Shown piece after piece: positions 1 through 64,000 of a stretch of 64,000 bases of DNA. The stretch's first letter is position 1. Each line of letters opens with the position of its first letter. This DNA is from Eledone cirrhosa (lineage: Eukaryota), in NCBI GenBank assembly GCA_964016885.1, contig OZ024752.1:14384001-14448000 (forward strand), read 5' to 3'. A model generated the notes under the pieces. The model was not told the origin of the DNA, searched no databases, and worked only from the letters and a program-made list of their open reading frames with translations. The translations under genes and the position numbers were made by a program.

Positions 1-32
1 TATATATATATATTCAGAATACACACATATAC

Positions 33-129
<97 letters not shown>

Positions 130-157
130 AGATATATATATACAGAGAATACACACG

Positions 158-272
158 CTCGGGTGCTGGTGTTCACATTCAACACTTAGATACTGCGATA
201 AGCGACATACTCACGTGGAGATCTATCGTTGAGTCAATGTCGGCCGAGACCGCAGGACGATGATGATGATGA
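158..272 (+). mobile_element. 3' end remnant of an RTE-like LINE with (GAT)n tail
   Basis: Reads ...HIQHLDTAISDILTWRSIVESMSAETAGR* then gatgatgatga; resembles RTE C-terminal 'AM.DR..WR' ends with a short-repeat tail. Confidence 0.5.
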
Positions 273-837
273 GAGACAAAGGAGAATACATGGTAAATAT
301 CTATTCCGATGTTTGAAAAGGGAGATATTTTAATATAGAATTGACCAATGGCCAACTTCAGAGGAATTATCAGTACAATGATTCCTTTTTGCATACATTG
401 ATGAAGTCAAGTTCGCCACCACCATGTCAAATAGGAGAGGTATTGTGAATGAACTGTAAATTTAGGTTCCATTTACAATTACATCAAATATGTTATCATC
501 GCTCCTGTCGTAAATAGTCTGAATGGTACCTACTGGCAAATATTCAATTTCTATCGACACATTTCATTTGTTCTCCGGCTATATTATACATGGTTCCAAT
601 CACGTTAATCAGATTGCTGCTATATTTTTCAGTCAATTGATGCATTGAAAGCGAATGAATTAATACTTAATAATTTTAATGAATCAAGTTGAATCTGAAA
701 TCAATATCGGCATGACTATTGATAATGTTTCCAGAACTTTCGATATTCTTATAGCATATACATGATATTTGGTGCTTTCTAACATTGTTAGAAAAGTGCA
801 AATTTATAGGACGAATATAGTCAATTATATATACTAT

Positions 838-1108
838 ATAATTGTTTCTACTTTAGGCACAAGGCCAGCAATTACCCAGTACACTACTGGTACATTATTT
901 TATCGACCCCGTAAGGATGAAAGGCAAAGTTAACCTTGGCGGGATTTGAACTCAGACCGTAACATAATGCTTTTCGATTTTATCGATCTCGTAGGGATGA
1001 AAGGCAAAGCTTACGTCGGCGGGATTTGAACTCAGAAGGTAAGGGATATAGCTCCAAGCTGCTAAGCATATTGTCCGACGCTCTACCGTTTTTGCCAATC
1101 CACGGCAC
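838..1108 (-). mobile_element. two adjacent partial copies of tRNA-derived SINE (family S1, octopus-type)
   Basis: Reverse B-box gggatttgaactcaga and body ttatcgaccccgtaaggatgaaaggcaaag shared with many copies in the window. Confidence 0.85.
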
Positions 1109-1427
1109 TTGACTAGAAATTATTTCTTCCCCATGGGGATGTTGAAGTTCTATCTGGTTTGGTTTGAAACGTCAAGCCATTAACGAGTTAGTCAATCCAG
1201 CCCTTATGACAATCTACAATCTTATTCCAATGATTCACATTGGCAAGAAGGAATCTTACTATATGCTACAAAACATGTCTGACGCGCCATCTATACTGCC
1301 AGTCTACTGGCCTACAACACTTCAAAATAACAGAGCTCAGATAAGTAAACTGACTTTATTTGGATTTGAGATGAAGAATATATATATATATATATAGTAA
1401 TATCTATATATATATATATATATATAT

Positions 1428-1701
1428 AATAATTGTTTCTACTTTAGGCACAAGGCCAGCAATTACCCAGTGCATTACTAGTACTTTATTTTATCGACCC
1501 CGTAAGGATGAAAGGCAAAGTCAACCTCGGCGGGATTTGAACTCAGATCGTAAAGGGACGTAACTATGCTGGAAAGCATGGCGTCCGACCCTCTACCGAT
1601 ACTGCCAATCCACATAATAATATATAGTAATATGTATATAGTAATAATTGTTTCGACTTGTGGCACAAGGCCAGCAATTATCGCAGTGTATTACTGGTAC
1701 A
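1428..1701 (-). mobile_element. SINE S1 near-full copy (1428-1612) plus 3' fragment (1643-1701)
   Basis: Near-identical to 5416-5604. Confidence 0.9.
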
Positions 1702-1904
1702 TTTGGCGCAAAATCAATTTTTAACATTCACGTGACCTCTACCGACCAATCAAAAGTGTTTTGACTACAAGAATTTTTGCAACACGAATTGACGCTAAAC
1801 TTATAGTACTCATTCACGTGACATTCAACAACCAACCAAATCTTAATACCCCTGGAGCCACTTTTTTCACATAAAACAGGTAGAATTTCCAAAACTGATC
1901 AGAT

Positions 1905-3790
<1,886 letters not shown>

Positions 3791-3796
3791 ATATAT

Positions 3797-4080
<284 letters not shown>

Positions 4081-4104
4081 TATATATATATATATATATA
4101 TATG

Positions 4105-4163
4105 CGTCCAGAAATAGCCGTCGAAACGGCTTGAGCTCTGCCGTCGGGGTCATACTTTTTCCT
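4105..4163 (+). mobile_element. family C fragment (3' half of HHR)
   Basis: tagccgtcGAAACGGCttgagctctGCCGTC, shared with 10452-10502 and 51300-51350. Confidence 0.65.
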
Positions 4164-4184
4164 ATATATATATATGTGTGTATA

Positions 4185-4392
4185 TAGACAGTCGAAGGGC
4201 GTTCGTCAAATCGGACCGAGGAAAGAATGTTTCCATTGGTCTTTCCAATTCTATCTATCGGTCCGGATAGAAAGAACAACGTGAAATAAAGTGTCTTGAT
4301 CAAGGACACAACACGACATCTGGTCCGGGAATCAAACTCACAAGCTCAAGATTGCGAATCCAATTATCTAACCACTCAGCCGCGCGCCTTTC
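4185..4392 (-). mobile_element. tRNA-derived SINE family S2 (CORE-like)
   Basis: Revcomp of 6010-6230 and 60430-60647; A/B boxes and gtccttgatcaagacact. Confidence 0.85.
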
Positions 4393-4596
4393 CATATATA
4401 TGAAAATAAGACCAAATACTGTTAATTATGTCAGATTTTACTTAATGCACGTCCCTTCCATCAGACGGAAGATGAAATGAAACAATATATACGCGCTTCC
4501 TCTTCGCTTGCTAAGAAAACGAGTAAATTATTTCTTAAATTTAAATGTAGCAGCATGAAAAGAAATTGACGGATTATTTGATATAACTATGGTATG

Positions 4597-4922
4597 TCAG
4601 GGTCCCTTAATTCCTGATTGAATCGTAGGGGCACCGTATTACATACGGCGCTACTCGGGCATTTTAAAACCTGGCGGAGCCGACCCTCTCCAGGCTTGAG
4701 TACAGCTGATTTCTTCCAGAGAAAGATAGAAAGTGAGAGAGAGGAAATGGGAAAGAGATATAGAGGAAGAATCGAACCCAGTACTAGACTAGTACTTTTT
4801 TTTATCGACCTCGAAAGTATGAAACGCCAAGTTGACCATGGCGGATGTGAACTGAGAGAGCCGGAACGAATACCATAAATCATTCTATCAGACATTCTAA
4901 CGACTCTGCCAATTTACCGCCT
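4597..4922 (-). mobile_element. SINE S1-related long-tailed subfamily; second copy 45030-45345
   Basis: S1-like head and body joined to a distinct ~190 nt tail shared between the two copies. Confidence 0.7.
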
Positions 4923-5253
4923 TATTATAATTATAGAGTAGTTATAAGTAAATCTTGAACGAGATGACTACGACTGGAAATAGTGCTCAAAACTTACTTA
5001 GATGAGTACACAAGAGAAGTACACAGATTTATAAGATTCAAACTTGGTTTTAATACAAACATATACAAATTAGTTTACTATTTCGACAGGGAAGGGGATT
5101 AGGTAGAATAAATCTATCTCTCTTGTAATAATACCTACATTATATTTTCGTTCAGTATGGAGTATTAATATTCAGTAATGATATTACCAGTTTGAATTAG
5201 TACAATCTCTCTCTCTCTCTCTAGTTCTCTCTCTCTCTCTCTCTCTCTCTCTA

Positions 5254-5308
<55 letters not shown>

Positions 5309-5314
5309 CTCTAG

Positions 5315-5350
<36 letters not shown>

Positions 5351-5415
5351 CTCTTTCTTTCTCTCTCCCCCTCTCTTTTTATCTACTACCCAGACACACA
5401 AACACATATATATAT

Positions 5416-5604
5416 AATTGTTTCTACTTTAGGCACAAGGCCAGCAAATTACCCAGTACATTACTGGTACTTTATTTTATCGACCCCGTAAGGATGAAAG
5501 GCAAAGTCAACCTCGGCGGGATTTGAACTCAGATCGTAAAGGGACGTAACTATGCTGGAAAGCATGGCGTCCGACCCTCTACCGATACTGCCAATCCACC
5601 GCCT
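5416..5604 (-). mobile_element. SINE S1 full copy
   Basis: A-box tggcagtatcgg and B-box gagttcaaatcc on the minus strand. Confidence 0.9.
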
Positions 5605-5624
5605 TATATACACACATATATATA

Positions 5625-5792
5625 ATGTTTTACATTGGGAGGGCCATGCTGCTAATAGAAACCACACTCACCTGCTGCTTTTCACTTTAATTTATTATAA
5701 ACTTCTAGTTGGTTAGTTTAAAAGCTGAATGCTTGTTTATTTCTTTGTTGTCAAAGATCTTTCGTCACACATTCTGGGACCTCCTCCGTGTA
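5625..5792 (-). mobile_element. family G PLE terminal arm with decayed HHR
   Basis: Homologous to 52820-52948 and 54078-54275. Confidence 0.7.
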
Positions 5793-6009
5793 TTTTTTAA
5801 TGACATCATAACCCTCACAATGTACATTACCTGTTTGAACACACGTATTGAGATAAGAAACTTTGCACATCAAATAAAAAAACGAAATGTATATATATAT
5901 ATATATATATATATAGAAAGAGAGAGAGTAAGTCGTTTTCAATTACGAAAACATAAAGTATTGAAATCTGACATAATTAACGGAATTTGGTCTTATGTTT
6001 AATGTTTTA

Positions 6010-6228
6010 GGTGAAGGCGTGTGGCTGAGTGGTTAGAGAATTGGATTCACAATCGTGAGCTTATGAGTTCGATTGCTGGACCGGGTGATACGCTATGTCC
6101 TTGAGCAAGACACTTTATTTCACGATGCCCCTTCTTCCTGTATTTGCAAGCGATAGATATTATTTGCAATAGGAAAGAGCAAACGAAACATTGCTCCTTG
6201 GTCCGATTTGACGAAAGTCGTTCGACTG

Positions 6229-6230
<2 letters not shown>
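6010..6230 (+). mobile_element. SINE S2 full copy
   Basis: tggctgagtgg A-box, gagttcgattgc B-box, tgtccttgagcaagacact CORE-like domain. Confidence 0.85.
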
Positions 6231-6265
<35 letters not shown>

Positions 6266-6306
6266 GAAAACGAAGAATCAGTGATGCATCGGAACTCAAT
6301 TTATTA

Positions 6307-6390
6307 CGTATTACAAGTGTTTCTCCGGTGAAAGCTCGATGTGCGATCTGTTTGTGAATTGAATCTGGATTCGCAAGTTCCTCAGATACG
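6307..6390 (-). ncRNA. type-I hammerhead ribozyme with enlarged stem II
   Basis: Minus strand cgtat-CTGAGGA-(~55 nt)-GAAA-CACTTG-TA-atacg, with a perfect 5-bp stem I; related partial copy about 39280-39370 (+). Confidence 0.7.
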
Positions 6391-6745
6391 TCTAGTGATT
6401 TCGAAGCAAATTCTCTTTCTATAGAGTTCCGACCACTCGAGTCTGTATCATCCGCCTTCATCCTGTTTGCGCGTCATTAGATTGGTCAATAGTTTGTGAT
6501 GTCATTAAGGTTCTTGACCACAGAAATCTGCTCACTGGCCATCTCATAGAGGCGTGAGCTGTCACTCATCCCATTCCCATCCGCAAAATTACGGCTGTGT
6601 GTACCTACACACGCTCGCTCTCACACACACACACACAGATTGCGTGTTTGCGTTCACACATGTATATACACAAACATATACGTCTATATATATACATACG
6701 CAGTCACACATGTATACATATACATACACCACACACACACATATA

Positions 6746-6794
<49 letters not shown>

Positions 6795-6930
6795 AGTGTA
6801 ATTTTCTACACAAAACGAAGGTTATAGAGAAAATTGAGGTTGGTAATGGCACATGGAATATATAAGAGACAGAATACTTTTTTGTGAAAAAACATAATTT
6901 TATAAGGTAAGGAAATAATAAAGGGTATAA

Positions 6931-6978
6931 AAAATGACCGGTTTCGATGGGTCTGCAAAAGCCATCTTTTCAAATGTT
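6931..6978 (-). ncRNA. minimal HHR, U3-A8 core variant
   Basis: TTGAAAA-GATGG-cttttgcagac-CCATC-GAAA-CCGG-TC on the minus strand. Confidence 0.7.
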
Positions 6979-7209
6979 CATTAATATTAAGAAAAATTAA
7001 TAATACGAAGAGTTAAAATTTGAGACTTGAAAATTCAAGTATAAAATTCATTGTGGGATTTCATAGCAGTTTTCATCTAGGTAGCAACAAGAGGTTGACT
7101 GCTGTGTCCCTTTCTGGTAGTGAATGAGAAGTTATTTGGGGTGTGGGTTATTTTATAAAGGTCAGATTTAGCAATAGCCAGCTGCTGGTCAGTGAGGGGG
7201 TGGAAGCAA

Positions 7210-7250
7210 TATACACACACATACCTTCATCCACACATACATACACATAC

Positions 7251-7323
<73 letters not shown>

Positions 7324-7392
7324 CACACATACATACACACACACATACATATACATACACACATACACACACACACACATATATATACACAT

Positions 7393-7459
<67 letters not shown>

Positions 7460-7512
7460 CCCACACATACATACACACACACATATATGTATACATACAC
7501 ACATACAAACAT

Positions 7513-7543
<31 letters not shown>

Positions 7544-7790
7544 CACACATACACACACATATATATACACACACACACACACACATGCATATATATATAT
7601 ATATACACATACGCATACATCCAGATACCCACATACATACACACACACACACACACACGCACACACAATACATACATCCACATGCACACACATACACACT
7701 CACACACACACACACACACATACATACACCCACACACAGAGAAATGGCCTTCAAATATATATATATATATATATACATACAGACACATAT
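7210..7790. repeat. compound (TA)n/(CA)n microsatellite in the PLE 3' UTR
   Basis: Directly visible. Confidence 0.95.
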
Positions 7791-8012
7791 ATTTTTTCCA
7801 TAATATAAGAAGTTGGGGCAGTGAAATTAAAATAATTCTGTGTGCGCATATATATATAGATATACGTGTGTGCACGTGCAGGGTTTAACATGGATGTGTT
7901 GGTCACACAAAGGCATGGTCTGTCAATGAATAAACCTGATTCTACAGAATTGGTCTCTGGTCTTTAATAGTAGTGATTCCGTGCGTATGTGTGTTTATAT
8001 TTTATGACAATT

Positions 8013-9625
8013 CTATTGGGGTGATAACCCGTTTAGTTTTGGTTTAAATTTGTTAAGGAATAGATTTTCTTTGTTTATTCTTTGTTGTTGTGTGAACGAA
8101 TCTGAGCACTTGTAGAAGGGGAAGATTTTAAAGTTGGGTAGTGTCATTCCTGCGCAGTTCGCAATATGGCTGCTCAAGGGGATTTTTCTTGTGTTAGCGT
8201 CCCGGATTTGTTGGCGGTGGATGGTCATTCTTTTGCGTAATGAGGTGCCCGTCTGTCCTATGTAGTTGTGTTTGCACCCACCGCAAGTTATTGCGTAAAT
8301 CAAGTTCTCCGAGTTGCAGGTGAAATTGTTTTTTACTGTAAATGTTTGGCCATCTTTGAATGTAAATGTTTGTCCTTCAGTGAGGTAGAGGCACGTTCCA
8401 CAGTTTGTTCTACCACATTTGGTAACTGTAGGGTTGAGGATTGGTTTGGGTATATTTGGTCCAGTGAGAATGCGTTTAAGTGATTTGGGTTGTCTTTTAC
8501 TTTTAAGGATCTTGTGTGTTTCAAGAATAGACTTCATTTTTACATCTTTAAGTAGGATGGGGAGGTTTTTGTGTAGGTGATCAAACATTTCGGTATTTCT
8601 GGGGTTGAAAGTGGATACATATGGCAGGGTGTTGAGTGTGGTTTTCTGTTTTGGATTGTTAAGTTGATGGGGATTTAGGTGTTTTGCCCTGTCTATTCCA
8701 TTGTTGATTATTTCAAGTGGAAAGGCTCTTAAGATAAGGGTGTCTTTTAGTTCCTTTAGTCTTTGCTCCCGTTTAGGTGGATCTGATACTATGGTACATA
8801 TACGTTTGGCCAAATTGTAAGGAATGTTAAGTTTTGTATGTTTTGGGTGACTTGATGTGAAAAAGAGGTATTGCTTGGAATCTGTGGGTTTATAGAATAT
8901 ATCTGTATCTAATTTCCCGTCTATTACAGAGATGAGAATATCCAAGAAGGCTAATTCCTTAGGATTGGATTCCATTGTGAATTGTATGTTATTATCTATG
9001 TTGTTTATCATGTTTTTAAACGTAGTAAGTGAGTTCATGTCTTCTTGCCATAGTATAAAGCAGTCGTCTAGATATCTTTTCCAATTGGCTTTGAGGTGTG
9101 TGTGGAAAGAGTCTCCAAATAAGAGAAGGGACTGACTGTATATTTGTTGTTCATGGAATCCCATGACTAGGTTGGCATATGTGGGTGCTACTTTCGTGCC
9201 CATTGCCGTACCTGATACTTGTCTGTATGTTGAACCATTGAATGTGAAGTAGTTATTTTGTAGGATAAAGCGGAGTCCGTCAGTGATAAAATCTGTGTTG
9301 ATGCGTGTCGGTATTTCTGATGGGTGTGTGTTAAGCCAGTATTGGACTGCTGTTATTCCATAGTTGTGGGGTATGTTTGTGTAGAGGTTTATTACGTCAA
9401 AGGAGACAAGAATTGTATTTGCACTTACTGTTTTAGGGAGGTGTTTCAGCATGTCAAGGTCATCTCGTATGTAGCTCTGTATATGTTGTAGAAAGGGTTT
9501 CAGTAGGATGTCCAGAAAGTTGCTAAGTCTGTGGGTTTCACATGTAGGGCCTGCTATAATTGGCCTGAGTTTTAGGTCTTCTGGTGGTGTTAGTTCAATG
9601 TAATTGTTGGTTGAGGTGTCACATG
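8013..9625 (-). CDS. PLE reverse transcriptase + GIY-YIG endonuclease (N-terminally truncated, uninterrupted frame)
   Basis: LKLRPII upstream of the listed Met; [56 protein letters not shown] motifs. Confidence 0.95.
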
Positions 9626-9734
9626 CATCATTTTTTATACCCTTTATTATTTCCTTACCTTATAAAATTATGTTTTTTCACAAAAAAGTATTCTGTCTCT
9701 TATATATTCCATGTGCCATTACCAACCTCAATTT

Positions 9735-9771
<37 letters not shown>

Positions 9772-9854
9772 GAGAGTGGAAGTTAGTAAAATCGAAATGT
9801 GGCGTTCGGCCAACATCCGCGAAAAACAAAATGGAATGTATATATATGTATATA

Positions 9855-9912
<58 letters not shown>

Positions 9913-9933
9913 TGTGTATATATATATATATAC

Positions 9934-9987
<54 letters not shown>

Positions 9988-9988
9988 T

Positions 9989-10059
<71 letters not shown>

Positions 10060-10063
<4 letters not shown>

Positions 10064-10250
10064 GTCTTCCTCCGGTTGCAACGTTCTCTGAAATATCCAC
10101 TTCTGCGTTTACAGATTGACTTTGTTAGTTTCAGAAGATCCCGTTATGGGTGAAAGCAGCGATTCTTTGCTTAAACTTTAATCTGTTATTTTAATAAATA
10201 TTTGCTCTACGGTTCTTATATATTTATCCTTATCGAGCCCTCTCTGGATT
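10060..10250. mobile_element. rearranged fragment of a Helitron-like repeat
   Basis: Segments shared with 55305-55575 and 60690-60820. Confidence 0.55.
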
Positions 10251-10273
10251 TTAGTCTTCAAATTTATTATTAT

Positions 10274-10293
<20 letters not shown>

Positions 10294-10308
<15 letters not shown>

Positions 10309-10502
10309 GAACGAAGGAGGTGTAGTAAGGAACCATATGGACCATAATGCATCAGACTACTCAATACTTAGGGTAGTAGAATGGGTAATAGGAAAAAGTT
10401 TAACCCCGACAGCAGAGCTCAATCCGTTTCGACGGCTATTTCAGTCCAGCAATAGCCGTCGAAATGGCTTCAGCTCTGCCGTCGGGGTTAAACCTTTTCC
10501 TA
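10294..10502. mobile_element. family C palindromic PLE-terminal element
   Basis: 10387-10440 and 10451-10502 are inverted arms; homologous to 51241-51430. Confidence 0.8.
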
Positions 10503-10511
10503 TATATATAT

Positions 10512-10643
<132 letters not shown>

Positions 10644-10646
10644 GTG

Positions 10647-10679
<33 letters not shown>

Positions 10680-10684
10680 GTATG

Positions 10685-10775
<91 letters not shown>

Positions 10776-10784
10776 ATATATATA

Positions 10785-10859
<75 letters not shown>

Positions 10860-10864
<5 letters not shown>

Positions 10865-11321
10865 CGATATTAAACAAATGGAAACTATATTTATAAAACC
10901 ATATTTATTTCATTATACATATTTCAGAGATACCATATTAAAAATTAAAAATATGGCATGCCTTCGTCAGATAAAATACAATATATAAAATGTTTTATAA
11001 ATAATTTTGACGTACCATAATATAAGCGACCATTAAAATAGGAGGCTGCACTACCAAGGCAGCCTCCTATTTTAATGGTCGCTTATATTATGGTACGTCA
11101 AAATTATTTATAAAACATTTTATATATTGTATTTTATCTGACGAAGGCATGCCATATTTTTAATATGGTATCCCTGAGATATGTATAATGAAATAAATAT
11201 GGTTTTATAAATATAGCTTCCATTTGTTTAACATCGTATATCTACTCCAAAAACTTGTCGAGTGCTTTATATCAGTTATAAAATATTTACTTGTTGTAAC
11301 CCAACAATTTTAAATAAAACT

Positions 11322-11327
<6 letters not shown>
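10860..11327. mobile_element. family D palindromic element (arms about 10860-11050 / 11060-11240) with HHR-like motif 11132-11193
   Basis: ~190 bp inverted arms; CTGACGA-stem-GA(A/G)A-TATG-TA; flanked by (TA)n. Confidence 0.8.
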
Positions 11328-11359
<32 letters not shown>

Positions 11360-11454
11360 CATATATATATATATATATATATTCTTCATCTTATATGTGT
11401 AACCCCAAATAAATTCAGTTTACGTATCTGAGCTTCGTTATTTTGAGGTACTGT

Positions 11455-11680
11455 AGGCGGCCATTGGACTGGCTGTATCGATAGTACATCCGACAACATG
11501 CTTTGCACTATATAGTTGTATTCCTTTACGTTCTGAGCTCAAGTCATACTGAAGTGAGCTTTGTCTTTCATCATTACGGGGTCGATAAAATAAAACACCA
11601 TTAATGCACTGGGGTCTCTAAGGAATTGATTTTTCTTTCTCCAAAATTGCTGGTCTTGTTCCTCAATCAGAAATCAGTAC
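11455..11680 (+). mobile_element. diverged SINE S1 copy
   Basis: ttacgttctgagctcaag, ggggtcgataaaataaa, aattgctggtcttg. Confidence 0.8.
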
Positions 11681-12281
11681 TGATAATATCTAACTCACGC
11701 GAGAATAAATTCTATACGTACTTGATTAGCGAAAAATGGAAACTTCGTAATGGAAAGAGACAATTTTTAAAGCATACCTATATTTAGATTGTGTTATCAG
11801 ATGCTGTCATTTTGCTTTTAATACACAGGGAACATGGTGTTTTTCAGTCAATTGTAACAGAAAATATCGCGTTAGTGTTCAACGTAGTCATATGTGTATA
11901 TTTCCAATATTTTCTCGCAAATTATGTACATATATATGCATAAAAATATATATAACTGATAGATAACAGCTATGCCATTGGGTAATTTAATAAATTAATG
12001 TTACAGTATTATTTTCTTTTATTGGAAGAAATACAATTCCTGTTGTGGACTTGGGGGAATATACTACATTGAAAGAATATATTCATATTCTTCATAATAT
12101 TACATTTAATCCAGAGAGAGTAAAGAGTAACTCGATCTAAGAATATATTAGATTGTCTACATAATTGTACTGATATCGAACTGGGATTTCGAAAAAGGAA
12201 GGTATGAGCTTGTAATACTACACACTTTACACTATCAGAATATCTAACAATTGTATCTGGCTAACAATAGAGAATGGCGAT

Positions 12282-12403
<122 letters not shown>

Positions 12404-12404
12404 T

Positions 12405-12439
<35 letters not shown>

Positions 12440-12550
12440 TTATATATATATATATATTTATATATATATTTATATATATATATTTATATATATATATGTA
12501 AGTATGTATGTATACGTACATACATATATGTATACAGACGTACAGTAGCA

Positions 12551-12594
<44 letters not shown>

Positions 12595-12910
12595 TACACA
12601 TATGCATACAGGTACACATACATATATGCACGCATCAGTTTAGTCGACGTTTATTATAACGCCGGCCGCTTTGTTCGTTTGTTTGTCAACAAAGCGAACA
12701 GCTAAATGATAGCTAACAAGCTTGAAACTAGTACATCGTTCCTGTGTCAGTGTTGAACAAAAAGGTGACGTGGTTCCTTAACACCATATGGCATAAATTC
12801 AGGCTGTTCGCTTTGTTGACAAACAAACGAACAAAGCGGCCGGCGTTATAATAAACGTCGACTAAACTGATGCGTGCATATATGTATGTGTACCTGTATG
12901 CATATGTGTA

Positions 12911-13026
<116 letters not shown>

Positions 13027-13179
13027 TGCTACTGTACGTCTGTATACATATATGTATGTACGTATACATACATACTTACATTTAAGTAAGTGCCATACTA
13101 AGAGTGAGAAATGAAATTTCGTTTTCATTTTTTTCAACTTATCGTTTTCGGTATGCCTGACCGATTTAACTCACTCAAT

Positions 13180-13227
13180 ATGCAAATTAGGCTGCTCAGC
13201 CGTTAATTTTCATAAGGAAAGTATATA
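13180..13227 (+). promoter_or_regulatory. octamer (ATGCAAAT) + PSE-like block, putative snRNA-type promoter; repeated at 13694
   Basis: tATGCAAATtaggctgctca...TAATTTTCATAAGGAAAGTATATA, conserved in diverged family I. Confidence 0.45.
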
Positions 13228-13261
13228 CTTCCGAACGTTCAACTATCTGGCAGATGGGTAA

Positions 13262-13304
13262 ACGGTGCTGATGATAGCTAACAAGCTTGAAACTAGTACA
13301 TCGT
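13262..13304 (+). ncRNA. canonical minimal type-I hammerhead ribozyme
   Basis: acggtg-CTGATGA-tAGCT-aaca-AGCTt-GAAA-CTAG-TA-catcgt; all three stems pair. Confidence 0.9.
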
Positions 13305-13476
13305 TCCTGTGTCAGTGTTGAACAAAAAGGTGACGTGGTTGCCTTAACACCGTATGGCATAAATTCAGGCTGTTCGCTTTGTTGACAAACAAACGAACAA
13401 AGCGGCCGGCGTTATAATAAACGTCGACTAAACTGATGCGTGCATATATGTATGTGTACCTGTATGCATATGTGTA

Positions 13477-13540
<64 letters not shown>

Positions 13541-13775
13541 TGTTACTGTACGTCTGTATACATATATGTATGTACGTATACATACATACTTACATTTAAG
13601 TAAGTGCCATACTAAGAGTGAGAAATGAAATTTCGTTTTCATTTTTTTCAACTTATCGTTTTCGGTATGCCTGACCGATTTAACTCACTCAATATGCAAA
13701 TTAGGCTGCTCAGCCGTTAATTTTCATAAGGAAAGTATATACTTTCGAACGTTCAACTATCTGGCAGATGGGTAA

Positions 13776-13818
13776 ACGGTGCTGATGATAGCTAACAAGC
13801 TTGAAACTAGTACATCGT
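13776..13818 (+). ncRNA. canonical minimal type-I hammerhead ribozyme
   Basis: Identical to 13262-13304. Confidence 0.9.
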
Positions 13819-13981
13819 TCCCGTGTCAGTGTTGAACAAAAAGGTGACGTGGTTGCCTTAACACCGTATGGCATAAATTCAGGCTGTTCGCTTTGTTGAC
13901 AAACAAACGAACAAAGCGGCCGGCGTTATAATAAACGTCGACTAAACTGATGCGTGCATATATGTATGTGTACCTGTATGC

Positions 13982-14024
<43 letters not shown>

Positions 14025-14135
14025 TGCTACTGTACGTCTGTATACATATATGTATGTACGTATACATACATACTTACATTTAAGTAAGTGCCATACTAAG
14101 AGTGAGAAATGAAATTACGTTTTCATTTTTTTCAA

Positions 14136-14241
<106 letters not shown>

Positions 14242-14380
14242 AATATAAATTCGCGAGAATCGTTTTCAGCTCAGGAATTAACGAAAGTCAACGTCCGATA
14301 TGTGTGGCAAGCGCTCGAGGAATCATATGAATCAGAGCTGCAATATATATATATATGTGTGTATATATATACATATATAT

Positions 14381-15176
14381 ATTGTTATACTTGGGAGGTT
14401 CATATTTGTGTAATAATATTGCCAGAACTAATCACAGAACACACTCACTGTTTGGTTTGGTTTTCGCTTCTGTGTCTTTTATATCGGTTAATTTAATTTA
14501 TTCGGTCCTCAATGTTGCCATTGACTGACCAACGGTCAAAACTACAGATACAATATAGACAAAAACACATATATATAGTCTATCAAAGTTCTTTCGTTGC
14601 ACATCTGCAACATCGTCAGTGGTGCTATTATGTTTTTTCCCCCGTTGCATTGTATGCTTACGCCATCTTTATTTAGTCTGTTTATTTATTTATTTATTTA
14701 TTTTTTGTCTTCTTTGCGCATGCTCTTGCGTGTGTGTATAGTGTTTTGTTTGATGTGTGTTCTTGTTTGGGTGACTGTGTATTGGTTAATGTATTCTATC
14801 TTAGTTTACTAGTGTGTGTTTACATGTGTTTGTTGTTATTGTGCTTGTGTATTTATTTATTTATTTATTTATTTATACTTCTCTTACTTCAGTGTTGTTT
14901 GCTTGGGTGTTGTTATTTCATTCATTTTTTCTGTTTAGCCTTGGCGTTCTAAGTTCTATTTTGCTGGCCTCTCTGATGTGCCTATCTGCTGGGTCATTTC
15001 TATGTTTAGATATTATTCTAACTTCTATGTTGTCTATGTTACCGTTGTGTTGTTGTCTGGCGTGTTCGTATAGTACTGAACATTGTATGGCAACATTGAG
15101 GACCGAATAAATTAAATTAACCGATATTTAAAGACACAGAAGCGAAAATCAACCAGACAGAGAGTGTGTTCTGTTA

Positions 15177-15180
<4 letters not shown>
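14381..15180 (-). mobile_element. family G-related PLE terminal element with inverted arm; HHR 14582-14623 (-)
   Basis: 14425-14522 = revcomp of 15087-15180; CTGACGA-tGTTGCA-gatg-TGCAAC-GAAA-GAAC-TT. Confidence 0.75.
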
Positions 15181-15224
<44 letters not shown>

Positions 15225-15227
<3 letters not shown>

Positions 15228-15541
15228 TATGTATGTATAAGTACATACATATGTGTATACAGACGTACAGTAGTATGTATATATATACATACATGCACAC
15301 ATATATATATGTACGTATGTGTTTACCGAACATTTATTATAATGTTCGGTTTGTTTGAAACATTATAATAAATGTTCGGTAAACCCATACGTACATATAT
15401 ATATGTGTGTGTATGTATATATATATATACATACTACTGTACGTCTGTATACATATATGTATGTACGTATACATATATTCTTACATTTAAGTATCAGCCG
15501 TACTAAGAGTGATAAATGAAATTTCTTTCCATTCTTTTCTA
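15225..15541. mobile_element. palindromic relative of family E
   Basis: Inverted arms centred about 15355; shares actgtacgtctgtatac and ttaag..tactaagagtga..aatgaaattt with E. Confidence 0.8.
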
Positions 15542-15592
15542 TATATATATATGATATATATATATGATAAATGAAATTTCTTTTCATTCTTT

Positions 15593-15650
<58 letters not shown>

Positions 15651-15906
15651 GCCTCATTTTTTCAAGTAAAAAGAAATTCAAACACTCATATATGAAAAAA
15701 CAACCTGTGACAACCCCCCCCCCCCCTCTCTTATTTGAAGAACTATTGTAACGCGAACTGGCGCGAAATTTATTATAATTATTGACAAACCAATCAAATT
15801 ACTTCTCGAAAAACTTGGTTTTCGAGCCAGTTTTTCCATATAAAACAAGTAACATTTAGAGACCAACCAGATGTGAGAAAAACCACAGACCCTCCATCTC
15901 AACTCA

Positions 15907-15944
15907 CCTTTTGAAAAGCAGAAGAACTGCGAAACCGGTAAAGG
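15907..15944 (+). ncRNA. minimal HHR, U3-A8 core variant
   Basis: cctt-TTGAAAA-GCAG-aagaa-CTGC-GAAA-CCGG-TA-aagg; all stems pair. Confidence 0.8.
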
Positions 15945-16213
15945 AATCAAATAAATATATATATTTTTAAAAAAATAAGACTTCAGTTGCATTTTCGATT
16001 TCATCCCTTTTTCTTTATATATATATATATATATATATATACGTATATATATATATATACATATATTGTATATATATATATATATATATAATATATATAT
16101 ATGTGTGTGTGTCTTGTGTGTCTGGGTATGATATGTATACATGGCATATATGTATATATATCAGATATATATGTGTATATATGATATATATGATATACAT
16201 ACATATATATATA

Positions 16214-17626
16214 TAAAAATACGTATTTAAGAAAGCCACAACAATGCAAAGGGAAATCTCGAGGTAGGAAGTGAAATATAGATAGGAAAAACAGGTGAAA
16301 GTGAAAATTGAGAGAGACAAAGATGAAAACAAAACAAAGGTAGAAGGGTTACCGTAGTAGAGATTTAATCCCAATATTTCGGGCTCACGCCCATCAACGG
16401 GGGAAAAGTTCCAAAAGGGGGGAAACAGGCCAAGCGGAGAAAGTTGTGATGGCGTTAAGACAGGAATGCCGTTATGGGGAGAAAAATATTTAAAATTTAA
16501 ACGAGGGAAAGAATGCGCGTGCGCGTGATAGGCTGTGGCAAAAGCTACTGACCAAATGGGTTAAATCAAGAGGGTGCGTTAGCGTGTGAAAGCCGTAAGA
16601 TATGTGTATGTAAATATATATGTGTGTGTAACTGTGTGTGTATAAGTGTAAGTGTGTATATGTGTGAGTGTGTGTGTGTGTGAAAGATAGTGGGCTGTAG
16701 AAGTTGGAAATCAAAGGGTGTGAAAGGTGGTAGGTTGTAACATATGTGTGCGTGTATAAATATAGATGTGTGTGTGTAAGCGTATGGGTATACATGTGTG
16801 TGTAACTGTGTGTGTATATGTGTTAGTGCGTTTGTGTGTGAAAGATAGTGGGCTGTAGAAGCTGGAAATCAAAGGGTGTGAAAGGTGGTAGGTTGTAAAA
16901 ACATGTGTGCGTGTATAAATATAGATGTGTGTGTGTATGCGTATGGGTATGCATATACGTGCGTGTGTGTGAAGATAGCAGGCCGTAGGCTGTGAATGGT
17001 CATTATGGTTAAGTTAGCCATGTCATTATGGTTAAGTTAGCCATGTCAGCTCACACATATACTCACACATATACACACACAGTTACACACACATGTATAC
17101 CCATACGCTTACACACACACATCTATATTTATACACGCACACATATTTTACAACCTACCACCTTTCACACCCTTTGATTTCCAACTTCTACAGCCCACTA
17201 TCTTTCACACACACACACACTCACACACCCTCTTGATTTAACCCATTTGGTCAGTAGCTTTTGCCACAGCTTATCACGCGCACGCGCATTCTTTCCCTCT
17301 TTTAAATTTTAAATATTTTTCTCCCCATAACGGCATTCCTGTCTTAACGACATCACAACTTTCTCCGCTTGGCCTGTTTCCACCCTTTTGGAACTTTTCC
17401 CCCGTTGATGGGCGTGAGCCCGAAATATTGGGATTAAATCTCACCTACGGTAACCCTTCTACCTTTGTTTTGTTTTCATCTTTGTCTCTCTCAATTTTCA
17501 CTTTCACCTGTTTTTCCTATCTATATTTCACTTCCTACCCCGAGATTTCCCTTTGCATTGTTGTGGCTTTCTTAAATACGTATTTTTACACATTTCACAA
17601 TGCTTCAAGCAAACTTTAACACCCTC
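16214..17626. mobile_element. family H inverted-repeat PLE pLTR element
   Basis: 16214-16577 = revcomp of about 17227-17588; ends cacaatgcttcaagcaaactt like the pLTR at 22953/26164; HHR-like motif 17398-17433. Confidence 0.85.
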
Positions 17627-17640
17627 ATATATATATATAT

Positions 17641-18610
17641 AGTTTTAATATAGATGAGATTCTACAGGACTAGAACTGTTTCATTCTTTAGAAATCATCA
17701 GCTTTCCAAAAATAAATGTTGTGGTATTTATATATTTTCAGGTGGGAGGAGAGGGTGGGTAGTGGGATGGGTGGAGGTCATTGGTTGAAAGAAAAGGGAA
17801 TTCATTAAAAGCTAATTTTTTAAGTCTATAATTTATATTTAGAGTGACAAAGGCAGGCAGAATTCTATAAACAAGTTCAGAATGGAGAACCACTCCTTAT
17901 TTTTAAGTTTCTCTTAAGTTAACAAAGCCTATATTTCAGGTGTCTATAAGATGGTTGGGGCCGGTCATGGTTGATGTATTTAAAGAAAAGGGAAATTATT
18001 TAAAAGCTAATTCTTTAAAGCTCTACTTAGAGTGACAAAGGCCAAGAGAATTCTATAAACAATTGGGTGTCTATCATATCATTATTGTCAGGCACCCAAT
18101 ATTTTGAACTGGTTTATAGAATTCTCTTGGCCTTTGTCACTCTAAGTAGAGCTTTAAAGAATTAGCTTTTAAAGAATTTCCCTTTTCTTTAAATCCATCA
18201 ACCATGACCGACCCCTAACCATCTTATTGACACCTGAAATATAGGCTTTGTTAACTTAAGAGAAACTTAAAAATAAGTAGTGGCATCCCATTCTGAACTT
18301 GTTTATAGAATTCTTTCTGCCTTTGTCACTCTAAATATAAATTATAGCCTTAAAGAATTAGTTTTAATGAATTCCCTTTTCTTTCAACCAATGACCTCCA
18401 CCCATCCCACTCCTCACCCTCTCCTACCACCTGAAAAGATATAAATACCACAACATTTATTTTTGGAAAGCCAGATTCCTGATGATTTCTAAAGAATGAA
18501 ACAGTTCTAGTCCTGTAGAATCTCATCTATATTAAAACGTTTATACTCTACTATGTATTGAGTACCTTACTTACCTGTAGTTACCTCCGATTCAACCCGG
18601 AATAACTTAC
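17641..18610. mobile_element. family B long palindrome (arms 17641-18060 / 18112-18539) with HHR-like motif 18474-18522
   Basis: ~420 bp inverted arms, each containing an internal ~170-190 bp duplication; CTGATGA-stem-GAAAC..GTC. Confidence 0.85.
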
Positions 18611-18660
18611 ATATATATATATATATATACACCCCACGAGCTCATATATATATATATATG

Positions 18661-19222
18661 CACCCCACGAGCTCATCAACAGCAAAGCTGAAACAGCGAT
18701 AAGTTGTACACGTCGCTTAAAAATATCCTTCTTCAGATAGGTTAAGGGTGAGGAGTGAAACCGTGCACCAGATCTCCCTGCAACAAGTTTTAACACCCCG
18801 GCGGTCAGGCGCTGTAAAATAACACCCAGGAAACTATCCTTACATACCAGACCCAGCCTCAAACGACTCAGAAAAACAGATGCAGCAAAAAAAACTCTCA
18901 AAATAAGCGTTGATTACATGCGTATCGACAATGGTAAGGTTGTAACCTCATCTCGTAGCGGATAAAAAATTTGTCCGGGAAAGACTGCCTTAACACCCGC
19001 CAGAGTTACCTCCCTTGACCTGCTGCAAAATCAAAACAAGGTATTTTTGCGATCAATGAATCTTGACGTAGATTTAACCCCAAAAACTCATTCCGAGCAA
19101 TGTAAGGAACACTTTTGAATATTTATGCCCTTGAGAAGCCCAACCGGGCTAAACGTACGTAGGTGCTGTTTTAAATAAAATGTTTTAACGGTCTATTCTC
19201 CGATTTCTTACTTTCCCACGTG
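18661..19222 (+). mobile_element. 3' end of a Hydra-like PLE with U3-A8 HHR remnant (19127-19166)
   Basis: HELINSKAETAISCTRR resembles the LN.R.E....C.H C-terminus; gccc-TTGAGAA-GCCC-aacc-GGGC-TAAA-CGTACG-TA. Confidence 0.55.
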
Positions 19223-21129
19223 TGTGTATATATATATATATACATATACATTGTTTCGTTCTACTCCTGCCGGAGTATGAATTTATTTTTCCATTTATAT
19301 ACAGCCAATTCACAAATAACTAGCAATGACACAAACACATCTGTCTTCCATGAAAGAAACATTTATATTGAGACAGTTAAAAGCAATCAATGAACATTCA
19401 ATCCTGTGTAGGATGATAGCAATAGCTAGTAACGTGTCTTGTATGTTGTGCCTGCTTGAGCTTTCTCTGATTTTCGGTTGGGCAAGTCAATAGATTAAAT
19501 TTTCTTAATACACTTCAAAAATCAATTGCAATTTGCCTAGTGGAACAAATTTGTATTTCAATCTATTCAACAATTAAAAATATCAGTTGCTTTGAATACG
19601 AATAGAAAGAGATTTGTTTGTTGATGATAAGAAAGAAATAGTTCAGGCGTTAATGGCAGAAAGAACATGATTAAGTAGGAAAACGTGGCGTGTTGTTGAT
19701 TTTAAATTTGGGTTAACCCGCTGCGCAGACATGATCTTGGCATTATTTCAAACGATAAACAGTATGAAGAAAGGCATATGATGAAATATCCGCCACCATT
19801 AGCAACATATAATATCAATTCTGTCGGTAGGAGTTGATATTTCTCAGTCCATTTCGACAGCTGATGATACTTATTATTATTACTGTTATTAATTTAGTAA
19901 AAGGCGAAAGATTTATCCGCTCATTATTACTTTTATTACTTTTATTGCTGCAACATACATCTTCCTGTTTCACATGGCACTATTTTCTCCTCCTTTCGAC
20001 TTGTGGAACCACACCACCCTGACGTTGTTAGTCACTGGCTCACCAGCACCTGTTACCATAAATCATTTGATTTCCTCGGTATGTCACCGACGGTGAGTCT
20101 TTTGTTTGATCGTCCATTCTTTTCGTCCTCACATATTGTTTGATTTAAATATCGTACATATATATATATATATCAAAATAAAGATCCGAAGACATGGTAT
20201 ACATTTTCAATCATTTAATCAAGACACATGTTTTAATAAGAGATAGATCGATCGTGCGGCCATAATCGATCACGTCAGGTGAAAATGAATTGTCTTCAAA
20301 TCCTTGATATGAGGGAGAAAATTTAACGATGTTCACTCACTAGAGTTTTGTCCCCCATATGAAGATTAAGCAGCCAAAACACGCCGACTGCTATCGTCCT
20401 CAGTTAGGGTCATAAAACTATCAAGTCGCCATCTCTCAATAGCTGTAAAAGACGCTGGACGGGTCTAATCACAACATCAAATCTTTAGAATTACACTCGG
20501 TCACAGTTAGTGTGAGTGAGTACACACAAACTCACACACACCGACGCGAGGTCGAAGAAGAAAAATACATATACACTAACATAGTTTTCACCGAAAGTTA
20601 GTTTACAAAACAACAAATGTTATATTGGTCAAATCTCAATTTGACGATGTAAATTGGAGAAATTGGGTCAACCGCAACCCTATACACACGCAAGTAAATT
20701 CAGTTCAATGTTCGGCAATACGTGTATAGACTGAATTGTAAATAGTGTATGTTTTGGTATTTACACATCCGTATCGTCTAAAAAAGTGTATGTTTTGGTA
20801 TCTACACATCCATGTGAGGAGCAAGTAGTCAGCTCATATCGAATTATGTATGTGCCGTTGTCCTATTGAGAATCTGAGTCGCCAAATCCGTGCGTGCAAG
20901 CAACCGCCATGTAAGCCACCAATGGGGCTCTGTGTAGGGTTGGGTATTTGAGTTAAGGTGTCAGAATGTGCGTTTTCCCGTCATATTGGCCCTTGGGCTT
21001 TTACGATAGGTGTTTGAATGGTGGAGATGTGTTACTCAACACAGAAATAAAATAAAATAAAAAAAAGAATAGCAAAACCCCCCAGGATGTTTGTAAGCCA
21101 TTAAGTAATAACAACTTGTGTAAGTAATA

Positions 21130-21980
21130 ACATATGGATAGAGTAACCTATGATGACTTGATAATCAGAGAACTTAGAAAAAGCTACAGGAAAACTACAC
21201 AGGCCAACCTGGATTTAATCAACACGGAGGCCAATAGCATCATGACCTAACTGGGTATTGAAGATAAAACTGAGCCCTTCCATCCTATAATTCCGAGGAT
21301 TTTATTGAAAGCCCACAAATTAAACTTTGAATCATCAAAACCTGTCATGCTCATAGACCCTTCGAAGTCGGACATATGAATCATGAGTAAAAACATCCTT
21401 GATAAAATAATCCCCACTCTAGTTAGGAGATCGAAGCTTAAATTATGGTCAGGAACTAGTGAGGTAATTAACTGGTTTGTGAAATCGCAGAATAAGAATA
21501 GCACTAAGTTTATACAGTTCGATATCTCTAACTACTACTCTTCGATCTCGCCAACTCTTCTAGGTAAGGCCCTAAATTTGCTAGCTTACACACCGACCTT
21601 ACATCTGAAGAAATTAACATTATTCTCCTAGCTAGGAAAACCTTAATTGAGTTCAACAGTGACTTGTGGACTAGGAGAGATTGGCCGGACAATTTCGAGA
21701 TCATCATGGGATCAACGGACTCAGCCCAAGTGACGGATCTGGTGGGCCTCTACTTCCTCGACTGTCTCGGAGTGGAAATACCCCATTTGGGAGGTGGCGC
21801 TTACCGTGACGACCTTTTGTTTACTGTGTCGTTCCATAATAATAGTATGGTAGAGAGGGTGAGGAAAAAACTAAGCAAATTCTTCAACAACATAGACTTA
21901 AGTATAGTGTTTGAAGAAAACCTGAAGATAGTTAATTTTCTAGATGTTACACTTAACCTCACTTCAGGACTCTTCCAACT
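21130..21980 (+). pseudogene. decayed PLE reverse transcriptase (Hydra-like clade)
   Basis: SKNILDKI..EVINWF..FIQFDISNYYSSI; MGSTDSAQVTDLVGLY; YRDD; VNFLDVTLNL; stops and frameshifts. Confidence 0.85.
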
Positions 21981-21981
21981 C

Positions 21982-22572
21982 TGTGTCGCTGCACATGTGC
22001 TACTCTACATGAACTCAGAACGTGTTCCACTCTCTGTCTACCATGGCAAGGATAGGGCACTAAGTGTTACCTGATTTGGGCAGGTAACACTTAGTGCATA
22101 AGTTCGTATTCGAAAGTATTCTAGCTGAAACACTTCTAGCCCATCTAGATATTCTAAAATGTATTCTAGCCCAGACAATCTAGATATTCTAAAGTTTATT
22201 GTAGCCCAGACACATCTAGATATTCTAAAATGTATTCCAGCTCAGACATATCTAGATATTCTAAAAGTTATTCTAGCTCAGACACATGTAGCTCAGACAC
22301 ATCTAGCTCATCTAGCTGAGACACTTCTAGCCCATCTAGAATAAATTTTAGAATATCTAGATGTGTCGGGGCTAGAATAAATTTTAGAATATCTAGATGT
22401 GTCTGGGCTAGAATAAATGTTAGAATATCTAGATGGGCTAGAAGTGTCTCAGCTATACGAACATATGCAGTTGGGCAAATCAGATAACACTTAGTGCCCT
22501 ATCCTTGCCATGGTAGACAGACAGTGGAACACGTTCTGAGTTCATGTAGAGTAGCACATGTGAAGAGACACA
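21982..22572. mobile_element. fold-back element with ~100 bp TIRs and internal ~33-bp minisatellite
   Basis: 21982-22080 = revcomp of 22475-22572; ctagcccagacacatctagatattctaaaa repeats switch orientation near 22340. Confidence 0.75.
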
Positions 22573-22666
22573 CCTAGAGGCACTGTCCAGTGTTTAAAGA
22601 GATCGTACATGTGGTAAGTACGGCAAAAGAAAAGTCTGTGGCGCGAAAATGTCCAACAACATTCTA

Positions 22667-25600
22667 CAGAGGACACGTACTGTTCCTCTCTGACAGATAA
22701 CCCCTCCGGAAAACCCCCCAGTTGATGGATGCAAATCCGAAATATAGGGACAATTAAATCTCTCACAAGGTAACTCTATCTCGTGTTATTTTTATTTGTT
22801 ACGCTCTTTCCTACATTCCTCTACACATTATACATCTCATTCTACATTCCCTTACATCTCTCTCTCCACCACCGGATCCTGTTACCCGGAGACTTAGCAA
22901 TCTGCATTGTTGAGGCCACCAAAGCGACCAAAGAAGATAAATCTTATTATTCCACAATGCTTCAAGCAAACTTCAATACTTTCTTATCCTTACACCTGAG
23001 CCAGGAATTGTTTGTATCCGTAAGGGAACTGTTTAGACTGTCGGAAAAATGGGCCAATGTTGGCTGTCAAATTATTTTCCTGAAACGCTGCCTAAAAAAC
23101 GATGTCATCCCCACCACCATCAGGAACATCCGCTTACCAGGATGCCTACGTACACCAGCTTTTCAAAACACCGCTAGCCGCATAAACCGCTCGTGTATCA
23201 AACAGATCCTGTGACATCTCAACCGCCAATTATACATCCATAAGCGGACACTCTCAGAGCGGACACATCGACAAACAATAACACCCGTCGGCTTGTCCTT
23301 AAAATCACAAAAGCAATCGACCAATGCTACCACTCCAGAGTCCAACACGAAAAATGAAACGGCTCAAGCGGCAATATGAGTGGATCTTGTTTAAACTCCA
23401 CAACGAAAACACCGACACTAACAAACAGACAGACCAGAACCACGTGAAAAACAGCAACGTAACAACTGCCGCCGCCACATCCACCAACAATGAGCCACAC
23501 CTGAACGATGCAACGCACCTGGTCACCTACCTAACCGGCACCCTCACGAACGACGCGCAGGAACTCCTACGCCTCGGACCCAAGTTCATCGTCTCACAGC
23601 GACTCGACGACAGACTCAAACTCGACATCGAAGCTAACTCATGTCGAGCCGCCTACCAACTTAAATGGGTGACCGCCATCAACAACGCCACTGAAAATAA
23701 CAGCGCCCACACAACCCACCCCAATTCCCCTACTTACCACCTCGACAACCCACTCCACCCCCACCCACCAACCACGAACTCGACACTAAACTCATCAGGT
23801 TAAAACTCGCCATCTCTGATATCCTACACAAAACACACACACACGCACAACACACAACCTCACTAAATCTCAACTCACCACTCTCTCCAACCTGAAATCG
23901 AAGAACCTCATCTACCTCCCCTCCGACAAGGGAAAATAATTCTGCGTCATAACCACAGAGGTCTACAACACCCTGGCCTTCAACACCTTGACGATGACAA
24001 CCTCTACTCCAAAGTCACAGGAATCACTCCCGCGCAGATCGAGGATCACATCAACGCCGGCTGGACCAACATCTGTGACCGGCGGAAGCTCCCGAAGATG
24101 CTCAGATACAACCTCCTCACGAGGAACAACAGACTACCTACCTTGTGAAAACACACGAAGAGGGACCTGACCTGAAGATCAGACCTATCGTATCGAGCGT
24201 GGAAGAAGCGCTCTACAAAATTTCATGGCTCCTAGCCAGAATACTCAAACCCATACAAGACACCTTGCCGGGACACGTAAACAGCTCCGCGAAGGTGTTG
24301 GAGTGCCTGCATCAAATGGATCCTGACACTAGAAAGGCTAACAGATATGCCTTCAGCCTTCATGTGGTCGCTCTTTACACCTCGGTCCCGGCGCTCCTGG
24401 CCGTTGATATACTGATGGAATGCGTTCAATCTACCGACTTACACTGCTTCGGGCTCACCCCCACTGACATCTATCAACTCCTATCCGTCGTCGTTGACAA
24501 CACGTACTTCAGTTTTCTCGACCAAACATACCGGCAAACCTCGGATCTGCCCATGGGCTCAAGCCTGTCGGGTGTGCTAGCGATCTCATACATGGACAGC
24601 CTCGAGCACCAGGTACTCAACACCTGCCACCCCAACGCCATCACCTTTTTCTCAACGTACGAGGACGACATCGTCATCCTCACATCTTCCCAGGAGATGG
24701 CGAACGGAATTCATGAGACGTTCAACAACACGGACGAGAACATTGATTTCAATGTTGAACACCCCAGCGACGACGGGTCACTTGCCCTCTTCGACTTCCG
24801 AATCAACATCACGCAGCAGGGAGGGGTCCACACCAACTTCTACCGTAAGGCAGCCTGCAGGGACTTGTTCGTTCACTACAAGTGCGCCCTGCCTAACAGT
24901 GTTAAAAGAGGGGACATCACGAACCAGATCACGCGAATTAAATACAGATGCAGCGATCCCGTGAGTGGTGTCACCCACACCAAGCGATTCCTCAAAGTGC
25001 TAGAGACGAACGGGTGCCCATCCTCGCTCACAAACAGAATAAGGGACACCAAACGCAAGAGGCAGAGAAACACCCAAGGGAAGTGCTCCCTTAAAATACC
25101 ACACCTGGGCGAAAATACCACAAAGGCTATCCACAGGGCTATACGGAGAGAGGGCCTCGACATCCACCTGGCCCACTCGGGCCCCTCCCTGCGGAGATGC
25201 CTCTCCAGGAAACCCCGGAAATCGATTGTCGCGTGTTACCTCAGAAACTGCCCGATGCGCCATACGAACTGCTGCTTACACACATACGTTGTATACAAGG
25301 TAGAATGTGACAGGTGCAACCACTACTATGTTGGTAGCACAATCCGGCCGCCACATATCCGGATCAAGGAGCACATCAATACCAGGGCCTCGTCTTTCCT
25401 GAAACACATAACCAAATGCGGAAACAAAGACGGAAGGCCGATTGTCACAGTGCTAGTGACAGAACGCAACGTCGGCACGTTACGAACCAAGGAAGCACTT
25501 TGGATCAAACGCCTAGGACCAAAAATAAATAACCGATCCGGGAGAAGCGAGATGAGCTGGTTGGTATAAACAAACGAGACAACAACACACGCGCACACAC

Positions 25601-26197
25601 ACACAGTGGCATTCGAACGATTGTTATTGTGTGTGTAGCACCGCCACCTTCCACCGACCAACAAGCGACCAGGCAGACTACTACCATACGACTATACTAC
25701 ACTGATAGTACCATAAACCAGCACAGATAAATAGTACAATGGATTGACAGCTAACGCCATTCCACTCCCACAATTAAAAGAACTGCTTCAACCTTTGCTT
25801 GACCAAACCTATTCCGCGCGCACGTGCGATCTGCAGAATACCTCAATTAGTCACAAACTGCGAACAGCAGAGTACACATACCGTTCCTCTCCGACAGGTA
25901 ACTTTCCACCCCCTCGGAAAACCCCTAGTTGATGGATGCGAATCCGAAATATAGGGACAATTAAATCTCTCACAAGGTAACTGTATCTCGTGTTATTATT
26001 TTTAATTTGTACGTTCTTTCCTACGTCCCTCTACACACTATACATCTCATTCTACATTTCCTTACAGCTCTCTCTTCACCGCCGGATCCTGTTACCCGGA
26101 GACTTAGCCATCTGCATTGTTGAGGCTTCCAAATCGACCAAAAGAAAATAAACCTTATTATTCCACAATGCTTCAAGCAAACTTCAATACTCTCTTA
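22667..26197 (+). mobile_element. near full-length Penelope-like element with direct pseudo-LTRs (22667-22986, 25868-26197)
   Basis: ~320 bp direct repeats that end inside the ORF start (ATG CTT CAA GCA AAC); RT and GIY-YIG in between. Confidence 0.92.
22957..25569 (+). pseudogene. PLE polyprotein, disrupted (N-terminus, RT, GIY-YIG)
   Basis: FLKRCLKNDVIP; LRLGPKF; IRPIVSS; LYTSVP; LPMGSSLSGVLA; YEDD; VVYKVECDRCNHYYVGST; in-frame stop at 23212 and frameshifts before 24145. Confidence 0.9.
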
Positions 26198-26559
26198 TAT
26201 ATATATTTTAGCTTGTAATGCGTTATCGGCCAATGCTATATAGAATTTACTGGAGTGGTGGTACTGAGGCTACAGAAGCTCGATTGGCTGCATCAGGGTA
26301 GGCAAAAGAGGAAAAAGGAAAAGAAAGTGGAAGGGAATGAAAAGAAAAGATAAAGGGAAAACTAAAAGAAGTACATCTAATTATGTATGCTGCGGTTTCT
26401 CCGATCTTGTTCGGCAAGTGGGGAAAAGAAGGATGTTACAGCCCTTGTCTACCCACCCGGGTCATGGGGGGTTTGTGGGCGAGGTAAGTCCTAGGCAATC
26501 GGTGTTTACATGCAGTTACAAGTTCGTCTTTTTTGTCTGTGTCCTTCGTAAACAGCATT

Positions 26560-28070
26560 TGAATTGTTTCCTATGAACATAAGTTACACGCATGGCGTCC
26601 TCCCCTGTATGATTTAGACCTGGTAATTAAGATCCAAGTAAGATTGTATGTTATGTTGTTATTTGGAAGTCCCATATGTAGTCCGAAAGTGTAGTGTTAT
26701 GTGGCCGGGCCGGGTTTCGGATCATATGTCGGTGTTGGTAGAGCCGGGTCTGAAAGCCACAAGCGGTTAAGACTATATAGGCTTTGTTGGAGTTTTCCGT
26801 CCTCACGTTGCATTGGTAGATCACCATACGTTCTCGACATTTGTTATTGAGGGGGCACGTAAATCTATCAGGGTAGTTACACCTCCTGGTCGGCTCTCCA
26901 CTAATGTCTAGGTTGTTTCTTCGATAGGAGTTGAGTTACTTGTTGTTTGAGGGGGCAATGATTTGTGTGAAGTTGGGTGTGGTGCTGTAAGAGAGTTTGA
27001 TAGTGTTTTTATTGATTATGTTGTGGTAGCGGTGTTGTGGTGGGAAGTCTTTTTGGAGGAGCCTAGAGGAGATTTTCCCGATTGGTGTTGCCCCTTCGGC
27101 ATTGTAGGGTAGATTAAACCAAGTTACGTGGTGTGAGCGACGGCGTCGCCTGCTGGTTCCGCTAAGGGAAGCTGGATAAAAGGAGATTTCCTCCTGAAAG
27201 CCACTTCGCTTGAAGGCCTGGTTGTAATAAGGCATATGTTCATCGAATATCTCCTCATTAGCGGACAAACGAGATATGCGTAGGGAGATGTTTTTAACCA
27301 GGTTATTGATGATGTTTCCAAGGTGGTTAAAGTGGCGGTGGATGTAGTGAAGATTATCGTTTGGCTTCCTGAATGGGTAGTACAGATCATTTTTCAGGTT
27401 GAGAGTAACGTCCAGGAAATTGACTCGGGTTAGGGACGTTTGTAGGGTGATTTTAAAATAGTTGATTAGTTGGTTACGGACCCTGTCTGTACTACTAGGT
27501 TGTACCCCTTGAGAGTAAAGAGCCCATCGTCTCGGTACAATCCACCGCCGAATGCAGGAAACATTTCGGTGAGTTTGTGTAGTAGGAATAATGCTATAAG
27601 ATCGCTCACCTCAGCCGAGTCAGTCGCGCCCATAGTGTCGTCGAAGGGGGAGTGAGAGCTCCCTTTATCCACTTGGAGTTGTCGAAAAGGAGGACTGTCG
27701 TTCTGGCATGGAGAATGGTGTTTCTTTCCTGGTCGGTGATAGGTGTGGGTGTTTTGGCAAAGACCAAAGCGGCCGTAAGGAGCGGTAAGGTAATAGAGGC
27801 GCAATAGCTCTCTATGTCTAACTAAATGAAATTTAGTGTCCCGTTTGTCCTCAATATGGCTGAACCATGGGATGACCTCCTGGGTGCTGACACAAAGGCT
27901 AAATCTCACGTTTTGCTTAACTTTTGGTATAACGCCGTCTAGGATCTTTTTACTGATTCTCCCTATGTCCAACTTCGTCGGTTTATAAGCATAATGGATG
28001 GTTTGCGGTCGAAGTCGGATTTATGGTCCTACAGGCTGAAGTAGGGACTCCGTGGGTCAAGAGGTTCAGT
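26560..28070 (-). pseudogene. decayed Hydra-like PLE (RT + GIY-YIG)
   Basis: DIGRISKKILD, FDDTMGATDSAEVSDL, GLYRDDGL, TWFNLPYN, IKLSYSTTPN, CPLNNKC..VIYQC. Confidence 0.88.
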
Positions 28071-28165
28071 GCCGTAGGCGTCCCCCAAGTCCCAAGTGGA
28101 AGTAATGTGTTGTCCATCTAGGACTATATATAATGTGTGTGCGCATGTGTATATATATGTATATA

Positions 28166-28801
28166 TCTATATATATAAAGTTATAAAGTTGTAGTTTCTG
28201 TCTGTTTATTTGTTCGTTCACGGACACCTCCTATGGTTTTGGCGACCCCCATAACTGTATATATTCTCAAACTACATTGCCCAGGGTACTTGGATAAGTA
28301 TATTTCATTTTAATCAAAGTGTTTTTCGTGGTCACAAACCCCCGCTTGCCCCCAGCTGAAAACATTTTCCCTTCGATTTATATGACATTTAAACCACAGA
28401 TACATGACAAGATATGATGTCGTTTCACAAAATCTCAGCAAATATCAATAATATTAAGGCACCCTAATGGGGGTTAAACCCCCTACAATGTACATTTTGG
28501 AAGCCAATACCTTGAGTATTGAAACCACTATTATGACCTTTTTTTTCTATTAATTAAACGTAAATCAACAAAAAAGCACCTCTCTTATATAGTAACATTT
28601 GGCTAATTTAGACATTTTATCTATGTCAAAACATCACTAGAATTATGACAACAAAAAGTATTAGTTAATGCCTCTAATTTTTTAACATATTCCCGTTATT
28701 CTTTCTCCATAAATTTTATCACTCATTTAAAATCAATCATCCTTTTCTTACAATAAAAATATGTGAAACGCAGCAAGGTGCGGGTAATTCGGCTAGGCTA
28801 G
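28166..28801 (+). mobile_element. non-autonomous Helitron
   Basis: 5' TCTATATATATAAAG plus (ctgt) tract; 3' cgcagcaaggtgcggg hairpin then CTAG followed by T. Confidence 0.7.
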
Positions 28802-29277
28802 TATATATATATATATACATACATTCCGAGGGAAATCGCACAGCAACGCTGCAATGATCGAATGAAAAGCTGCATGGTTATCAACTACTAAAAAAAATCA
28901 AAAAATAATGCGTGGCTGTGTTGACAGAAATATATAAAATGAAAGGAATGTAGATACAAAAATATATCTCACATTGAAGTATACGCCTTTGTAATCCAAA
29001 GACAGGAAATTATAACGAAATACGTAATGCAGAAACGATCCTAGACATGCCAACAGATGTAGACTCTGCGGAATACGCATTGTAGAGATCACCTCCATCA
29101 AAATAACGGACATGTTATTACGATACTATCTACGTTTGGAGTATAATGTAATGGTGCAAATACTATCTGTGTTATATCTGTAAATTATTTCGGATAACAA
29201 TTCTTGTCATGAGATGCAAAATCCTTAATGGAAACAAATGCAAAGGAAGATCAACTCTAATCTTTCTCAATCAAATG

Positions 29278-29292
29278 ATAATAATAATAATA

Positions 29293-29344
<52 letters not shown>

Positions 29345-29369
29345 GAAGAAGAACAACAACAACAACAAT
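29278..29369. repeat. (AAT)n-(AAG)n-(AAC)n microsatellite
   Basis: Directly visible. Confidence 0.95.
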
Positions 29370-29569
29370 GAAAAATTCCCCAATAAGGGGAAACTCCCGA
29401 GGGCCATCGTGGAGAAAGCCCTTTAAAAATAGCCACGGTGACCCTGACCATCAGGGCAAGTGCCCTATAACAGTTTTCCACATTCAATTTACAGCCATAT
29501 ACTCAGAGTAGGCCCATTCACTCGGGCTACTCCTTACTCTCTCACACATCATTAATAATAATAATAATA

Positions 29570-29758
29570 ATTGTTTCAACGTTAGGCACAAAGGCCAGCA
29601 AAACACCCAGTGCATTTCTGGTACTTTATTTTATCGACCCCGTAAGGATGAAAGGCAAAGTTAACCTTGGCGGGATTTGAACTCAGATTGGCAAGGGCCG
29701 TAACTCTATACGCCAAAGCATGGCGTCCGACCCTCTGCCAATACTGCCAATCCACCAG
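29570..29758 (-). mobile_element. SINE S1 copy in (AAT)n
   Basis: S1 body and B-box. Confidence 0.88.
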
Positions 29759-29774
29759 TAATAATAATAATAAT

Positions 29775-30083
29775 AATATCATTATAATAGACCAACATAA
29801 CAAGGTCTGTTTATTGATAGAGGTGAGCATCCCATGTGATCACAGTATCACGGCAAAAGAGTTTGACAAGCTACGAAAATATAAAGAACTTCTTATTGAA
29901 ATTGAGAAAATATGGCATCTCATGGCCGTTACAATACCAGTGATTGGTGGAGTACTGGGTATGATCAAGAAAGGAACAGAACAATATTTGCGAATGATTC
30001 CTGGTTTGCCCTCTCTGCACGAGGTGCAAAAAATTGTTTTGACTGGTACTGCACACGTATTGAGAAGAGGACTATCTCTGTAA
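29775..30083 (+). pseudogene. C-terminal restriction-like endonuclease of an R4/Dong-type non-LTR retrotransposon
   Basis: CLLIEVSIPCD..AKEFDKLRKYKEL..TIPVIGGVLG..VQKIVLTGTAHVLRR; abuts (AAT)n, consistent with Dong-type TAA targeting. Confidence 0.8.
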
Positions 30084-30279
30084 GATTGATATCACTCCTT
30101 GTATTTGCATATGAATATGCAGATGTCTATATATGTTGATGAGACACAAAATTGTGTACGACACAAGGATATAAAGAGCGCTCTCAGGGTAGGAAGCCAA
30201 ACTCGTACGTGGTGAAGAATCTGCTAAAAGCCAAACTTCTACGTAGTGAAGAGAATCTGCTGACCGGTGTTGGAGACGT

Positions 30280-31585
30280 ATATAGAGGTAGAACACTGGA
30301 AGGTAATATCGGTAGTGGTAAAGCACTCAGTCCATGGGACGAGTTAGGTAGAAGTAGTTACACAACAGTTAGTTCACCATACCGAGAACAATTGTTTCAC
30401 CTTAGCATATCCTCAGCGCGTAATGGGCATTGTCATATGGAACTGTTTTTAGAAACTTCGTAAATAATATCAGTACTAGAATCTCAAACCTCTCTTCTAA
30501 TAACGCTATATTTGACAGGGCGGCATCCTACTATAATACGGCGTTAGCTAACAGCGGCTCCTCGCAACAGATCACTTACTCTCCCACTATCAACAACAGC
30601 AATAAGAAAAGAAAGCGTAATAATAGACAATCTATCTGGTTCTCTCGTCCCTTCTCATTCAATGTAGGGAAAACATTTCTAGCCCTCTTAGATAGACGCT
30701 TTCCCATAGGTCATAAATACCGCTCCATCTTTAACCGACACAATGCAAAACTGGGATACTCCTGCGCTATGAACATAAAGGCCCACATCACCAACAGCCA
30801 TAAGAACAACACCCCACCAGGGTGCTCTTGCCCTAAGCCCGAAGTTTGTCCATTTCAACAGCAATGCAACACACCCACTGTAATTTATGAAGCTGTGGTC
30901 ACTTCCAACCGACCAAATCCACCACAGGAGGTCAAATCCTATGTAGGCATGGCGGAGGGCCGATTAAAGGAACGCTACCTGAACTACCAGTCGACCTTTA
31001 GGTACCCGGACAAACGTTCATCCGCGAAACTCGCGAGCACGTATGGTCCCTCAAGGACTCAAGTAAAGACTATTCCATTCAATCGAAAGCCATCACTAAG
31101 TCCAAGCAATACGCAAGGCGAAAACCGTCTTTGGACTATGTATTGATGAAGGAATAAATATTCTAAAGAGATTATGCAATAGTGATTGCCTAAACACGAG
31201 AAATGAATGTTTTACACGTTGTCCACACGTCTCAAAACACATATTGCATAACTACAAAGCTCCGGGTTGAATTTATTGTCACAACATCATCATTTTCTTA
31301 TCAACTAAAAACTTTTGGGACTATCGCAGTTATCTCCCTTACACCTCTCGCACGCATTTTAGTATTGCCTGTGTGAAGTGACCGGTTTCTGCGCATGCGC
31401 GTTCCTACATTTGTCCTTCCTATTCCGTATAACCATGTCCATTACGAGCTGAGGATCCGCTAAGGTGAAAAAATTGTTCTCGGTATGGTGAACTAACTGT
31501 TGTGTAACCACTTCTACCTAACTCGTCCCATGGACTGAGTTGTCTACCACTACGGATATTATCTTCCAGTGTTCCACCATTATAT

Positions 31586-31590
<5 letters not shown>
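30280..31590 (+). mobile_element. 5'-truncated Hydra-like PLE (GIY-YIG remnant 30460-31270) with inverted arms
   Basis: IWFSRPFS, CPFQQQC..VIYEA..SYVG, CLNTRNE..CPH; 30280-30445 = revcomp of 31423-31590. Confidence 0.88.
31445..31482 (+). ncRNA. minimal HHR (mirrored at 30383-30420 -, related at about 36478-36515)
   Basis: cgag-CTGAGGA-tCC-gctaa-GGt-GAAA-(C/A)AATTG-TT-ctcg. Confidence 0.75.
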
Positions 31591-31985
<395 letters not shown>

Positions 31986-32389
31986 AATTCAGCGAGAATC
32001 GCATTTCGGCGAGTAGAAAAAGCGATACGAAAAGCAAAATCAGAGTTATGCTGGCAAGCGCTCCATAGTTAAAAAAACCCAGAGATAAACATATATGTTA
32101 AAATGCCATACAAACTGAAAAAGTGGTCAAGAAGGCATTAACCACCTAAGCCCAAAAAACAAGTCAAGCTAAACAGGTCAAACAAAATAAATGATAAAAT
32201 CATATATATATATATATACATATACACATATATAACCTACCTGGACCTATTGGAATTGATGGTAAAATCCAAATGCAGGCTTTCTATAACACCTAAATCA
32301 ATAATTCTGTCTACTTAAAACTATAAACTTCTGGTATAATAATCGAACAAGGAATATCACGTTATCAACAGGTATTTTGCTCTGCGCCA

Positions 32390-32567
<178 letters not shown>

Positions 32568-32768
32568 AAAATGGAACGGGAACAAAACAGAGAGGCAGTA
32601 CAAACAAAGGTTTATTAGTTTCACGCTCTTTCTTGAGAGTGGGGGGGGGGGCGTCGCGGCATAAGCCCTTCTTCAGACGAATGGTGTTTGGGAAGAGAGT
32701 TCCATGGATGTGTAGGGGAGTGGGGGAAAGACATTTAGAAAAGAGAGGTGAGATGAAAAGGTGGAGGT

Positions 32769-32806
<38 letters not shown>

Positions 32807-32807
<1 letters not shown>

Positions 32808-34253
32808 TAGCAGAAGTATCCGGCGTTGCCCGGGTGTAAGTCGATCTTTGCTCTGTTGTTAAAATGTGTGAAAGTTACATCCCGCGCATCACAGGTGCAA
32901 AAACATTTGAACCTCAAGGAAAAAACAGAGCTTAGTAGACGCAGGTGTGTAATTGAGCATAAATATTGTAGGTTCACAGTGTATCGTTGAAATTGTTCCT
33001 TGCCCGACTGACGGCAGTCAAATTCACTTGAAATTGAATTTTCAGTTGGGTGAAAAGTCGATTTTTTCAGTTGTTTTTTTTTACAATTTTCGCGCTCACA
33101 TGTGCAGAAGAAGAAATAAAAAGGATTTTATCTGAATCGCGAAATAAAGGCGAGTCTTTTGCGACAGTTTTCAAGAAAATTGGACGTTCCTGTAAAACGT
33201 TTTCCCATGTGCAACTTTGCCTTGTTTATTTGCGCAAAGTCGAACCCCGCTTCAGTTTCATTGATTTTTTACATGAATGCGTGACCTCTGAAGTAGATTT
33301 GTGTAGCTAAAAACCTGTCCCGGCAGATTTGCTATAGGTGAAAAAAAGTTGATCAAAATTGTGTCTAGGGTTATTGCCCTTTGTAACAGCCTCAACGTGT
33401 CTTCAAGTATGGTTTGTTAATTTGTTGTGGAAATAAATCGACTTTCGTCAAATCGTACCGAGGAAACAATGTTTCCATTTGTCTTTCTAGCTGGTGTACC
33501 CGGTTACACTCGGGGTTATAAGGCGCTGGATTTAAACGGGTCTGCGCTAAATTCCAGCAGGATGCTTTAACCGAAATAAATGAAGAACAAACCTTTCTTT
33601 TTGTGCTCCAATCTGTGATATTGGTATTTTGAAAAACGTAGTCAACAAACATCCATGGAACATGTGTAACGCATGTATCAGGTTATGAGAAAAAGGGTTT
33701 TCGATTCTCCAATCATAAGATACCAAAAAATTGCACGCAAATAAACCGGGATTTTAAGGCACTGCCCAATTCATAACTGAAAGGTAAGAATCAAGTGGAA
33801 TAATGTTTTTCGACATTGTAAAATGTACAACCGTACACAAGAAAAGGAGATAGTCATTGAAATCTAGGTAGACCAAAGCATTTGGTGGCGTTGTATATTA
33901 GAGGATTGTTTTCCTTGTGATTCGCGTCTAGCCTACAAAGTGAAGTTAGATGATTGTAGTCGGTGTTGTATCAATAACAAGTAAAAGCATACGGAAGACT
34001 GAACACTTACGAATTAAGTGAAAATCACGTTGATATTCCTATCGGAGCAACATGTGCCGAAAAACCCGATGGACTGTTGTGTCAATATTGAAATCGTAGA
34101 TTATCGATTTTTCGAAAATTTGAAGTAGCATATTCCAATCTAAGGGTCGAGTTTTATATATGTGTCAAGTTTCATGAAAATCGGATGAACGGTGTAGCCT
34201 GCAATTTCGGGACACCAAACAAACAAACAACACCCAACTTCACTTTATATATA

Positions 34254-34256
<3 letters not shown>
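32807..34256 (-). mobile_element. non-autonomous Helitron carrying an S2 SINE fragment (33436-33490)
   Basis: Minus strand starts TCTTATATATAAAG plus (gttt)n and ends ccgggcaacgccgg hairpin then CTAG. Confidence 0.8.
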
Positions 34257-34328
<72 letters not shown>

Positions 34329-34964
34329 TCTGGAAGTGGCAATAAGTATTTTCTAAAGGCAGATAATAACATAAAACATATTTATTATTGATGCTTAGTG
34401 CAATGTTGAAATGGATTCCAGACCAATTATTGCGATTGAAATCAACGATATATATCATGTCAAAGTGAATTGAATTGCCATTGTATACAATTTAGACAAT
34501 TAAACCACATTCTTGTCCAACATAATTCTGCAAATACATTCATGAGCAAATAAGAATTTATTTATTACATCCCATAAATTCAGTTGGATATTCTTACGTG
34601 AAATATTTCCCATTAAAGCAAACCCTTCTTAAACTATTCATAACATAATTCAGTTTAACCAGCAATTGGTTATTATTACACAATGTATATTCTCTCATGT
34701 ATTGAGATTTACATATTTAGCTGAATCAATAGGGTGTTTCACAAGCGATCTACTTTTACAACTTTGTTAATACACCTAGGAAGATTAGGTCTAAATATTT
34801 TGCACATTTCATTCGTGAACAGATAATATTTATTTTATTAATATAAAAATATTGGTATTGACAAACCAAGGACACATTACAATTGATAAGATGATTAAAT
34901 TGTTGAGTTAAGGGCATCGTTTTAGTGGAATACGGTGTCTGATATGTTAAAATCCTCACCCAAG

Positions 34965-35390
34965 TTTTATGGTCCTTTACGTTCTGAGTTCAAATCCCAC
35001 CGACATTAACTTTGCCTTTTATCCTTACGGGGTTGCTAAAATGATGCACCAGTAATGTACTGGGGCCGTTTAATCGTCTTCCCCCACCCCACCCCCAAAT
35101 GTTTGGCCTTGTGCCTATAATAGAAATTATGTAAGTTTCACTCATTTGAATTTAACATTCAGTAATTATTCGTGTTAGTTCTTTGAACTTTACGTTGAAC
35201 ACTACGACTTTCAAAAGCATGTGTTTTATACCGTCAGGGCTTTGGCAGAGTCGTTAGAACGTCGGGTAGAATGATTTGCAGTATTTCTTTCAGCTCTCTT
35301 CTCTGAGTTCAAATTTTTCCGGGGTCAACCTTGCCTTTCATCCACTCGAATACGATAACAAATACAAGTCAAATACTAGAGTCTATTTGT
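34965..35390 (+). mobile_element. two diverged SINE S1 copies (34965-35130, 35240-35390)
   Basis: ctgagttcaaat B-boxes and ttgcctttcatcc body. Confidence 0.8.
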
Positions 35391-35847
35391 CCAAAAATAC
35401 GAACACGCGCATGGATACAATGGGCTTCAGCACGATAGAATTAATTAATTAGAAATAATTATTGATAATGGTATATCGTGCAATGGCCATACTTGATTAT
35501 CGCTAATACGAAGCAAAATTCTTAATTACACAGCTAAGTCTGCAGGTATGGAGAGTAAATATAATTTTATAGGAGGAACTGAATGTAAAATTCTTCGCGG
35601 TGAATATCTTAATGACCAGTTGTATGTCAGAGGATAAATGATAAAACACTAAAATGGAACTGATCACAATGCACCATCAATCACCCCAACATGATATATT
35701 CACGTTGTACCATTATTTGTGAAAAAATATATCTTCGTGGAAAATTCCATATAAATCTTTTACTAATTGGTTACAAACATCCTGATGTTTTATACTACAA
35801 TAGTTGTAATTACATATCTACGTACATACATATATGATATCTTCCCC

Positions 35848-36150
35848 CTCGTTATCGAGTATGGCCATTGCACGATATACCATTATCAATAATTATTAAT
35901 TAAATCTATCGTGCAATGTCTGTGCGTGAAGATATTGTTTAAAGTGAGGAAAGACTGTGCACTGAGCCAATCCCACTCTCTGTGCGACAGTAGCTATAAC
36001 CCGAAAAGAAGAAAATGTCAACATCATCGGTAACTACTGAGCCGCAGGTTTTATATCGGAGTTATCCCAGTTTCCTGAGTTGCCTTCTCCCAGAAGAATG
36101 CCTTGACAAAGGCTAGGGGTCCTTCACTCCCAGTGGTTTAACCGCGCGAC
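35848..36150. repeat. interspersed repeat family O (second copy 48797-49100; inverted partial arm 35431-35500)
   Basis: ~300 bp shared between the loci; internal cattgcacgata/tatcgtgcaatg hairpin. Confidence 0.8.
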
Positions 36151-36261
36151 ACATGTGTATATATATTTACTGTGTATATACATATTTACACACTTTTGGA
36201 TGGCCGTGGACTCTTATGAGTTATTCCGCCCTACATACATACAAACACACACACACACACT

Positions 36262-36302
<41 letters not shown>

Positions 36303-36308
36303 AAACAT

Positions 36309-36422
<114 letters not shown>

Positions 36423-36600
36423 GGATAAATTTTAGGATCCTCTAGGATCCTCAGCTTGGTCTAAATGTTAGACTGAATTGTGGATCCGAATAAGGTGAAA
36501 CAATTGTTATCGACATAGGAAACTAACTGTTGTGGAACCTCTTCTACCAACTCAACTCGTCCCATGGACAGAGTGAACTACTACTATGAATATATGTATA

Positions 36601-36688
<88 letters not shown>

Positions 36689-36942
36689 CATACATATTAT
36701 ATATGTATGTATATATATATAATTAAGTTAAAAGTGTACATCCACATATGTATACTGAAATACTAGTATGGATATAAATACACACACGTATACATATGTA
36801 CATGTACCGAGTTTTTCACTGGACACTTTAATGTGAGTGTCCAGCTAGTCTGTATGTAACCAAACAGACAAACCGGGTTTTAGAGTCATACGGGTTTTCA
36901 AGGAAACACCTTTCCTCTATGCTCCAGAGAGCCAGACAGGAA

Positions 36943-36983
36943 TATTGGACTAGTTTCGATGTTATTACATCTCATCAGCAATA
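36943..36983 (-). ncRNA. canonical minimal type-I hammerhead ribozyme
   Basis: tattg-CTGATGA-GATGT-aata-ACATC-GAAA-CTAG-TC-caata. Confidence 0.92.
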
Positions 36984-37031
36984 TATACCCATCTTCCGGC
37001 TTCTCTAGAGAATCGTAAAAGCACATATCGT

Positions 37032-37078
37032 TATATGCTTTTTCTATGAAAATTAGTAGTGGGCAGACTAATTTGCAT
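37032..37078 (-). promoter_or_regulatory. octamer + PSE-like block (also at +468, +936, +1404)
   Basis: Minus strand ATGCAAATtagtctgccca..TAATTTTCATAGAAAAAGCATATA. Confidence 0.45.
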
Positions 37079-37410
37079 AGAACGTGAGTTGTACGCACCG
37101 GTTCAGCGGAAACGATAAAAACAAATAACGAAACGAAATTAAATTTCGTTTCGTTTGTAACTCACTTTCGTATGACTGACGCTTAAACAATTAAGTTAAA
37201 AGTGTACATCCACATATGTATACTAAAATACTAGTATGGATATAAATACACACACGTATACATATGTACATGTACCGAGTTTTTCACTGGACACTTTAAT
37301 GTGAGTGTCCAGCTAGTCTGTATGTAACCAAACAGACAAACCGGGTTTTAGAGTCATACGGGTTTTCAAGGAAACACCTTTCCTCTATGCTCCAGAGAGC
37401 CAGACAGGAA

Positions 37411-37451
37411 TATTGGACTAGTTTCGATGTTATTACATCTCATCAGCAATA
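37411..37451 (-). ncRNA. hammerhead ribozyme, unit 2
   Basis: Identical to 36943-36983. Confidence 0.92.
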
Positions 37452-37878
37452 TATACCCATCTTCCGGCTTCTCTAGAGAATCGTAAAAGCACATATCGTT
37501 ATATGATTTTTCTATGAAAATTAGTAGTGGGCAGACTAATTTGCATAGAACGTGAGTTGTACGCACCGGTTCAGCGGAAACGATAAAAACAAATAACGAA
37601 ACGAAATTAAATTTCGTTTCGTTTGTAACTCACTTTTGTATGACTGACGCTTAAACAATTAAGTTAAAAGTGTACATCCACATATGTATACTGAAATACT
37701 AGTATGGATATAAATACACACACGTATACATATGTACATGTACCGAGTTTTTCACTGGACACTTTAATGTGAGTGTCCAGCTAGTCTGTATGTAACCAAA
37801 CAGACAAACCGGGTTTTAGAGTCATACGGGTTTTCAAGGAAACACCTTTCCTCTATGCTCCAGAGAGCCAGACAGGAA

Positions 37879-37919
37879 TATTGGACTAGTTTCGATGTTA
37901 TTACATCTCATCAGCAATA
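37879..37919 (-). ncRNA. hammerhead ribozyme, unit 3
   Basis: Identical to 36943-36983. Confidence 0.92.
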
Positions 37920-38346
37920 TATACCCATCTTTCGGCTTCTCTAGAGAATCGTAAAAGCACATATCGTTATATGCTTTTTCTATGAAAATTAGTCGTGGGC
38001 AGACTAATTTGCATAGAACGTGAGTTGTACGCACCGGTTCAGCGGAAACGATAAAAACAAATAACGAAACGAAATTAAATTTCGTTTCGTTTGTAACTCA
38101 CTTTTGTATGACTGAGGCTTAAACAATTAAGTTAAAAGTGTACATCCACATATGTATACTGAAATACTAGTATGGATATAAATACACACACGTATACATA
38201 TGTACATGTACCGAGTTTTTCACTGGACACTTTAATGTGAGTGTCCAGCTAGTCTGTATGTAACCAAACAGACAAACCGGGTTTTAGAGTCATACGGGTT
38301 TTCAAGGAAACACCTTTCCTCTATGCTCCAGAGAGCCAGACAGGAA

Positions 38347-38387
38347 TATTGGACTAGTTTCGATGTTATTACATCTCATCAGCAATA
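38347..38387 (-). ncRNA. hammerhead ribozyme, unit 4
   Basis: Identical to 36943-36983. Confidence 0.92.
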
Positions 38388-38639
38388 TATACCCATCTTC
38401 CGGCTTCTCTAGAGAATCGTAAAAGCACATATCGTTATATGCTTTTTCTATGAAAATTAGTAGTGGGCAGACTAATTTGCATAGAACGTGTGTGTATTTA
38501 TATCCATACTAGTATTTCAGTATACATATGTGGATGTACACTTTTAACTTAATTGTTTAAGCGTCAGTCATACAAAAGTGAGTTACAAACGAAACGAAAT
38601 TTAATTTCGTTTCGTTATTTGTTTTTATATATATATACA

Positions 38640-39020
38640 TAAATATCAAAGTTATGTTCAAATCATTAAATCGCTGACAATTGTTTCTTCCAAACTTTAG
38701 TTTGAAGTCATCGGAGCATTATCAATGTTTGTACATATAATTAACTACCTATTCAACTGAGCAATCATATAGATACATATATATTGATGTGGTGAACAAC
38801 AGTTTAGTATTTACAGGGTGTAATGGATGCCACATATATTATACGAGAATTGAACATAACTTTGATATTTGTGTAATTTATATTCCTGCTCTGTAAAACA
38901 CCTGGTATTTTTACATCGAGCTAGCTCTATTACTGGTAATAAGGTAGTAATAAATTACTGACCTTTCCTATTTATAGTTGTGTATAGTGTAGTATATACA
39001 TAACTATACATAGTATCATT
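38640..39020. mobile_element. family A internally inverted copy
   Basis: 38640-38850 matches 2200-2408; 38850-39020 matches 3615-3790. Confidence 0.8.
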
Positions 39021-39024
39021 ATTA

Positions 39025-39200
39025 TTGGCAATATCGGTAGAGGGTTGGACGCCATGCTTTCTAGCATAGTTACGTCCCTTTACAGTCTGAGTTCAAATCC
39101 TGCCGAGGTTAACTTTGCCTTTCATCCTTACGGGTCGATAAAATAAAGTACCAGTAATGTACTGGGTTGCTGGCCTTGTGCTTAAAGTAGAAACAATTAT
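39025..39200 (+). mobile_element. SINE S1 copy
   Basis: Revcomp of 5416-5600. Confidence 0.9.
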
Positions 39201-40039
39201 TATTATATATATATATATATATATAATTGGTGTGGGATGCTTAAAGCTTCCGGAAGCGGAATGCCGTTTGAGGACTCGGAATCGATCGTGCCTTTAGCTG
39301 CTTGCCAGAGAAACGATTGTATTATGTCTAATAAATCTTATTCATCGCACCACTGATTCTCCGTTTCTTATGTGATGTATATATATATATATATATAAAT
39401 ACTATACCAAAAAAATATTTTGGGATGCAAGAATCATATTGAAATTAAATAATAAAGAAGAAAAATTAGGATTATAAAGTTAAATTATGCGTCTTTATGT
39501 ATAATTTCTATTGGTATTATGTGAGTGGAAGGATATTTAAAAATTGGTATGAGTTTCGTTATATAACTGATATGGTTATAAGCTATGAGATAAATTATTA
39601 GGTTCAAAAGAAGAGATGTAATTACCGTGGCCTAATTTATCTATCAACAATTATATTTAAGTAGGTATTACACGCATAGAGGAAAATATTAACTATTTGT
39701 TAACTATTATTATAAGAAAAGATGTATGTATTATTGCCTAGTTTATCAATATATATTAAATTTAATTTATTTATATACTAACTAAAGATAAGGTAGATGA
39801 AAAAGTTATAATGAAAAATATATTAGTTTTACTGACTTTGTCTATTCATCTTTATTTTATATGTAAACATAATAAAACCGCTTAAAATTAAATAAAGAAG
39901 CTTTACTTATTTAATTATTATTTTGTTAAGTTTAACTAAAAATTCTATGAAAAGTTTTCGAAAATCTGTGAAGACAAACGCTAAATATTCGGAACGTTTA
40001 TTAATAATTAGATCTCTAATATGAAGGATATGCAAAATT

Positions 40040-40865
40040 TCTGTAGAAAATGGTGTTGGGATTTTCTCAAAGAATAACAGCAAAACATTTATTTAAAAAA
40101 AAAGGCAATTAATCGTACCGGTTTCAACCAAATGTTGTTGAGGCTTCTTCGTGCTACATGAAATATGATTAAAAAGTGTATAATAAAATTGAAGTTAATA
40201 TTAATAAGAAGATGGTATAAGAGAACATAGTTTACATACATATAAGGGCTCACATTTTCATCTATCTCTTTTTCTTCCGCCCCCTCTCTCTCTCCCTTGG
40301 TTTGTTCCTTGTATTGTCTGACTGGTTGTTGACTACAATTGCAGTAGTAATAGTGGAAATGGTAGAGGGAGGATGACGGGGAGAGAAGAAGATGAAGAAA
40401 AAGAAGAAGAAGAAGGAGGTGTTGTAGTAATAATAGGGCTTTAGCAAAGGAGGAAGGGGGAGTCGAAGAAGAAGAAGCAAAAGGAGATGACAGGGAGGTG
40501 TGGTAGTAATATTATTATTAAAACTAGTAATAGAAGCTGTCCGTGGGACTGACCTTAATGGTAGAGTGACCTAAAAAATTGACCTGAAGTAGCGAATGTT
40601 TCTAAATATATCTTTCTTAGTATTTTTGTAGGAAATACTGTCGCTCTTACTGTGTACAATGGTGTTAATGTTGAATGTTAATGAGAAAACATGTTTTCTC
40701 ATTAATATACATTTTAATTTCATTATAAACATTTTAATCATATTTCCTGTATCATGAAAAACCCTCAACAACTTTTGGCTGAAACCGGTACGATCAGTTG
40801 CCTTTGTTTAAAATAAATGTTGGGCTGTTATTCTATGAAAAAATCCCATTAGCATTTTTTTCTGA
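40040..40865. mobile_element. family L inverted-repeat element with decayed HHRs
   Basis: 40040-40150 = revcomp of 40760-40865; GG(C/T)T-GAAA-CCGG-TA-cgat. Confidence 0.7.
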
Positions 40866-40935
40866 TTTTCGTATCAACTAATGTCTGTCTCCTCAATATT
40901 CCATATATATATATATATATATATATCTGTATATA

Positions 40936-41015
<80 letters not shown>

Positions 41016-41062
41016 ATGAAATATGAAATATAAGAATCAAAGAACTGTTCAAAACATTATTG

Positions 41063-41109
41063 TGCTTACAGCTGTTTCCTCCAAACCGAGGTTTGGATTC
41101 TTCGGAGCA
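41063..41109 (-). ncRNA. minimal HHR, U4C core variant
   Basis: tgct-CCGAAGA-aTCCAAAC-ctcg-GTTTGGAg-GAAA-CAGCTG-TA-agca. Confidence 0.75.
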
Positions 41110-41715
41110 ATTTATTAATGCATGGACAGTTATATGACCTCCCTTTCAGCCGAGAGACATACCAATACATATTCAAACATTGATACATATTCAAACATTG
41201 TGGGTCAACATTCATTACAGAATTTAGAGTGGCAGTACACACTTCGAGATTACATTTATATTCATAGGTACAATCACAAATCAAAGATATAGGTTAAAAT
41301 ACAACATGAAGATAAGCGGTTATATAGTGCAAATGTTATATGTGTGGTATGCATGTGCGTCTTGTTTATATAGTGTGGCAGAGAGATATGTGTGGTAGAG
41401 GCACTTAGGTAGGTAAATAAGAGTGTTAGGTTGGTAGATCTGGTGGCAAATTCTTTATATGATTGATATAGTCTGTGTGTGGAGAAATATTATAAGCATC
41501 AAAGATAGTGCAAGCATTAAAAGTGTTATAAGTAATGGAGATGCACAGCGCAGGGATGTCAAGTATTTCATGTACTTCGGCATTTTCATGGTCAGGGGAG
41601 TAAATTTTTCGATTATATGCCCTTCACATAATCCACGACAATCCAGTTAGAGATCGTAGTCTGGTGTTCTTTAGTTCGATACAGGAGGTTGTTACGTTTC
41701 TAGAAACGCCATTGA

Positions 41716-41782
<67 letters not shown>

Positions 41783-41887
41783 GGACCATCTTCCTGCTAT
41801 TTCAAGAGTTCAACTAATATATTTCTCCGTGGTACTGTGCCGTTTGTTTTGTTATTTCTGTTTACTTTTTACACACACACACACACC

Positions 41888-41942
<55 letters not shown>

Positions 41943-41945
<3 letters not shown>

Positions 41946-42140
41946 GGAGGTGAGTTTTATTGTAGTACAATAAAGCAATGCAGATATCGGATAAGAAGCA
42001 CTCTACAGTTTGTAGGACTGGAGTATACATAATATATAAGATCAAAAGATGGTTAAAGGAGTTCCATGTATTTTATTATGCGCATTTCAAAAACAAACAT
42101 CATCATGCAATAATATTTGTGTTTTCATCAGATAAAACAG
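41943..42140 (-). mobile_element. family J PLE terminal arm with HHR-like motif 42071-42137
   Basis: CTGATGA-long AU-rich stem-GAAA-TGCG; homologous to 48240-48400 and related to family D. Confidence 0.7.
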
Positions 42141-42945
42141 GAGGACATGATATGAAGGCTAAAAAACACTTGTGGATAGTGCAGTTTTAAATCAACATAT
42201 GAGAAGTAGTTTTAGATTGATGTGTGATATTGGGAAAAATATTTTATTTAGAGAGGGGGGGTGGAAAGGATGAAAAAAAGGGGAGGAGATGAGAGTGAAG
42301 GTGGAGAGGGACAGATGGGTGATATTTGAACTTCTGCACCTGCTTCAGTGGATTTCATTTACATGCTGACTGCATTGCGCAAACCTTCTTGTTTGTCTAA
42401 ATATTTTAATCAGTTCTATACAACATTAGACTCTATAATTGTTTGCAAATCACGATATCGATTCCTAGAATTGATGTTGTTTTAAAGATTTTTCTATCAA
42501 ATTTTTTAATAAAATGAGATTATAAAAAGAGGATGAAATTAAATGTACGATATGTTGTATGCTAATTGAGAATCAGACCAGAGATACAATTCTGAAGACA
42601 GTTAGCAGCAAATTGGTCCGTCTACACAATATATTATATGAGTAAATACATATCTCACAGTTTTGGGGAACATTGAGTATATTAAACACTATACAAATAT
42701 TTCGGTTCATATATTTCTCTGATTTCATACATCGGTCATTAATTCCTGCAGCTTTTAGAATTAATATACTGCCAGATTTTAATTCTATCAATTTTAAATC
42801 AATATTAAAAGACTATTAGATGCAAGAGGGCATAGCAAATATTTGATATGTTAGTAAATATAAATATAAATATAAATATAAATAAAAAAAGTATAAATAT
42901 TGACTTGCAAAGCCAATTGATGTAACCTAAATTCTATATTGCTAT

Positions 42946-43005
<60 letters not shown>

Positions 43006-43036
43006 AGGTATGCGTATATAAATTCTATATTGCTAT

Positions 43037-43149
<113 letters not shown>

Positions 43150-43771
43150 TATGTATGTGTGTGTGCATGTATATGTATTTGTGTGATACATTATCATTCG
43201 AAGGGTACATTGCAAATTTGAAATAAATCCTTAATAGATTGAATTCGTGTTTTCCTATAATTTCAGTAAAAGTTTACGTTTTGAAAATTAATTCCAAATA
43301 AATATACACACACTAAAACAAAGGCAAACAAATGCGCATTCATACAGATGGGCAGAAACAGACACATACAGGCGGACACAAACATACACACAGACAAATA
43401 TAACACTCACATACATATGTTTATATTACAGTAGCTGTTAGAGGCCATAAAAAATAGTTATAAATTTTAATATCATATTGTTTTCAACTTCAATAAATGC
43501 AAATATATGAACAGCAATTTGGGTAATGCATGGAATTTTTATGCATGAATAAAGATACATATTTATACGAATAATTTTAAACATTAACTTGTGATATTTT
43601 CCTATAATTGTTTCGATATTAGCAAGCAACATAGCTAAAACAAGTTCAGCACGTATCTTGTTTCCTTCACGAATTAAGTTTGCCACAGATTTTATAAATC
43701 TATGTACACTTTAATTTTATCACTATGCACAAATGCACACGCACACACACTAGTATATACATATATATATT

Positions 43772-43854
<83 letters not shown>

Positions 43855-43932
43855 TATATATAAATATACATACATATATACATACATATATATATATCAA
43901 ATAAACACATCAAACATTTACAGGGGATAAAT

Positions 43933-43970
<38 letters not shown>

Positions 43971-44144
43971 CAGATATATATACATATACGTACACACACA
44001 CACACATATATATCTATTTGTGTGCGGGGGAGGGGGTGCATATATATAGTATCGAAGAAAGGATTTCATTTAATTTCATGAAATGCATATGCCTACAATA
44101 AAAGGGTCAATATCAATATGTCCACAGCAACACTCCATATATTG

Positions 44145-44223
<79 letters not shown>

Positions 44224-44232
44224 ATATATATA

Positions 44233-44575
44233 TAGTTATGTAATAAACAACATAAGACAATTATTCCATTTACCAAAGGTTTCACGAAAACAGACGAGCT
44301 CAACACAGACGTCTGAAATTGCTCATCAGAATGAAAATTTAATATGGACGTAAGATATGAGCTTAAAAACAAAGGCTAAAATAATTGGAAACGAGGCTGA
44401 TATATAATAAAATAAAGATAAGAAATAAAATAGACGTCTGTGTTGAGCTCGACTGTCTTCGTGAAACTTTTGGTAAATGGAATAATTGTCTGATGTTGTT
44501 TATACATAACTAAATAGCTCTATAGCTTACATAGAACACTCTTCTTTCCTTTACACTTCCTACGGAAATAATTCA
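44233..44575. mobile_element. family K inverted element with HHR 44264-44335 (-)
   Basis: 44233-44313 = revcomp of 44432-44512; ttcatt-CTGATGA..GAAA-CCTTTGG-TA-aatggaa. Confidence 0.78.
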
Positions 44576-44587
44576 TATATATATATA

Positions 44588-44752
44588 TTGCTAGACGTCG
44601 GGAGGGTCATGATGACAATAAAAACACAGGCACCTACTAAGTTTTCTCTTCAGTTTATTACAACCTCCTTGTTGGTTAGTTTAATAACCGGATGTTTGAT
44701 CAGTTGTCGAAGTTCTTTAGCTACACATTGTGTGACCTCGTTAGTGACTACG
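44588..44752 (-). mobile_element. family G arm with decayed HHR
   Basis: Homologous to 5625-5792 and 52820-52948. Confidence 0.7.
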
Positions 44753-45029
44753 TCTCTCCTTTGTTCTGACCCACAACATCATGTTTTTGTGAGCTGTGTT
44801 CTTTGCCGGCACTTGCGTTATATCTGCGATTGTGTACGGGTGTTTGTGTGTGTGTGTGTTTTATTTATTTACTTGTTTTAATACATGTATTTGAGACGTA
44901 TATGGGCAGAGCAATGAAGAATAGGCCTGTCATGGAATGTACCGTTTTGCTGCTGGAAAAACTGTCACGGAACAGGAAGACCGTGATGCCAAAGAGCCAG
45001 ATGTTGTTTAGTGTATATGACAAAGACCC

Positions 45030-45345
45030 GTAACTACTGATGAGTCGTAGGGGCGCCATATTGGCATGTGGCGTTTTTAGGACATTTTCTAAACCTCAAG
45101 GAACCCGTCTCTTCTCCAGGTCTGACTACAATAGATTTCTTCCTTCCAAAGAAGTATAGAGAGAGAGAGTGAGAGAAAGAATTGAGAAGGAGACACCGAG
45201 GAAGAATCGACGCCAGCACTTTACTGGTATTTTTTTTTATCGACCATGAATGGACGAAAAGCAAAGTTGAACTGAGAGAGCCGAAATGAATACTGCAAAG
45301 CATTCTCTCCGACGTTCCAACAATTCTGCCAATTCTCCCCCTTTT
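45030..45345 (-). mobile_element. long-tailed S1-related SINE
   Basis: Homologous to 4597-4922. Confidence 0.7.
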
Positions 45346-46599
45346 AATTTATAGCAAGGAATTAACAAACATTATGTTGACGAGTTAATATTTGACATCG
45401 GCTTCGGATTTGTTACCATGGTAGCTGGTATTCTCTAATTATGATTAGCCTATTATTACTTGTTTATTTTGTCTATTATTTGTTATTCTTGTGTTCACAG
45501 TCGGTCGTTAGATCGCTAAACAAATGCTTGGCAACATTTTACTTCGGCCTTTCTAAAAAAAAATGATTTAAACATCTTTTTTTTTCTTTTTTGTCATTTT
45601 GAATCTCTGACACTTAAAAAAATAATTTTAAAAAACACACAAATGAAAGGAAAAAGAAAATTATTTTTTTAGAAAACAATAACATTCCTTGGGAATGTCT
45701 TGCAGCTAATGTGGTTTTATGTGGCTTCTTCATTGTTGTTGTCGTGTTTAGTTGTTTTATAGTCTGCATGACATACACGTCATCAGTGAGACCAATCAGA
45801 CAGTGTTTTCCTGATACTGGATGTTCAAAGTCGGTCAATAGAGCGATGAACAAAGGCTTAACAATATTTTACTTCGCCCCTTTCGTGTTTTCTAGAGACA
45901 GATAGATACATTCTTATTCTAATCTATCTCACTCCCTTCCTCGAATCTGTATTTTGGATTTCATTACGATTGTTATCAAGATTTATTCATGTCAAAAACA
46001 AAAAAGTAAATAAAATAAATAAAATAAAATAAATAAATAAATAAAACATAGAAAGAAAAAGTTTATGTTTGTTTCGAATTTATTGCTGGTTGGTGACTCA
46101 TTCATTATCGATTGAGATAACGGGTTCGACGTTTCTTTAATTTTATTTTTTTTATTATATAAATTTTGTCAATTCATTTAAATATTATCAGGCTGGAGAT
46201 GATTTGTGGAAAGATGCTATGGTTGGATAAACATCATTCGAAAAAAATAATGCTAACACACTAGTCCTTAAAATAATTCTATGTAAAACCAGAAAGAACC
46301 ATTCAGCCTATTATTTCGATCCAACAGGATTCGGTCCGCAACCAGCTATAAGATTCAAATAATCACTTGATAGTGTAATAAATAATTAAATGAATAAATA
46401 AGATAACAAAAGAAAAATATTGTCATGCAACAATCGTAATAAAACTCCAAACACAGCCAAATTCTAGGATGAATTAAAGAGAGAACACAACTTTCTCTAG
46501 GATAGAAATAGGTAAATAATAATAAAAAAGAGAAAATTAGAATTTTGTTTTTCGCTCTAAAATAGCGAATACGTAAATTTATTCGTGAGGTTTATATAA

Positions 46600-46820
46600 T
46601 GATGGTTTCTTATATAGGCACAAGGCCAGCAATTTTGGGGGAGGGGAAAGTCGATTAAATCTACCCCAGTGCGTGACTGGTACTTTATTTTATCGACCCC
46701 GTAAGGATGAAAAGCGAAGTCAACCTCGGCGGGATTTGAAATCAGATCATAAAGAGCCGTAACTCTATGCTGCAAAGCATGGTGTCCGACCCTCTACCGA
46801 TACTGACAATCCACGGCCTT
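46600..46820 (-). mobile_element. SINE S1 full copy
   Basis: S1 head, body and tail. Confidence 0.9.
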
Positions 46821-47097
46821 TTTTATATCGAATAATGATAATATTCGATTCTTTTGCAAGAAAACAGCCCCTTTATACTCTATTTTGGGGATAACCATCG
46901 TCATCCTTTTTTTTTTCTTCTCGTGGTGGCAGACAGAAAAAATTGACAATAATATAGTTTCTAGGTTATTGCCCTTTGTCAAGATTGTGTACATCTCTGT
47001 CACCGCCAGAGCAAAAGGAATACGATAGACATCTAAATAAAACATAGGGCAATGAGGTTCTTTGCTTGCAAACAAATCGAATATTACTATTATTCAG

Positions 47098-47790
47098 TAG
47101 GGCAGTGTATTGGCAATATCGGTAGAGCATCAGAGACCATGCTTTGTAGCATAGAGATACGGCCCTTTATGATGTGAGTTCAAATCCAGCCGAGGTTAAC
47201 TTTGCCTTTCATCCTTACGGGGTCGATAAATAAAGTACCAGCAATGCACTGGGTAATTGCTGGCCTTGTGCCAAAAGTAGAAACAATTATTATTATTCGA
47301 TTGGGAGGTGGATTGGCAATATCGGTAGAGATCAGACACCGTGCTTTGAAACATAGTGTCAGCCTGGTGCTTCCTACACTAGTAGCGAGTGGGCATGGTG
47401 TGGATATTCCTTAATTGTGATGAGTTTATTATTGGTGGACTGGCAGTATCGGTAGAGAGTCGGATACCATGCTTTGACGCCTAGAGTCACGGCCCTTGCG
47501 ATTCTGCGTTCAAACTCCACTGGGGTTAGATTTGCCTTTCATCCTTACCGGGTCGGTTTAATCGACCCTCCTTCAAATTGGTGGCCTTGTGCCAAAATAG
47601 AAAACATTATTCTTCGATATAAAACTCAAGTATATATAATTGTTTCTACTTTTGGCACAAGGCCAGCAATTACTCAATGCATTATTGGTACTTTATTTTA
47701 TCGACCTTTCGTCCTTACAGGGTCGATAAAATAAAGTACCCGTAATGCACTGGGTAATTGCTGGCCTTGTGCCAAAAGTAGAAACAATTA
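47098..47790. mobile_element. SINE S1 cluster (47098-47290 +, 47300-47355 +, 47432-47610 +, palindromic pair 47637-47790)
   Basis: Repeated S1 motifs. Confidence 0.85.
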
Positions 47791-47798
47791 TTATTATT

Positions 47799-48155
47799 GT
47801 ACAAGGACGATTTGTTAAGCCTTCATTACGTTTATTGATAGGTGACGCGCGTTTCTTTATTCATCAGCTCAAGGTTCGATCTATACCGATTTGGCTCGAC
47901 TCTGGAATTAAAAGCTCGTCGGACCTCTGTAATTACTACAACAGAGTCGGGCCAAATCGATACAGATCGAACCTTGAGCTGATCAATAGCAAAACGTGCG
48001 CCACCAATCAATAAACGTAATGAAGGCCTAAAAAATCGTCCTTGTATTATTATATTACACTCTGTCTAGCTCTACACCTCGCCACTGACGTGAAATTAAA
48101 CATCGAGTGCTCACCAGGGTGAACCTACAGTAACTTCACCTGACATTTCCTGGAT
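47799..48155. mobile_element. family N inverted element (second copy 48505-48750)
   Basis: 47800-47903 = revcomp of 47943-48046; GAAACGCGCGTC HHR-like 3' half. Confidence 0.75.
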
Positions 48156-48172
48156 ATGTATATATATATATG

Positions 48173-48239
<67 letters not shown>

Positions 48240-48242
<3 letters not shown>

Positions 48243-48465
48243 GGAGTTGAGTTTTATTGTAGCACAATAATGCAATGCAAATATCGGATAAGTAGCACTC
48301 AACAGTTTATAGGACTGGAGTATAAATAATATAAAATCAAAAGATGGTTAAAAGAGTTCCATGTATTTTATTATACGCATTTCAAAAACAAATATCATCA
48401 TGGGATGATATTTGTTTTTGAAATGCGTATAATAAAATACATGGAACTCTTTTAACCATCTTTTG

Positions 48466-48470
<5 letters not shown>
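48240..48470. mobile_element. family J palindrome centred on HHR stem II
   Basis: 48335-48399 = revcomp of 48404-48468. Confidence 0.8.
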
Positions 48471-48504
<34 letters not shown>

Positions 48505-48746
48505 TTAAAGGGTCCGTCGAGCCGGCGATTATTGAGTTGGGTAGGATCGATACAGATCGAACCTTTAGCTGATCATTGGCGAAACACGCGTCATCTACTA
48601 ATAAATGCAATGAAGGAGTAATCAATCGTCCTTGTTATACTTTCAATATATTACACTCTGTATAGCTCTACACCTCATCACAGAAGTTAACCTAAACATC
48701 GAGTGCTCACCCGGGTGAACCTGCAGTAACTCCAAGTTACACCCCT

Positions 48747-48789
<43 letters not shown>

Positions 48790-50199
48790 AGCTGCCTCCT
48801 CGTTATCGAGTATGGCCATTGCACGATATACCATTATTAATAATTATTAATTAATTCTATCGTGCAATGCCTGTGCGTGACGAATATTTTTAAAGTGAGG
48901 AAAGACTGTGCACTGAGCCAATCCCAATTTCTGAGCGACAGTAGCTATAACCCGAAAAGAAGAAAAGATCAACATCATCGGTAACTACTGAGCTGCAGGT
49001 TTTATATCGGAGTTTTCCCAGTTTCCTGAGTTGCCCTCTCCTAGAAGAGTGCACTGACAAAAGCTAGTGGTCCTTCACTCCCAGTGGTTTTACCGCGCGG
49101 TACATGTATATACATAAGACTCAACGGCATATACAAAAGTGTGTAAATATATATATATATACATACATACACATATATATGTGTGTTTATGTGTGTGTAC
49201 GTGTGTGTACGTGTGCGAGCATATATAATGCGTTTTCTTATATTCCTTTCAGATATTTGTTTATATCTTACTAACTAAATATAATGTTAAATCGTAGGAA
49301 AGGCCCCCCACAGTCTAGTAGACCCCCCAACTGTTGTCATCATTTGTGACTTTTAAACACACATCATCGACGTAGTTTATTATTCTATCAATGTACCCAT
49401 TTTTATATTTTATTATCAGCTTTATGTTTCTGTTTTTTCCCATTGACCATAATCGATATACCAATCTTGAAGATCCCCAAAAAATTTGTTCTCTTTAAAA
49501 CACACACATATATACAGACACACACCGATACACACATACTCACACCAACAGAAGTGCATACACACACTCACAAACGCACGTACATGTACACACACGCATA
49601 TACCAATTCACAAAGGCACGCACAAGTAAACACAAACACATACACTCCATATATACCCACACAGACACGCACTCACACCCTCATGCACATACACACATGC
49701 ACACGCACACACAGACACCCCCTCATACCCACACACACACACATAGACACACACGCAGACACAGACACACACACGCATACGTACACCAACACACACACAC
49801 ACACATAATAACACACACACATCTACGCGACAGATATCTTTAAAATATAACCAACTAACATATAAGTGGAATATAGAGATTTCATACATTAGATTTACAG
49901 GGGAATGGTGGTTAATAACAAGTTCTTTAATTACACTTTAGTGTGAAACTAATTATACATCAATGTACCGAACACTGAAGAACCGCCCTCCCACCGTCAT
50001 CTCCCCCATTTCTCTCGCCCTTCCCACCTCGTTGTAAAACATATAGTTGGTTCAGTATTAGGTTTAGGACTTCATAAGAGATATAGGAGAACAATACTTA
50101 TTAAAACAATTAGTAAGAAACACATATTCGTATGTAAGAACCGTTTGGGGTGGTGATCAGTGTAATAAGCAAATATAATGAATGTAGCATGGAGAAAAT

Positions 50200-50645
50200 A
50201 ATGTTTCTACTTCTGGCACAAGGGCAGTAATTACCCAGTGTATTACTGGTATTACTGGTATTTTATCGACCCCGTAAAGTTAAAAGGCAAAGTTAACCTC
50301 GGCGGGATTTGAACTCAGATCATAAAGGGCCATAACTCTATGCTGTAAAGCATGGCGTCCGGCCCTCTACCGGACTAATATGAGTGGCAAAAACTGTTAT
50401 GTTGGTTCTCGCCAACTAGACCCGATACGGCATACGTACACCAACACACACACACACACACGCATTACTGGTATTTTATCGACCCCGTAAGGTTGAAAAG
50501 CAAAGTTAACCTCGGCGGGATTTGAACTCAGATCATAAAGGGCCATAACTCTATGCTGTAAAGCATGGCGTCCGGCCCTCTACCGGACTAATATGAGTGG
50601 CAAAAACTGTTATGTTTGTTCTCGCCAACTAGACCCGATACGGCG
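50200..50645 (-). repeat. local duplication of SINE S1 plus flank (50250-50432 / 50464-50644)
   Basis: Near-identical ~180 bp copies separated by (CA)n. Confidence 0.85.
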
Positions 50646-50990
50646 TGAACCGTTGTCATATTCGGATTAAGCACCTTTGATTACCCAGAACTCAGTCAAG
50701 AACTTATCAGAACCATGTTTGTTGAAATTTGTAATGGAGAAAACAAACACGGAGGAAAAATAGACATATTTTACCGGAGCAAGTCATTGGAGAAAAAGGA
50801 AAAGACAGTGAAAGTGAGAAAGAGGGAGAGTGAAAGAGGGAGAGAGGGCGAGAGAGAAAGAAGGTAAAAAGAGAGTAAGGAGCGAAACTTTACTAGTACA
50901 AAGAAGATTGAGTTTGGCAATAGAATTGAATATTATTTACAACCGCTGTTTCATCTGGTACTATCTGGATATATGTATATCCATCACCAT

Positions 50991-51043
<53 letters not shown>

Positions 51044-51199
51044 TATATATTATATATATATAGTAATGATATATATATATATATATAAACATATATGTAT
51101 GCATATAGAAAAACATACACACAAACATATATAAATACATATCTATATCTGTATATACACACACACGCACATATATATATATGTATATATACACACACA

Positions 51200-51240
<41 letters not shown>

Positions 51241-51245
<5 letters not shown>

Positions 51246-51427
51246 AACGAGTAGGACCCCGACGGCTGAGCTCAAGCCGTTTCGACGGCTAATAATGAAT
51301 TAGCCGTCGAAACGGCTTGAGCTCAGCCGTCGGGGTCCTACTCGTTCCTATTACCCACTCTACTAACCTAAGTATTGAGTACTTTGGTGCGTTATGGTCC
51401 ACCTGGTTCCTTTCCACATTTCCTTCG

Positions 51428-51430
<3 letters not shown>
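51241..51430. mobile_element. family C palindrome
   Basis: Perfect ~52 bp inverted arms 51241-51293 / 51299-51351 plus an 80 nt tail. Confidence 0.85.
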
Positions 51431-51503
<73 letters not shown>

Positions 51504-52050
51504 GCACACATCTATAAATACGTATATATATCTATATACACACACACACACGCACATATATGTATATGTATATATATACACACACACACACATACATATA
51601 TATACAGAGAGAGAGAGAGAGGGGGAGACAGAGAGAAAGAGAGGGATAAGAGAGTAGGAGTGCCAGATAAAAACATCTCAAATTTGGTAATAACATTAAT
51701 TACTAGATATACCATATGTCTTATCTGTGAAACATTGATGTAACACAATTAGTGAACCTAATTGGTAACCTGGAAATTAATTAAGGCTACTTTTATGATG
51801 CAGTTTTCTACCGATTACCTCATCTATATTGATCAACATGTAAACAAAATATGCAAAACCTAAAACATTTGTGATGCGTAAAGGAATATACAGAAGCACA
51901 TATTTTTAATATCTATGCATTTAACGTTTTATTTATTTCTAAGTAGCAAGCTAGAGAATATATGTAGTCGTTAGTCACACATGTGATATAAATGTGGAAG
52001 CAATGAGTTTTGAATCTATTGCGTATTGAAATATACAACTGCACATTTCA

Positions 52051-52114
<64 letters not shown>

Positions 52115-52584
52115 ATTGTTTTTTTTAACATTCTCGGTATTTTTCTATATATTTACCCCATATTGCTTTACTTATTGTTTCGACTTCCTCCCCCTCCCCC
52201 TCCCTAGTATACTTCCTTGACCTCCTGCCCTGCTGTAGTTGGCACTATCAACGCACGACTGGGTTTCCTCCACCCCCTCACCCTCTTTCTTCTACTGGCT
52301 GGTTCAGCTACCCCTTCCTTCCACATTTTGCCATGATAGAATTAGAGCGCCCGTGATGTTTGAGAGCAAACATCACGGGCGCTCTATCTCAAAATTATTT
52401 TTCAAAAGCATTAGAAATGCGCAACCGGTAAAAACTTAAAACTAAAACTGAATACTAACCAATACTTATTACTAATTTATACTTATTCCTACTTAAACTA
52501 TTTTTCACTGGGAACAATTTGTCAGCATTTTCTTTTCCTTTTACCAATATATCACAACCCGTGTTTACACCTCTATTCTTTTAA

Positions 52585-52613
<29 letters not shown>

Positions 52614-52615
<2 letters not shown>

Positions 52616-52710
52616 GTTATGTAATAAACAACATAAGATAATTATTTCATTTAACAGTGGTTTCTTGAAAGCAAGCAAATTTGCTTTCAGTCATCAGAAC
52701 GAAAAAAATC
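52614..52710 (-). ncRNA. family K-related arm with HHR (52645-52704)
   Basis: tttcgtt-CTGATGA-cTGAAAGC..GCTTTCAa-GAAA-CCACTGT-TA-aatgaaa. Confidence 0.65.
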
Positions 52711-52819
52711 CTGGTGTATTTATTGAAAGTGGATTTGCAAAAAAATATATATATATATTTGAAAAAAAAAAAAAAAAAAAAGAAAATATATATATATATA
52801 TATATAATATATATATATA

Positions 52820-54310
52820 TTGTTATGCTTTGGGAGGGTCATGTTGCCAATAAGAAACACACGCACCAGTCGTTTTCACTCCAACCGGACGGTTGTTCAT
52901 ATATTGTCAAAGTTCTTTCGTCACACATTCTGTGACCTCTTCAGTGATCCTCCATTCCCATTATGCCAAACCCATGATTTCCAAATAACTGATCCACCGA
53001 AACTCAGCTGTTTCGGACCCCCACCAAAATCAACATACTGATTGCGGATTTGGTACGGGTGATGAGAAACGTGTGCCGCATGTGCAACACCAAAGAACAA
53101 GAGAGACACATACAACACTTCATCCACCGTATGCAGTTCTCTGGTTACAATCAGAGTGATAAAATCAGAGTATATAGAGGAGCCAGAACCAAATGGGAAA
53201 AAATAGTAAATAATGATACAAACGGGACCTGCCCCTTGTATAGAGGCAAATTTTAGAATAGAATAGAAAGAACTATGAATAAGGTTAATAGAATAAAATC
53301 ATAGCAATAAATACCAGCATGATAGCAATAAATACCAGAGTGTAATGTTCATCAATACAACCCCTAGAAGTGAATTAGCTTACACATTTAGAAGGGCCCT
53401 AGATAAACATAAACTCAATATTAAGATAGTAGAAAGACAAGGTACCTCCATATAAACACTTATTAGCAATACATACCCTTTTCAAAGACCTCCCTGTATA
53501 GATAAGAAATGTATAATCTGTAAACTAAGCCCCCATATTAACTGTAAAACTAGAAATGTAGTATATAGCATAAGATGTACTGAAGGACAATGTAGAGATA
53601 AGAATATAGTGTACATAGGTGAGACAGCTCGTAGTATAGGAGAACGGATAAATGAACACTGGCGAGAGCTTCAATATAGAAAAGAATCATCTGTACTCCA
53701 CCAACATGCTAAAATAGAACACAAGGGTAAATTAGAGAACATAGAAATAAGAATAGAATCTACACACAGAAAAGACGCAATGTTTAGACAAATGACAGAG
53801 GCAATAAAGATAAATAAACTCCAACCAAAATTAAATAGAAAACATGAATGGAATAGCAACATCACAACTAACAATTAAGGACAAAATGTAAACACACACA
53901 CACATAGAACAAACAACCAACCAGAAAGATGTAAATAAACAAATAAATAAACAAATATAAACACACACAGATACCCGGAGGTAACACATGCGCAAACTAA
54001 GCACACAACACACACAAAAACAAGATGGCATAGGACAGAACAAAGGAGAGGCACAAAAACAAAGAAAAGAATCCCCAGTCACTGAAGAGATCACAAAATG
54101 TGTGACGAAAGAACTTTGACAATATATAAACAATCATCTGGTTGTGGAACCAACCATCCAACCGGAAATTTATAAATTCTTAAATTTATAAATTTAATTT
54201 ATAATAAATTGGAGTGAAAGAAACTGGTGCGTGTGTTTCTTATTGGCAACATGACCCTCCCAAAGTAAAACAATATAGGTATCAACACACGGTTTCACAT
54301 AAAGAATCTT
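52820..54310 (+). mobile_element. 5'-truncated PLE (family G, Nematis-like) with inverted arm; decayed ORF about 53040-53878
   Basis: RMQFSGY, PLYRG, NCKTRNVVYSIRC, YIGETARSIGERINEH; 52820-52948 = revcomp of 54078-54273 with an indel. Confidence 0.88.
54078..54120 (+). ncRNA. minimal HHR (mirrored at 52906-52948 -)
   Basis: gtca-CTGAAGA-g(a/g)TCACA-aaatg-TGTGAc-GAAA-GAAC-TT-tgac. Confidence 0.75.
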
Positions 54311-54860
54311 GCTAAACAAATTCAGAAATATATTCAGAATATATTATTTATATATTCCTCAGGTTTCTGTATTCTCCGAATCCCATCCAGGGCATCGGGG
54401 AATGCCCTGCTTTAGTAGATGTCACTTGTTCGAGATGTCCCGCAGAACCACCTGCTTGCGAAGCGAGCTCCTTCATCACTCAGTCGTATTCAACATTTAT
54501 AGAAATGTCATCGCGCTATTCATGTGAGGAGAGTGTACAATATATTAGGAGGAAGTGTGATATGTATCGATCTAAAGCGAAGGAGACTGAACTGTTGGAA
54601 TCTTACAAATGTCTAACGCTAGGGTTTTAATAAGTTATTAATATTCAAGTATCTTTACATTATTGGATTACGGTAAACCTTCAAAGGTATCCAATTTTCG
54701 GAACAAAGACTGGAAACATTATTGTATTCTGTTTATTATCTAGGTGATAAAACTAACACTACACGAAACGATCGCTTGTCACAAATGACTGATGTTTGGC
54801 CAGACTAAATAATGACCTTTCAATAAATTACAAACATAACCAACTACTTTACAGGCTTAG

Positions 54861-54939
<79 letters not shown>

Positions 54940-55304
54940 CAATACTATCAGTAACATATGCACACAATGGAAATTTTAATCAATATTTTATATATGATAA
55001 AGACACTTGTATCCTCTATTTAATTTTCAGACGAGAATACAATGCTGTTATCATTAAACAATGATCTTCGTTAGGTAATCAGCGGCTTTATTCATTGCTC
55101 GTCAACATACACTTTTCAATCTAATGAACATTTAATAAGGGAGGCGTATTGAACGAATAAATAAACATTTTATAGCCAGAAAAAAATCTCCTATACATTA
55201 CAAGACATATTTTTACGAAATACTTTGAAGTATTTTAAATGCGTTGTTTTGAAATTTCTCTGTTTATATAATATCAGGAATAATTTGTTTTCTATAGACA
55301 TAAA

Positions 55305-55575
55305 CTACCAGAATGGCCCGGCGTTGCTCGGGATTTGCTCTAAGGTTCTTATATAGTTGATATATATTTATCCTTATCGAGCCTCGTAAAATAAATACGT
55401 TTGTTTATATTTTTTTTATTGTGTATGCAAAAATATCTGTACACGAATATATATCAAAATAACATATTAAAGTTTAAGCAAAGAATCGCTGCTTTCACCC
55501 TTAACGGGATCTTCTGAAACCCCCAAAAAATCTGTGAACGCAGAAGTAAATATTCCATAAAACGTTAAACACTAT
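55305..55575 (-). mobile_element. Helitron 3' fragment
   Basis: cccggcgttgctcggg hairpin next to a degenerate CTAG; body shared with 10060 and 60690. Confidence 0.6.
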
Positions 55576-56104
55576 ATATATATATAGAGAGAGAGAGATA
55601 ATTTAATATATCTACTAACATAAGCGCACAGATGTACGCCAATGCCAGCAAATACACAGGTTATGTCATAGTACCTAGGTGGTTCAATGCAGGAGGATGC
55701 AGAACAATAATATAAAAGACGTAAAATAAGAAAATTGTAAAAACAAATTTTTTTAAATTAACTTACTTACTTAAATTTTCACTCCAACTAATTAGTTTCT
55801 GCAATGGGATAAAGACAGTTACGTAATGAACTGTTGAGAATTTCATTGCGTCATCAGGGAGGTCTATTCTCAGCCAAGTCTCCTGGCAATGCGCGGACAC
55901 TGGGGACTCATATAAAAATAATAATAATTCGGTAAATGGAACAGCTATCGAGGACTGGATTCCAAGCACTGAAAATTCTCGCTGCCACTGGTCAAATGGC
56001 CGATTCTAAAGAATCAATCACGTGACACTGAGGCTAGTCGGTAGGAATGGGATGGTAAGATGACAGACGCCTACTAATGTACTATCGAATCGGATAGACA
56101 GAAG

Positions 56105-57200
56105 TGGTACTATGTGGGATCTACAGCCACCTCCTTCAAATCACGCCTTTATAGACATCGTTACTCGATAACACATGAAAACCAGCGTTATGTAACAACA
56201 CTCGCAGACAAGGCTTGGCAGCTGCGTGAAAATAACCAACAATTTGACCTAAAATATAATAGCGGCTGCCCCCCCCCCCCCCCCCCCCCCCCTAATTCCC
56301 ACGGACAGGAATTTTGTAAATTATGTAATGTCGAATTATTTTGTATTATGAAATCCAAAAACATTTTATTAAATAACAGAATAGAGCGATCGTTATACTG
56401 TAACCATCGCTTAAAATCTACATTTTCATATTATAAATACTACCAGGATTGAACGCCTGTCTCTATCCCCGTTTGATTGTCAAAATAGATATTAACATTC
56501 TCTATTAGTCTTAATTCTATCAACTCTTCTATTATTTACCATTTAATATAAACTGCTATAGATAAAATGAGATTTCTGATTTCTTAATTCAATTCCCTAA
56601 TGCATATACCAGCTGGCTACTAGCATTGACGTTATTCAGTAACAATCGAAATCTCCCCCTTCCCCAATTGACACTTTATAATTAATACTACTACACCAAA
56701 TGACCAGCCATGTCCACTGTCCAATTGGTCAAGTAGAGATTAAAATTGGCACTCCCAAAAATTCTTATTTAGATAAAATGAACCATTTACTCATGGTATT
56801 CTCATTAGAAACCCTTTATATACTTGATTAGCAGTAAATTGAATTACCATCTGTCATATACTATCCCATCTCTTCTTCCTCTATTACTAATATAAATACT
56901 TCAATTTGTCTGATTTTATCCAATTTATCCAAAATCTCTGAAGAAGTGACAACTGATTATACATTTGCTATCGAATACTTGCTAACATTATATGATTACG
57001 CAAGCAGCGGCACATAGGTATTCCGTCTGTTACAGAAACATATGTCAATACCTAATAAATTCCTTTTAAATAAAAGCACTTTCATTTTATATTCATCTTT
57101 TCTACATTTTCTCCGGAATATAATTTATACTCGTTGAGCAAACCTACACGTACGCTGTTCATCTCTAACGTAACGATATATTATCACTACATTATTGATA
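56105..57200 (+). mobile_element. 3' part of a Hydra-like PLE (GIY-YIG remnant 56105-56452; HHR-like 56938-57046)
   Basis: YVGSTATSFKSRLYRH..TTL..W..CKLCNVE..LLNNRIE..CNH; CTGAAGA-GTGACA...TGTTAC-GAAA-CATATG-TC. Confidence 0.75.
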
Positions 57201-57206
57201 ACCTGA

Positions 57207-57259
<53 letters not shown>

Positions 57260-57599
57260 TTTTTTTCGTTCATATAAGACTCTCTCTGTAAGTTCATTAA
57301 ATAAATCTCGCTACCTTATCTTTAATTTTCTAATAATTTATTTTTCAATTTACCATTTTTTAATTTAATATTTTTTAATTTAATTTAATTTCATCCTATA
57401 ACTCGGAACATAATTTTAACTTTCCAATTTTCGGTTCACACATTAGACGATACAGACACCCATTATATATGCCTTTGTTAAATATAGATTCTTTGGAGTA
57501 GAATTTTTTGCGGCATTCTCTAGCATGAATGTAGTGTGACCCTTACGCTGACTTCTTTCTTCCTTTTTTTCTTCTTTCTTCCTTTCTTTTTCTTTGACG

Positions 57600-58200
57600 G
57601 AGAGGTGGTAGTGCATAATAAGCCTTCGCCCCTCACCAGATGGCCATTAGTAGATTCAGTTGCCATCACTTTGAGGGCGACTGGCCGAGGTAAAGGCAGC
57701 TAGTTGGTCAATCGTCCTCTTTGTCTCTGTCTCTGATTTTTCGGACCCATGGTTTTTCACATATTCCTTTGTTATATTCCAATACCTGATGATATCACCG
57801 GATTCATATGGAACCCGGTCATTGAAATGATCATAGTATAATAACCCTTTCAAGGATTTACACCAGTCTAGCCTCCTGTTATTTTATTTATAATATACTC
57901 CGTATTCGCACCTCCAAACGAAGACAGGTGAACTGCACTACGTTGAGTACTCTCCACAATATTGCACCAAGATTGACCATACGGAATGACCAGTTCTATC
58001 CAGTGGTGAACCAACAAACCTAAAGAAATAATGCTCCAATAATGTTGAGCACTTCCAAATGTAATATTGAACAGCGGCACTGACTTCAGTGTACATCTAT
58101 TGCCAGCATGGGATTAACTGATCTACTTACCATTCGGATTTTGGCTGCTCTGTGCTTTATCTACCGCCCACCCGATACTACTTCCTTGTCGGGATGATTC
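57600..58200 (-). pseudogene. possible decayed R1/I-like LINE C-terminus
   Basis: Frameshifted ..ESTQ(R)VQFTCLR resembling a CCHC knuckle; weak. Confidence 0.3.
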
Positions 58201-58499
58201 CGATTCCGACAAAACTCTAAGTATTATACTAAAACATGTATTGTATTGACTGAATTCTCTACTCTATACCTCAGGACTTTTTTGTGACTCACACTGAATT
58301 CGGAGACCCGAACTTTACACTAGGTACCACCTGTTACCATTCCATCTCTTCCATCCTCTATATCTATGTACAACCTGTATTATCTTACTTGATCTATATT
58401 GTATTTCCCCTACACTGTGATTCCTCCAATACACTCTTATATACTTCCGTCTTTCTACATCCCTAGTTATTTACTTTTATTAATGTTTTTATTAATTTA

Positions 58500-59390
58500 C
58501 TAGCATTAAAGCCCGGCGTTGCTCGGGGTCATTAAGTTACCAAAGTTAGGTTTGCACCACCCATTTTATGGCAGCACTTTTTTGTCTGCCAGGCACTGGG
58601 TGAATGAATTGCAGACCTGGAAGCATGAGCTGCGCCAGCAGTGACAATTGTAGTTTCGCCTATGGATATTATCTCTGTGCAAAAAAGTGTTGAAATTTAT
58701 TGTTTCACAGTACTTGCGCAACACGCGCGTAGACGATGCCAGCCAAACAACAGAGCTGCGATGGAGTTGTTCTGCATGGTTGTCTGTGTGTTTTCTAAAT
58801 TTAAGACAGTAGGGAGGGTTGTGATATGAGGGAGAGTTAGCTGTTGTTTCTAGCAGGTTGAGTGACCTCATAGAGGATCTGTGTTTTCTAAATTTAAGAC
58901 AGTAGGGAGTGGTGTGATATGGGGGAGAGTTAGCTGCTGTTTCTACCAGGTTTAGTGACCTCATAGAAGATATGTTTTCTGAATTTAAGACAGTAGGGAG
59001 GGGTGTGATATGGGGGAGAGTTAGCTGCTGTTTCTAGCAGGTTTAGTAACCTCATAGAGATATGTGTTTTCTAAATTTAAGACAGTAGGGAGTGGTGTGA
59101 ACGGACAGTATCACCATCAAGCTTGGAAAGAGAAAGTAGCAGAAAGTATGAAGTTGTATAGATTTTGAATGGTAGTAGAAAGAGTTCAGCAGTTTAAATG
59201 AGAGAGAAAATCGTAAAATATTGAGTTTTATCTATTTTTGCGTAATTGTGGGTGAAATTGAAAAAATTATCTGCGTCAAGACGCAATCGAAACTATTTTG
59301 AATACTGAATTGTAAATTTCAATTGAAGAAATTCTATATCGTAGATTTCTATAACGAAGGAGCATGACCTCACACTGAGCTTTATAGATT
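58500..59390 (-). mobile_element. non-autonomous Helitron with ~82-bp minisatellite (58786-59100)
   Basis: CTAG plus cccggcgttgctcggg hairpin at 58500; about 4 repeats of ttttctaaatttaagacagtaggga. Confidence 0.75.
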
Positions 59391-60429
59391 ATGATTAATG
59401 TATTTTTATCAATGTATTCTTTATCTTTGTATTTTATGTTTGTATCCTGCTTTTATTATTTTTTTGTAACTTTCCTTACTCAGGTCATTATGCACCTTTC
59501 ATAGCCCCCTACCCACCAAAGAACCACACTACTTATAACCCGGACTAACTGGACTTTAAAATAATTATGGTCTATTTGCACTTTCCATTGGGTTGCTACC
59601 TTCGACTTATGTGGTGGGTTTTCCCGGCTGCGGGAAAGTTCAGCCTTCCTTGAGTGCTCGGAAAAATAAATTTCCCCTGTTTCGGTAAACGAAATTACTC
59701 GGAGCGTTTGCTTTGCCCCGGTCCCACCACGCCGCCTGTTTTGGCCGCCATATTATACTTATACTCTATATCCCATCCTGATATCTTATCGAGATTAATT
59801 TTTTCATATAAGACTCTCTCTGTAAGTTCATTAAATAAATCTCGCTACCTTAACCTTTAATTTTCTAATAATTTATTTTTCAATTTACCATTTTTCAATT
59901 TAATATTTTTTAATTTAATTTAATTTCATCCTATAACTCGGAACATAAGTTTAACGTTCCAATTTTCGGTTCACACATTAGACCATACAGACACCCATTA
60001 TATATGCCTTTGTTAAATATAGATTCTTTGGAGTAGAATTTTTTGCGGCATTCTCTAGCATGAATGTAGTGTGACCCTTACGCTGACTTCTTTCTTCCTT
60101 TTTTTCTTTTTTCTTCCTTTCTTTTTCTTTGACGGAGAGGTGGTAGTGCATAATAAGCCTTCGCCCCTCACCAGATGGTCATTAGTAGATTCAGTTGCCA
60201 TCACTTTGAGGGCGACTGGCCGTGGTAAAGGCAGCTAGTTGGTCAATCGTCCTCTTTGTCTCTGACTTTGTCTCTGATTTTTCGGACCCATGGTTTTTCA
60301 CATATTCCTTTGTTATATTCCAATACCTGATGATATCACCGGATTCATATGGAACCCGGTCATTGAAATAGTATAATAAACCTTTCAAGGATTTACACCA
60401 GTCCAGCCTCCTGTTATTTTATATATATA

Positions 60430-60647
60430 GGCGAAGGCGTGTGGCTGAGTGGTTAGAGAATTGGATTCGCAATCGTAAGGTTGTGAGTTCGGTTCCTGGA
60501 CCAGGCGATGCGTTATGTCCTTGAGCAAGACACTTTATTTCACGTTGCTCCTTCTACCTGGAGTTGCGACCGATAGATAGTATTAGCAATTGGAAAGACC
60601 AACGGAAACATTGTTCCCTCGGTCCGATTTGACGAAAGTCGATCGTT
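60430..60647 (+). mobile_element. SINE S2 full copy
   Basis: Homologous to 6010-6230. Confidence 0.88.
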
Positions 60648-60689
<42 letters not shown>

Positions 60690-60691
<2 letters not shown>

Positions 60692-61191
60692 TAAAATAAC
60701 ATATTAAAGTTTAAGCAAAGAATTGCTGCTTTCACCCTTAACGGGATCTTCTGAAACTAAAATTAAAAAATCAATCTGTGAACGCAGAATTAAATATTTC
60801 GAAAAACATTACACACTATATATATATATATATATATATACACACTATATATACATATATACACACACACACACCACGTCATAATGACGTAATGCAGACA
60901 GCCAGACATACAGACAGATATTATAAGGGTGCGACGTTATATCTATGTATCTATCTAAAAAGAGAAAGACTAAGAGAGAGAAAGAGAGAGAAAGAGAGAA
61001 AAAGAGATCGCTAAATCGCCTCATGCTGTCCCTAGGGCATTGGAAATTTGAAATGTCTTTTGCTCAAAACACTTATAGGAACATACGTATTACATGTGTA
61101 AAGTTTGAAACAATCGGTTGGGTGTTTCTCGAATTTCAGTTATCGGACAGACAGACAGACAAACAGACATTCTCTGTTTTAGATATATAGA
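60690..61191 (-). mobile_element. Helitron 5' portion
   Basis: (gaca)n tract then gatatataga; body shared with 55455-55575. Confidence 0.6.
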
Positions 61192-61988
61192 TAATACACA
61201 CTTATTAATTATACGTTAATAATTCATAGAACACTCCCAGTGTTTCAACATTTTTGTATTCAAAGTTAATAAAATTTATTCGAAAGCAAAAAAAGGAACC
61301 TTATTTAGTAATAAAAAAATAAAAAAGGGGAAACAAAAGGAAAGAAAGAATAGGGAAAAATAGAAAAAAAAAGAGAGAAAGAAAGAAGGAAAAGACTGGG
61401 AAAGGGAGGGGATGGCAAGAGCTCTGTTGTCGCAGAACAGAGGGGTGAGGAAGGTGGTTCTGCTTTGGGCCTAGGGCAAGGGGGCAGAAATACTGCGCCC
61501 CGGTGACAAGACGGCAAAAGCATTACCTCTGACGATGGCCAGTGACACCGGCTGCAACAGCCACCCAACCACCCGGACTCCCTCGTCAGACGGGCAGCCG
61601 ACGCTCCGACCTTGCGGAGAAGCTCGGCAATACGGGGTCCAAGTACACCAGAGTGTTAGGGTTAGGGTTTTGTATTCTATACCTTACACTATCCACAATC
61701 TATTGTATTTAATTTGAATAAAACAAAGATGTTATATGTTGAATATTCTACTTCTGTTTATAATATATATTAATAAATCAACACTTCATTTGATATGTAT
61801 AGAGTAACTTAGCTTAATATAATGTAATTAAGATTCACTGAAGGCAAATTATATTCGAAACGTAACATGTACTGTTAAAACTGGATAGAGCTCTTAGGTG
61901 GCATTTTTAATTGACAGACACGCACATATAAACATAATAGGCGCACTAGCACACGCATATACACATACACACACGCGCACACACACAC

Positions 61989-62021
<33 letters not shown>

Positions 62022-62032
62022 TATATATATAT

Positions 62033-62210
62033 AATTGTTTTAATTTTGGCATTAGGCCAGCAATTATTTCAGTGTATTACTGGTACTTTATTTTATCGAC
62101 TCCGTAAGTATGAAAGGCAAAGGTAACCTCGACTTGATTTGAATCCTGTCCGTAAAGAGACGTAACTATACTAGAAAGCATGGCGTCCGACCCTTTACCG
62201 ATACTGCCAA
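62033..62210 (-). mobile_element. SINE S1 copy
   Basis: S1 motifs. Confidence 0.85.
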
Positions 62211-62253
62211 TGGTTTAAAGTTGTCTTTGAATTCTAATCACTTATGTCTACAT

Positions 62254-62413
62254 CAGTCAAATCAAACTACGGCCCGCGAGACGCATGAGGCCAGTTTGGC
62301 ATTCTGAATGGCGCGCCTAATTCCAAAATTGCCTCAATTTTACTAGTGCGGCCCGCCATATCATAAGCCACATCCTATGCGATCCACTGCTTCAAAAAGG
62401 AAGCCCATGCCTG
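62254..62413. mobile_element. hAT (Charlie-like) MITE with 8-bp TSD GTCTACAT
   Basis: CAG...CTG ends; caaactacggcccgcg subterminal motif; TSD at 62246-62253 and 62414-62421. Confidence 0.85.
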
Positions 62414-63214
62414 GTCTACATCATATAGGAATGGTGGGAAAGGGTCTACTAAAAATGGGGAAAGGAAGGATTTAAAATTAAAATAAAATGAAACGAAAAA
62501 TATACATGAAGCTAAACTCTGAAGAATTAGTTAGACAATATGTGGGGGCGTCTGTGGACTCGGTCCCCACGACCCACTCAGGAATATGTGGACAGTAGAT
62601 GATGGGAGGAGAAGGAGGAGAAGAAGAAGAAGAAGAAGGAGAAGGAGAAGAAGAAGAAGAAGAAGAAAAAAATGTTTTATCTGTCGACAATTTCTTCACT
62701 GCCTCTCAGGCAATATAATTTAAAATATTTTCTGGTTTTCGGCAACGTTTGTGCAAAATTGATATTTAGTACATGTTTAGAACATGTAAATCATCTCTGT
62801 TTCATTGCACGGACTGTAAAGTCTGCATTTGAGGTTAGTCTCTTTCTATTCAATCTAATGTTTGTATTTGTTTTGTGTTACTCATTAGTTTTATGCATTT
62901 ATATTCAAATATGATCTTTTCTATATTCATCGCACAGTTGTTGAGATTTTGTTAAACTTTCCTCTGGCATACTCTAACACAACTCGTTGGTTATTGCAAA
63001 TTGACAGTTTTTACTCTCAATAATTTCATCAATACTTTTTCTATACCGTTTGAATTTAGTATTGAATTACTTAAAATATGTTCACTTATTTTTTGTTGTA
63101 TTTTAAATCATTTATTTCAGTTAAGTGAGTGAGCAGTTTGTAATTTTCATTACCTTAAACAAACTGATTTATATTTGTTAGTTTTCTCTGTGCTTTGTTT
63201 TACACTTATCATCG

Positions 63215-63410
63215 TGTTGCTTGGCGGCATAGAGTTAGAGCTCTTTACGTTCTGAGTTCAAATCCCACCGATGTTAGCTTTGCCTTTCGTCACTATGGTG
63301 TCGATAAATAAAGCATCAGTAATCACTGGAGTTGATTAAATCACATTCCCCTACCATAAAAAAATAATAATGATAATTGTTGGCTTTCTGCCTGAATCAG
63401 AAACCATTAT
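63215..63410 (+). mobile_element. diverged SINE S1 copy
   Basis: ttacgttctgagttcaaatcc. Confidence 0.8.
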
Positions 63411-63557
63411 TACGTACCAGTTTTATATTTGCATCAAACTCGCCATACATGTGAAGAGTGAGGTATATTCTAGATATATTTCCTATGGAGTAATGGCTTC
63501 AGAATGTTTCCTGTTTGTTTCTGCCTTTAAATGTTGATACATTATATGGAAGATATA

Positions 63558-63730
63558 CCGTATTTCCCGGCGCCGAAGACGCTACCTGTTTTCCTAAAAT
63601 AAGTCTAAAAAATATACCATGCGTCCTGGAGGCCGAAGTTTGCTTATTATTTTTTTTTTAAATGTTTGGTTCTTGTCAAAATTAGAGTGCTTCGTCGAGG
63701 AGCAAGCGTTTTCGGCGCCGGGAAATACGG
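63558..63730. mobile_element. Tc1/mariner (Tc2-like) MITE with TA TSD
   Basis: TIR ccgtatttcccggcgccgaa(g/a)acgct on both ends, flanked by TA. Confidence 0.85.
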
Positions 63731-64000
63731 TAATGTATAATAGGAGTGGCTAGCCTATATGTATCTAGTGTATTCCTTATTTGTAACATCCAGTTCGGCA
63801 TGTGAAATTAACCTGACATTTTCGGTAGAAGTTTTATTCGTCTTCTCGATTCCTTTTTATGTGATTTACTATAAGAGATTCAGCTAACTCTTCCTTCTGG
63901 TCTTATTCACTTAGTTTGCTGTCTTTAGATAATTTAATACTCTTCGTTCTCGTTAGTTTTCTCTGCTTACAATGGTAACAGTTGATCTATATAATTCCAT

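What the first reader, a model, noticed from the sequence alone, without database searches (positions are those of the whole stretch)
13075..13260. Both HHR arrays share a conserved octamer + PSE-like cassette upstream of the ribozyme: a possible snRNA-type promoter
Seen: families E and I are otherwise hard to align but share, in order, ttaag..catac..agtgag..gaaattt..cgttt..ttatcgttt, then aactcac, tATGCAAATtag(g/t)ctgc(t/c)ca, TAATTTTCATA(a/g)(g/a)aaag(t/c)atata, and AGATGGGTA just before HHR stem I (E 13075-13260 +; I about 37190-36986 -). Known: ATGCAAAT is the snRNA distal-element octamer, insect PSEA begins TAATT, and newt satellite 2 HHR repeats use an snRNA-type promoter. Inference: each unit carries the promoter for the next, giving an autonomously transcribed, self-cleaving, non-coding mobile RNA family. 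Caveat: the PSE-to-AGATGGG spacing differs (48 vs 61 nt).
Basis: partly seen in the sequence, partly recalled or inferred. Interest (0 to 1): 0.9.

Follow-up and report, generated by a model that had tools for sequence, protein, structure and literature searches.

The report
Self-cutting repeats carry host snRNA promoter
These are short, protein-free jumping repeats with a predicted self-cutting RNA, and each unit carries the same 12-letter box and TATA box that sit in front of the animal's own U6-type small RNA genes, so they likely switch themselves on, which this class of element was said not to do; transcription was not tested.

Summary
The motifs are where stated. E and I are sister families of non-LTR retrozymes with Penelope-type insertion ends. 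The core promoter idea survives the key test: TATGCAAATTAG (13179-13190) fits the box found at -76 to -79 in 7 of 7 host U6/U6atac/MRP/tRNA-Sec genes and 0 of 8 U1/U2 genes, a TATA follows, and two further hammerhead families (Y, Z) keep box and TATA. Three parts are reassigned: the 'PSE-like' TAATTTTCATA is an inverted copy of the box, not the host PSE; AGATGGGTA is ribozyme stem I; 13082-13147 lies between two preferred insertion ends (likely Penelope tail). Against a plain U6 promoter: box-to-TATA spacing is 42-45, not 46-48; copies run through T-tracts; 0 of 54 truncation points mark the predicted start; no RNA data. Best reading: a compact snRNA-class promoter giving read-through RNA, polymerase open (lean Pol II). 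Precedent: newt satellite 2 (seen only through citing papers). This scan noted the same on other DNA of this genome.

The parts
12493..12702 (-). Inverted 5' piece of the family E insertion (unit positions 118-347)
   Evidence: L044
12706..14140 (+). Family E array: 5'-truncated unit starting inside the ribozyme core, one full 514-bp unit, last unit ending at unit position 405 on (TA)n
13082..13147 (+). Block shared by E and I that lies between the two preferred 3' ends of insertions; T4 13122-13125 and T7 13128-13134; distal end site at 13142. Likely Penelope-type tail / RT start region (inferred), not promoter
   Evidence: tail concept from PMC11167929
13179..13190 (+). 12-bp box TATGCAAATTAG, identical to the upstream box of host U6 (L002) and both tRNA-Sec genes
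13196..13200 (+). TCAGC, weak match to the host U1/U2 proximal core TCAG(T), 26 nt before TATA as in U1/U2
   Evidence: score 2.2 vs 11.3-14.2 for host; background 0.9%
13203..13214 (+). The 'PSE-like' box: imperfect inverted copy of the 12-bp box (hairpin 3' arm or second inverted site); varies between subfamilies
13222..13229 (+). TATA box, 42 nt after the octamer start
13247..13314 (+). Type I hammerhead with extended stem I; AGATGGG at 13252 (also TATA+30, the predicted start); core from 13268; predicted cut after 13298 (GUA); U-U mismatch at base of stem II, 2-bp palindromic stem III
   Evidence: read from sequence
13693..13812 (+). Second E copy of box, TATA and ribozyme core
36721..38493 (-). 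Family I array, 468-bp unit, 3.8 copies, four hammerheads, 3' end on (TA)n
37030..37079 (-). Family I box (37079-37068), inverted arm (37056-37045) and TATAAC (37035-37030), last unit
36925..36997 (-). Family I hammerhead (weak Rfam HH9 match, 32.9 bits, below the 52-bit cut-off); predicted cut after 36948 (GUC)
38486..38628 (+). Inverted 5' piece of the family I insertion

Best explanation
E and I are sister families of tandem hammerhead repeats whose units carry the host's U6-class 12-bp box and a TATA box, which likely form a compact snRNA-class promoter that starts RNA about 30 nt after the TATA, just ahead of the ribozyme. Shown: box identity with host genes, TATA, conservation in four families, tandem arrays, 5' truncation/inversion, two fixed 3' ends on (TA)n. 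Inferred: the RNA reads through the T-tracts and the next unit's promoter (lean Pol II about 60:40, because the geometry is 4-5 nt shorter than host Pol III genes and equals U1/U2 core-to-TATA spacing, and no U1/U2 3' box is present); the hammerhead cuts it into units (linear or circular); a Penelope-like reverse transcriptase/endonuclease starts at one of two sites flanking 13082-13142 and copies more than one unit, so a new insertion brings an upstream partial unit that supplies the promoter for the next. The inverted arm would keep the promoter sequence paired in the RNA or add a second weak binding site.
For: Box at -76..-79 in 7 of 7 host U6 (3 distinct promoters), U6atac, MRP, tRNA-Sec (2) genes, in 0 of 8 U1/U2 and 0 of 2 RNase P/7SK. 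E and I score as high as the best host sites; such a score occurs at 4.6e-6 per position in 1.2 Mb of evenly spaced genome, element copies included. Four families keep TATG.AAAT and an ATATA core as invariant columns while the stretch between varies; box-to-TATA 42 in 12 of 13 E, 43 in 50 of 50 I, 43/45 in 5 of 5 Z, 45 and 40 in 2 Y copies, while box-to-ribozyme ranges 77-100. Y carries the box in three tandem modules, with a strong U1/U2-type TCAGT at +16, and has no significant hairpin, so sequence is kept without pairing. No variant at 3% or more in box or TATA among 20 variable positions of E relatives, two in the 'PSE-like' arm (descriptive only, chance about 0.25). Fixed 3' ends: 11 of 23 listed E piece ends and 6 of 7 I piece ends at -37/-38. 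7 of 16 Y piece starts lie within -4..+9 of the predicted cut (P about 6e-7), a footprint of cleaved linear RNA used as template.
Against: Spacing differs from every host box-class gene (46-48). The U1/U2 core match is weak in E and absent in I and Z. Host distal box absent from E and I units. 0 of 54 internal piece starts within 5 nt of the predicted start site (about 1.5 expected by chance, so no enrichment). The box is one arm of a significant inverted repeat in 8 of 9 retrozyme copies but only 1 of 7 host genes, so RNA structure also acts on it. E and I starts show no clustering at the cut site (0 of 29), and E's ribozyme has a mismatch at the stem II base. Other hammerhead families lack the box (0 of 30 HH9 loci of family X; 24 of 30 clusters). 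No partner PLE with a matching pLTR was found.
Confidence: 0.6

Rival explanations
1. Same promoter, but a Pol III (U6-type) one with leaky termination at the T-tract upstream of the next box (a sub-case of the 0.6 given to 'working promoter').
For: The box is confined to host genes that end in T-runs. T-runs of 4 or more are missing from the first 384 nt (E), 262 nt (I) and about 220 nt (Y) after the predicted start and cluster just before the next cassette. Many Y insertions end at the T-run.
Against: Spacing 4-5 nt short of all 7 host genes; in insects the PSE-to-TATA distance of Pol III genes is kept within 1-2 bp (PMC1761439 passages). E ends lie 8 nt beyond a T7 and arrays span many T7 tracts. 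PLE reverse transcription starts internally (PMC11167929), so insertion ends need not be RNA ends.
Confidence: 0.25
2. The cassette is kept as an RNA hairpin of the circular or multimeric RNA (stability or PLE recognition); likeness to the host box is ancestral baggage.
For: Significant dyad in E, I and Z with a partner change (T-A in E/I, G-C in Z); most E insertions span the cassette, so it is part of the template; retrozyme circles are predicted to be highly self-paired (PMC7229834).
Against: The 5' arm is invariant while the 3' arm changes freely; Y keeps and triplicates the box without a hairpin; a hairpin does not explain a TATA at fixed distance.
Confidence: 0.2
3. A relic or enhancer-like POU site: it may bind a factor but does not set a start site; RNA comes from host read-through, as proposed for retrozymes generally.
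For: PMC7761336 proposes read-through; spacing mismatch; no start-site footprint.
Against: Persistence of box, TATA and spacing across families whose other parts do not align by BLAST; young, near-identical E copies on many chromosomes imply a steady RNA supply.
Confidence: 0.2

Closest known systems
Metazoan non-LTR retrozymes (Cervera and de la Pena 2020, PMC7229834: passages and Discussion read; Li, Clavereau and Pollet 2026, 10.64898/2026.07.22.740005: parts 1 and 3 of 5 read)
   Same: Tandem non-coding units with a type I hammerhead, low GC, dispersed in high copy, co-occurring with PLEs.
   Different: Neither text describes a promoter (0 hits for 'promoter' in the preprint; 2 hits, both T7 constructs); PMC7761336 states metazoan retrozymes seem to lack promoters. 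Here units are 468-514 bp and carry a host-matched box and TATA; Y ends suggest linear cleaved templates.
Newt satellite 2 (Coats, Zhang and Epstein 1994; Cremisi 1992; papers not held; seen only as cited in PMC2220036 and PMC6765202)
   Same: Tandem hammerhead repeat with an internal snRNA-type promoter, reported as Pol II transcribed.
   Different: That it uses an octamer plus PSE is recalled, not read. Here the box is the proximal element of host U6-class genes, a TATA is present, and four families share it; no transcription data.
Schistosoma Sm-alpha hammerhead SINE-like repeats (as described in PMC6765202; primary paper not held)
   Same: Promoter ends up at the 3' end of cleaved units, so an upstream unit drives the next; single copies are dead.
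   Different: Pol III promoter of SINE type (tRNA-derived, recalled); here an upstream, snRNA-class promoter.
PLE pseudo-LTRs (PMC11167929 parts 1-2 of 4; 10.1101/2021.04.23.441226 passages)
   Same: Partial tandems, inverted 5'-truncated copy, AT-rich/(TA)n targets, optional tail between two RT start sites, promoter supplied by the upstream copy.
   Different: No ORF; tail is about 55-75 nt in E/I (about 35 in Y) against 30-40; no PLE pLTR in the part seen carried the box in sense orientation.

Membership tests
Non-LTR retrozyme | Type I hammerhead motif in at least two consecutive tandem units | tested here: met
   E two complete cores, I four; Rfam HH9 only below cut-off for I, none for E
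Non-LTR retrozyme | Short, non-coding, low-GC, dispersed repeats | tested here: met
   GC 0.29-0.34; 19 E and 4 I insertions in 1.2 Mb evenly sampled; no ORF of 120 aa other than simple repeats
Non-LTR retrozyme | Self-cleavage and circular RNA accumulation | not testable with these tools
   Needs RNA; only the indirect footprint in family Y, none in E or I
Non-LTR retrozyme | Co-occurrence with PLEs and PLE-type insertion structure | tested here: met
   RT + GIY-YIG ORF in the window; inversions, truncations, fixed 3' ends on (TA)n
Non-LTR retrozyme | Homology to a PLE pLTR | tested here: inconclusive
   None seen downstream of GIY-YIG hits in the held loci (output partly cut); only a short shared end word
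Host U6-class (type 3) promoter | 12-bp box | tested here: met
Host U6-class (type 3) promoter | TATA box downstream | tested here: met
   (weaker TATAAC in I)
Host U6-class (type 3) promoter | Box-to-TATA distance 46-48 nt | tested here: not met
   42 (E), 43 (I), 43-45 (Z), 45/40 (Y)
Host U6-class (type 3) promoter | T-run terminator ending the RNA | tested here: inconclusive
   T-runs present at unit end but copied templates extend past them
Host U1/U2 (Pol II) promoter | TCAG(T) core 26-27 nt before TATA | tested here: inconclusive
   Strong in Y, weak in E, absent in I and Z
Host U1/U2 (Pol II) promoter | Distal box near -260 and 3' box | tested here: not met
   Distal box in 7 of 8 host genes, not seen on reading the E/I units; 3' box pattern 0 hits in E and I
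Insect PSEA-type element | TAATT-starting box shared with host snRNA genes at fixed position | tested here: not met
   Host alignments show no such proximal box; the word is the inverted arm and its offset varies 20-26 nt
snRNA-type promoter (any) | Start site, factor binding, polymerase | not testable with these tools
   Needs experiment

The most novel reading that the evidence does not exclude
A clade of about 90,000 retrozyme insertions runs on a re-engineered host promoter: the U6-class box placed at U1/U2 geometry with no 3' box, switching a Pol III signal into a read-through Pol II promoter that the element can carry inside its own RNA, hidden in a hairpin, and hand to Penelope enzymes.
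Probability: 0.3. Interest if true: 0.75.

Novelty: new variant of a known kind. Interest (0 to 1): 0.55.

Why it matters
Animal retrozymes are abundant RNAs in all tissues tested, yet a review states they seem to lack promoters (PMC7761336). A host-matched box plus TATA in four families gives exact bases to mutate and a predicted start site, making 'how are retrozymes transcribed, and by which polymerase' directly testable. The comparison also defines two promoter classes for this animal's small RNA genes, useful for guide-RNA expression. The idea has a precedent in newt satellite 2 and was already noted by this scan elsewhere in the genome.

Tried and rejected
RNA evidence: no RNA holder listed; the runs laid were contigs of unrecorded kind, so they say nothing on expression or ends. 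Start-site footprint from truncation points: 0 of 54. Base of the ribozyme-enclosing helix as a start marker: ranged from +47 to +82 in 12 folds, unusable. Family X (HH9 hits) as a fifth carrier: its similar-looking word fails the 12-mer test in 30 of 30 loci upstream of the ribozyme and relatives differ there; dropped. Rfam gathering search of the window: 0 hits. Search for the autonomous partner: not found. U6, U6atac and tRNA-Sec hits without upstream elements (L014, L015, L039-L043, L208, L209) were treated as retrocopies and left out of the host set; six C19 U6 copies have an insertion in the promoter; near-identical cluster copies were counted once. 33 of 48 U6, 30 of 42 U1 and 38 of 48 U2 hits were not fetched. 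The genome sample stopped at 1.464 Mb. Primary newt and schistosome papers not held. Literature searches listed no paper describing an octamer/TATA promoter in invertebrate retrozymes; subscription journals and bioRxiv supplements (retrozyme consensus tables of the 2026 preprint) were not seen and may bear on novelty. Host lineage was not determined.

Full report
1. Observation. The window is G000:C12:14384001-14448000 of a 3.0-Gb animal genome. E (514-bp unit, 12706-14140) and I (468-bp unit, 36721-38493, minus) each carry a type I hammerhead motif; Rfam gives only sub-threshold HH9 matches to I. A global alignment shows E and I homologous along the unit: box-to-TATA 82%, tail block 77%, ribozyme 75%, 3' domain 67%, linkers 59-63%. 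The cassette is real and the best-conserved segment, but it has one origin in these two families.

2. I fetched host small-RNA genes and aligned their upstream regions. Two classes appear. Class A, 7 of 7 genes (three U6 promoters, U6atac, RNase MRP, two tRNA-Sec): a 12-bp octamer box at -76..-79, TATA at -30/-31, T-run at the 3' end. Class B: U1/U2 (8 of 8) have TCAG(T) at -56..-58, no box, a strict TATA at -28..-32 in 6 of 8 and a distal box near -260 in 7 of 8; RNase P and 7SK have TCAG 32-33 nt before TATA and a T-run. The E/I 12-mer scores as high as the best class A sites; background 4.6e-6 per position. So the octamer is host-matched, but it is a proximal box of U6-class genes, not a distal enhancer.

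3. Reassigned parts. TAATTTTCATA is the reverse complement of the box with one mismatch. The dyad is significant in 8 of 9 retrozyme copies and 1 of 7 host genes; its sequence changes between subfamilies and no host gene class has it as a fixed box. AGATGGGTA pairs with the strand after the cut site, i.e. it is distal stem I. The block 13082-13147 lies between two preferred 3' ends: E at unit positions about 347 and 400-405, I at 272-280 and 349; in the unbiased sample 11 of 23 listed E ends and 6 of 7 I ends fall at -37/-38 from the box (ends at the edge of the reference were not listed). These are homologous positions and join (TA)n. With 5' truncation and inverted pieces this is the structure described for PLE insertions, whose tail lies between two RT start sites (PMC11167929; 10.1101/2021.04.23.441226). 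PLE ORFs are in the window.

4. Wider family. In 1.464 Mb (window, 200 kb beside it, 1.2 Mb evenly spaced) two more hammerhead families, Y and Z, carry the box and a TATA. They give no BLAST cross-hits with E/I. Box-to-TATA is 42-45 (one Y copy with a deletion, 40), while box-to-ribozyme varies 77-100. Y holds three tandem box modules with a strong TCAGT at +16. The even sample holds 37 insertions (19 E, 4 I, 7 Y, 7 Z), about 90,000 genome-wide by extrapolation, and 20 box+TATA+ribozyme copies in 14 of 120 stretches. The box is not universal: 24 of 30 hammerhead-like clusters lack it (some are truncated or false positives), as do all 30 loci of family X.

5. Mechanism. Most likely the box and TATA make a compact snRNA-class promoter with a start near 13252 (TATA+30, inferred from host spacing). 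Because insertions end before the box, a new copy is active only if the template spanned more than one unit, so RNA must read through the T-tracts or be circular; arrays of many units agree. The distance is 4-5 nt shorter than class A, and the +16 word sits 26-29 nt before TATA as in U1/U2, although that word is convincing only in Y, weak in E and absent in I and Z. With no 3' box this leans to Pol II read-through, as reported for newt satellite 2 (via PMC2220036 and PMC6765202). Pol III remains possible: T-runs avoid the predicted transcribed part and cluster at its end. In Y, 7 of 16 piece starts lie at the predicted cut site and 5 of 9 insertions hold only the part after it, indirect evidence of cleavage in vivo and of linear templates; E and I show no such signal (0 of 29). 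Against: 0 of 54 starts at the predicted start site, the hairpin, and no transcription data.

6. Known versus new. Membership in non-LTR retrozymes is met on all sequence-level features that could be tested; pLTR homology was not shown. It is not filed as a U6 promoter (spacing not met) nor as a U1/U2 promoter (distal and 3' boxes not met); it likely works like an snRNA-class promoter. A review says metazoan retrozymes seem to lack promoters, and seven searches listed no invertebrate case, but the newt precedent exists. Eight earlier notes of this scan on other windows of this genome reach the same reading; they are not independent support. My host comparison and the dyad were found before that look-up; the TCAG check and two papers followed from it.

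7. Verdict. Observation partly confirmed, interpretation partly supported, new variant of a known kind, interest 0.55; probability that the cassette is a working promoter 0.6.

Noticed in passing
window 8013-9659 (-): 548-aa open frame with RT and GIY-YIG domains (PLE, zinc-finger linker), with a 112-bp inverted piece at 6826-6937/9628-9739.
   Followed up: partly
window 21568-22074, 24079-25569, 26936-28020, 30424-31146, 53456-53878, 56078-56452: Further PLE-like ORF fragments, several followed by hammerhead-like cores (31449, 54082, 14619); their pLTRs show no octamer box.
   Followed up: partly
L042:1380-1620; L014:1380-1640: A U6atac retrocopy is joined to an inverted family Y piece, and a U6 retrocopy sits inside another hammerhead family; other U6atac copies follow (TA)n. 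Suggests PLE enzymes also copy U6-class RNAs.
   Followed up: no
L007, L008, L010-L013 (U6 cluster on C19): A roughly 190-bp SINE-like insertion splits the U6 promoter at the TATA in 6 of 11 fetched cluster copies.
   Followed up: no
L124, L211: RNase P and 7SK genes use the U1/U2-type TCAG core but at 32-33 nt from TATA and end in T-runs, hinting that spacing sets the polymerase in this host.
   Followed up: partly
L074-L103; L195:8600-8900; L185: Hammerhead family X (about 310-bp unit) and relatives share a different upstream layout (CAACCGCTCT ... TATAAG), possibly another promoter type.
   Followed up: no
L134-L135 (84-104 kb right of the window): A family I array of more than 40 near-identical units with an inversion.
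   Followed up: no
window 10900-11280: Inverted pair of another hammerhead-bearing PLE end (40 hits in 1.464 Mb); its 3' end word resembles the E and Y insertion ends, a lead for the mobilising PLE.
   Followed up: partly
window 15240-15533: Folded-back fragment of an older E subfamily without ribozyme; window 4018, 17701 and 18479 hold truncated copies of a further hammerhead family.
   Followed up: no
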